Shown: piece by piece, positions 1 through 64,000 of the stretch
How the letters are laid out: the number at the start of each line of letters is the position of its first letter
Position numbering within the stretch: the stretch's first letter is position 1
Source of the DNA: Eledone cirrhosa
Taxonomy: Eukaryota
DNA: 64,000 nucleotides
Direction of reading: 5' to 3'
Assembly (NCBI GenBank): GCA_964016885.1
Contig: OZ024747.1
Span: forward strand, 72,912,001-72,976,000
Translations under genes and position numbers: made by a program
The notes under the pieces: model-generated
Told to the model about the DNA's origin: nothing
Database searches by the model: none
The model's input: the letters and a program-made list of their open reading frames with translations, nothing else

Positions 1-747
1 GGCTTTGGTGTTGGTGTAGAGCAGTGATATCAGGTCCACTATCCTCTTGGGGATTCCATAAGCCTGTAAGATCTTCATCAGGCAGTAACGGTCCACAGAA
101 TCAAAGGCCTTCCTAAAGTCAATGAAAACCATGACCGCAGGAAGGCACTTTGCTCTAGCTCCCTCTAATATCCTCCTCAGCATATGTGACTGGTGGTTGA
201 TCTACCTCCTCTGAAGCCGTTCTGGTTGTCCCTGAGCTTCTTCTCCATCTCAGGCTGGATCCTGTTAAGAATCATCCTGTTGAGGGTCTTTGCCACAAGT
301 GACGTCAGTGAGATTCCCCTGTAGTTGTTGGTGTTAGAGAGATCTCCCTTCTTTGGCACTGGGACGATGTTACTGATCCTCCACTGATTCGGGGCAACTC
401 CTCTCTCCAGTGCCCCGTTACAGAACCCCAGGATGATATCATCAAAATCACACCTCTTCATCACCTCTGATGCCACTCCATCTTCTCCACGAGCCTTGCC
501 CTCCTTGATCCTCTTCTTGGCTCTCTGAAGCTCCTCTCTGGTGAAGTGCTCTGTCTCAACATCCAGTTCCTCAAACAGCCGCCTGATCTCCCCAGTGCTC
601 TGGGCTGTGGAGGGTGGCTCTCCTAGTAGGGTCCTAAAATGGTCTAGCCATTTCCTCTTCCTATCCTCGGGCCCCGTTCCCTGGATCTGATTCGAAAACC
701 TTCTCTTCCTCCCTGTGATCTCGTTGATGATCATCCAGCTCTCCTTA
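1..747 (-). mobile_element. Fragment of a non-LTR retrotransposon reverse transcriptase (RTE-like), frameshifted, runs off the window
   Basis: ORF 177-734 has IVPVPKKGD..NYRGISLTS..NQNGFR; the next frame continues with VFIDFRKAFDSVDR (about 90-135). Confidence 0.85.
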
Positions 748-755
748 CATGTATG

Positions 756-794
<39 letters not shown>

Positions 795-847
795 TTATAT
801 ATGTATATACGTGTGTATGTGTGTCTATGTATGTAGGTATATATATA

Positions 848-1035
848 TAATTGTTTCTACTTTAGGCACAAGGCCAGCAAATACCCAGTACATTACTGGT
901 ACTTTATTTTATCGACCCCGTAAGGATGAAAGGCAAAGTTAACTTCGGCGCGATTTGAACTCAGAATGGCAAGGGCGTAACTCTATGCGTCAAAGCATAG
1001 TGTCCGACCCTCTACCAATACTGCCAATCCACCAT
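848..1035 (-). mobile_element. tRNA-derived SINE, family 1, near full length
   Basis: Reverse complement of the copy at 41362-41551: A-box-like head, GAGTTCAAAT B box, CTTTGCCTTTCATCC..GGTCGATAAAAT core, GAAACAATTA tail. Confidence 0.85.
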
Positions 1036-1369
1036 AGGTATATATATAATGATAAGTGGGAAGAACAAACAGACAATATATATTGGAATATATATTCATT
1101 TCATTAAGATTTTATTAGGGCAAAATAGTGAGTCTAGTGAAGTCAAATAGTAGCCTGGCTGAACTGTAACAGAACCTTGGTAAATGTTTTTACTATTTTT
1201 TGCACCCAGTCCTTCCATTTACTACCAATATTTTAATTATCTTGTCTCATATAAAATGCCCTGTATTGGAATTGGTTAATAAAGAATTTGGAGGGATTTA
1301 CTAAAATCATTAATTATTTATTTAATAAGATGGTATTTGTATGTTGGTCGTGTTAGGTTTCTACCTGAT

Positions 1370-1680
1370 ACTGATACCATGTAACACAGGACAGCCTACT
1401 TGATGGTTGAGTGGTCGGCGACTAAATCGGCTCCCCCACCAGACTCAGGTCTGGCAGGGAGAGTAAGTGAAACCTCAGCAGCACAATGAACAAGAGCTAT
1501 TAAAGATGAACTCCCCAGAATCACCGTCCATCCACCTTAACTATGGGTTCAATAGCCTCCCCAACTCGCAATTGCCCAAGCTACATCCCTGAAGAGATAA
1601 CCAAAACCAAAGTGAAAGCAGGGGACGTCAACCTGGGAGTGGTTCCTTCAACGGGAGCGAGAAGGGATTGGATTTGTAAC
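1370..1680 (+). mobile_element. Probable LINE 5' UTR remnant with a structured motif
   Basis: Shares CA(A/G)CC-N8-GGTYG..GGCGACTAAA and a downstream hairpin with 59020-59120 and, in part, 35049-35080. Confidence 0.45.
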
Positions 1681-1861
1681 ATGACAAAAGCTGATGTAAA
1701 ATTATATTAGAAGGTTATTAGTTTATTTAATTAATTAATTTAATTAAGAACTCTAATGAGTGATTTTGTTCCTTATGACTCTAGTCGATTTCGCGTTGAT
1801 ATGAAAATGGTTCGATATAAATAATTGATCTAGAGTAATTGATCTCAGCCTAAATTTACGC

Positions 1862-1980
1862 TCTGAGTTCAAATCCCGCCGAGGTTAACTTTGCCTTTCA
1901 TCCTTACGGGGTCGATAAAATAAAGTACCAGTAATACACTGGGTATGTACTGGCCTTGTGCCTAACGTAGAAACAATTAT
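1862..1980 (+). mobile_element. SINE family 1, 5'-truncated at the B box
   Basis: TCTGAGTTCAAATCCCGCCGAGGTTAAC...GAAACAATTA matches the other copies. Confidence 0.85.
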
Positions 1981-2287
1981 TATGGTCCATGGTAATTTAA
2001 GATGTAATATCAAGGGTGATAAATCCTTCAAGATGTTCCATCTTCCTGCCGGTTCAATCACTTTACTACTCTTTCGTCAGAAATCAATCAATGAAGAGTT
2101 TTCTGTACACGAAAGACAACTTCCACTACTCCCTTCTCAAGTGGAATTATTCAAAACACGTCAAACTATGTTAAATGATTTTAAATTCAGCTTTATTGAT
2201 TTATTTCAATATGTGTTCAGTACATATTTCCCGTTGGAGCTTGTCTGAAACTAAAATGAAAGTAACATGTTTTGACAAGTGTCTAAA

Positions 2288-2745
2288 TTATAATAATAAT
2301 ATAATAATGAAATTATTGTGTACAGTGCTCAGGTGCACTACAACTCATTAAAGGTGCATGTATAGTACATAGAATAATGTACAAATGTCAGGAAAGTGAA
2401 CAGTGTATGAGTCATGATATACATGTGTGTGTGTGTATGGAGGAGGAATATCAGGTGTAGTGTTGGCGAATCTCAGGAAGCATGGAGGTTTTAAAGGATG
2501 CAGTGTCACGACAGCTAACAACTGATGCAGGTAGTTTGTTCCATGGAGGTTTTAAAGGATGCAGTGTCACGACAGCTAACAACTGATGCAGGTAGTTTGT
2601 TCCATGGAGGTTTTAAAGGATGCAGTGTCTCGACATCTAACAACTGATGCAGGTAGTTTGTTCCATGCTTCAGCAAATCTGAGCGTGAAAAAATGTTTCC
2701 GAAAGTCATGGGAGCTGTGCTGTTTTCTGACTTCATAAATATATA
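2288..2745 (-). mobile_element. 3' end of a CR1-like LINE with an internal 61-bp triplication (2481-2665)
   Basis: Translates to RKHFFTLRFAEAWNKLPASVV..ASFK, the typical CR1 ORF2 C-terminus; (TTA)n-like tail at 2288-2308. Confidence 0.75.
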
Positions 2746-2764
2746 CAGTTGTATTAATCTGTCC

Positions 2765-2814
2765 ATAATATTCAGTGCACTTTCTTTTGTCATATGACAC
2801 ATCCAACCACCTGG

Positions 2815-2880
<66 letters not shown>

Positions 2881-2973
2881 ATGTTTATGCGGGGAATTGT
2901 TTTCTAATATTTTGTTTATCTGCATAATATTCAGTGCACTTTCTTTTGTCATATGACACATCCAACCACCTGG

Positions 2974-3038
<65 letters not shown>

Positions 3039-3085
3039 AATATGTTTATGCGGGGAATTGTTTTTCTTATATTTTGTTTATCTGT
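2765..3085. repeat. Tandem duplication of an ~160-bp unit containing (GT)n
   Basis: CATAATATTCAGTGCAC...(GT)n...TTTTGTTTATCTG occurs twice. Confidence 0.9.
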
Positions 3086-3184
3086 ACAACATAAAGATGT
3101 GAACAGATGTAAACAAGTTACACAGAATTTTAACATTCTAAACGTATACTCTTACATATATATATTATTAATGTTTTGACACGC

Positions 3185-3230
<46 letters not shown>

Positions 3231-3361
3231 AATATGGGGAGAAGAATACTGCAAGGTTACACATAGATTACATATTATAAAATTAGTCCCTCATCAGTGA
3301 TTTGCCAACGATCATTGGTATTTCATCGCATTAAAAATCATATACCTCACGTTGGTGCGAG

Positions 3362-3429
<68 letters not shown>

Positions 3430-3433
<4 letters not shown>

Positions 3434-3820
3434 ATACTTTGGGAGGGTCATGTTGCCAATAAGGAACACACGCACCAGTTGTTTCACTTCAATTTATTAT
3501 AATACATTTATAAATTTAGGAATTTATAAATTTCCGGTTGGTTGGTGGGTTCCACAACCAGATGGTTGTTTATATATTGTCAAAGTTCTTTCGTCACACA
3601 TTCTGTGACCTCTTCAGTGACTGGGGATTCTTTTCTTTGTTTTTTGTGCCTCTCCTTTGTTCTGTCCTACGCCATCTTGTTTTTGTGTGTGTGTTGTGTG
3701 CTTAGTTTGCGCATGTGTTACATCCGGGTGTCTGTGTGTGTTTATATTCGTTTATTTATTTGTTTATTTACATGTTACTGGTTGTTTGTTTGTTCTATGT
3801 GTGTTATGCAACATATAATA
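3430..3820 (-). mobile_element. Solo terminal repeat (pLTR) of a Penelope-like element abutting (TA)n
   Basis: The minus strand ends ATGACCCTCCCAAAGTATAACAA(TA)n, nearly identical to the end of the element at 26163-26185, and carries a hammerhead motif. Confidence 0.7.
3579..3621 (-). ncRNA. Type I hammerhead ribozyme motif (minimal)
   Basis: GUCA-CUGAAGA-G-GUCACA(GAAUG)UGUGAC-GAAA-GAAC-UU-UGAC; stems I and II pair, stem III is minimal. Confidence 0.65.
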
Positions 3821-3829
3821 AGCTAGTAT

Positions 3830-5533
3830 ACATATCTAGGACCACATACAATACATAAGCAGGTAATACACACATCTAGGACCACATACAACACAGTCAG
3901 GTAATACACACAGCTAGAACCACATACAACACATAAGCCGGTAATACACGCATCTAGGACCACATACAACACATAAGCAGGTAATACACACATCTAGGAC
4001 CACATACAACACATAAGCAGGTAATACACACATCTAGGACAACATGCAACACATAATCAGGTAGTACACACATCTAGGACCACATGCAACACACAAGCAG
4101 GTAATACACACATCTAGGACCACATACAACATATACGCAAGTAATACACACATCTAGGACCACATACAACACACAAGCAGGTAATACACACATCTAAGAC
4201 CACATACAACATACAAGCAGGTAATACATACATCTAGGACCACATACAACACACAAGCAGGTAATACACACATCTAGGACCATATACAACACACAAGCAG
4301 GTAATACACACAACTAGGACCACATACAACACACAAGCAGGTAATACACACATCTAGGACCACATACAACACACAAGCAGGTAATACACACAACTAGGAC
4401 CACATAAAACACACAAGCAGGTAATACACACATCTAGGACCACATACAACACACAAGCAGGTAATACACACATCTAGGACCACATACAACACACAAGCAG
4501 GTAATACACACATCTAGGACCACATAAACACACAAGCAGGTAATACACACATGTAGGACCACATACAACACACAAGTAGGTAATACACACATCTAGGACC
4601 ACATAGAACACACAAGCAGGTAATACACACATCTAGGACCACATACAACACACAAGCAGGTAATACACACATCTAGGACCACATAGAACACACAAGCAGG
4701 TAATACACACATCTAGGACCACATACAACACACAAGCAGGTAATACACACATCTAGGACCACATACAACACACAAACAGGTAATACACACAGCTAGGACC
4801 ACATGCAACACATAAGCAGGTAATACACACATCTAGGACCACATACAACACACAAGCAGGTAATACACACATCTAGGACCACATACAACACACAAGCAGG
4901 TAATACACACAGCTAAAACCACATGCAACACACAAGCAGGTAATACACACATCTAGGACCACATTCAACACACAAGCAGGTAATACACACAACTAGGACC
5001 AGATACAACACATACGCAAGTAATACACACATCTAAGACTACATACAACGCACAATCAGGTAATACACACATCTAGGACCACATACAACACACAAGCAGG
5101 TAATACACACATCTAGGACCACATACAACACACAAGCAGGTAATACACACATCTAGGACCACATACAACACACAAGCAGGTAATACACACATCTAGGCCC
5201 ACATACAACACACAAGCAGGTAATACACACATCTAGGACCACATACAACAGATAAGAAGGTAATACACACATCTATGACCACATACAACACAAGCAGGTA
5301 ATACACACAGCTAGGACCACATACAACACACAAGCATGTAATACACACATCTAGGACCACATACAACACACAAGCAGGTAATACACACATCTAGGACCAC
5401 ATACAGCACATTAGCAGGTAATACACACATCTAGGACCACATGAAATACATAAGCAGGTAATACATACATCTAGGACCACATGAAATACATAAGCAGGTA
5501 ATACATACATCTAGGACCACATGCAACACACAT
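3830..5533. repeat. 40-bp minisatellite, roughly 42 copies
   Basis: Unit ACACATCTAGGACCACATACAACACACAAGCAGGTAATAC repeated in tandem with few variants. Confidence 0.97.
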
Positions 5534-5534
5534 T

Positions 5535-7221
5535 GTATCGTGTGCTACGGACGACGCAATGGTCGGCTAACATAAGGGTTTCGTCAATCTTCTGAAGAGA
5601 GAAAATCTATCTGTATTTGCTGTTCATTGTGTCATTCATCGACAACCCTTGGCTGCGAAGAAACTCAGCGAGCCGCTGAGCAAGTCCTTGTAGGTGGCCA
5701 TTGATGTCATCAATTTTATCAAACGCCATTCCCTCAATGAACGAATTTTCCGGCAACTGTGCCAAGATAATGACGAAGAATTTGCCAAGTTGCTCCTTCA
5801 TACTGAAGTGAGGTGGCTTTCAAAGAGCAAGTACCTTATTCACTTCTTTGAACTGTTCGACTCTATCATTGAGTTTCTTTGAGGACGCAACACAGAACTG
5901 TACAAGAAAACCCTCGATGTGAGGCAAGACTGCGGCCTACCACGCCGACATCTTCGACCAATGCAATAGCGTCATTATGGCTTTGCAGGGGAAGAAGATC
6001 ACCTTGCTTAAAGCAAGGAATGCTGTGAAAACATTCCTGGCCAAATTGAATGTCATCGAAAGGAATCTTTGTTGACGGGAATTCTATAATTTTCCTAGTG
6101 TCGCCAATGTTCAAAACATTGTAAGTGATGACCAACTCCAAATTTATACCACTCACCTCCGTGCGCTACAAGACAACATGAGAGAACGGTTTGTCGACCT
6201 TTTGCCGATGGACATCCCAATGTGGATAGCAGATCCCTTCATAGCTAACGTCGTCGATTTTGACGTTAAATTTCAGGAAGAATTCAATAAACTTCAAGTA
6301 GTTGACATGATCAAAATTAGATTTCCCAAAATAGGTGAACCCCTTTTTTGGCTGGAAGAGGAAATTCAGCGTCGCTTTTCACTCCTACATGCAGAGGCTA
6401 AGAGATTTGCTCTGCCTTTTCCAAGCTCATACTTAGTCGAGAGGAGGTTTGGTGCTTTTTCCAGACTGCACAGTAAGTCTCGCAACCGCTACAATGTAAT
6501 TACACGTGGAGATCTCTGACTACATCTTACGAAAATTCAGCCTCACGTCAAAGAGTTATCTAGACTCCATGAAGCTCAAGGGTTCCATTGAAATGAGGTC
6601 AAAGTTAAAGTAAGTTGATTTATCCTAAAACTTGGATATGCTATTGTTACAAAGCAAACTAACAATTTTTTTATTTGTAGTTGCAGTCTGACTGGACTGG
6701 AAATCATCTACTACAATTCACTTACTCATTTGTTGCATATATTTTACCATTTACTAATAAATATACCCTCTTATATGGTCATGAAACCCTCTTCCATTGT
6801 CTCTAAGCTCACAAAGCGGAGGGGACATCAAGTTCGATATCAACATTTATTCTGTCCTTTCATTAAAGAGAAAATTGGAAAGCTTTGAAAAGATGTAATT
6901 GCCACTTTCTTCCAGATAAGAGCACTCTTGGGATAGACAGAGTTGCTCTTGTATAAATGTTCAATCTAACAAATTCAACTGGTCCTTATTCATAAAAAAG
7001 AACATTTATGTTCCTCTTTTTGAAGTTTATATATTTCCTTTCAAGGAATGTATTTATACTCTCAGCTGCCTGCAATGGTATCTTTGGAATATTGTTAATC
7101 AATTTTTTAGTAATCGACTGATATCAAAATCAGTAGTATATTGAAAAATGGAAAAATAGGGTAGGGGGGTGGCGTTTCGTGATTTCGAGGGACAAAAGGC
7201 CTAAATGGGTTGAGAACCTGT
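5535..7221 (+). mobile_element. Decayed hAT (Charlie/Buster-type) DNA transposon: 3' part of the transposase pseudogene (about 5535-6590) and probable 3' TIR
   Basis: HCVIHRQPLAAK, LLLHTEVRWLSK and FPSSYLVERRF motifs interrupted by stops and frameshifts; GGTTGAGAACC at about 7208-7218 resembles the Charlie TIR. Confidence 0.85.
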
Positions 7222-7480
7222 AGTGTAAACCATCACATATTCGTGGAATCGTAAATATCTTCTATGATTTTTTTCATGGGTTTTTTGTGGCAATAATTAC
7301 CGTATTTTAGGCCTATTCGACGCGCCTTCGCATAAGACGTTCATTTCTTAAAATTATATTTTACGTTATATTTTGACGTTTATAGGCATTTTTATGGACC
7401 ACGTCCGATATTCGCGGTTTTTAACTCTTTGCGGGTGCTCTAGGAATGTAAGCCCCGCGAATACCGGTGAACAACTGTAT
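7222..7480. mobile_element. Tigger/pogo-like MITE remnants
   Basis: Ends CCCCGCGAATACCGGTGAACAACTGTA with repeated ATTCGCGG motifs; the left end is degenerate. Confidence 0.4.
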
Positions 7481-7721
7481 ACATTCATTTCTTTATCGAC
7501 GCCCCCGCCTCCACACACAAACACACACACATACATATATCACTTACACATATATTTAATCTTGTTTACGGTCATTCAATTGATTGATCTGCAGATATAT
7601 TTTGTTGTATGATACCTGGCTATAATCGATCTGGCCCATATCAAAACAGTAGACATGAAAAGTTCGATTATATCTGATTGCTATTTAACATGTGAGAAAC
7701 ACATAAAGTAACACCCTGAAT

Positions 7722-7845
7722 AGTTGGAGTGGGTGAGGGTGGATGAAGGGGAAGGGGAGTACAGAGAGTTGGGGTGGATGAGGGTGGATGAAGGGGAAGG
7801 GGAGTACAGAGAGTTGGGGTGGATGAGGGTGGATGAAAGGGGAGC
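7722..7845. repeat. G-rich tandem repeat, ~48-bp unit, about 2.5 copies
   Basis: GAGGGTGGATGAAGGGGAAGGGGAGTACAGAGAGTTGGGGTGGAT repeated. Confidence 0.85.
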
Positions 7846-8326
7846 AAAAAGGTGACGTGGTTGCCTAAACACTGTACGGCGTAATTCGGGCTGTTTGTTT
7901 GTTTACAAACGAACAAACCGAGCATTATAGTAAGTGTTCGGTAAACTGATACGTGCATATATGTATGTGTGCCTGTATGTATATATATACATGCTACTGT
8001 ACGTCTGTATACATATATGTATGTGTGCCTGTATGTATATATATACATGCTACTGTACGTCTGTATACATATATGTATGTACGTATACATACATACTTAC
8101 ATTTAAGTAAGTGCCGTACTAAGAGTGAGAAATGAAATTTCGTTTCATTCTATTCCATTTATATATATATACACACATCGTATAAGTTTCCATATACACC
8201 TTACCTCAGTTATAAGGAGTGTCTCCTTGGATGTTAATGTAAGTGGAGCACGATAAGTAGCTTCATTACAAAAATAACATTCTTTATCTGCCTGCCTGTC
8301 TATCTATCTATCTACCTATCTATCTC

Positions 8327-9218
8327 AGTGGAGACTCCACTTCGACATTCTATAGAGGGATTGTACGTTACAAGGTCGACGACGTGCTCGGAGAGACTCT
8401 GGGCGTCGAAGACGATGAGCTCGCCAGTCTGTTTGGTAGGACTTTCCGCCCGGGACCTATGGACAACTTCCAGAGGTCCCTGGCCTGGCAGTGCTACCGA
8501 GGAGCTCTACCGGATCGTGACAAGATCTACAGGCACGGACGCCCTGGCAGGGATCCTTCCAAGAGGACGTGTCCAAGATGTGCGCAGGACATTGAAACAG
8601 TTCTGCACGCAATTGTACACTGCCCGGGCGTAAGCGACCTGTGGAACTATGCAGAACAACTGCTGTCGCGTATGGGACAAATCCAGTTGACTGCCGAGTC
8701 CATAGTAAGGATCAAACCGCCAGACTCTTTCAAAAACGAAAGAGAGGCGGTTTTCCTCTGTACGGTGGCTATGGTGAAAGAAGTTATATGGTGGACGAGG
8801 TTGAGAGGACTGAGGACAGATGCCTTTCTCTCCGGACAACAATTGATTCCCTTCTTTAAGTATCACTTTAGAAGGAGAATCAGGGTGGAGAGAGAGGCAC
8901 TGCACCCCAGTAAATTTACTGAAAGGTGGGTGAATGAAGCGAAAATGGCCCGAGTGATTGGGCCTTCTCTGTTTATAAGCCTGTAGGTTGAGGAAGAGAG
9001 CAAAAGGAAGAAAGGAGCACTTGCACAACACGCTCCTTGAGTTGAGGGTTGTTCTATCGACGGGGTATTAAACAACCCATTTGTGGCGCCTCCCCCTATT
9101 GGGGATTTCGATTGTTGAAATTGTTTGTTTTTATATTTTTTACACGACTGTATGTAAAATCCCCGGCATGTCTTTGTATTGTCCCCTTTCTTGTTGCGCC
9201 TTTGTGGCTAATAAAGAA

Positions 9219-9219
<1 letters not shown>
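8327..9219 (+). mobile_element. 5'-truncated Tx1-clade LINE (copy 0): ORF2 C-terminus and 3' UTR
   Basis: ORF 8384-8986 aligns to the ORF2 C-termini of the other copies (CPRC..ETVLHAIVHC); ends AATAAAGAAA; (TCTA)n on both sides. Confidence 0.93.

Positions 9220-9313
<94 letters not shown>
9220..9313. repeat. (TCTA)n microsatellite between LINE copies 0 and A
   Basis: Pure TCTA tract. Confidence 0.99.
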
Positions 9314-9547
9314 AAAATCTAGCTGTCGTCTGTTCTACAGTGTGGATGTAATTCACTTCGCGCAGAAGTTTTGTTCAAATTTATTGCGGAAATTTTGTGA
9401 GTTCAAATTTAATTTTGATACTATTGTGTAGCTTGACCCCCCTTCTGAACTGTCAGGTGGTGGGTCAGCTCATCTTTACCCCTCCTAGAGGTGAAAAACC
9501 TATTTTAAAATATTTTGTGGCAAAAAAAGTTCAATCGTCTGACAGAA

Positions 9548-11434
9548 ATGTTAAACGAAGCGAACGAAAATAGTGGTGGGGGGACAGCGGTAAGAGTTGT
9601 AAGCTCGCACGCTTTAGTCCCCCCTTCCTTCCCAACTAACGTCATAGAGAAGGAAGGAAAAATTAAAGTAAAAACAGACGAATCTGTGGAGAAAAAAAAT
9701 GATGAAAACACAAATCTGGACATGGATTCCAACAACGAAAAAAAAAAATTTGAAAAATTGCATGACAATACTAACACCACAAACAAAGACACAACAAACA
9801 CAAAAATAACATTTGAAAATAACACCATAACAGAAAGCAAAGCAGACGACAAGATTTCATTTGCACAGACAACAAAGAAATCTTTGACTTATATACCCGA
9901 AAATATTTCAGATGTGGCACGAAGAATCACAGACGCCAAACAATACATAAGTGAAGGAGAGAATGGTATTTTATCGGTAAAAATGCCTCAAGAATTCACC
10001 AAAGACATTGAAAGCCGAACGGTCAAGTTCCGCACCATCAACAACACTTCAAAAAAACCTGAACAGCCTTCTCAAGCAGATATCAAAACAGTACTCACAG
10101 AAGTACTTAATGAAACCACTTTCATAAGAAAAGACAGACTGTATGGAAGCCTATCAATTATCATGAAGAACGAATCGGCGGCAAAAAAATGTGCTTTGTC
10201 ACCGATTCGTTCGAAAAATTTTACCTTTTATCCATCTTATATGGGTAAAAGAACTCAACGCATATGGCTGGATGCAATGATGCCAGATGTGGACTACTGC
10301 TGGCTCATAGCTGGCTTCATCGATCCAGCGAATGACAACGTGATTTCCATTGGGAAAACCACAGGCAATGCGTTCAGTGGAACAGGTATAGAGCTTGTAG
10401 TGCAAATGAAGCCTGAACGCATCGCCCAAATACCCGACAGAATCCTATTAGAGGGCCACGGGTATATAAACATTAGCGTGGAGGGGAGAAGGCCGACCTG
10501 CCATATCTGTGCAGGCAGAGGGCACCTGAAGGCCGCTTGTCCCCAACTCAACAAAAAGAAAACCCTGCTACCAACACCAGCTCCACCACCACCGCCACAA
10601 CAGATAAACAAACAACAAAACTCGTCCCTCAGTAAAACCACACCACCACCACCACAACACAAACAGTCACAACACATTACCCCAAAACAAAATACAGGCC
10701 CACCCAACCTCTCACTCAATAAAACAACACAACCACCGCAGACACAACACACAACACAGTCTAACATAGTGACATCCATCTCCCCCACAAAGAAAACCAA
10801 CACGGAAACATTACCAGCAAATATACCTCTTCCCTCCAACACTGAAGATAACCCAACGAATTCGGAGGTAGAAACGGAGTCCTTCAGACAGATTAAAAGG
10901 AAAAAAAGAAAACATGTGCAAAACACACAAGGACAAACAACCCCCACCCAAATCTCAACACAATCCAACAAAACAGAAAACACCCATCCAGCAACAAACA
11001 AAACCAAACCTGCCCCTCCCCTCTTCGAAACACTCACACCATCCGAAAAAAAGACATGACACTATACTTACATCAACAGAAACAATAATAAATTAAATGA
11101 ACTCATAAACAATAATCCTTCGGTACAAACCGAAGGTGTAAACTTTGTTTCTTCAGAAAACTACCCACATTTAAAATTAATAAAGATCCCAATGAACCTC
11201 TACCAAAAACTAAAAAAGGATTTTAAGGAGGACGTAGGACCACCCTCTGTCAAACCCATAAACCGCGTCCTACTAAAAAGCTTTCCCCCTCCCCTTCCTC
11301 TCTCCAACACAACTCCAAACACCCCAACCCCACCACACACTGACGACCCCACACCACCACAAGACACCCCTTCACCCAACACCCCCGACCCCATGGAAGT
11401 CGTGCAACCCGAACCCCGGGAAGCGGAAAGGTAG
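9548..11434 (+). pseudogene. ORF1 (gag-like nucleic-acid-binding protein) of copy A with one in-frame TGA at 11057-11059
   Basis: CHICAGRGHLKAAC knuckle; ORFs 9515-11059 and 11192-11434 are in the same frame, and the sequence after the stop (HYTYIN..NRVLLK) matches copies B and D. Confidence 0.85.
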
Positions 11435-11467
11435 GTCTCTACACTCTCCTTTGGCTCTGCCGCCCAC

Positions 11468-14400
11468 ATGGATGTGTTAAGAGTAGGATGTTTGAATGCA
11501 CGTGGCCTGGGCTCAACTTGGAAGCAAGCAAAGCTTCTAAATGACCTCAGGTCATGTAGTATAAATGTAATGGTTATCTGTGAGACTCGAATCAGCATCG
11601 TGCGGCAGCTGGTCCCCACCTCCGATGACTTTGAGGTGCATGCATCTCTCTGTCAACCTGGAGGTGGGGGTGGGGTTGTCGTACTGCTGCAAAAACACCT
11701 GGGTCTTGCCGTACAGGTTGTGCACTCGGAACCGGAGGGTCGTTTGTTGGTGCTAGACGTTGGCAGTAGTGAAAGTGCGGCCTTGAGACTGGTCGCCGTC
11801 TACTCCCCTTTCGGAGCTGAACGGCCCGACTTCTTCCAGCGTTTGGAGACTTTTCTGGGAACGTCGCGTTCCCTGCTTCTAGCGGGGGATTGGAATGACA
11901 TCCTAGATGCACGTTGGGACTATGCAGGAGCATGTCCTAATAGAGGGGGGTGTAACAGCCTCAAGGGGTTACTCGACCGTTTTAATTTGGTCGATAGACA
12001 TCGACTAGATTTTCCAACTGTGCCTACCTGGACTTGGAGAAACCACAGTGGTCAATCTAGATCGTACTTAGATAGATTCTTAGTTAGAAGTAAGGATAGG
12101 GACATATTAAGCTGTCCAGAAATGCGCACGGTTGGCTACACGGATCACAAATTAGTGACCTGCGTAGTCAATCTCGAGAAAACACATAAACAGGGTCCCG
12201 GTTACTGGAAACTTAATTTGTCTTTACCGGCAAAAGAGACTTACAGAAACCGGATTAGCAGATTAGTTAAGGAGAGGTTGACGGGTGCAATCGTCAACAA
12301 CCGATGGTGGGCATCTCTCAAAAGAGAGATTAGAACAGAATCAATAAGTTATAGCAAGATGTTAGCTGCCGATAGGAATAGAAACGAGAAAGAATTAACA
12401 GGTAAATTAGAAGAGGCAATCAAGAGCGAAGATGTGGCCAGAGTGCTGGCATCGAGGACGGCCTTGAACCAGTTTTTCGATGCAAAGCACGAAGGCTGCG
12501 TCATTCGAAGTAAAATACGTGCTCTAGGTAATGAGGGGGCCAAAGCCGTTGGCTGGGCCCGCGTGACAGAAGCTAAGAGTGGAAATCGATCCACCATCCG
12601 GTCGTTGCAAGACGAAGATGGACGGGTGATCCGGGAGCCTAAGCAGATGTGCGAGGCCTTTCAAAGGCACTTTGCCCGATTGTTCGGGGGAGGCGAGGGT
12701 CCAGGCGGGGGCGTGGATTTCGGCCCATACCTCGACGGCCTGCCGCGTCTCTCGAGCGAAGAGGCAGAGTCTTGCGAGGGACCAATCTCGGCTGATGAGA
12801 TCGGAGATGCGCTGAGCCAATGCAGCAGACGCAAATCTCCAGGTCTCGATGGTATACCTTACGAACTTTATTTAGCAATGCCGGTCTTCTTCTCCGAACT
12901 ACTCGAAGCGGTCTACTGCAATTGGCAGCAGAACGGGAGAATTCCTTGTTCTGTAGCCAAGGACGTAGTCACGCTGGTGAGGAAGGACGAGAACAAGGGA
13001 GATAGTATAAATAATTTTCGGCCCATAACCCTGCTAAACACAGAGTTAAAGATTTTAGCCAAGGTGTTAGCAAAGAGGTTGGCGCTTGTCGTGGGTAGCC
13101 TGGTGGGAGATGCGCAGACATGTGCTATCCCATCCAGGTCCATTCACGATAACCTCCACCTCATGCGATACATCATAGAGAGGGTTGGCAACAAACCCGG
13201 CTTCGGTGGGGCCCTGATCAACTTGGATCAGTCTAAGGCCTTCGATAGGGTCGACCATGGTTACCTGGATGCGGTGCTAGCGGCGGCTGGGTTCGGTCCT
13301 GTTTTCAGAGGCTGGATCACTGCCTTACATAGCAACCACATCTGTTCTAGGATCAAGGTGAACGGCTACCTTTCGAAGCCGTTCGAAATCACACGATCCA
13401 TTCGACAGGGGTGCCCTCTCTCCTCCCTTCTGTACGTATTGACTCTCGAGCCTTTACTGAGGAAGTTGGAGTTGTTGCAGGGTATCCCCCTGGAACCAGG
13501 ATTGAGCAAAGCGGTGTCGGCCTACGCCGATGACGTAACAGTAATGGTATCGACCGACTCGGAGATCGAGGCGATCGGTACCTTACTGGAGGATTACGGA
13601 AGGTTGTCAGGAGCGAAACTGAACCGGGAAAAATCCATCGGGCTGCAACTCGGAACGTGGAGAGGCAGACCGATGCCTCCCGACGGTGTCGTCGGACACT
13701 GGACGGAGGGCCCGGTAAAGTTGCTTGGGGTCTGGTTTGGACCGGACCTCCAGGTGGAAAAGAACTGGAACGAGGTTACGAACAAGGTGTTTGCACTAAC
13801 CCAGAAATGGGCCAAGTGTAAGCTGTCCCTAAAAGGCCGGGCGGAGGTGGCGAACATTTACATAGCGTCCGTCACTTACTACAGCCTGACTGTCGTGCCT
13901 TGCACTAAGGAAACACTCACCACCATGGAACGCATGCTCTTCCAATTTCTTTGGAAGAAGCGCCCTCCTATGGTGAGAAGATCCATCTGCTGCCAACAAC
14001 TTTCGAAAGGAGGGCTGGGGATGCCGTGGTTGATGATGCGTAGGCACGCATTAAGGCTACGGCACCTACAGGTATTCCTCACTGGTCAACCGGTGTGGGC
14101 TCCGTTCGTGAAACGAGCCTTTCCGAGACTTGTCTCGCTCACCGAGCTACAGTCCTGGGTCAAGCAAAGATCCGGAAAACTGGGAGACTGGCACACTGAG
14201 TGTGCTCAGGCGCTCAGGGCTCTCTGGAAAGCGGGCCAGGCCATCGGTGGAGAATCCACCTCATCATTCTATAGAGGGCTGGTGGCTAGCAGGGGCGATG
14301 ACGCCCTTGGAGAGTCGCTGGACATGGAAGAAGACGAACTGGCCAGCCTGTTTGGTAGGACTTTCGGCCCAGGACCAATGGACAACTTCCAGAAGTCACT

Positions 14401-14905
14401 GGCCTGGCAGTGCTACCGAGGGGCTCTACCCGTTCGAGAGAGGCTCTATAGACACGGGCGCCCAGGCAGGGATCCCTCAAAAAAGATTTGCCCTAGATGC
14501 GTGCGTCACGAAGAAACCGTTGTGCACGCATTGGTGCAATGTCCGGGCGTGGCTGATCTGTGGGGCTACGCCGAACGACTGCTGTCGCGGGTGGCGCCGA
14601 TTCAATTGACCGCCGAGTCCGTGATGACAATCAAACCGCCTCCCCTCTTCACAAAGGAAGCAAAAGCGGTTTTTCTGTGCGTAATAGCCATGTTGAAAGA
14701 GGTTGTTTGGTGGACACGATTGAAAGGTCTGAGGTCAGACAACTTCCTCTCTGGCCATAGTCTGGTCTACTTCTTACGATATCACTTCGGAAGAAGGATA
14801 AGAATGGAGAGAGAGGTGCTTGGCAACAGCCAGTTTTATGAAAGGTGGGTAATAGTGGCGAGAATGGCTCGTGTAAATGGGCCTTCTCTGTATACCATCC
14901 TGTAG
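11468..14905 (+). CDS. ORF2 of copy A: APE endonuclease, reverse transcriptase and C-terminal zinc knuckle; intact, 1145 aa
   Basis: LNARGL, GDWN, SYLDRF and TDHK (APE); GYWKLN; LDQSKAFDRV, QGCPLS and YADD (RT); KGGLG; CPRC..ETVVH..C. Confidence 0.96.
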   Translation: MDVLRVGCLNARGLGSTWKQAKLLNDLRSCSINVMVICETRISIVRQLVPTSDDFEVHASLCQPGGGGGVVVLLQKHLGLAVQVVHSEPEGRLLVLDVGSSESAALRLVAVYSPFGAERPDFFQRLETFLGTSRSLLLAGDWNDILDARWDYAGACPNRGGCNSLKGLLDRFNLVDRHRLDFPTVPTWTWRNHSGQSRSYLDRFLVRSKDRDILSCPEMRTVGYTDHKLVTCVVNLEKTHKQGPGYWKLNLSLPAKETYRNRISRLVKERLTGAIVNNRWWASLKREIRTESISYSKMLAADRNRNEKELTGKLEEAIKSEDVARVLASRTALNQFFDAKHEGCVIRSKIRALGNEGAKAVGWARVTEAKSGNRSTIRSLQDEDGRVIREPKQMCEAFQRHFARLFGGGEGPGGGVDFGPYLDGLPRLSSEEAESCEGPISADEIGDALSQCSRRKSPGLDGIPYELYLAMPVFFSELLEAVYCNWQQNGRIPCSVAKDVVTLVRKDENKGDSINNFRPITLLNTELKILAKVLAKRLALVVGSLVGDAQTCAIPSRSIHDNLHLMRYIIERVGNKPGFGGALINLDQSKAFDRVDHGYLDAVLAAAGFGPVFRGWITALHSNHICSRIKVNGYLSKPFEITRSIRQGCPLSSLLYVLTLEPLLRKLELLQGIPLEPGLSKAVSAYADDVTVMVSTDSEIEAIGTLLEDYGRLSGAKLNREKSIGLQLGTWRGRPMPPDGVVGHWTEGPVKLLGVWFGPDLQVEKNWNEVTNKVFALTQKWAKCKLSLKGRAEVANIYIASVTYYSLTVVPCTKETLTTMERMLFQFLWKKRPPMVRRSICCQQLSKGGLGMPWLMMRRHALRLRHLQVFLTGQPVWAPFVKRAFPRLVSLTELQSWVKQRSGKLGDWHTECAQALRALWKAGQAIGGESTSSFYRGLVASRGDDALGESLDMEEDELASLFGRTFGPGPMDNFQKSLAWQCYRGALPVRERLYRHGRPGRDPSKKICPRCVRHEETVVHALVQCPGVADLWGYAERLLSRVAPIQLTAESVMTIKPPPLFTKEAKAVFLCVIAMLKEVVWWTRLKGLRSDNFLSGHSLVYFLRYHFGRRIRMEREVLGNSQFYERWVIVARMARVNGPSLYTIL

Positions 14906-15119
14906 GTAAGGAAGTGAAGGAGAGGGGAGCACCTTCTCCATGTGCTCCCCGGGCAAAGGATTGCACACTTTTTCGGAAGTGTGTGCAACCCCCATCATGT
15001 CCCCTCCCCTTTGAGGTTATTTTCGATTATTTTCATGTTACACCCTTTTTACTCGATTGTATGTAAACTTCCCCTTTGTATTTGTCCCTTCTTTTTATGC
15101 CTTTATGGTAAATAAAGAA

Positions 15120-15120
<1 letters not shown>

Positions 15121-15204
<84 letters not shown>

Positions 15205-15238
15205 CCTACCTACCTATCTATCTATCTATCTCTCTATC
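15121..15238. repeat. (TCTA)n microsatellite between LINE copies A and B
   Basis: TCTA tract with a few CCTA variants. Confidence 0.99.
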
Positions 15239-15455
15239 AGACGTGTATAACTTCGCGGAGAAGTTTCCGTTAATTTATGTAAGAAAAAAACGTGAGTTTT
15301 TAGTTAAATTTTATATCATTGTGTAACTTGACCCCCCGTCTGGACCTTCAGGTGGTGGGTCAACTCATTTTCGCCCCTACAGGGGCGGAATATCCATTTA
15401 AAAATTTTTCTCCATCGAATCTTGGAAAAAAATATTGTAAAATTTTGATCACGTT

Positions 15456-17375
15456 ATGAACGCTGCGTCCAACGATAATGGTGGTGGAGAGGCGGTAAGA
15501 CTACAAAGCTCGCAGTCAACAACGTCTTCTTCACTAGATACTATAGAGATGGAAAGACAAAATGAAAATAAAAAAACGAATTCATATCCAAACAACACAA
15601 ATGACACCAAACAGTTCAATGACAACAAAAATAACAGCAAAATCAATAATGATGATAAAAGCAACAATGATAACAACAACAAAGAAAAAAATAAAGACAA
15701 CGCCAATAACACCAGCATCAAAGACAACAACAACACCAAGGAAAATACGGATGATACCAACATCGGTGACAACAAGAATAACAACAAGAATAACAACAAT
15801 AATGACAACACCACCAATACGGATTCCACAAAGAAACCAAAACTCTCCTTTGCGGAGAAAGTTCAAAAGAAAGAAGAATTGATATATCTCGACATAACAA
15901 ATGCTGAACAACTTTTAAAGGACGCTAAGAGATATGTCACTTTCGAAAAAAAATGGTGCTTTCAGCATCAATTCTCCGGTAGAAATTCGCAAGGAAACTG
16001 CTCTCAAAACGATAGTTTTTAGGACAGTTTCCAATTCTACCCGAAAACCAGTCCAATTGTCACAGAAAGAAATTGAACTGGTTTTCAAAAATTAAATGAA
16101 TGATATTGCATTCATTCAAAGAAGCAAACTTTTTGGGAGTATTTCGGTACTCATGAAGGATCAATTGACGGCCCAAAATTACTCTGTGTCGCCAATTGTA
16201 TCCAACCTGTACACCTTTTTCCCTACATACATGGGAAAAAGGACACAAAAGATCAGAATCACGAGTGTCACACCAAAGGTGAACATATGGTGGATACTGT
16301 GCGGTTTCATCAATTTTGATGAAGACAGAATACTGTCAGTAGGAAAGTCCCCCAGAGATGTATTCAATGGGACTAGCATTGAAGTTCTGGTGCAAATGAG
16401 CCCAGAGCGAATAGCTATGATCCCACAGCGTGTACTCCTGGACGGACTCACCTACATAAACTTTTCGGTTGAGGGTAGGCGGCCTTCATGTTACCATTGC
16501 TTTAGCAGGGGTCACCTGAGGGCTTCCTGTCCTAAACTAATGAACCAAAAAAAGGCTCTTCTGCCGACACCCATCAAAACAACACAACCACCAACACCAC
16601 CACAACAACAACAACAACACCAACACACAAAAATAACCACAACAAACACAGTCCCACCCAACCCCACTCCACCTAAAACCACTGCAAAATCACATACAGA
16701 CACAACAGCTCCCCAAGACATACCCTCCCCAATCACACAGACGATACAACAGATGAGGCTATCTCGCCATCACCCAGTGAAGACGAGGGAGAACCCCATC
16801 GCTCGAAAAGAAAGAAAAGACATCACAAAAGCAAAAAACCAGCAAACACTACCACAAACATACAACCACCAACACAAACAACAAAAATATCACAAACAAA
16901 ACCCCCACCTCCTGAAAACAAAATACCTACAACAAAACGAAAGCACACACAAGAACTACAGACAAAAACAAACACAACACAAGAAAATTACACTTACACT
17001 TACATAAACACTGAAAACAAAACACTAATGGAGACCATCACGAACGATCCTTCGGTTTTCACCGAAGGGAAAACTTTCGCCCACTCTATTAAAAATAGCA
17101 AAAAACTGAACCTAAAACTGATTAGGGTCCCTATACAAACTTATAGGTCCCTAAAAGAAACATTTGAGAAGGATGTGGGGAATTCCTGCGTGAAACCACT
17201 CAACCGCGTCCTTCTCAAATGCCTCCCCACCCCAGACACCCCCATCCCACCAGACCCCACCCCACCAAACATCTGCGTCCCCACCCCGCCGGAAACCACC
17301 ACCCATCCAGACAACCCCTCCAACACCCCCATGGAAATCGTGCGGCCTGGTCCCCAGGAGGCGAAGGGTGAGTGA
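15456..17375 (+). pseudogene. ORF1 of copy B, split by frameshifts
   Basis: Pieces 15456-16022, 16096-17007 and 17028-17375 match copy A ORF1 (GGGEAVR, YMGKRTQ, VEGRRPSCYHCFSRGHLRASC, KPLNRVLLK). Confidence 0.88.
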
Positions 17376-17408
17376 TCTCTTTTCCTCTTTTAACTTTTCA
17401 GCACCAAC

Positions 17409-20400
17409 ATGGCCAATATAAGAGTTGGATGTGTGAACATACGCGGCCTGGGGATGCCCTGGAAACAGGGCAAACTCTTAAACGACCTCAGGTCGCACAG
17501 TATGGATGTGGTAGCCATTTGCGAGTTCAGGATCCACGGCGAGCGACAGCTGGCCCCCATCTTCGATGACTTTGAGATCTACGCATCTCTCTGTCAACCG
17601 GGGGGTGTGGGCGGAGTTGCCGTTTTGCTGCGGAAACACCTGGGCCTCGTAACACAGACAGTACATCTGGACCCGGAGGGTCGACTGGTGGTCCTAGACG
17701 TTGACGGTAGTGAAGGTGGAGCCTTCAGGCTGGTGGCCGCATATGCCCCATCCGGGACACCGCGGCCAGACTTCTTCAAACGTCTAGAGACTTTTCTGGG
17801 AACGTCCCGCTCCTTGCTTTTAGTGGGGGACTGGAATGGAATCCTAGATGCACGTTGGGACTATGTGGGAGCATGTCCCGATAAAGGGGGGCGTAACAGC
17901 CTCAAACAGTTAATCGACCGATTTGACCTGGCCGATAGATATCGACTAGATTTTCCGACTGCGCCACTGTGGACGTGGAGTAATCGTAGCGGAACATCTA
18001 GACCGTACCTAGATAGGGTTCTAGTTAGAAATAAGGATAGGGACATGTTAAGCTGTCCACAAATGTTCATGGTTGCCTATTCAGATCACAAACTAGTGAC
18101 CTGCATGGCCAACCTTGATAGAACCCATAGACAAGGACCCGGCTACTGGAAGCTGAACTTGTCGTTACCGACAAGCAAAGCCTACAGTAGACGGATTAGC
18201 ACTTTAGTTAAACAGCACTTGACAGGGGCCATTGTCAACAACAGATGGTGGTACACTCTCAAGAGGGCAGTTAGATTAGACTCGATAGTTTTTAGTAAAG
18301 AATTAGCGTTAGATAGAAATAGAACCGAGAAGGAACTGGTAGATAAAGTAGAAGAGGCAATTAGAAGTGGCAACGTAGCCAGCGTGCTAGCAACGAGAAC
18401 GGCCTTGGACCAGTTCTTCGACGCAAAGCACGAGGGCTGCGTTGTCAGAAGCAAAATACGTGCTCTGGGAAACGAGGGAGCCAAAGCTGTTAGCTGGGCC
18501 CGAGTGACGGAGGCAAAAAGTGGCAACAAGTCCACGATTCGGTCTTTGAAGGACCAAAACGGACGCGTGATACGTGAGCCGAAGCAGATGTGTGCGGCTT
18601 TTCAGCGGCACTTTGCTCGGCTGTTCCGGGGGAGCGGCGCGCCGGGAGAGGCTATGGATTTCGGTCCATACCTCGACGGCCTACCGCGACTCTCGGACAG
18701 CGAGGCAAAGTTCTGCGAAAATCCGATTTCAGCCACTGAGATAGGGGATGCGCTGAGCCAATGCGGCAAACTCAAATCTCCAGGTCTCGACGGTCTACCC
18801 TACGAATTTTACGTAGCAATGCCGGACTTATTCTCCGGTCTCCTGGAAGCGGTCTACTGCAACTGGCAACAGAACAGGAGAATTCCCAGTTCTGTAACCG
18901 GGGGCGTGGTCACACTAATCAGGAAGGACGAGAATAAGGGGGATGACATAGGAAACTTCCGGCCCATAACTCTGCTAAACACAGAGTTACAGATTTTGGC
19001 CAAGGTGTTGGCAAAGAGGCTGGCGCTTGTCGAGAACCTGGTGGGAGAAGCGCAGACATGCGCAATCCCGACCAGGTCTATACACGACAACCTCCACCTC
19101 ATGCGATACATCATAGAGAGGGTAGGGTGTAAACCCGGCTTCGGTGGGGCCCTGATCAACTTGGATCAGTCTAAGGCTTTCGATAGGGTTGACCATCGTT
19201 ACCTGGATGCGGTGCTCGAGGCGGCAGGCTTCGGACCCGTGTTCAGGGGCTGGATTGCTGCAATGCACAACAGCAACATTGCTCAAGGGTCAAGGTGAAC
19301 GGCTACCTCTCGGAGCCGTTCCATATTACGCGATCCATTCGACAGGGATGCCCTCTCTCCTCCCTTCTGTACGTACTGACTCTCGAGCCACTACTGCGGA
19401 AGCTGGAGCTATTGCAGGGCATCCCTCTGGAACCGGGACTGCGGAAAGCGGCGTCGGCCTACGCCGACGACGTGACAGTAATGGTGTCGAGCGCCTCGCA
19501 AATCGAGGAAGTCGGCACCTTACTGAAGGAATACGAAAGTGTCACAGGAGCGAAGCTGAACCGGGACAAGTCCATCGGTTTGCAACTCGGATCGTGGAGA
19601 GGCAGACCGATGCCTTCCGATGGCGTCGTCGGACGCTGGACGGAAGGACCGGTAAAGCTGCTCGGGGTCTGGTTTGGTCCGGACCTCCAGGTGGAGAAGA
19701 ACTGGAACGAAGTGACGGCCAAGGTGTTTGCACTCACCCAGAAGTGGGCCGAGTGCAAACTATCCTTGAAAGGTCGAGCGGAGGTGGCGAACACTTTTAT
19801 AGCGTCCGCCATCTACTACCGCTTGACCGTCGTGCCTTGTCCAGCCAAAACGCTCGCCAAAATGGAGCGCGCGCTCTTCCGATTCCTTTGGAAGAGGCGG
19901 GCTCCTTTGGTGAGAAGATCCATCTGCTGCCAACACCCTTCTAACGGAGGGCTGGGGATGCCGTGGTTGACGATGCGCAAACACGCGCTCAGGCTGCGGC
20001 ATCTCTACGTATTCCTCAGCGGACAACCGGTGTGGGCCCCGTTCGTGAGGCGAGCCTTCCCACGAGTCGTCTCGCTGACGGAGCTGCAGTCCTGGGTCAA
20101 GCAAAGACCGAGGAAAATGGGCGACTGGCACATCGAATGTGCTCAGGCGCTCACAGCCCTCTGGCAGGTGGACCCGGCGATCAGTGGAGACTCCACTTCG
20201 TCATTCTATAGAGGGTTGGTCCGCAGCAAGTGCGACGACGCGCTCGGTGAAACTCTAGGCGTAGAGGAAGATGAACTGGCTAGTCTGTTCGGTAGGACCT
20301 TCCGCCCGGGACCGATGGACAACTTCCAAAAGTCCCTGGCCTGGCAGTGCTACCGAGGAGCTCTACCAGTTCGAGACAAGCTCTACAGACATGGGCGCCC

Positions 20401-20842
20401 GGGCAGGGACCCTGCAAAAAAGATCTGTCCGAGGTGCGTGCGAGACGAAGAAACCGTCGCGCACGCATTCATACACTGCCCGGGCGTCACTGACCTGTGG
20501 GGCTATGTAGAACGACTATTGTCGCGGGTGGGACCAATCCAGTTGACCACCGAGTCCATTGTCATGATCAAACCACCACCCTCCTTCAAAAACGAAGGAG
20601 AGGCGGTTTTCCTTTGTGTGATAGCTATGGCGAAAGAGGTTGTATGGTGGACAAGGTTGAAAGGGCTGAGGTCAGACACCTTTCTCTCCGGCCAACAACT
20701 GATTCTTTTTTTCAAATACCACTTTGGAAGAAGAATCAGGATGGAGAGAGAGGTGCTGTACCCCAGCAAGTTTTATGAAAGGTGGGTGAAAGTGGCGAGA
20801 ATGGCCCGAGTGAGTGGGCCTTCTCTCTATATCAGCCTGTAG
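17409..20842 (+). pseudogene. ORF2 of copy B (APE-RT) with one frameshift near 19280
   Basis: ORFs 17409-19298 and 19295-20842 together align over the full length of copy A ORF2. Confidence 0.93.
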
Positions 20843-21117
20843 GTTGAGGAAAAGGAGAAGGAAAGGAAAGGAGTACAAACTCTTCGTACTCCTGGAGATG
20901 AGGGTTGCACATTTTTTTTCGGGGGTATGTGTTACCCATATAAACTGTCTCCCTCTATTGGGGAAAATCGACTAACTTTTAAATTCCATCTGTGATAACA
21001 TTTTACACGTTTTTATTGTATGTAAACTTCCCCCTTTGTATTTGTCCCCTTCTTTTGTGCCCCTGTGGCTAATAAAGAAATATATCTATCTCTTTCTCTC
21101 ACTCTCTCTCTCTCTCC

Positions 21118-21167
<50 letters not shown>

Positions 21168-22042
21168 GTGTGTGTGTGTGTACGTGTATGTGTGTGTCTA
21201 TATGTGTGGTATTGTGTGCATGTGTATGTAGCAGTGTGTGTATGCTTATGTATGTATGTGTGTATATGTGCATATGTATGTATGTGTGATGTATGTATAT
21301 GTGTTTATGTATGTATGTGTGTATGTGTGTGTGTGTATATGTGCATATAAGTGTATGTATGTGGCAGTGAGAGTGGGTGGTATATAGTATATGACATCTT
21401 TCATACCGGTCTTATGCTACACCTTTCACCATTTTTCTATAGAAATATTCATTACCTTTACCTTCTATTTATTTAGACCTATATTTTTATTGCCATTGTT
21501 ATTATTACAATTCAGATATTAATGTCAAACAGCATCTACTACAGCCTTGACCTGGCCACACCTGACTGTTCAATCTTTCTCCTCACTACAGCTGACAGCT
21601 GGGAACGTATTAAACCCATGGCTTTCAGGTATTCTGTGGCCCCTCCCTCTATTTTGGTACTTCATTCTTTTACCCCACTACAGCAAAAATAAAAACAAAA
21701 CAAAAAACATTATAACACCACTTTACAGTATATATTTTAATGTGACAACATTGGGAATAAGTCATTGATATTTTTTGGAACACTGTATTTCGCTCAGTTG
21801 TTGGAAAAACATAGAGGAAAGGTTGGTTACTGTTAACATAGACCATAGATCTGCTTGATCAAGGCTGACCTGGATCTAAACTATATCAGTAGCATCCATA
21901 CCAACAACAACCCAAGGATAGACATGGTCACTAGGCCTGCTGGAAATAGCAGCTAAATCTCCATCAAATCATATTCTGCGTCTTAGCTATAGTAAAAAAA
22001 CCTAGATTGTCACAACGAAACATCTCTCGTTATATGTCTTCT

Positions 22043-22155
22043 TGAGTTCAAATCTCGCCGAGGTTAAACTTTGCCTTTCATCCTTACGGATAAAATAAAG
22101 TACCAGTAATACACTGGGATAATTGCTGGCCTTGTGCCAAAAGTAGAAACAGTTA
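22043..22155 (+). mobile_element. SINE family 1, 5'-truncated, with a 17-bp flanking direct repeat
   Basis: GTTATATGTCTTCTTGA at 22029-22045 and 22152-22168. Confidence 0.88.
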
Positions 22156-23329
22156 TATGTCTTCTTGATCAGGGAACCTAGAGCTAAACATTAAGAACAA
22201 CACCACCAACAAACTATCAATGAAAGAAGGTCTACTTGATCGTTCGGCTCACTAGAAATAGCCGCGGGTTGCGGCTGAGCCACCACTCTGACTGGGGTGT
22301 AATTTCTGTCCCTCCCCTCTCCACTTTTTTCGTTGATTGATCCTTTTTTCTTTTCCTTTTCATTTCCCTTTTTTCTTCCCTTTTTTTGTCCCCTTTAAAT
22401 ATTTTGTTATAGATTAAGGACCAGGAGACTTGCATGAAGGTGCAGGGATTTCTTCATTGAAGATCTTCTCCTTGTCCAGCTCTCCTGAAAGTTTCTGGCC
22501 ATAAAAAAATATAAACGTGTGGTGTTAATTCATTACTAAGGTAGATTGCTCTAGAGAAGTAATTAATATGAAATAATTTATAACGAGCGAAAAGGAAGTT
22601 AAGTAGCCACTTGATCCAGAATTCAATCAACATGAATCCGTGACATTTAACAAATATATAGTGGTAACTGTTAACCACTGGAGGTAAAATTTCAACTGTC
22701 AATTAGTGACATAACACTTCTAGATAAATAAGAACTAATTATCTCATGATAATTATACGATTATTACCATATTAGGATTATATTACCATATTAGGTTACA
22801 GCCATTAGCAACACACTTTGGTTTTAAATATAACTACAGTCTACTATCCCCCCTCGCCACATTTGTTTCTTCATAACTTTCTTAATACATATTTTTTCCC
22901 AGACACGCTTTCGAAGGGGTAGATTACTATAACTTGAGGAAGGTTACCGTCCTTAGGAATAGCACCAAATAAATCGGCCCTTCCATTGATTACTTATATT
23001 TCCCCCCTGAGAATCTCGAGGGCATCACTCATTTTTGCTGGACTGGCAACCACTCTGTTTAATCTGCTCTTAAACATTACCGGAATTCTATAAGAGTCCA
23101 GCTGCTATAGTTCTCGGCGGAAGCGAAGGGGTGAGTAGTCTTGATAACCACTAACGAGCGAGAAACAGGACTGTCGATTACTACCCTTTGGTTTTCCGAG
23201 AATAAGTAAGTGACATCGTCACTTACTTTAAAATTCATAGCGAATGGTCTTCAAAATGTTTTAAATTAAACATACAATATATTATCAAATATACTATACA
23301 TACATCCATCGCTATTTCAGAGCACCAAT

Positions 23330-23362
<33 letters not shown>

Positions 23363-23367
<5 letters not shown>

Positions 23368-23416
23368 GTTATACTGAAAAATTCGTTATAACAGTATTCG
23401 TTATAACGGAATTTTA

Positions 23417-23465
<49 letters not shown>

Positions 23466-23620
23466 GTAAAATTCCGTTATAACGAATACTGTTATAACGA
23501 ATTTTTTTTCAATCCCCGGCCACACGCTCGATGTGTAAGTCGATCTCGTTATAAAGAATTTTTCATTACAATGAATTTGTTTATACCCCATGAATTTCGT
23601 TATAACGGAATTTCCCTATA
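23363..23620. mobile_element. Tc1/mariner-pogo-type MITE (23461-23620) plus the right end of a second copy (23363-23421), in (TA)n
   Basis: TIRs TACAGGTAAAATTCCGTTATAACGAA and TTCGTTATAACGGAATTTCCCTATA flanked by TA. Confidence 0.75.
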
Positions 23621-24036
23621 TATATATATAGCTTCCATTTATTAATATTATTGATATATATATGTGGGATAGCAAGTTATCGTTATAGGTAATCCAGTTA
23701 AGGTTGTGAGTACTCTGTATTGTGGATAGTTTTAACGTACGGCGTTGTTTGACTCAACAAGAGGTTTCCATAGTTAGGTAGCGAGTTCGCAAGAATTCCT
23801 ATGCAGGTTATTCTTGGAGTAATAATAGTGAATGATTGAAGAGTAACATGGTCGGCTGTACAGCCGACCATGTTACTTCAATCTTTCACTATATATATAT
23901 AAGTTTATCCCGGGTTCAATCGGAGGTAACCACAGTAAGTAGGGGTACTCAATACATAGCAGAGTATAACTATTTAATATATAATCTACAGGAGTAGAAC
24001 TGTAGTACAATCATCAGGAAACAAAACAGTGCCATT

Positions 24037-24070
<34 letters not shown>

Positions 24071-24071
<1 letters not shown>

Positions 24072-24300
24072 ATGAAAAATTGAACAGGGACAGAACAGAG
24101 AGGCAGTACAATAAATGTTTATTAAATTCACGCTCAGGAGAGTGGGGGGTAGGTGGGGGACGACGTTTCGGGCATAAGCCCTTCTTCAGGTGAGAAGTGT
24201 GTGGGAACAGAGTTCAAAAGGTGTGTAGGGGAGTGGTGGAGAGACATATAGCGAAAGGAAACGGTGCGAATGAAAAATTCGGCGATGAATTAGTTTTACG
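24071..24300 (-). mobile_element. Penelope-like terminal fragment with a hammerhead core (24159-24189)
   Basis: Minus strand CUGAAGA-A-GGGC(UUAU)GCCC-GAAA-CGUCG-UC, then AATAAA and TTTTTCAT at the (TA)n junction; stem I is not intact. Confidence 0.6.
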
Positions 24301-24312
24301 AGGTTTTTTTAT

Positions 24313-25850
24313 ATGAAAATCGTGTGTCGAAAAATGGTCGCACATGCAATAGGGGCTAGTATCAAAACTACCCTAAAGGGCCACATATTCAAATTCAACG
24401 AGAAGATCTACACCCAAAATGAGGAAACAGCCATTGGCGTCACCATAGCTGGTGACGTTGCCAACCTTTTTATGGTATGGTGGGAAAGGAGACTCAAAGA
24501 TCTCCTTGATGAGAGCTCATCATGTACTCTCGTTACGTAGACGACATCAATATAGTAATAAGGACATCCCCACAAGAGAGTACTAACAAGTTTGATTTAG
24601 AACGTAGCAACATGGAAAGCATCCACCAGATAGCTAATTCCATACACCAGAGTATAACTGTAACTATCGACTACCCTTCCAAACACCCTAACAATAGACT
24701 ACCTGTATTAGACACGGAACTCTGGATTAACACTATAGACGAGAGAGCCCAAATTCTCCACTCACACTATGCTAAACCCATGGCCTCCAAATACCTGATA
24801 CTCAAAAACTCAGCAATGTCCAGTAGTGCTAAGTTTAATATTCTGATCGCAGACTTGGTACGAGTGATGAAGAACGTGTCCCGCATGTGCGACCCAACAG
24901 AAATGGAAAGACACATCCAACACTTCATCAACCGCATGCACTTCTCTGGCTACAACCAAAGAGACAGAGTCAGAGTATACGAAGGAGCCATGGAGAAGTA
25001 TAAGACCCTCATAGAACTGGACATGAAAGGAATTTGCCCATTATACAGGAGCAAATCATGGAATAGCTTAGATAGGACTAGACATAAGATAGGGAAAGCC
25101 ACCTCATGGTACGACAACCAGAGATACCAGAGATACCAGAGTGTCATGTTTGTGGACGCTATCCCTGGAGGGAAATTAGCTAACCAGTGTAGAAAGACCC
25201 ACTTAAAGATTAAGGTGGTAGAAAAGCCAGGAACCACCATAAAATCCCTGATCAGCAAAACCTACCCTTTAGAGAAAACCCACTGTACTAATAGGAAATG
25301 TATCATATGTAAAGTAAACCCCCGGATAAACTGTAAAACTAGAAACGTAGTCTATAGCATAAGATGTACAGAAGGTACTTGCAGAAACATGACAACAACA
25401 TACATAGGCGAGACAGCTCGTAGCATAGGTGAAAGGATAGACCAACACTGGAGGGGAACTAAAAGGACGAAAAACCGGTTCAGTACTATACGAACATGCC
25501 AGACAACAACATGACGGTAACATTGACAACATAGAAATTAGAATAATATCTAAACATAGAAATGACCCAGCAGATAGGCAAATCAGAGAGGCCAATGAAA
25601 TAGAACTTAGAATGCCAAGGCTAAACAGAAAGAATGAATGGAATAACAACATCCACACAAACAACACTGACCTAAGAGAAGTATAAATAAATAAATAAAT
25701 ACATACACAAGCACAATAACACCATACACATATAAATACACACTAGTAAACTAAGATAGAATACAATAACCAATACAAGTCACCCAAACACGAACACACA
25801 TCAAACAAAACACTATACACACAAGCAAACGCATGCGCAGAGAAGACAAA

Positions 25851-25889
<39 letters not shown>

Positions 25890-26185
25890 ACAGACTAAAT
25901 AAAGATGTCGTAGGCATACAATACAACAGGAGGAAACATAATAGCACCACTGACGATGTTGCAGATGTGCAACGAAAGAACTTAGACTATATATATATGT
26001 GTTTGTGTCTATATTGTATCTGTATTTTTGACCGTTGGTCAGTCAATGGTAACATTGAGGACCGAATAAATTAAATTAACCGATATAAAAGACACAGAAG
26101 CGAAAACCAACCAAACAGTGAATGTGTTCTGTTATTAATTCTGGCAATATTATTACACAAATATGACCCTCCCCAAGTATAACAA
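24313..26185 (+). mobile_element. 5'-truncated Penelope-like element (possibly Naiad-type): RT plus C-terminal GIY-YIG endonuclease, frameshifted, with 3' pLTR
   Basis: AIGVTIAGDVANLFMVWW, RYVDD, Cys-rich linker, NVVYSIRC..YIGETARS..R..QH; the shifted frame gives RQIREA..LNRKNEW with a stop at about 25686; ends at (TA)n. Confidence 0.88.
25946..25987 (+). ncRNA. Hammerhead ribozyme motif, stem I degenerate
   Basis: CUGACGA-U-GUUGCA(GAUG)UGCAAC-GAAA-GAACUU; same layout as 3579-3621 with a different but fully paired stem II. Confidence 0.55.
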
Positions 26186-26234
26186 TATATATATATATAT
26201 ATGAAATATATGAAATATATGAAATATATGAAAT

Positions 26235-28650
26235 ATGAAATATAAGAATCAAAGAACTGTTCAAAACATTATTGTGCTTACAGCTGTTTCCTCCAAACCG
26301 AGGTTTGGATTCTTCGGAGCAATTTATTAATGAATGGACAGTTATATGACCTCCTTTTCAGCCAAGAGACATACCGATACATATGCAAATATTGTGGGTC
26401 AACATTCATTACAGCATTTAGAGTGGCAGTACACACTTCGAGATTACATTCATAATAAAAGGTACAATCAAAAATCAAAAATACAGGTTAAAATACAACA
26501 TGAAGATAAGCGGTTATATAGTGCAAATGTTATATGTGTGGCAAGCACGTGCGTCTTGTTTATATAGTGTGGCAGAGAGATATGTGTGGTAGGAGAACTT
26601 AGGTAGGTAAAGAAGAGTGTTAGGTTGGTTTATCTGGTGGGAAATTCTTTATATGATTGTTATAGTCTGTGTGTGGAGAAAAGATATAAGCATTAAAAAT
26701 AGTGCAAGCATTAAAAGTATGAAACGTATTGGAGATGCACAGCGAAGGGATGACAAGGACCTCATGTACTTCGACATTTTCATGGTCAGGGGAGTGTATT
26801 CTTCGATTATATGCCCCTCACATAATCCACGGCAATTCTATATTGAGCGTTTGACAATCCAGTTAGAGAATCGTAGTCCGATGTTCTTAAGTTCAATACA
26901 GGAGGCTGTTACGTTTCGCGAAACGACATTGAATACTACCCGGAAGTGTGTGTGTGGCTAAGGGGAGTTAATGCATGAGGGGAGGTAACTCCGGGGTTTC
27001 TATACCTCGCTATTGAAATGTCTCAATATAGACCCTAATTTCTATGGTTATGCGCAACTTCCAAAAAATTCCTAAAGCATAAAGTGTTTTAACTATAGAG
27101 TAGTTTATTAAGTTGTGCTGAAGGTGTTCGTATTATTATGGTGAATTAACCCCCATCCTAGGGTGCCACAAATGAATATTATAGACGATGAGCGAGGATT
27201 CTAAATTAATGATCTCTGTGGTTGTACCCTACTCATAGGACCAGGCGCGGTGATTGCAGAATCACTTCAAGACACAATGATCTCTGGTAAGTTCTGGGTC
27301 ATCGCTTGCTACATTGGATGTCGAAAGGTAATCATCATCAGGGCCGGCCAGGGGTCAATCCGCAGTCCTCATGACCCCACTCTGACCATCAAATCATCCA
27401 TATATGTACAACCCGCACGGCAGTTGCAATACATTCATTCTCTGCACTCAGCGTCCTGGTCCTACTGCTCAACAGCGTTACTAGATTAAATCGTTTTTCA
27501 TCTGTCTAAGGAAGGCACTTCCTCCGCACAACACCACCAAACTAATCAATTCATGCTTAAATTACCTATAGAGCGGTGTAGTGCAGTTCAAGTGGGTGGA
27601 TGTTGTCACCCCTAACGTAGAGGTATAAATGGGTATTCTCCCAGCGAAGGGTTCCGGAGGGATGTCGTAGTTTGTGTTATATTAGATCAGTTAGTGTTGT
27701 GTATGTGGTATAAGGTGTGCCCCTGGTGTTTGATGCTAGATGTGGTGTTTGGTTCAAGTCCGACATTGCTATATATTGGGCTTAAAGTTTTGGAAGGAAT
27801 GTCTGAAGCGGTGCTGGCAAGTTGCAAACACCTCAGATTTTTTGTTAAGTAGGTTACGGTTGGAGAAGATAATATTGTGGGTCTCTAGTATACAGAGGTT
27901 ACAAAATTTATTAGGTGGTTTGTACGAAGTCGCGCTGCCTATCACTTCCCATTTGAGTGTGTATGGTTTATTTTTAGTTTTTAGATAGTGTATGTAGCTA
28001 GATAGTGAGGTGGAGTTGGCTAGGCTGTGCTTTTTGAACGAGTGGATGTGCGAATTATATTTGATTTTGAAGCTGTTAGAAGTGGAGCCTACATAGGTTT
28101 CTGAAGAGTTGCTAGTTGTAACGGTGCATGAGTATATGATATCCTTGGTTAGGCATTTTTTATCCAAAGGGCAGGTTCTATTAGCTCTACAGTTACAATT
28201 ATCCTGTGTGTTAGTCTGCTGGTTATAATGCAGTGCAGAATTCTGGGTGGTAGCTATAGGATTTTGGACATTCGGGTTGTCAACCCCGGTGTTATTTCTT
28301 ATACTAGTGTTATTTCTATTGTTACTGCCGTTACTATGGTTGCTTGCTACAGAGGTATTTAGAAGGTTTGGATCCTGTTGTGATTTCGTTTGTTGGAAGT
28401 AAGAATTAATTTTATTTTTATTGCTGCTAGCTATGTGGTATGCTAAGTTAGGCGTCGTAGAGTATGAGATTTTAATAGTGTTTTTGTTTAAAAGGTTGTG
28501 GTACTTGTGTCCTAGAGGGAAGTTTTTATCTAGTAGTGAGAAGAAAGCCCTAGGTATGTTGGTGGAGACATTTAGGTTGAAAGGAGGGTTGAAAAATGTA
28601 TTATTTCTTCTTCTATTTTTGCTTTTAGTGTTTGGTGTGTTGTTTCTTCA
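26235..28650 (-). mobile_element. 5'-truncated Penelope-like element of a second clade: linker plus GIY-YIG domain and a long 3' region
   Basis: Stop-free frame from about 28645 to 27769: FFNPPFNLNVSTNI..KISYS..CNCR..CPL..C..IIYSC..YVGST..FK..Y..H..CNLCILE..LLNKKSE..CQH; hammerhead near the 3' end. The 3' extent is inferred. Confidence 0.8.
26275..26321 (-). ncRNA. Type I hammerhead ribozyme motif with a CCGAAGA core variant
   Basis: UGCU-CCGAAGA-A-UCCAAACC(UC)GGUUUGGA-G-GAAA-CAGCUG-UA-AGCA; palindromic stem III and a GUA cleavage triplet. Confidence 0.7.
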
Positions 28651-30107
28651 TACGGCACCACAGTAGTTTCCGTGGTAATGGTTACTTCCGGTGGCACCCT
28701 CCGCTTTGGTGTACTTGTGGTTGCTATTCCTATTATTAGGTTTCCTCATGGACATGTTGTGCGAAATGATGTTGTAGCTATGTGTTCTTTGATTCTTATA
28801 TTTCATATAACTGATCTGTAAATCATCTGATGTTTTTACATTGAGCTACTTAACTTACTGGTAATAAGCTAGTAATACATTACTGCCTACCACTATTTAG
28901 GGTTTGTATAAAAAATACATATAACTGCTAAAGGTTTTTGTATTTTCATAACCATAAATAGTACAATTAATACTACAATTAATACTATATATATATATGT
29001 ATGTGTGTGTGTATATACATACATAAATACGTTTTAGTATTTCAAAGATTAAGGTTTATATATATTGTTTTATCTTGTACCAGACCAAACTAATAAAAAG
29101 ATTTAATAACTCTGTCACTACAGCTTTTTATAAATATCCACTCGCCACTAGAATTTAATGCTATCAGGTAATTATGGAAAATTACTCTGCAATCTAAAGA
29201 CAGAATTATCTCCCTTTAAAATTCGTCTTAACGGTTATGGATTTCAGGAGTGTGCTGTTCAAATCATCTTTGTGGTCGGCAAATTAGTACTACAACCTAG
29301 ACAATAATTTAGTTCTGTTTGTAATTGTTACATTCAGTAGGTAACGCACGTGTTTCTTTTTGTTGGCTATGGAAAGTAGTACAACAAATTGGTTATAAAA
29401 TCCTCTACACAGAAACAAGTTGACAGCCACAAGTCTTCATCTAGGTAAAACTACCGTATCCACCGACCCTTCCACTTTCAATACAATTCTTAACCCATCA
29501 TTAACACCACATGAACTCAGTCACCAAATGCAGAATAAAATATGTAGTGTCACCCTCCCCCTTTTGCCTTTCTTTCGTTGCTCTACCCCCCCCCCCCAAA
29601 AAAAAAAACCTTTCCTTTCATCTACAGCATTTATAGTCGTTTCCAATATTACTTTCTTTTTCTATATATTTGACTAAATATTAAATTCATTATTATTTTT
29701 ATGTAATTTTATCCTAGAAACATATTTAAGCATCAATTTATATAATGAGAAAGTTATATTACTAAATCCCTCCAAATTTTTTTTATTACTTAACCCAAAC
29801 AAATTAAAAGGTCCAGATAATATTTATACTACCAATTAAAAGGACTATTTTCTCAAGTAGAGGAAATGTGTGACAAATGAGTATTCGCCACCTCTAGTTA
29901 GACAAAGAATATATTGCCCTAGAGGATGGTGAGAGAGACACGCAAGAACAGCCACTCCACTTTGAGTTGCTTGCACTCCAGTAGCAGAGAATAGGGATGT
30001 GTTCTGGAGGCCAAGTTGTCATCTTAATTTTAATTGGTCACCCTCTCTCTTTCACTATCTCTCTATCATCGATTCCAAGTTAAATAGAAAGACATGACAA
30101 TAAGTTC

Positions 30108-33091
30108 TTCTTCCTCCTCCTCCTCCTCTTCCTTCTTCTTCTTCTTCTTCTTCTTCTTCTTCTTCTTCTTCTTCTTCTTCTTCTTCCTGAGAGTGTCGTG
30201 GGGGCAGAGTCCTCAAACACTCCTTCCAGCAGGTTCTGTCAGAAGCAACCATCTCCAATTGATCTGGCTGTATCACCAAGTGAAACCTGCCTATCCCATG
30301 GCTGTTATCCAACCATCTTGCTTGGGGTCTACCCCTGGGTCACCTGCCAGTTCATTTAGCCAGCAAAATCTGTCCAACGATTCATTCTGACCACATATTT
30401 GTAATATTAGAGTTGTGATCTCTCAATTCAGAGAAGTAGTGGCTCTACCTGGAGCAACTCTACCTGATTTCCAAGCTATGCACTCTATTGAGTAATGTTA
30501 CTCCAACGATTCTTCGGAGGAATCTATTTAGACCAATTGGATTTGCAATCGTATTATTTCTGTCATTGCTCAAGATTCATGACCATAGGTAAGGGTTGAC
30601 ATGAATACTGAATTGAAGATAGCGAGTTTGGTTTTTACACCTATCTACCTTTTCTGATTACCGAATGCTTAAGCTGGCATATTACTGCACCAGCTCCTGC
30701 AATTCTTGCACTTAATTCAGCCTCTTTACTTCCATCAATCCTGAACACGGACCCAAGATACTTGAACTTCTCCACCTGCTTCAGTGGAACTCCATTTACA
30801 TGTAGAGTGCACTGTGCAGGTTTCCTTGAGAGGACGAGTGTCTCAGTATTTTAGCACTGATTTTCGTTCCAGTCATGCAGCACTTGGAATCAAACCTATC
30901 AAGTGCAAGTTGGAGATCACCTTCTGTTGAGTTAAGCAACACCATGTCATCTTCAAATTCCAGCCAACTGATTTTACACCCGCCTCTTATGATACTACTT
31001 CCAACCCTGCTGTGTATGTCAATCCTGCTCATGTAAGTTATAAACAGAAGAGGTGACAGTAGGCTCCATTGGCAGAATCTGACTCCCAATTTGAATGGTT
31101 TTGATTTAGCACCATTTATATGAAGACACACTCGAGCATTCATATAGAAACATCGGGGCAATAAGAAGCTGACCATCAATCCCATACTCCTGCAGAATCT
31201 TCTACAGCAAGACCGCTTCGAGGTCTACAAAACAATGCTCCCATGATTTCTCGAATACCTGCCGCACTGTGAATATTTGATCAGCTGTGTTGTGACCATG
31301 GCAAAAACTGTACTGTTCATCAGCTAGCTTGGACTTGACAATCTGCCTGCATCTCTTTAACAGACACATAGCACAGACTTTACCGGGGAAGCTTAACAAG
31401 GAAATCGCTCTGTAATTGGAACAATCTCTCTTGTCTCCCTTTTTGAAAATTGGAATTATCACTCCTGTTTGCCACTGCTTAGGTGCCTTTCCAGAGATCC
31501 AGTCCACCCAGCACACACGAGTCATCCAGAGAATACCTTCTCTAAGTACTTTTAACATCTTGGGCTAGATTTCATCTACCCTAGCAACCTTAACACATTT
31601 GAGCTCTTTAACTGCTCTTGTGACCTCAGTCTCTGAGAGATTAATCACTGCTCCCAGATGCACTTTTTGTACATCAAGAGGTATTGTTCTGACTAGGTTT
31701 AGGAGATCAGCAAAGTATTCTCTCCACCTTGCAAGGATGCACCTCTCTGAAGAGAGGAGAACCCCAGACGCATTCCTGATAGCAGGTGTGGAGGAGGACT
31801 TCTTGTTACAAAGTTGGCTGATGGTCTGCCAGAGCACTTTATTTGCTGATGTAAAGTCGAATTCCAGCTTAACTTCAAAGACCTTGAATGCCTTTACTGT
31901 CTCTGCTGTGAATCTTCATTCCACAAGTGCAAGGAGAACATATTTCCAATCCAAGCTTTGTAGGCCTCCTTCTTTGCTCTGATGGCATCTTTGGCCTCTT
32001 GATTGAACCAATGGGTCCTCCTGATATCCAGTGCCACACCAAGCCACTTTCACCCACAGCATTTAACAACTGAAGCAGAAACTGCTGAACTGAACAATCT
32101 CTACTCTGTCTCCTTAGGAAGTTCTCTAAATTTGAATGCAATAACTGGTCCTGATTTCCTCTTCTACCAAAACTTCCCCCTATATCCTGTAGGTCTCTCT
32201 GGACCTGTCAGTTTTGTGGGGTTCTTTGGCTTTAGTTAGTCTCAAGTTGCAGATAAGTAGATGGTGATCAGTTACAACTCAGCCCCCCCCCCCCCTCTTA
32301 AAACAAACATACAGTACAGAACCGAAGAGATCAGAGACAATTATTGATTTCTATCCCCGAATCCTCTTATACCATGTATATTTATGGCTGTCTCTGTGAT
32401 GGAAGAAGGTGTTCATAATAGAGAGTCCATTGCTAGAACAGAAGTTTAGTAAGGCCTCTCCATTCGTATTTAGATCGGGGTTGCTGTTCCTTCTAATCAC
32501 TCCTTTCCATGTCAGATTGTCAGTGCCAACATGTGCATTAAAGACTCCCATTAGGATATATGACTCAGTCTTAACTACATCTAACACTGCAGTGACTTCG
32601 TCAAGGAAGAATCTGTATTCAGACTCCTTGTTTGGTGTTTAAACTTGCACTTCTGACAGAGACCTATCTTTCAGCCTAAGCTTCCCGAGGCAAATCCTCC
32701 CTCCTAATGGGACCCACTCCATAACATTCTGACAACCGGGGCTTGTGAGTATCCCCACTCCCACCTGTGCAGTCATTTCTGGCATCACACCTGAAAATCT
32801 ACAGTACCAGAGCCACAGCACTTTGAGGTAACCCTGACTATATCTACCGGGTAGCATCTAGCCACCTCCACTAGTAAGTGTTGTGATGTTCCAGTTTCCA
32901 CTAGTCAAGTTTTGTTACCTTCCGAATCCTTTTTGGGGTCTCAGGATACACAATTTTGTGTGTCCATCCCATACCTCACAGGTCAGGTCGAATGCTCATT
33001 GCCACTTTTTGTGACATGAAATGGTGACTGCATTTTATATTTTAAACAGCCCGCTCTACCTAAAGTCTGGTACTTTCTTAAACCCACAAAG
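30108..33091 (-). mobile_element. Decayed near-full-length RTE-clade LINE (Rex3/Expander-like) with a (GAA)n tail
   Basis: APE fragments (GVFNAHVG, NTFF..HKYTW) at 32351-32857; RT fragments (WQTGVIIPIFKKGD..NYRAISLLS, FVDLE, FEDD); tail 30108-30187; flanking TAAGTTC at 30101-30107 and 33092-33098. Confidence 0.88.
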
Positions 33092-33896
33092 TAAGTTCCA
33101 ACCCTAAAAGAAATTTAACAAAATACCTAACATTTTCTATTTGAAATATAATTTAACAAATTATGATGGAAATTTTTAATATAAATATGAACATTTTAAA
33201 ACGAGAGATTCTATGTCATGAAACAAGGTTTCTGGTAGGCTGGCATCAAAGGAGTTAAGAAATATATTTTACAGGTAAACCTTTTATATTTTATAACACT
33301 GTGTTATACAAAGTGTTAATTTATTATATTCACTTTTATAATTTTCTATGTCATTCAGCATTCGTTTGCATTTATTTTACCAGAAATTTTGCTCGTAATC
33401 TTTCATTTGAACTATTTCTTGATTCATTCTTGGATAATAACTTTCCTACTTTTTCCACTGTTGCAAATATGGTTTTTATTTCTTATAGTTTAAGAAATCT
33501 ATTTATATTTTATTTCAAAATACTCAAATATATTTCTAGGATAAAATTACATAAAAATAATAAAGAATTTAATATTTAGTCAAACATAAAGAAAAAGAAA
33601 GTGGTATTAGAAAGGATTATAGATGAAAGGAAAAGGAGGGAAAGAGCAAGGACTATTATGCAACAAAGAAATAAAGGGAGAAGGGAAGAAGGTGACAGAC
33701 TCTATACCTAAGTCAGAGCAGTGTTTCAGCTGTGCCCCAAGGACACAATGGCAAAGACATTTCTGCAGACAATGGCCAACAACAACCATCCCATCTCACG
33801 AGGTTAAATCATAAGAAATATCTTCAGATTTTAATTTTATGAAAATATTTGTATATTTTTGTGTGATGGCTATTTTTTAAATTTTCCTTATGTGAT

Positions 33897-34030
33897 TCTG
33901 AGTTCAAATCTCATGGAGGACAGCTTTGCCTGTCATCCTTTCAGGACGAATAAAATAAAACTATCACTCAAGCACTGGTTTGATTTTATTGGCTTTCCCT
34001 CACCTAAAATTGATGGACTTGTGCCTAGAT
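33897..34030 (+). mobile_element. Diverged SINE family 1 fragment
   Basis: TCTGAGTTCAAATC..CTTTGCCTGTCATCCTTTC..TAAAATAAA. Confidence 0.65.
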
Positions 34031-35129
34031 AATTTTATTTATACCTTTTAAACAACTTACTTAATCATTTCATGCATAACTTAGTATCAGCAAGGGAAAG
34101 ACCAATAGAAACATTGTTTCCTTGGTAAGATTTGACGAGTTCCACCCCACTCAGTAAGTGAATGAAATTTGGGATCTTGTTGATCGAACTGTATCTATAT
34201 CTAATGACTGCTTAAGAATATTTGGTAACTTTAGTTACTGAACAAATATTGAAGCTCTTCCATATTAAAATCTGTGCTATCTTTATTTTCTTTATAACAT
34301 TAATATTAATGGGTTCTTATAACATTAATATTTAAAACATTATGAACTTTAAAATACCTCTTTCTAGAGGTATGGTTGAAATTCCATAAATTCTGCTTCA
34401 TCTATGCAGAAGCATAGTTCTTCTTGTTGGAGTCAAAATGCAGACTGTCTTTGTTCTAGCTATTTACAGACCTTAATGCATTCAATACCAGCTCTACATA
34501 TCAACAGAACTTATATTCTCCCCATCATGTAAGCATTGTGTGCCTATCACAGGCAAATCTTTAGATTTCTATTTAGATATCCGATTCAATATTTCTGTTT
34601 CTCTAGTAACTATCTCACCAGACACAATCAGCTATTATGTGTAAATTAAAAAGGATGTGATTTTAATGAAATTAACACCATAAAATACAAAAGTAGATAT
34701 CTCTCTTATATCAAATTATAACAAGCAAATGAAAGAAACTCCTATCTTACTAGCATCTTAAAAGGATACATTAGATAATGTAATGTTGGAAACAACACTT
34801 GAAATAAAGGCAAGAGAGTTATGTCTGTTCTTTAATCATAGCTCTGCTTATTCAGATTTCATCTGGGGCTGAACAATAAAACAAACTATTGCTTGAAATT
34901 AATTTATAAAAGATAAAATTTAGATGTGATTTGAATAATTTATTTTTATTTGAAAATTAATATAGTTGAGTTAGAATGATTAAATGAGTGATATGTTCAA
35001 AGTCAGGTCAGGTCAGACTTCTGCCTACTACTGGTAGTAACCCACTACAACCTACTTGATAGTCGAGTGGTTGGCAACTGGTTCCTCCTCCAGACCGCGG
35101 TAAAGTCAGTCTTCAGCCTGCTACTACTA

Positions 35130-35278
<149 letters not shown>

Positions 35279-35949
35279 TACATTTATATATATATATATA
35301 CAAAGATTAGTATATATATATTTCTTTATCTTGACATTTAGATTTAAATTATATTTGTATTGTGATTACGAATTAGTGTACATATCATGTTTGGAAACTA
35401 TATTATAGACTCAGTTCTCTGTTGGTTTATCACATTAAATTCATTGGTCTTGTGGAGTCTATCAAAGTTATGGCACAGCACCTTCTACCGGACCAAACTA
35501 ATAAAAAGTTTTAATAACTCTCTTACTATAGTTTCCTAAAAATATCCATTTGTTTCTATAGAATTAAAGTAAGATAACTAAGGGAAATTACTATTCGATC
35601 TACAGACAGAATTATCTCCCTTAGAAATTTGTTTTGAATTTAATGGATTGTAGGAGTATGTTTCTCAAAGTCCTTTTCGTTGTCGGAAACTCAGCACTAC
35701 AGCCCAGACAATAATTTAGTTCTGCTATGCAGCTAAAATGCTCATTATGAAAACAGAGAACCTCATATGCTTGTTTGTATCCCTGTAGTATAATATAGAC
35801 ATCGATACATTTCAAAATAACTATCACTTCATATTTATATTAACAATCTTCATATATTTGGCAAATAAGGACATGGCATTAAAACCCTGAAAAATTGGTT
35901 TATCTTACCTAATTATTATTAGAGCTTAATTCTGTTAGAGTTGATAAAA

Positions 35950-36297
35950 TATTCTCGGGTTTCCAATAATCGTCACTTTTTCAGCCTTCCCGCTCATATT
36001 CCAACCACGCCGCTTATTAAATTTTGCTAATATATCACCGGAAATTTGTTATTATAAATGGTAGCATTCCTGCGACAATTAATTTTCTTAATACATTAAA
36101 AAATATTATACATGACAAAAAAAGTACATTACAAGAAATCTCACACGTTATAAAATAAATAGGATGGGTCTCAATATGTAAACAAAACAACTAATTCAGG
36201 ATTAAAAAGAATCAAGGGAGACAACCTAGAAAAATTCCCGATTTTCCGACCCTCCGCTTCTTCTAACATATTCCCTATTATTTGGGACCCAAGACTA
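35950..36297. mobile_element. MITE-like element with imperfect TIRs; related copy at about 42764-43015
   Basis: TATTCTCGGGTTTCCAATAA and TTATTTGGGACCCAAGACTA ends; internal CATTCCTGCGACAATTAATTTT..ACAAGAAATCTCA is shared with 42930-43010. Confidence 0.55.
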
Positions 36298-36634
36298 CAT
36301 GGAAATGTTTACTTTAAATATTTGCTCATCATTCTAGTCATCACCACTGGCAACAAATATGTTAGAGACAGTTCAATGGATTCCATGATATTTCTACACA
36401 AAGAAACAATCTGTGCTGGATAAGAATTAATATAATTGAAACTATATATTTCTAAAAAAAAAATAAAACAATAATTTACATTTAGAATAAAATTTAAAGG
36501 AAACTAGTTTGTTTTTTTCGTCGTAATAGTAGAACTAATAGTAGAACTAATTTGTTTTTTTCGTCGTAATAGTAGAACTACTTCGTTATAGAAATAAGTA
36601 GTAGTGCTACTATTATTTGAAAGTAGTGTACTAG

Positions 36635-37045
36635 AATGCCGTAACCTCCGAGGAAGTCGTAAGGGTGCCGTATTAACATACGGCGTGTCTAGGGCAGTTT
36701 GAAACCTGGTGGAGCCCCTCTCCAGGACGGAATACAGCAGATTTCTTCCAGAGAAACATAGAGAGAGTGAGGGAATGGAAGTGAGAAAGAGATGTAGAAG
36801 AAGAATCAACCCAAGTACTAGACTGGTACCTTTTATATCGACCGTGAATGGATGAACAGCAAAGTTGACATTGGTTGGATTTGAACTCAGAGAGCAGAGA
36901 GCTGGAATACCAAAGAGCATTCTATCCGATGTTCTAACCACTCTGCCATTCTATCCGATGTTCTAACCACTCTGCCATTCTATCCGATGTTCTAACCACT
37001 CTGCCATTCTATCCGATGTTCTAACCACTCTGCCAATTCACCACC
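36635..37045 (-). mobile_element. SINE family 1 long-tail variant with a 4x 29-bp head amplification (36918-37034)
   Basis: Colinear with the plus-strand copy at 54739-55103. Confidence 0.8.
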
Positions 37046-37590
37046 ATATTGTTTGACAGCGGTAATTGCGAAATTCCAAAATAAATTATTCTACAGACAA
37101 TATTTTAAAATTGGTATAATCATATAATTCTGTAAACTGGATGATTCAGCCAGAAGTCTTCATCGAGGTAAAGCTAGCACATCCATTGACCCTTTCACTA
37201 CCAATTCTGTGTAAACTCAATCCATTATTAGCATCACATGTAAACAATCGCCGAATGCTGAATAAAATTTGCAGAATCTGTCATCCTCTCCTCCTTCCTT
37301 TCGTTACCTATCAATCCTTGCCCCCCCCCCCACACACTTTCCTTTCAGTTATAACATTTATAGTCCTTTCCAATGTACATCGTTCCAAAGTTTTTAACCC
37401 GAATAAATTAACAGGTTCAGATAATATTTCTACTATCAATTACAAGGACTATACTCTCAAGTTATCATCTTAATCTTGATTAGTCACCCACTCACTATCT
37501 CTCCATCATCTATTCCAAGTTATATAAAAAGACATGACACTAAGTTCAATCTCCAAGAAAGACTTCACACTGTCTACTATTTACCAATCA

Positions 37591-37890
37591 TTTGGCAATA
37601 TCGGTAGAGGGTCGGACGCCATGCTTTGACGCATACTTACGGCCCTTGCCATTCTGAGTTCAAATCCCGCCGAAGTTAACTTTGACTTTCATCCTTACGA
37701 GGTCGATAAAATAAAGTACCAGTAATGTACTGGATTAATTGCTGGCCTTGTGCCAAAAGTAGAAAACATTATTATTTTTGATACGATCTGAGTTCAAATG
37801 CCGCCGAGGTTAATTTTGCCTTTCATCCATACGGGGTCGATAAAATATAGCATCCGTAATGCACTGGGGTCGATTTAACCGACTTCTCCC
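37591..37890 (+). mobile_element. Two adjacent SINE family 1 copies (37591-37770; truncated 37787-37890)
   Basis: Both match the family head or core. Confidence 0.85.
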
Positions 37891-37892
37891 CC

Positions 37893-38345
37893 CAATACGG
37901 TACCCCTGTGACTCCCCCCTAGTAATACCGTCAATACGGTACCCTGTGACTCCCCCCCTAGTAATACCGTCAATACGGTACCCTTGTGACCCCACCGCCC
38001 CTACTAATACCGTCAATACGGTACCCTTGTGACCCCCCCGCCCCTAGTAATACCGTCAATACGGTACCCTTGTGACCCCCCTAGTAATACCGTCAATACG
38101 GTACCCTTGTGACCCCCTAGTAATACCGTCAATACGGTACCCTTGTGTCCCCCCCTAGTAATACCGTCAATACGGTACCCTTGTGACCCCCCCTAGTAAT
38201 ACCGTCAATACGGTACCCTTGTGACCCCCCCGCCCCTAGTAATACCGTCAATACGGTACCCTTGTGACCCCCCCGCCCCTAGTAATACCGTCAATACGGT
38301 ACCCCTGTGACCCCCCCCCCCCTAGTAATACCGTCAATACGGTAC
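37893..38345. repeat. Minisatellite, ~36-43-bp unit with a variable C-run, about 12 copies
   Basis: CTAGTAATACCGTCAATACGGTACCCTTGTGACCCCC repeated. Confidence 0.95.
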
Positions 38346-38536
38346 GCCTACGACTCTCTCAAGAGTTATAAGACTAAACAAATATAACTTCTGAATATTT
38401 CTTGATTTATTACAACAGAATCTTTTAATGTAGTTTCAATATAATTCTTATAAATATTTTTATTACGATATCAACAACTTTCAGTCTTATTACAATAACT
38501 GCACTTCTTTAAAATAATCACTCGTACTACAACAAC

Positions 38537-38608
<72 letters not shown>

Positions 38609-38609
<1 letters not shown>

Positions 38610-38997
38610 CTTAGTCTTAGTTCCTCCAGTCCCTTGTAGACCATTGGGCGACGAGCTTCCTCCACTTGATCCTGTCACTGGCGGCCCTTCTAGCACCTCT
38701 CCAGGTAATTCCCATATCCCGCAGGTCCTCCCTGAATGTGCTCCGCCATGTTTTTCGTGGTCTCCCCGTTCTCTCCTGCCACCTTCTGGTACCCAATTCA
38801 TGGCAATGTGAGCAGGTCGATCTGCCAACAAACGAAGGATGTGGCCCGCGAACTGCCGTCTCCTTTTCCGGACAATGTCTCTTAACCTCTCCAATCCTGA
38901 CCCCCTCATCACTTCCTCGTTGCTAACTTGGTCTCTCCATGAAATTTTCAATATGGTGCGAATGCAACGACAGTGGAATACATCAAGCTTGTTACAT

Positions 38998-39000
<3 letters not shown>
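38609..39000 (-). mobile_element. 3' fragment of an RTE-clade LINE inserted in (TA)n
   Basis: [46 protein letters not shown]; (ACTAAG)n tail. Confidence 0.88.
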
Positions 39001-39061
<61 letters not shown>

Positions 39062-39065
39062 CACA

Positions 39066-39127
<62 letters not shown>

Positions 39128-39129
<2 letters not shown>

Positions 39130-39562
39130 AGGAGGTTATAGTTCACTTGAAGCATTGTGTAATGAGGTATAAACGTTTGTATATGTATAATAAAGCCAAA
39201 ACAATGCAGGTATGGACATAGAATAAAGAATGCAAATGCAAAAGATATTGTTGACAATTAGTCTTTTACCTTAGATTTATTTAAATGTCCTTAATTTTCG
39301 AGATAGTATCTCTTCTTCGGAGGGAAGGAAAGTGGTTAAACCAGTGCTCTAAATAGCTTGCCAAGTCATGCTGGTAAGCTATTTAGAACACCGGTTTAAC
39401 CGCTTTACTTCCCTCCGAAGAAGAGATATTATCTCGAAAATTAAGGACATTTAAATAAATCTAAGGTAAAAGACTAATTGTCAACAATATCTTTTGCATT
39501 TGCATTCTTTATTCTATGTCCATACCTGCATTGTTTTGGCTTTATTATACATGTACAAACGT

Positions 39563-39568
<6 letters not shown>
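39128..39568. mobile_element. Fold-back element: 193-bp near-perfect inverted arms, each with a hammerhead motif, between (TA)n tracts
   Basis: Arms 39171-39363 and 39372-39564; CCU-CCGAAGA-A-GAGAUA..UAUCUC-GAAA-AU-UA-AGG at 39412-39446 (+) and its mirror at 39289-39323 (-). Confidence 0.8.
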
Positions 39569-39633
<65 letters not shown>

Positions 39634-39793
39634 AGTGGAAGCTTAGTAAAATCGAAGCTTTGGCTGCGGTCAAGCAAAATCGACCTACAATTAGGAATGA
39701 GTAGCAAAGCACTCAATAAGGGTATATATATATATGTATAATATACACCCACACACTATATATATATATATAGTATACACCCACACACACACA

Positions 39794-39932
<139 letters not shown>

Positions 39933-40216
39933 CCACACTATATATACGTAATCAACTTTTTTTATGTGATCGATTACCAATAATATCAATCGACAATAAA
40001 GTTGCTCGACAATAAAACAATAAAATCATTTAACCATTTCAAAACAGTTGAGCAGAATTCGTTATTTAATCAATCATCTATAAATCTGTTCGATTTTAAT
40101 GTCCTCCAAAACTATTTGTTTATATTTATTTATCCACAAAACTATTAAACAAGATTCTCTACTGTTTAGTGAGATAACTCATCATTTATCACATAGCTAC
40201 CAATGGACTTATGTAT

Positions 40217-40342
<126 letters not shown>

Positions 40343-40454
40343 CAAAGGAATTTAGTCCAGAAATAGCCGTCGAAACGGCTTGAGCTCTGCAGTCGGGGTC
40401 ATACTTTTTCCTATATATATATATATATGTATGTATGTATATACATACACACAC

Positions 40455-40498
<44 letters not shown>

Positions 40499-40556
40499 GT
40501 ATATGTATATACATATATGTGTGTTTGTATGTATATATATGTATTTATACATGTAA

Positions 40557-40611
<55 letters not shown>

Positions 40612-40680
40612 GGGGAAATAGGTAAAATCCGGACCTCGGTGACAAGTGGCTTCGGCTTGTATCATGATTTTGTATTGAAC

Positions 40681-40985
40681 ATTTTGAAAGTACGTTTATA
40701 AGTAAGAATTTTCATAAAATGTTCGTAGTTGTCCCTGTGGCCTAGCGGTAGGTACTAGAGACGGTGGAGATCTTAGTTTTGAGTTCAATCCTGGTCAAGA
40801 GCTACACGTAACCGTTTTTATTTTACAAACCATAGAAAAAAACTGAAAACGCTTACTGAGAACACTTCCGACCTGGATCGAAATTCAGACCCGGATCACC
40901 ACCGTCTATGATTCTTCCAACTAGGCCACCGAGACAGCTACAAACGTTTAATGAAAATTAATAATTATAAACCTACTTTCAAAAT
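40681..40985. repeat. Diverged inverted repeat whose arms contain tRNA-like A and B boxes
   Basis: Arms about 40681-40800 and 40865-40985; TGGCCTAGCGG and GAGTTCAATCC on the left arm, mirrored on the right. Confidence 0.7.
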
Positions 40986-41361
40986 CAAAATTAAAAAAGA
41001 TCTAGTAGTCATATTTAGGTTCGACTTGTCAATCTTCTAGCTATTTGGTAACAACCTTATTATTCCTATGTGTGTTTAACTGTTGAATTAATTTAATTTG
41101 ATTATTTTAACAAACAAATAATATATATATATATATATATGGATGTAAAAGGTAAACAGAAATAACAACATGATCGGTACAGTATATGGAAGGTATATAT
41201 TAGATATATATAGTGGTGGACTGATCATATATATATATACAGTGTCAATTAGGTGCCCAGGGATTTTTGTACAAGTTGAAAACATGTTATGTATACATAT
41301 ATATAAATCTACATATACACATGTACATGCATACATATACAGGCACTCCCGTATTATATAT

Positions 41362-41551
41362 AGGCGGTGGATTGGCAGTGTCGGTAGAAGGTCGGACGCC
41401 ATGCTTTGACGCTTAGAGTTACGGCCCTTGCCATTCTGTGTTCAAATCCCGCCGAGGTTAACTTTGCCTTTCATCCTTACGAGGTCGATAAAATAAAGTA
41501 CCAGTAATGCACTGGATAATTGCTGGCCTTGTGCCAAAAGTAGAAACAATT
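41362..41551 (+). mobile_element. tRNA-derived SINE family 1, full length
   Basis: GGCGGTGGATTGGCAGTGTCGGTAG head, GTTCAAATCC B box, conserved core and tail; TA-rich flanks. Confidence 0.9.
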
Positions 41552-41805
41552 ATATATATATATTGAGTGAGTGTGAAAGACCAAAGCTCATTATTGAAAG
41601 TCTCTGGATTTCGCAAAATACATAATATTTTATATTGGAGAAGGTAAGATATTTTTCCGCAAAAATTTGATTGCACTATTTTGTTTCCAATTATGTATTT
41701 TTCGAAAATGTTATTTATTCATTATAAAAATTAAATGATAGCATTCTATATGTAGGTGGGCCCCCTTCATCTCCTGGCAACCAATATTTTTAGACCCAGT
41801 TCGCC

Positions 41806-41859
<54 letters not shown>

Positions 41860-43220
41860 TACATATGCATGTGTCTTTGCATGTGTATGCATTTTTCCAA
41901 GCTTATTACTTCTATGAAGAATACAGAATCTTTGTGTGTGTGTGCATGCCTGCGTCTTTATTTAAATGCGTATATATGTGTGTTGATGTGAATGTGAGAC
42001 TTTCTGTTAGGATGAATGTTGAAATAAAGGAGATAAAATTATATTGAATGAAATTAGTAACTTTGCCGTATTTCTTTGACTACAGAAAATATTAGATCTA
42101 TGCCGCAAAGTATGTTGTTCGACACTCTACCGCTTACTGACATTCCACCGCCCTTTTCTAAACGAACACCATGCTGTGAAACAGTCATCTACTCAATATG
42201 AGGACATTTACCCCCACATGTTAGTAATCACTAGGTTGACAACCTCTTCACAGACGGTCATTTTCAATTCCAACTAATAGCTAACCACAAACGTTAGCTA
42301 GCCAAATCGTCTCAGCATAGATACAAATTTACGTTGCTGTCCAAATTACGAAGAATATTCTCGGATTCATTGAACAGTGACAGACCAGACACGTCATTCC
42401 CAAAGAGATTATAATTACACTAATGCCACGAGAGGTTTTCGGAAATTTTCCGCAAATCTTTCATCAATTAACTAACATAGGACGCAACTATCCATGAAGC
42501 AATTTGTCAGATGAAGTTCAGCGTTGCTAAAAGAATTGTTTAATCAAAATGCAATGTCCGAACGCTCACCTGTTAATGAGGCTTCAATTGAATTTATCAT
42601 ACGACAATGACCCTAGACACATGCAAACAATTCACTTGATATACGTATTCAAATTTGTATTCAATCTATGGAAAGTTGTTCTTGGCTGGGAACTAACTAA
42701 ATTGGACGTGTTTCTGTTATATTCAAGTCATCAATATCTTCTTTCAATACTTAGTCTGAGACGTACTCCCGGGTCTCGAATAATGCCCCCCCCCCCCGCT
42801 CGAATAATGCCCTCGCCCCGCTCTTATTAATTTTTCAAATTTCCCAACCTCAAACTCTTATTTCAGACCCCCACCGCTTATTAAATTACACTAACCTATC
42901 TCCGGGAAAATTTTATTCTAAGTGGTAACATTCCTGCGACAATTAATTTTTTTTAGACATTAAAAAACATAATACATGACAAAAAAGATTACAAGAAATC
43001 TCAGACGTTATAATGTATAAACATGTTTTCCTTTTTCGTCGCTATGGTCACTGCGGCCCTTCTATCGGTCGCTGTCTTCAATTTGCAAAGCTGTCTAAAC
43101 GTAATGTTATAACTCTAGGGTTATATACCCTATCGATTGCTTAGCTGTACACCGAGACTGCATTCGTTAGCTTGGCTGCAACCATGGCTTCGTTGATGCT
43201 GTACTAAACTAATATATATA

Positions 43221-43448
<228 letters not shown>

Positions 43449-43525
43449 TATATACATATATATATACATATACATATATATATACATATATATATACATA
43501 TACATATATATACATATATATATAT

Positions 43526-43850
43526 ATATGAGAGACGTAAAATAAGAAAACTATAAAATTAACTTACTTACTAAAATATCACTTCCAACTAATTAGTTTC
43601 TGGAATGGAATAAATATATTTTCCAGTCCACGCTTTGCCTGGATACTTACATGAGAATAGTCTTCCCTGACGACGGAATGATTCTCTATGTTTTCTTCGG
43701 AAAATATATTTATTCCATTCCAGAAACTAATTAGTTGGAAGTGATATTTTAGTAAGTAAGTTAATTTTATAATTTTCTTATTTTACGTCTCTCATATTAT
43801 TGTTCTGCAACCCCATGCATTGAACCACAAAGTTACTAAGACAAAACCTA
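43526..43850 (+). mobile_element. Fold-back Penelope-derived cassette: 99-bp inverted arms and one complete hammerhead
   Basis: Arms 43526-43624 and 43699-43797 with one visible mismatch; flanked by TA-rich microsatellites. Confidence 0.8.
43662..43741 (+). ncRNA. Type I hammerhead ribozyme with an extended stem II and palindromic stem III
   Basis: CUUCC-CUGACGA-C-GGAAUG...CAUUCC-A-GAAA-CUAAUUAG-UU-GGAAG; all three stems pair, GUU cleavage triplet. Confidence 0.8.
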
Positions 43851-43911
43851 TATATTTGCTAGCATTGATATGCATCTGTATGTATATATATGTTACTAGA
43901 TATTAATTCTT

Positions 43912-44070
43912 TATATATATATATATGTATATACATATATATATATATATACATATATATATACATATATATATATACATATATATACATATATATACAT
44001 ATATATACATATATATACATATATATATATACACATATATATATACATATATATATATATATACACACAC

Positions 44071-44102
<32 letters not shown>

Positions 44103-44108
44103 ATATAC

Positions 44109-44185
<77 letters not shown>

Positions 44186-44232
44186 CATATATATATACAT
44201 ATATACATATATATATATATACATATATATAT

Positions 44233-44263
<31 letters not shown>

Positions 44264-44278
44264 TACATATATATATAC

Positions 44279-44353
<75 letters not shown>

Positions 44354-44354
44354 C

Positions 44355-44388
<34 letters not shown>
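43912..44388. repeat. (TA)n/(TACA) compound microsatellite; a similar tract lies at 43212-43528
   Basis: Direct observation. Confidence 0.98.
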
Positions 44389-44525
44389 GCGAAGGTGCAA
44401 AGCTTAGTGGTTAGAGTATTCAGCTAACAATGGTAAGGTCATGTGTTCGATTCTCGGTGACGCGTTGTGTTCTGGAGTAAGACACTTTATTTCATGTGGC
44501 CCCAGTCCACACAGCTGGGAAAAAT
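44389..44525 (+). mobile_element. tRNA-derived SINE family 2 (Meta-domain-like), 5' part
   Basis: GCTTAGTGGTTAG A box, GTTCGATTC B box, TTGTGTTCTGGAGTAAGACACTTTATTTC core; related to 56345-56720. Confidence 0.75.
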
Positions 44526-44653
44526 CTATCTACCTACCTATCTATCTATCTAATTTATTTTTAAATATAAATTGTTTACAGAAATCAAGTTTGTATTCTT
44601 TGTTCCACACTCGGTTAATAATCAAACACTTTTTAGTGCGTCTATCTATTTTT

Positions 44654-45465
44654 GTATGTGTGTATATGTGTGGTTGTGTCTGCGTGTATATGTGTGGTTG
44701 TGTCTGCGTGTATATGTGTGGTTGTGTCTGCGTGTGTATGTGTGATTGTGTCTGCGTGTGTATGTGTGATTGTGTCTGCGTGTACATGTGTGGTTGTGTC
44801 TGCGTGTATATGTGTGGTTGTGTCTGCGTGTGTATGTGTGATTGTGTCTGCGTGTACATATGTGGTTGTGTCTGCGTGTGTATGTGTGATTGTGTCTGCG
44901 TGTGTATATGTGTGGTTGTGTCTGCGTGTGTATATGTGTGGTTGTCTCTGCGTGTGTATATGTGTGATTGTGTCTGCGTGTACATGTGTGGTTGTGTCTG
45001 CGTGTATATGTGTGGTTGTGTCTGCGTGTATATCTGTGGTTGTGTCTGCGTGTGTATGTGTGATTGTGTCTGCGTGTACATGTGTGGTTGTGTCTGCGTG
45101 TACATGTGTGGTTGTGTCTGCGTGTATATGTGTGGTTGTGTCTGCGTGTACATGTGTGGTTGTGTCTGCGTGTACATGTGTGGTTGTGTCTGCGTGTGTA
45201 TGTGTGATTGTGTCTGCGTGTGTATATGTGTGGTTGTGTCTGCGTGTACATGTGTGGTTGTGTCTGCGTGTGTATATGTATGGTTGTGTCTGCGTGTACA
45301 TGTGTGGTTGTGTCTGCGTGTATATGTGTGGTTGTGTCTGCGTGTACATGTGTGGTTGTGTCTGCGTGTATATGTGTGGTTGTGTCTGCGTGTGTATGTG
45401 TGGTTGTGTCTGCGTGTATATGTGTGATTATGTCTGCGTGTATATGTGTAGTTGTGTCTGCGTAT
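44654..45465. repeat. 24-bp minisatellite, roughly 33 copies
   Basis: Unit TATGTGTGGTTGTGTCTGCGTGTA. Confidence 0.97.
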
Positions 45466-47303
45466 GTTTGTAGACACAAATGGCAAGCCTCTCTTGTTCC
45501 AGTTGATGTATTAATGACTCAGAGTGTAGTCATCATCTTCAGTGTGTAGCTATCACTTTGGTTTTGTTTAAAGGAATTTCTGAATTCTCCATACCGCAGG
45601 GGCTGAAGCACGTCATTTGTAATCCTCCGCCCAACGCGACTATATAATTTATAACCTCTATCAAGTGAATATTTCATTGTCCACAATCAACTGTTAAGTT
45701 TGGGGAATTACCAACAGTTCATGAGAGCAATTTTACAACGTCAAATTAACTTGTGAGTCTCATCTCTTGAAATTTACAACCTTCTCTACCGAAACCTTGC
45801 TTTCTATAGTAATTACAGTTCTGGGACCAACCAGTTATTGGTTGAATATCTATCACGTGACTAAAACGCACATCAACCGATCCTACCACCTCTCCCATTC
45901 TCCCCCTCTCTCTCCTACTTTTGTCTGCTGAATGTAAAGTATTACGTCAACAGTTTTTTTTCTTCTCTTTCTTAACGTCTCACTAACGTTATCGATTATT
46001 GATATGAAGTTGATTTTCTTTGAAACTGAAGAAAAGGAGAAGCAAAAAAGACCACACAATAATAAAGAAAAGAATATCAATAGATTGAATCGTCTTTATT
46101 AATTATTGGAATTATGTGTAATAACTCTTGTTTTTTGTTTGTTTGTATATTTTATGTTATTTAATTTTCATTTTTCCATTTCGGCAGCGGCTTTGTTCTG
46201 CGGCGTTGAAAAATAAAAGATTTATAGCATTTCTTCTGACATCGAAATAATTACTTTTTATAATATGCCAATCGTTACAATGCATATTCGTTTATTTCAT
46301 TCGGTTAATTACATGGTTCTCATAGTATTTTGCTGATAGGGGGCATATCATGGCTTTCAACTTCATAACCCACCTCTATTGACTTACTAAAATTAACTTA
46401 TACTCAAATTGTCTCCTTTTAAGAATTGTCTTTGACATTTAAATTCGGTGCAAGATTTCACTTCATGTTATTTTAGAATTCCCGTAAATCGACCGGATAT
46501 TTCAATTCTAGGAAAAAAGTGGCCTATTTTATTTTCCAAATTAACAAAATTAGTCGATTAGGAAATATTTAAATGAATGTTTTTAGGAAGATTTATACCA
46601 AAACTTTTTACTTCTACCTCCCCCACCCCACCAAATTAATCTAGACAACTTTTGGTACACATTAATCACATAAACTCATGTCTCACTTCCTGGAAACATG
46701 TTATTTTGCATCTGGCACGAACTATACATCAATTTGTTTACAATTTGCAGTTGATCATCAAAGTGGGCATAACAATTTTTGAGATGTTGAGGTGGGGCAT
46801 GGTGTACAAAAGGTCGGGCCCCACTGATGCAGAGCTTGAAACATTTCACTTTTAATCTATTATAATTTAAGTGTCATACTTATTAAAAATATACTTCTTA
46901 CAATCAGTTAGTTATAGATTATTAATTGTACCAGTCAAGTTATTAAATTAAAAGAAAAAAAACGGAAACTTTTATTTCGTGTAAGATAAAGTGATATTTG
47001 AACTACTCTATCAAAATAAATTAAAAAACAATAACAATACCCCCCCCCCCAAAAAAAAACGATAACAACAACAACAACAACAACAACAACAAATGCTATG
47101 TTTAAATAGATATGACGGCCTTATGGTTTATCAATTGCGCCTGTCAGCTCTTACTTACTATTTAAAAAAAAATCCCCCGGCCTTTTTATTTCATGCAAGA
47201 TAAAATTATTCCCTAATATATATATATATATAAATATATATATATAAATATATATAAATATATATATATAAATATATATATATAAATATATATATATAAA
47301 TAT

Positions 47304-47665
47304 ATGAAAAAGAACACAAGAGCGTCTACAACATCAAAAGATTTTTATTGGCTAACAATGTTTCTTCCTTACGTGTAACCGTAGGATTCGTCAGAGCTAT
47401 AAAAGGGGTTTGATTGGTGTTATGGACTCTACCAACCAAACACTCAAGAACAAAGAGTAAAGAGAGTAAAGAGAGTAAAGAGCAAAAGTAGGGGACGATA
47501 AGTCTAATTTTGGTGCGGGATGGTGGGGTGTGGGTCCTTGTTTACTAGCTGCGGTCATATTCATTCCCGGGAGTCGGGTGGTTAGCTGAACCATAGATGG
47601 GGTGGCGTCGATAGTATGGTGCAGAGGGTGCGCAGAGGCTACACAAACACATAGGGCATACAATA
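47304..47665 (-). mobile_element. Solo Penelope-like terminal repeat between (TA)n tracts, with a hammerhead at 47351-47397
   Basis: GCU-CUGACGA-A-UCCUACG(GUUACA)CGUAAGGA-A-GAAA-CAUUG-UU-AGC followed by AATAAA and TTTTTCAT(AT)n. Confidence 0.72.
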
Positions 47666-47910
47666 TATATATATATATATATATATAGCGGAGGAGATAA
47701 TTAGAAATGGAAAAAGAGTAATAATAATAATCTATAATTAATAGTGTATAATAAGGCATGGGGAAGATTACACTATAATAAGGTATAAAGGTAAGAATAA
47801 GGTAAAATATAAAGGAGGATAAAAGAGGAAATAATAAAGATAAAAAAATATATATAGAGAATATATAAGGAAATATAAGCGAATATTTGGAGGGGAAAAC
47901 ACAATGTGGT

Positions 47911-48140
47911 GGTGACTTACATGAAATAAACACTTTTGTGGGGTTTTGGGAGGTATTTTTTCAGGAGCTATGACTGGCACATTGCATAAACCAATGAGGA
48001 CTTGAAATTTATTTAAACGTATGAATTATTTGATATATATATATGTGTGTATATGTATAAAGACATCAAGAAATCAAATAATTCATACGTTTAAATACCT
48101 CCCAAAACCCCACAAAAGTGTTTATTTAATGTAAGTCACC
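47911..48140. repeat. Inverted repeat with an extra segment in the left arm
   Basis: 47911-47957 plus 48010-48033 are the reverse complement of about 48069-48140. Confidence 0.85.
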
Positions 48141-48832
48141 CCCTCCCCCACAACAACAACAACGACAACAACAACCTAAAACAGACCCAAAAGAACAACA
48201 AACAAAAAAACAATTAAAAAAGCAAAAAATAACAACCACAACAAGAACAAGAAACAAACTAAAAGAAAGGCATGTTTTATAACCCTCCCCCACCCCTAAC
48301 ATTCTAATATTGAATTTACCTTTCATTTCTGTCTTATTTTGTTTATCTTTTGTTTCACCGTCATTTGATTTTGATATTTTAAAGTCCATTTCAAATGTGA
48401 ATTTAAAGAGCAAATAAAATTAAATAAAATTAAATAGAATAAACTCCAGAGAATGTCAGTAAATATAAGAGGAGAATTTAAAGACAAAAAACGAAAGAAA
48501 GAAAAAGAAAGAAAGATTTCAATTTTGGTGTTATTTTCTCGTATTTTTAAAAATAAATAATATAAAAATAAAATAAATAATAAAACAAAAAACAAATTAA
48601 GAAATAAAATACAAAAATAAAAAAAAGAGTTTTCTCTCTTATTAAATGGAATCTTTAAGAAGTAAATTCTTCAGTGAAGAATTATTAACTTTTATTAGTC
48701 ACCACAGACAGTCACAGATATAAAGGAAACAACGTGGTTTCCAGTTCAATTCGGCTGCACCGTCATTGCTTGGGTTGACTAATAGATTTGTATCAAGAAG
48801 TTGGTAGAACGAAATTGTGCAGAAGCCCGTTG

Positions 48833-48866
<34 letters not shown>

Positions 48867-49079
48867 TGCATATGTCATACATAGACATACACACACACAG
48901 TGACGTGAAATAAAATGTCTTGTTCAAGGACACAATGCGCCGCCTTATGAGAATGTGAACAAAACACTGAAATCCCTAAAGCACGCGTCCTCACGATAGA
49001 TACTATTTAATTTTAGCATAAGGAGAGGGAGGTGGATTAATAGAATAGAGCTTGCAGCATTTAATTATGGCCTTTTATG

Positions 49080-49255
49080 TTCTGAGTTCAAATCCCACCG
49101 AGGTTAACTTTGTCTGTCATCCTTTCGAGGTCGATACAAAAAAGTACCAGTCAAGTACTGGGGTCGATTCATCCTCTATATCTCTTTCTCACTGCTCGCT
49201 CCTAGCTATTACTCTATCTCTCCTTCTCAGGAAGAAATCGACTCTATTCCGCTAG
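49080..49255 (+). mobile_element. SINE family 1 long-tail variant, partial
   Basis: TCTGAGTTCAAATCCCACCGAGGTTAAC..AAGTACCAG..AAGAAATC. Confidence 0.75.
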
Positions 49256-49636
49256 GCTTAATGTACGCCTAGGGGTCCATACATACTATAACTAACAAAC
49301 TGCTCTTGTTAGATAGTATTGGCTCAGTGCAGTCAACACGATTATCAGATACTGTTAAGGCTTATTTCTGAGACATTCTTCGGTGTAATTAAACAATCTT
49401 TAATTATTATTAAAAACAATAAAACGAGAGATAGCAAACTAAATCTAAAATTTTTATAGGTGATCAATATCACATCTGAAATTAATTTCACCAATCCAGC
49501 ATCACGTAGACTGGAATAGAATGGAACGGTTCTCCATCGGTGTCGACGATAGTCTTCCAGTTCGATTAATGGAACGCACTGATCGTGAAATTCACATATT
49601 CACACACCTAAAATTATCACACATATTTGTTTCATT

Positions 49637-49724
<88 letters not shown>

Positions 49725-49861
49725 GCACTCTGCGCGTACACACACGGAGAGACATATACACATATGCATATATATAAATATACTTACAGATATGCGCATA
49801 TACAACATATAAATACATACACACTTCCACATCCATGTTGTCTAGGAGACATTATCAATAA

Positions 49862-49975
49862 GAGTTCAAATCCCGCCGAGGTCAACTTCGCCTTTCATCC
49901 TTACGAGGTCAATAAAATAAAGTACCAGTAATGTACTGGGTAGTTGCTGGCCTTGTGCCAAAAGTAGAAACAATT
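49862..49975 (+). mobile_element. SINE family 1, 5'-truncated, with an 11-bp flanking repeat
   Basis: ATTATCAATAA at 49851-49861 and 49973-49983. Confidence 0.88.
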
Positions 49976-50374
49976 ATCAATAAATACACGATATGTATTC
50001 CTTAAACTGAGGAGGTTGTCAAGTCATTTGTTAGATACTTTTCTCAGAGTAATGGAGAGTTGACAATGTTGTTGAGAGTTTCATGTCAAGATTGAAGATT
50101 ATTGTACATGATGGCTTTGGAAGTCAGGGAACTTCTGCATAAAACACGGCTGGATAACCACGTTTACGCCTATATATATATATGTACACTTCTATACACA
50201 CGTATACACATGAACATAAACATCTACATGTGCACGTATATGTATTTATACGTACGCTCTCACATACAGACGCAGATGTACGCACACCCAAACACAGATA
50301 CGCCCGCCCATATACATATGTATATAACCAATATGTATATGAGTCCGAAGTCTCATTAGGTCAGTGATTATCTC

Positions 50375-50540
50375 GGTGTCCGTGGCGTTAAACAACTGGG
50401 AGTACATGACTCTCCCCTTATCAATCGCAGAGTTAAACCCTCAGCTATGCTGGTACTCATTTTCAACTGAGTATACTGAAGCAACATAGAATGAAGTGTT
50501 TATCTCAAGAATACAACACATGACCCAGTCCAGGAATGTC
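50375..50540 (-). mobile_element. Diverged SINE family 2-like copy
   Basis: Reverse complement of TGTTGTATTCTTGAGATAAACACTT..TTGCTTCAGTATACTCAGTTG..TGAGTACCAG. Confidence 0.55.
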
Positions 50541-50742
50541 TCCACCGAAAATAGAACTCCATTTGCCTACTTGTTGCTTTCGGAACTTACCAAGAATCAA
50601 CAACAACGCATACACACATATAAACACTGACAGCACACACAAGGAATCTGTTAGACACACATACAGTGCACTCATATCTAAGCAGTTACACCCGATCGAA
50701 TTGACACATATACAATAGACAATCATATATATACAATAGACA

Positions 50743-50803
<61 letters not shown>

Positions 50804-51616
50804 CAACAAATAAGCCAGACCATTCAGACTTGATACACAAATATATATTGCATGACAGTTACTCAGATGTCATTGTATATTTTCATTAATTATTGTATCT
50901 TGTCAGTTTTCATGAATAAAATTTGAATTCCGACCATTTCTAAAGAAATCTGAACAACAAAATATTAAAATATTCCTACAAATATTTTAGACACAATATT
51001 GAAAATTAAAATAATATGAAATTAATAAGAAATATAACATAAGTGGCTTTTCTTGTTGGCAGAAATCGACAGACTTAACATTAAAACTATTTCTACATTG
51101 AGGACATTATGTTGTGTATTGATAAAGTAGTCTTGTGGTTGTTGTCATCGTCATCGATATTAGAGTCAGTAACCTTTCCAGAGGTAAGCCTGATGACGAC
51201 GATATATATATATATATATATTTATATATTTATATATTTATTTGTCTTATCCTGGATATTTCACTGGATAAACTGAGAGATTGTGTCTGTGTTTGCTTAT
51301 GAGAGTAGGGGCATCTATGACTCTTAGCAAAAGCATGGTACTTATTACTAAGTCATTCTGCATCGGGTGTGAAGGGTATAGTGTATACGCATACACACCA
51401 ACACTCACGCGTACACGTACACATACACGCATATACGCGCACGCACACACACACACATACTCATACGTTTAATCGTGGAGGAAATATATTCTAAGTTCTT
51501 GGCAACACACAGTACTCATAGCCACATAGACAATGTATCCTCACACATACACGTGTACATAGACACACGTACACACACACACACTCAAGTACACGTACAC
51601 ACACACACACTCAAGT

Positions 51617-51648
<32 letters not shown>

Positions 51649-54012
51649 GTACACACACACACATACATTAAATAGCGGACGAAATATAAGTTTCTAGCAA
51701 CATAATACTCAAAGCCATATAGAAAATGTCTCTTCACAGAAATATAACTTAAGTGTATGAATGGAATTCACTGTATTGAATTATTTAAATTTTCATGCTG
51801 TCTTCGAGTATTGATAATTTCTTAATGCTTATGAAATTAATATCATTATGCAAATTAACACATCTTCGATTATGGTGGATGGTAGCAACGCATCGTTTCT
51901 AGTTCTGTCTTCTCGGCACCACACATGAATTTGAAAGATCGTTTGATGAGGACTTGATACATTACAAAGCTGAATAAGATTCGCTACCAGCTCATAAATT
52001 GCCTAGAAGTTGGAAGTGTTTGAAATTTATTCCTCTCGAATATTTGACGGGGAATAGAAAAACAACTCGTTCTTCTCCTCCACCAGTGCGTGTATATCTA
52101 TGTCTGAGTTTAGAAAAATACATTTTGTGTAATATTTTTTTAACTATTTAGTCCGAGAGGGAATAACAGTGGCTATGATACTTTTCAGTGTTTCTGAAAC
52201 TGGTGGATGGGAGACAGGAAGTTATCCTCAAACAGAAGATTTAGTTTGGATGCTTGAAACAGAGTAGACTCCGCTAAAATCCCCCAAACACCAGATGGTG
52301 AAAACTATACACCCTCTTTAATGACAATAATTACATTTCAATGGATTTATTTGCATTTGTTCTGAAAAGAAATGAAAAAACAATCTGATGAAATAATAGT
52401 AATCTATTAAAAAGTGAGTTCATTTTTTCGGGTGACACCCTGAATACACCTTTAGTATTCTGACACTTTTGTTACAATAGACTATTTCAGGGGAGTGAAA
52501 ATACGATTACATCTTTTAGGGACACCCTATATTTATTTCTGGTATTCTGGTATTTTTGTTACTGTAGAATATTTCAATGTTAATACAGAAATGAAGAAGT
52601 TATGAAGAAATTCAATAATAATTTTATTTTGCTTGAACTTAACAGACATTTGATAAAAAGTTAAAATTTCACTTTTATTTCACTTAAATATGATTATTTA
52701 TTGCTTTTGTTTTATTCAATAAAATAGAATACAAAGTTTTATTCTTTAAAACAACAATTTATTTTCTTTGAGAACTCGGTTTTATTTAACCGTTTGCCAA
52801 TAAATATGACAAATGAACTTTGAAAGTAAATTTCAAATTTGTGATATGTTTAAAAAAGTTATCTTTAACATTTTAAGGAAAAATAGGCGTAGGATTGGCA
52901 AAATTGGTAGAGCACGAGTAAAATGTCATTGTGGTTTTGTATTCGCACTTTATTTTCTGAGTTGAAATGGTGGGCGTTTGGTGGGAAATAATAGGATTTT
53001 GAGTATTAAGATGGTATTTCAACATATGCTACCCACGAGAAAATATTTAAAGGAGATATGCGAAGAACCTGAATGATATTTTTAACAAGTCAGTTTACGA
53101 ACCAGCAAGTAACTTTTACCAAACATATTTGGTATGTTTTTGAATATTTACTATATAGGCGGGTAGTGGAAATATTTTCCATGTGAAAGTTAGCGATGAC
53201 AAAGGTTAGGGCACTGACAAAGGATATTAGTAATTAGTAATCAACTAAACATTTCATGTAAAACAATTCTGAACAATAGATATAGAACTGTGATTATCTT
53301 GACCACCTTTTATTGATCTAAATTGATCACAGTCTGATTTCGCAAGGTTTGTGATATTGAGAAAACAAAAAAACAAAAACAACAACAAAGAAACAAAGAA
53401 ACAAAAAAATAAGCTGATCATTTCGAGAAGCTTAAAATTTAGGTTTAATTGCAAAGCAAATGATCTCTAGGACAGCTCTTACCAAATTTCACAAAACTGT
53501 GCTGCTCAAACAACTCTACAATAGCTGAATCAAATTCTTTGCTGACATCTTGGCTAATATTGTTACAAAGAATTTAGCTGATATATTGAATTTAAATTTT
53601 ATTTCTTTTTAGCGATGGCTAAACTAGGAATGAATACTAAATATATTTGCATTTTTTTTCATTAAAATAAAGTTTTCTGTAGATATACAAAGCTGACGTG
53701 AAAGCGATTAAACAGTGATTCCTTTTCCACCCATTTTCTCATTGACTTTGTATATCTACACAAAAATAATCTGTTAAAAAAAAAAACGATAACTATCTAT
53801 GTACGATAAATTCTCAAAAACCAAAAAAAAGAAGAAAAACCATCTCAGTTGTTCGGATTCTTTCTTAGCAATACGATAACGCTCTTGTAAACATTCTTTT
53901 CAAAAAGACTCCATTCGTTTACCATGAATCAAAGAAAAGAACGATCAAAAGAGTTTGTTGGTCACACTGAACATAACAAGCCATTAGAACAGAGCGATAT
54001 ATGTATGTATAT

Positions 54013-54062
<50 letters not shown>

Positions 54063-54379
54063 GTATATATGAGAGGGAAGAAAATATGAAGTGAGAGAGA
54101 GAGAGAGAGAGAGAGAAGTATGGGAGGAGTGAGAAAGAAGACCAGGAGGAATAAGCAAAAAAAAAAAGAAAGCAAAAAGAAAAATCAAAGGAAGGAACGA
54201 AGATACGCAGGAAAAGAAAGAAAAAAAACGAAAGGAAATAAAAAAAATGAAAAAGACTGAAATCACATAACGACCATTCCTGTTGTCAGTTCTAGCAGAC
54301 ATGTCACATTTCTGGTATGGCCATTTTAATGATTTATGTTATGACTAGGTATGTCTATTAATTATGTCTAATTACGGAA

Positions 54380-54605
54380 GGGCGACATTGGAATGGCAAT
54401 AACGGTAGAGCGTCGGACAACATGATTTGTGGCATATAGCTACGTCCCTTTACATTCTCAGTTCAAATCACACCGAGGTTAGCTTTGTCTTTCATCCTTA
54501 CATAGTCTATAAAATAAAGTACCAGTAATACACTGGGGGCGGTTTACTCGATTTTCCACCCCGCCCTAAATTGTTGGCTTTATTCCTAAACCAGAAACAA
54601 TTATT
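54380..54605 (+). mobile_element. SINE family 1, diverged full length
   Basis: Head, B box, core and GAAACAATTA tail. Confidence 0.8.
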
Positions 54606-54738
54606 TCTAATCACAGAAATTCCTTCAAGTTATTTGATGATTATCTGGGTAATATCTGATACAGCCGTTGTAGAGACATTTCTACCACAGCATGTCAAAC
54701 ATGGCGACAGTATATAATTATATGTGCATTACGTTTAT

Positions 54739-55103
54739 AGGCGGCGAATTGGTACTCGTTAGAACGTCGGATAGAATACTTTGCAGTATTAGTTCCGCCT
54801 CTCTACTCACTGAGTTCAAATCCCACCCGAGGTCAACTTTGCCTTCCATCCATTTGAGGTCAATAGAAAAAAAGTACCTGTCTAGTACGGTGGTCGATCA
54901 TTCTTCTATATCTCCTTTTCACTTCTATTCTCTCACTCTCTCTATCTCTCTCTCACTTCCTCTCACTCTCTCTATCCTTCTCTGCAAGAAATCTGCCGTG
55001 TTCACACCTTGGGAAGAGGTGGGCTCCACCAGGCTTAAAAATGCCCAAGAAACGCCGTTGGTAAATGCGGCGCCCCCACGACTCCCTCAAGAGACACGGT
55101 ACC
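54739..55103 (+). mobile_element. SINE family 1 long-tail variant
   Basis: Colinear with the reverse complement of 36635-37045. Confidence 0.8.
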
Positions 55104-55999
55104 ATGCATACATTGTCTTTTGCAGAAATGTGATGACATTTTCACGGAAACTTTTGGAAAGGAACTAAAGAGTTTTACTATTTGTTTTATTCAAAAAGTA
55201 TTTTGTTTTCTATCGCTTGTTTTTGTGTTTCACGTATAAACTTCGATATGTGATGTATCGGTCACTATTACAACAAATATTTCCTACTCGGTTTTATGTT
55301 TATATATATTTCTCCAGTTCACTTGATGCACATTCATGCATGAAGTTTGTGTGATAGAATCTCTTGATTGGAGTGGACAATTTTCATCTGATGTTATGAT
55401 GTTGCAGATTTTAATCCATTCTAATGTTCTCAATGTTGATACCAGTATTAACAGCGTTAATACATTATAAGATATTGTCTTATTTATAAGCGAAATCCCA
55501 ACTAATATATTTTATTAAGTTTGATTCAATATGCAATGGTTACTCAGAATATGTTGATAATATCGTTCTATGTTATATTTTCATCAGAACTAAGATATTT
55601 ATAGCAATCATTGCATGGGACAGGAAAGACAGAGAGAATGAGATATTTTCGGTTGGTAAAGCAATTTTTCCAGTTGTTATTATTAAGTATGAATATTTTT
55701 CATGAACACATTTCATTCCTATATCAGCTGCAAATGTTGTTTACTAAATCTAGTTGTCTTTGAGCAGTTCGGTTATTTCTATCATAGGTTTTGGGTCGTC
55801 AATAAATCGATTATAAGTTGTGTGATAATTTCTTATCAAATATAAATACGGCATTGTGCCAAAATAAACAGAATCATGTCTCACTGGAATATTTCTTTTG
55901 TAAGAACTATAATATTAAAGATATAATTACTGCTTCTATTTCAAGGGAAACAACTAGAACAGTATATGTTTTAACCAGGTGTAGTAGATGTCAATAAGG

Positions 56000-56140
56000 A
56001 AGGTGGCGAATTGGAAGAGTCGTTAGAACGTCGGCGAGAATGCTTTGCAGTATTTATTCCAGCTCTCTTCTCTCTGGTTTCAAGTCGCTCCAAGGTAAAA
56101 CTTTACTTTCATCCTTTCGAGGTGATAAAAAAGTACCAGT
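56000..56140 (+). mobile_element. SINE family 1, diverged 5' part
   Basis: AGGTGGCGAATTGGAAGAGTCGTTAG..CTTTCATCCTTTCGAGGT..AAGTACCAG. Confidence 0.7.
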
Positions 56141-56344
56141 TTTGTTTGAAGGCATACCGGAATATATACCTTCATACAAGTTAGCAGAAAACACGACACT
56201 CTGACGACTTTGTGCTTCTTTATGTAATCACTGTATAGGCAGCAATTCAAATATGTGCAACAACCATGCCATTTTCACAGACACAGCAACTAATCATTGA
56301 ATTTGAAAGGCAGATTATATTGTTCCTATCTGACATCAAAGTGT

Positions 56345-56722
56345 GAAGGTGCTGGGCTTACTGGCTAGGATGCTTGGCATACGATCATAATGTCGTCGGT
56401 TCGATTCCTGGACAGGCTGTTGTGTTGTGTTATTGAGCAAATCTTTATCTCATGTTGCTCCAGTACACCCAGCTGAGATCAGTGAGTATCAGTGGGGAAT
56501 TAATCCTGCGAGGGTCTTGTACTCTCAGTCGGTTAATGCCAAGGAAACCGAGGATAAACATCGGCCTGGCGAGCCTCTGGGCTTGGGACAGACTTTAACC
56601 CTGCGATAGACTGGTGTCCTGTCCAGGGAGAGAGGGGAGTCTTGTACTCTCAGTCGGTTAATGCCAAGGAAACTAGAGATAAGCCACATCGGCCTGATGA
56701 GCTTTCGTCTTAGAATAGACTA
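56345..56722 (+). mobile_element. SINE family 2 with a duplicated 3' region
   Basis: tRNA-like head (GGTTCGATTCC), Meta-like core, CCCTGCGATAGACTGGTGTCCTGTCCAGGG segment; GTCTTGTACTCTCAGTCGGTTAATGCCAAGGAAAC occurs twice. Confidence 0.75.
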
Positions 56723-57544
56723 TAACATTAAAATATCAGCCATTTACTGAATTATACATTGAATTCGTTGCATTAAAGTAGCATTTCTTTAATGAATAAA
56801 GAAATAATTTATTTTCGTTATTTGATAATTAATATCTATAGTTTTAATCAAGGGCAGGAACGCTCTATCTTGCCTACTGAAACTACACGTCCCACAGTTA
56901 CATACACACACAAACAAACACACACATCCCACACACATACATACACACACATACATACACACCCATCACATACACACATGGTGGTGGTGATGATGATGGT
57001 GGTGATGATGATGGTGGTGGTAGCAGTTGTGGTGGTGACAATGATTAAAATATAAGAAGATAAGAAGACATCATTGAAAAAGTATGAAACAAACTGAAAG
57101 TTATGAATCAGAAAATTAATTAATTTAGTAAGGTAAAATAACAACAACAACAACGTCAATAACAAAGAAAATAACAACAATAGCAACAACGTCAATAACA
57201 AAGAAAATAAAAACAATAACAACAGCAACAACAATAATTGGAACAACAAAAATAAAAAGAGCTACAACAACAACAACAACAATAACAACAGCAACAATAA
57301 TTGGAACAACAACAACAACAAGAGCAATAACATTGACAAGTAAAAATAATGGAGAAGGATAAATAAATAAACAAATAAATAAATAATAAATAAACAATAG
57401 AAATTAAAAAAACAATTGGAATGAATTGTATGTGTGTATGTATGTGTGTGTGTATGTATGTATCTGTGTATGTATGTATGTGTGTATGTATGTATGTATG
57501 TGTGTATGTATGTGTATATGTATGTATGTGTATATGTATGTATG

Positions 57545-58901
57545 TACAGACCCGTGAGCCTCACCTCAATCGTCTGTAAAGCCTTGGAATCTCTAATCAA
57601 GCGGGCAATTATGGCTCATCTTGCGTCTTTAACTGCCATCTCTCCATCTCAACACGGTTTCATCCCGAAACGTTCCTGTCTTACAAACCTACTCGTGATG
57701 GAAGAATGGGTGACGAGGATAATAGACGATGGAGATGTGGCCGATATTATCTTTCTCGACTTAGCAAAAGCCTTTGACTCTGTCAACCACCGCCTGCTTC
57801 TGCATAAGCTCAGTAACTATGGTCTCCATGATTCGATTATAAAGTGGATTGGATCATTTCTTGAGGGTCGTACTTGCAGAGTTCGGATCAATGGCAGTCT
57901 GTCATCGGGGTGGGTGTATGCAGCGGCGTCCCCCAAGGCTCTGTGTTGGGCCCAATTCTCTTCCTTCTATACATCAACGACATGCCGGACGTGATTGGTG
58001 GAAACGTGCTTCTATTTGCAGATGATGTGAAAATGGTATCCCGCAGGAGCGAGATCTACAATCTCATGTCCAGCCTCCAGCGCGCCTGGAGTTGGTCCAT
58101 TGACTGGGATTTATACTGCAATGTCGATAAGTGTTGCCATATGGCAGTGGGTACACCTTATAACTCAGCTCTTACCTTCAACGGTGGCACTGCTCCTTTG
58201 AAGGAGGTTGAGGAGACTAAAGATCTTGGTCTGCTGGTCGACTCATCCTTCAAACCATCAAAACATTACATTCAAGCCGCAAACAAGGCAAGGAGCTCTC
58301 TTTTTCTTATTCGACGCTCCTTTGCCAAACTCACTCCAGAAATTTTCAGGCCTCTCTATGTCGCCCTCGTGAGCCCGCACCTAGAATATGGCATCCAGGC
58401 ATCAAACCCATATCTCATCCGGGATATCCATCACTTGGAGAGAGTTCAACGACTAGCGACTCGAATGGTACATGGTCTTCATGAGCTGCCCTACGAAAGC
58501 CGGCTGCAGAAGCTGAACCTCTTCTCCTTGGAACGTCGACGGCTAAGAGGCGATCTCATTTTGGCTTACAATCTCTTCAATGGCCATTACGATCTCCCTC
58601 AAGATCTCCTAATCACTCCGGCACTTGAAAGGGGTCTACGTGGACATGACAAAAAGCTGTTTCACCACCGCTTTTGCCTAAGACGGAAAGCTGCTTTCTC
58701 GATCCGCATCTCTGGACCCTGGAATCGGCTTCCAGAAGAAGTAGTCAACGTGTCAACCACGCAACAATTCAAGGCGAAATTGGACCGGTGTTGGACCACT
58801 GTGTTTCGGAGTGTGTAAATGTTGCCCCGATCCTCTCCTTACTTGGCATCTGAAGCATCTATGTTTTAATTTCTGCCAAATATATTGAATTGAATTGAAT
58901 T
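57545..58901 (+). mobile_element. 5'-truncated CR1-clade LINE (RT, one frameshift near 57910) with a (TGAAT)n tail, within (TATG)n
   Basis: YRPVSLTS, QHGF..SCLTNL, LDLAKAFDSV, SGVPQGSVLGPILF, FADD, LERVQRLATR, LERRRLRGDLI, WNRLP. Confidence 0.93.
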
Positions 58902-59019
58902 GTATGTATGTATGTATGTATGTATGTATGTATGTATGTATGTATGTATGTATGTATGTATGTATGTATGTATGTATGTATGTATGTATGTATGTATGTA
59001 TGTATGTATGTATGTATGT

Positions 59020-59617
59020 TGGTGCTACTGGTAACATGTATCCCAGTACAACCTGTCTCATGGTCGGGTCGTTGGCGACTAAACTGGCAACCCCACCAAG
59101 GTTTCTTGGTGAGGAGGGTGACTTTGGACATCCTGCAGGACTAAAACCAAAACCTGTCAAAGGGCAAAGGGCTTCTTAAGAGTCAATGGCCATCCAAAAT
59201 CATCGGGAGAGATGACCCCTTAGCCTTTGTCAAGGCAGAATTCTAGGAGAAGGAAAACTTTGATATAACACCTGCAACCCTGATGGTATCCAATGATGTT
59301 GACTTGTTCTTCTTTTTGGTAAATATCATCTTGGTTAAGAGAGTGGGACTGGCTTTGTGCAGTGCCTTTGCTCACTATAAAAGCTTCACGGCACAGGCAT
59401 TGCTTTATATCTGGAGATTTCTCTGCACTTGTCGTCACATGGTACCATGGGCCCAGCACTATGTGTCAATAATTGTCACAAGTATAGTGTTTGTACCAGA
59501 GTTTTCAAGTCGCTGGCTGGACTAAAAAGTCACACTCGTTCAGCGCATCGGTAGGGGTTCTCCTACATGGATATAAAGTAGTGGCCGTACTCGAAAACGA
59601 GTTGGCAGCCACCATAA
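59020..59617 (+). mobile_element. Probable 5' UTR of an RTE-type LINE, without coding region
   Basis: GGCGACTAAA structured motif and CTAGGAGAAGGAAAACT, a motif I associate with RTE 5' UTRs; flanked by (TATG)n. Confidence 0.5.
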
Positions 59618-59807
59618 ATGTATGTATGTACTTATGTATGTATGTGTCTATGTATGTGTATATGCATGTGTGTAATGTGTGTATGTATGTATGTTTGTAT
59701 GTTTCGTATACACAGGAGAAATAATATGATATGAAAAAACACACACAATGACTGATAAATAATGAGAGAGAGAGTGAGCGAGAGATAGAGAGAAAGTGAG
59801 GAAGAGT

Positions 59808-59852
<45 letters not shown>

Positions 59853-59913
59853 TGAGATAGAGATAGAGAGAGTGAGATAGAGAGAGAGAGATAGAGATAG
59901 ATAGATAGATAAA

Positions 59914-62900
59914 TTTCTATTTATTTGCCACGAGGGCACAAAAGAAGGGGACATTTACACAGTGGGGGAGTTTACATAAATCGAGTAAAGAAAAAAGGAA
60001 TAACAATAATAATATAACAATAAAAAGTCCTCAAAAGGGAGGGGGCGTGTTGGGGATTGCACATACCCCCGAAAAGTGTGCTACTCTTTTCGCGGGGCAA
60101 GCCCAGAGAGGAGGCGCTCCCCCTTTCCTCTTCACTTCTTCACCTACAGAACAATGTAGAGAGAAGGCCCATTTACACGGGCCATTCTCGCTTCTTTCAC
60201 CCACCTTTCATAAAACTGTCTGGGACCAAGCACTTCTCTCTCCATCCTGATCCTTCTTCCGAAGTGGTATCGGAAGAAGTAAACCAGGTGATGGCCGGAG
60301 AGAAAGTCACCCGACCTCAGACCTTTCAGGCGCGTCCACCACACAACCTCTTTCATCATGGCTATTACGCATAGAAAGACCGCCTCTGCTTCATTTCTGA
60401 AGGGAGGAGGCGGCTTGATGTTCACCACAGACTCGGCGGTTAATCGAATCGGCGCCACACGCGACAGCAGTCGATCGACGTAGCCCCACAGATCGGCAAC
60501 GCCCGGGCAGTGTACCAGTGCATGCGCAACGGTTTCCTCGTCGCGCACGCATCTGGGACAGATCTTTTTCGCGGGATCCCTGCCCGGGCGCCCGTGTCTG
60601 TAGAGCTTTTCTCGAACGGGCAGAGCCCCCGGTAACACTGCCAGGCTAGGGACCTCTGGAAGTTGTCCATGGGTCCCGGGCCGAAAGTTCTACCGAACAG
60701 GCTGGCCAGTTCGTCCTCCTCCTCCATGCCTAGCGACTCTCCAAGGGTGTCGTCGCCCCTGCTAGCCACCAACCCTCTATAGAATGTCGAGGTGGATTCT
60801 CCACTGACAGTCGGGTCCGCTTGCCAGATAGCCGTGAGCGCCTGGGCACACTCGGTGTGCCAGTTGCCCAGTTTTCTCGGTCTTTGCTTCACCCAGGATT
60901 GCAGTTCGGTGAGCGAGACGAGCTGTGGGAAGGCTCGCCTCACAAACGGGGCCCACACCGGCTGACCGTTGAGGAATACCTGTAGATGCCGTAGCCTCAA
61001 TGCGTGCCTACGCATCAACAGCCACGGCATACCCAGCCCTCCTTTCGAAGGGTGCTGGCAGCAGATGGATCTCCTCACCATGGGAAGCCGCTTCTTCCAG
61101 AGGAACTGGAAGAGCATGCGTTCCATGATGGTGAGCTTTTCCTTGGGGCAAGGCACGACGGTCAGGCGGTAGTAGATGACGGACGCTATGTAAGCGTTCG
61201 TCACCTCCGCCCGACCTTTCAGTGATAGTTTGCACTTGGCCCACTTCTGGGTCAGCGCAAACACCCTGCTCGTCACCTCGCCCCAATTCTTCTCCACCTG
61301 GAGGTCCGGTCCGAACCAGACCCCGAGCAGCTTCACCGGGCCCTCCGTCCACCGCCCGACGACACCGTCTAACGGCATCGGTTTGCCCCTCCACGTTCCG
61401 AGTTGCAAACCGACTGACTTGTCCTGGTTCAGCCTAGCCCCCGTCAGCCTTTCGTATTCCTCCAGTAGGGTGGCGATCGCCCCGATTTCCGAGGCGTCCG
61501 CCACCATTACTGTTACGTCGTCGGCATAGGCCGAGACCGCTTTGTGCAATCCCGGTTCCAGGGGTATGCCCCGCAGCAACTCCAACTTCCGCAGCAGTGG
61601 CTCGAGAGTCAATACGTACAGAAGGGAGGAGAGGGGGCACCCCTGTCTGATGGATCGGGTGATTTGAAACGGCTCCGAGAGGTAGCCGTTTACTTTAATC
61701 CTAGAGTAGATGTTGCCACTGTGCATGGCAGAAATCCAGCCCCTGAAAACGGGTCCGAAGCCCGCCGCCGCTAGCACCGCATCCAGGTAACCATGGTCGA
61801 CCCTATCGAACGCCTTAGATTGATCCAAGTTGATCAGGGCCCCACCAAAGCCGGGTTCGTTGCCAACCCTCTCTATGATGTATCGCATGAGGTGGAGGTT
61901 GTCGTGAATGGACCTGGACGGGATAGCGCATGTCTGCGCGTCTCCCACCAAACCACCCACCACAAGCGCCAACCTCTTCGCCAACACCTTGGCCAAAATC
62001 TGTAACTCTGCATTCAGCAGAGTTATGGGCCTAAAGTTACTTAAGTCGTCCCCCTTGCTCTCGTCCTTCCTCACTAGCGTGACCACGCCCTTGGTCACAG
62101 AACAGGGAATTCTCCTGTTCTGTTGCCAGTTGCAATAGACAGCCTCGAGGAGTTCGGAGAACAAGACCGGCATAGCTAAATAAAATTCGTATGGTAGACC
62201 ATCGAGACCCGGGGATTTGCCTCTGCTGCATTGGCTGAGCGCTTCCCCGATTTCAGTGGCTGTGATTGGCCTTTCGCAGCACTCCGCTTCGCCGCTCGAA
62301 AGACGCGGTAGACCGTCGAGGTATGGACCGAAGTCCACATCCCCGTCCGGCCCACCGCCCCCTCCGAACAGTCGAGCAAAGTGCCTTTGAAAGGCCTCGC
62401 ACATCCGCTCAGGTTCAAGGATCACCCGTCCATCCTGGTCTCGCAAAGACCGAATGGTGAATTTAATCCCACTCTTGGCTTCTGTCACGCGGGCCCAGCT
62501 AACAGCTTTGGTCCCCTCGTTTCCTAAAGCACGTATTTTACTTCGGACAACGCAGCCTTCGTGCTTCGAGTCAAAGAACTGGCTCAATGCCGTTCTCGTC
62601 GCTAACACTCTGGCTACGTCTCCGCTCCTAATCGCCTCTTCTAGTTTATCTGTTAACTCCCTTTCCCTCCTATTTCTATTCGCCGCTAGTTCCTTACTGT
62701 AACCTATCGAACTTACTCTAATCTCTCTCTTTAGAGATATCCACCACCTACTGTTGACGATCGCTCCCGTCAACCGCATCTTAACTAAGCTACTAATCCG
62801 GTTTCTGTAATCTTTCTTTGTCGGTAAGGACAAGTTCATCTTCCAGTAACCGGGACCCTGTCTATGCGTTCTATCAAGGTTGACCACGCAGGTCACTAAT

Positions 62901-64000
62901 TTGTGATCTGAATAGCCAACCATGATCAGTTCTGGACAACTAAATACGTCCCTATCCTTACTCCTAACCAAAAACCTATCTAGGTACGATCTAGATTGTC
63001 CACTGCGGTTTGCCCAGGTCCAGGTTGGCGCAGTTGGACAATCTAGTCGAAATCTATCGACCAGGTCGAATCGATCGAGTAACCCCTTGAGGCTGCTACA
63101 CCCCCCTCTATCGGGACATGCCCCTGCATAGTCCCAACGCGCATCTAGGATTCCATTCCAGTCCCCCACTAAAAGCAGGGAACGCGACGTTCCTAGAAAA
63201 GTCTCCAGACGCTGGAAGAAGTCGGCTCTTTCCGCCCCGAAGGGAGCATAAAGACCGACCAGTCTGAAAGCCCCGCCTTCACCGCCTCCGACGTCCAGCA
63301 CCAGTAATCGACCCCCCGGGTCCGAGTGAACAATCTGTACGTCGAGAGTCAGACGTTTATCCAGTAGTACGGCAACTCCCCCCCCGCCTCCGGGTTGACA
63401 GAGAGATGCGTGCATCTCAAAGTCATCGAAGGCGGGCGCCAGCTGTCTCACGCTGCTGATCCGACTCTCGCAAACAACCATCACATCTATACTTTGTGAC
63501 CTGAGGTCACTTACAAGCTTTGCTTGCTTCCAAGCTGAGCCCAGGCCACGCGCGTTCAAACAGCCAACTCTCAATTGATCTATTTTGGTGTTGAAAGTGA
63601 AGAAAGAAAAGCACTTACCTCTCCGGGTTGCGTAATTTCCATGGCATCAGGTGTGTTGGGTGGAGGGATGTTTTGTGGTGGTGTGGGGGTACACGTGTGT
63701 AGTGGGGTTTGGGTATTTGGAGTTGTGTCAGGGAGAGGGGCGGTTATGGGGAAATCTTTCAAGAGGACGCGATTCAACGGTTTTAAACAAGGGGGGGCTC
63801 ACGTCCCGTCTAAATTGTTCTTTTAAGGAACGATAAAGGTCCAGAGGGACCTTTATCATTTTTAAATGGGTGAAGTTCTCTGTTGAGATAAAGTTTGGCC
63901 CTTCGGTCTGCACCATAGGGTTATTGTTTATTAATTTAACCAGTTTTTTGTTTTCTTTATTTATATATGTGTATTGCAACGTCTTTTTTTGTGATGCTGT
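59914..64000 (-). mobile_element. Tx1-clade LINE (copy D); 5' part lies beyond the window
   Basis: ORF1 C-terminus (63580-63979, frameshifted), ORF2, and a 3' end AATAAATAGAAA followed by TTTA(TCTA)n on the minus strand. Confidence 0.95.
60144..63583 (-). pseudogene. ORF2 of copy D (APE-RT): start codon reads ATA, one frameshift near 60630
   Basis: ORFs 60440-63574 and 60144-60638 align to copy A ORF2 over the full length. Confidence 0.92.

Follow-up and report, generated by a model that had tools for sequence, protein, structure and literature searches.

Organization of the locus and of the LINE family

The window analyzed here, a stretch of 64,000 nucleotides of Eledone cirrhosa contig OZ024747.1 (assembly GCA_964016885.1, positions 72,912,001 to 72,976,000 of the forward strand), contains four copies of one family of LINE, three of which (0, A and B) follow each other head to tail on the plus strand, each terminated by AATAAA plus an (ATCT)n tail, while the fourth (D) lies on the minus strand. 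Copy 0 (8325..9205) is the 5'-truncated 3' end of a related LINE. Copy A starts after the (ATCT)n tail of copy 0 with a 5' UTR (9315..9547), whose beginning is identical in the tandem A copies L047, L053 and L054, and continues with ORF1 (9548..11434), a pyrimidine-rich spacer (11437..11467), ORF2 (11468..14905) and the terminal AATAAA and (ATCT)n tail (15111..15235). Its 3' UTR is predicted, from single-sequence folds, to form two hairpins (14924..14991), which recur with changed sequence across subfamilies. The ORF2 of copy B (17409..20843) is frameshifted, and that of copy D (60143..63583, minus strand) starts without an ATG, as does the ORF2 of family D generally.

ORF1 encodes a protein of ~630-640 amino acids (~630 in intact A copies) with a CCHC knuckle visible in all four of the aligned ORF1 proteins; Pfam gave no match, and the Atlas neighbours were zf-CCHC at 0.92. 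The ORF1 of copy A in the window carries a private in-frame stop (11057-11059) that is absent from 29/29 other A copies. ORF2 matches the Pfam domains Exo_endo_phos (E 7e-8), RVT_1 (E 5e-28) and, under its cut-off, zf-RVT, i.e. the apurinic-type endonuclease, reverse transcriptase and C-terminal zinc domain characteristic of the L1 group, and its best solved structural relative is human L1 ORF2p (E 6e-48). Together with the two ORFs, the absence of LTRs, the 3' AATAAA plus simple-repeat tail and the presence of 5'-truncated copies, this identifies the element as an L1-group LINE, a non-LTR retrotransposon, residing in head-to-tail arrays. Judged by its architecture and microsatellite association, it appears to be Tx1-like. 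Truncated copies often start after (ATCT)n, which is the usual simple repeat, family H having (TAT)n in its place. Head-to-tail arrays of mixed composition are common and occur, besides the window, at L033, L041, L048, L049 and L261.

Family A is young, because its ORF1/ORF2 junction has 566 exact matches in the assembly and many of its copies preserve a complete frame of 1156 ORF2 codons. Other subfamilies were sampled from the same genome with a degenerate pattern for the ORF2 start (2471 non-A matches), with a distant homologue, through which family H was found (at least 150 matches listed), and with flanking sequences. The resulting comparison set comprised 13 representatives, 68-96% identical in their ORF2 regions; family M was added later, bringing the number to 14.

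A conserved donor at the end of ORF1

The initial annotation of this DNA had proposed that the whole of ORF2 is an intron, extending in copy A from 11431 to 14905, and had placed a 5' splice-site consensus at the end of ORF1 in the three copies that retain it. Both letters and coordinates are as described there (the slash marks the splice border): AG/GTAGGT in copy A, where the motif (11428..11436, GT at 11431) overlaps the ORF1 stop codon; GG/GTGAGT in copy B, of a phase 1 subfamily (17365..17373, GT at 17368); and AG/GTAAGT in copy D, in phase 0 (63613..63621 on the minus strand, GT at 63618). The pyrimidine tract reported to follow the donor also recurs, the spacer being 80-93% pyrimidine in 13/13 representatives, with neither its sequence nor its length conserved.

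As for conservation across many copies, by which the proposed donor could be judged, the motif is kept in 14/14 subfamily representatives, down to ~69% DNA identity, and in 172 of 185 distinct copies, the other 13 showing scattered single-copy changes. Among the 13 aligned representatives, five of the nine donor columns (-1, +1, +2, +5 and +6) are invariant, compared with 8 of 60 flanking columns upstream and 1 of 31 downstream, and positions +3 and +4 vary freely, which is the pattern of variation expected of U1 pairing. The motif encloses the ORF1 stop in most lineages, where TAG, TGA and TAA have replaced one another, all of them compatible with a donor. The reading phase at the donor differs as well, from phase 2 in copy A to phase 1 in B', H and H2 and to phase 0 in D, a lineage in which the ORF1 stop sits 12 codons past the donor, and the motif persists throughout. 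Phase 1 recurs in L134, L136, L140 and L178, and phase 0 in every D copy read; the three phases are subfamily traits and not private damage.

The site has the GT and the complementarity to U1 at -3 to +6 that define a U2-type 5' splice site. When scored with the U1 5' end sequence of the host genome, it is the top U1 partner among the 223-494 GT sites of an element in 10 of the 13 representatives by energy and in 11 by pair count, and it ranks first of 85 conserved GT columns by U1 match. On these grounds the donor is, in our judgment, very probably under selection, and, taken together with the chimeric copies described below, they make it likely to be functional. Another donor-like site, at ORF2 +3377, is also conserved, yet it is explained by Arg-Trp-Val codons and was set aside. 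It illustrates that coding alone can yield a conserved donor-like site; the donor at the end of ORF1 is not tied to one frame.

The end of ORF2 as a candidate acceptor

The candidate 3' splice site of copy A (14882..14906) consists of pyrimidine-rich codons, the ORF2 stop TAG and a G. The TAG and G occupy 14903-14906 in copy A, 20840-20843 in copy B, 60146-60143 on the minus strand in copy D and 8984-8987 in copy 0, the acceptor-like AG ending at 20842, 60144 and 8986 in the latter three. The original observation that all four copies end ORF2 in this way thus holds, and it extends to 14/14 representatives and to 78 of the 83 ORF2 ends examined. By pyrimidine content this YAG/G site (74% pyrimidine) is second of 85 conserved AG columns, its pyrimidines being weaker in H. 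The GAA/GGA-rich stretch noted after the stop corresponds to a purine-rich start of the 3' UTR (14906..14930 in copy A), with 68-96% purine in 13 representatives versus 32-44% further on. The competing AG seen 7 nt upstream in copies 0 and B is indeed there, an upstream AG occurs in 9/14 representatives, and, as already suspected, no conserved branch point was seen before the ORF2-end AG.

Does the constancy of this site exceed what chance would leave behind? Twofold purine sites are invariant across the representatives 35% of the time and fourfold sites 22%; with backgrounds of 35-37% for TAG and 15-22% for G, the chance of an invariant TAG and G is ~0.06-0.08, and the invariance is therefore not clearly beyond chance. 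Nor is there any synonymous excess constraint at the acceptor, the fourfold sites of the last ORF2 codons ranking 198 of 315 windows.

The consequences of joining the two sites for the reading frame were described correctly for the copies in the window (AG/G TAA in A, G/GT TGA in B and GAG/GTG AAG AAG TGA in D), and the join ends ORF1 within at most 4 codons in 10/14 representatives, including those in phase 1 (H, H2 and B') and phase 0 (D). The early stop is not universal, however, since at the stop AG it fails in B1 (44 codons), B2 (33), G (71) and I (33). With the AG 7 nt upstream, closure takes 2 codons in B1, B2 and G, and B' would become 35 codons longer; once use of the upstream AG is permitted, ORF1 closes early in 13/14 representatives across all three phases. 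In B', the loss of one base ahead of the donor appears to restore a stop that the gain of one base past the acceptor had abolished, which is suggestive, although the case is a lone one. The acceptor is weaker than the donor, and the support that splicing from the donor to the ORF2-stop AG draws from the invariant TAG/G, the purine-rich exon start and the early stop is circumstantial.

Chimeric copies that break at the donor

Copies with a B-type ORF1 end followed by anything except the normal spacer were sought, with breaks allowed at positions 0 to 8 (a 9-base window). There were 23 matches, of which 19 (18 loci) break at position 0, the other 4 being point variants with an intact donor. The 18 chimeric loci fall into K1 (13 loci), K2 (3 loci) and the pair L243 and L250. 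K1 joins the ORF1 of one lineage to the ORF2 of family M, with downstream sequence 94-96% identical to M in most loci; three of the 13 are truncated too near the joint for the left arm to be assigned. In the M parent (884 matches) the sequence that became the K1 right arm is preceded by CAG, 23 nt before M's own donor. This CAG is present in 24 of 25 loci read, a branch-like CTAAT stands ~18 nt upstream of it in most M copies read, and the left parent exists intact in L266, with GT where the chimeras break. In K2 (L245, L246 and L248), a B-lineage ORF1 is joined at the donor to a point within a K1 copy; a pyrimidine run and CAG, 75 nt further upstream, precede its right arm, and 75 nt are duplicated. 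L243 and L250 were dropped as independent events, an in-register switch being sufficient for them. The chimeras represent two founding events, both fitting GT-AG and both retaining ORF2. At least 13 dispersed copies descend from the K1 founder.

With the anchor placed so as to end 23 nt upstream, in an AG that is not a donor, a control search gave 2 matches, neither chimeric, and the donors of families A, H, D, E, M and B1 yielded no chimeras in the same search. Among 71 indels of at least 12 nt in 185 copies of the donor region, many of which reflect alignment noise at the flanks, none has GT..AG ends as aligned. Both founding joints share a 2-nt AG microhomology on their two sides, so template switching is a possible origin as well, and L213, L219, L265 and L267 are in-register recombinants of these lineages. 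Nonetheless, as far as the joints can be read from DNA, we think it probable that the chimeras arose by reverse transcription of spliced RNAs. Splicing of a read-through transcript from one copy into its neighbour would be a simple source of them, because mixed head-to-tail arrays are common. The chimeras come from one group of lineages, and what they would record is use of the donor with other acceptors, not with the ORF2-end AG.

The search for ORF2-less copies and splice joints

The initial annotation had looked to genomic copies lacking exactly ORF2 for confirmation, and this expectation failed. In exact-match probes of the assembly, which had a matched positive control for family A only, donor-to-3' UTR copies numbered 0 for family A against 566 intact junctions, and likewise 0 for B, B', B'', F, D, E, H, M and B1, the matches of the D and M probes being small indels; the intact counterparts comprised 2471 non-A ORF2 starts and 884 M junctions. 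Copies with precise intron loss, resembling the SpIREs of human L1, were thus not found, and because the proposed junction lies only ~215 nt from the 3' end, a spliced RNA copied in trans would be expected to show it.

Their absence is not fatal to an ORF1-only mRNA, because an RNA lacking ORF2 has to be copied in trans and L1 proteins prefer their own RNA (PMC5860796). It makes an abundant germ-line form unlikely, however, since the short RNA would keep the full 3' tail, which is what stringent LINEs are described to recognize (PMC4176376). A minor form would still be workable, given that in EVD the full-length RNA is reported to dominate and yet a short spliced RNA supplies GAG (PMC5580714). 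Contigs assembled from four sequencing runs, which are possibly DNA and from which rare forms are dropped, showed no 11430-14906 joint when compared with copy A among the 15 of 81 joints listed; two of those runs, compared with a B' copy under the same reservations, gave three joints, none at the donor and acceptor; neither comparison weighs for or against splicing.

We also considered a short intron that would run from the donor to an AG close to where ORF2 begins and so fuse ORF1 to ORF2. It was rejected as a conserved design, being in frame in phase-2 lineages only, with the good acceptor of B and H missing in A, E, F and G.

A second donor-like motif in the 5' UTR

The 5' UTR contains a second donor-like motif, GTRAGT, at 9397..9402 in copy A, where a T-rich run follows it, and at 15292..15297 in copy B. 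Eleven lineages or chimeras have it in their 5' UTR (A, B', D, E, H, H3, G, B, M, K1 and K2), and 7 other copies, for most of which no 5' end was mapped, lack it in the interval scanned; as background, the motif occurs 0 times in 8,950 nt of ORF1 and 0.11 times per kb in ORF2. In the M and B types a good AG follows ~66 nt after it (5/6 copies). A scan of family A for products of this donor, with a pattern covering one of three candidate acceptors, returned 2 matches, one of them a duplication and the other a deletion without AG at its end. The motif seems to favour a general reliance of the element on U1. As to poly(A) signals, AATAAA occurs 290-395 nt before ORF2 in 9/13 representatives, and ORF2 downstream of the donor contains 0-2.

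What is the donor for?

The proposal that ORF2 behaves as an intron has thus fared unevenly. Its donor half is sustained by conservation and by the chimeras as probable fossils of its use; its other half is left with no ORF2-less copy and with an acceptor free of synonymous excess constraint. The explanation that we favour, and to which we give roughly an even chance of being correct, is that a conserved, working donor allows a minority of transcripts to be spliced to the AG of the ORF2 stop or to the one 7 nt ahead of it, creating a short ORF1-only mRNA. The full-length RNA that retrotransposes would stay unspliced, the ORF2-end AG would be the intended partner of the donor, and the short RNA would supply extra ORF1p while leaving no DNA copies, since ORF2p would act in cis. 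Bound U1 may also guard the long RNA, as in the copia element EVD, and the chimeras would be reverse-transcribed splice products of read-through transcripts spanning head-to-tail copies. It is conceivable, even if we lean a little against it, that the whole of ORF2 is a facultative intron, copia-like and yet of independent origin, and that the same donor, by splicing across copies, swaps ORF1 together with the promoter and founds mobile chimeric subfamilies.

Could the donor instead serve U1 and nothing else? It might be a landing site for the U1 snRNP with no dedicated acceptor, in which case splicing would be an occasional accident, the ORF2-end AG would be merely part of a TAG stop, and the donor, along with the site in the 5' UTR, would help a 5.8-kb intronless RNA to be transcribed, to remain stable or to escape premature 3' end formation. 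The main support for this comes from the GTRAGT motifs in the 5' UTR, to which the AATAAA hexamers ahead of ORF2, the missing ORF2-less copies and the unconstrained acceptor can be added. There are also precedents: U1 bound to the EVD donor is reported to block premature termination (PMC5580714), and the conserved 5' UTR donor of human L1 is described as rarely used, with its mutation lowering RNA ~5-fold (PMC5860796). However, few poly(A) signals lie in ORF2, downstream of the donor, those upstream may reflect only Asn-Lys codons, and neither the purine-rich, exon-like start after the ORF2 stop nor the way in which donor phase and early stop agree in H, B' and D would be explained. We take this to be the main rival, a serious possibility if a rather doubtful one.

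A role in translation, with the motif providing the termination context of ORF1 and, together with the pyrimidine spacer, re-initiation at ORF2, would make the likeness to a donor incidental. It would account for the ORF1 stop within the motif in most lineages, for the stop plus G that ends both ORFs and for a spacer ending in an initiation-like context; moreover, D, with no ATG at the start of its ORF2, needs some unusual form of initiation. But the motif is retained in lineages whose stop no longer lies within it (B', H and H2 in phase 1 and D in phase 0), its fixed and free positions are those expected of U1, and the chimeras break exactly there, all of which renders this role improbable. 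No less improbable, and perhaps marginally more so, is chance combined with shared ancestry, the chimeras having arisen by template switching at AG microhomology. That 22% of fourfold sites are invariant among the representatives speaks for it, as do the in-register recombinants and the indel-prone nature of the region. Against it, the invariant donor columns fall at the predicted positions within fast-changing, partly non-coding sequence, the site is the best of more than 200 U1 partners in most elements, both out-of-register chimeras break at position 0 with CAG on the right, and 0/71 background indels have GT..AG ends as aligned.

Splicing of LINE RNAs is usually viewed as a host brake or as an accident. 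A donor held for so long at the ORF1 stop, in whichever frame, would mean that the element itself benefits from recruiting U1. If the ORF1-only mRNA that we favour is real, it would be a new answer to the question of how bicistronic LINEs set the ratio of ORF1p to ORF2p; if not, the element would offer a clean natural case of splicing-independent use of U1 in an intronless transposon RNA. The chimeras suggest a route by which 5' UTR and ORF1 may be replaced in LINE evolution, namely splicing between tandem copies.

Comparison with known systems

HAL1 (half-L1) elements are ORF1-only derivatives of L1 that exist as genomic families; here, unlike there, no ORF1-only copy was found. Within the literature covered, with subscription papers and Repbase notes lying outside its scope, we found no description of a conserved ORF1-end donor or of an ORF2-spanning intron in a LINE. 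In overall build the element resembles Tx1-clade LINEs such as Kibi and Koshi, with which it appears to share the L1-group ORF2 (endonuclease, reverse transcriptase and zf-RVT), a CCHC ORF1 and microsatellite association (PMC4494074), although the repeat here is (ATCT)n and, in family H, (TAT)n.

In human L1, the SpORF2 transcript shows that a bicistronic LINE RNA can be spliced so that a single ORF is expressed; this form removes ORF1 and keeps ORF2, the reverse of what our model postulates, and is not described there as a conserved design (PMC2896524). The SpIREs of human L1 are retrotransposed spliced LINE RNAs and as such genomic fossils of a conserved, rarely used donor, which the chimeras resemble. 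The SpIRE donor, however, lies in the 5' UTR, promoter or ORF1 sequence is lost, and the products are termed dead ends (PMC5860796), whereas the chimeras would be products of the ORF1-end donor, join two different copies and keep 5' UTR, ORF1 and ORF2.

A close parallel is the shGAG RNA of the Arabidopsis Ty1/Copia element EVD, in which splicing generates a short mRNA for the structural protein and the commoner full-length RNA keeps the intron (PMC5580714). Both elements have a conserved U1-type donor after the structural gene, and in EVD U1 is reported to have a second, protective role (PMC5580714). EVD is an LTR element, with a short intron coupled to premature polyadenylation, and its splicing has been demonstrated on RNA (PMC5580714); by contrast, the LINE described here is a non-LTR element, its proposed intron comprises all of ORF2 (3.47 kb) and would leave a normal 3' end, and its spliced RNA is postulated from DNA. 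If the model holds, the LINE, no member of the copia family, would nevertheless follow a copia-like strategy.

Initiation of ORF2 and the end of ORF1

In subfamily D of the LINE, an L1-group (Tx1-like) element, ATA stands where the ORF2 start codon would be (position 63583 of the window, minus strand; also loci L105, L108, L113-L118 and L177), and it is overlapped by the new ORF1 stop of this subfamily. Yet subfamily D is abundant, accounting for 10 of the 30 loci in one sample, which implies that its ORF2 may be initiated without an AUG codon. In the ORF1 tail, which changes rapidly, an in-frame ATG GA motif lying ~30-45 nt upstream of the conserved 5' splice-site motif, or donor (about 11390-11400 in the window, and homologues), is invariant in all 13 aligned representatives. 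The chimeric subfamilies K1 and K2 (L242-L259, on contigs C1-C28 of the assembly, G000) combine the ORF1 of one lineage with the ORF2 of family M, and the K1 ORF1 frame gains ~21 additional codons, running beyond the ORF2 start.

Genomic arrangement

Near-identical LINE copies form long head-to-tail arrays with a period of 5.8 kb or 3.9 kb (G000 C1:423365218-423418069, C1:348919615-348931326 and C2:144360347-144372436), and elements are also inserted within one another's (ATCT)n tails. The host genes for U1, the snRNA to which the donor is complementary, lie in tandem arrays, with a 2,674-base period (C2:180973544-180995099, and C1128). A further tandem repeat (window 3806-5532, period ~40 nt) bears no relation to the LINE.

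Untranslated regions

Two hairpins predicted in the 3' UTR (window 14924-14991) recur with altered stems in homologous 3' UTRs across subfamilies, and are candidates for a role in tail recognition by ORF2p. Upstream of ORF1, a short G/C hairpin of differing sequence was found by eye in A, B', D, E and H (window 9460-9500; also the 5' UTRs of L177, L176 and L171). Although 5' UTRs otherwise cannot be aligned, a donor-like GTRAGT is kept near the 5' end (window 9397-9402 and 15292-15297; L261, L248, L171, L176 and L177). In the M and B types it is followed ~66 nt on by a pyrimidine run and then AG, a layout such as would be expected for a short 5' UTR intron.
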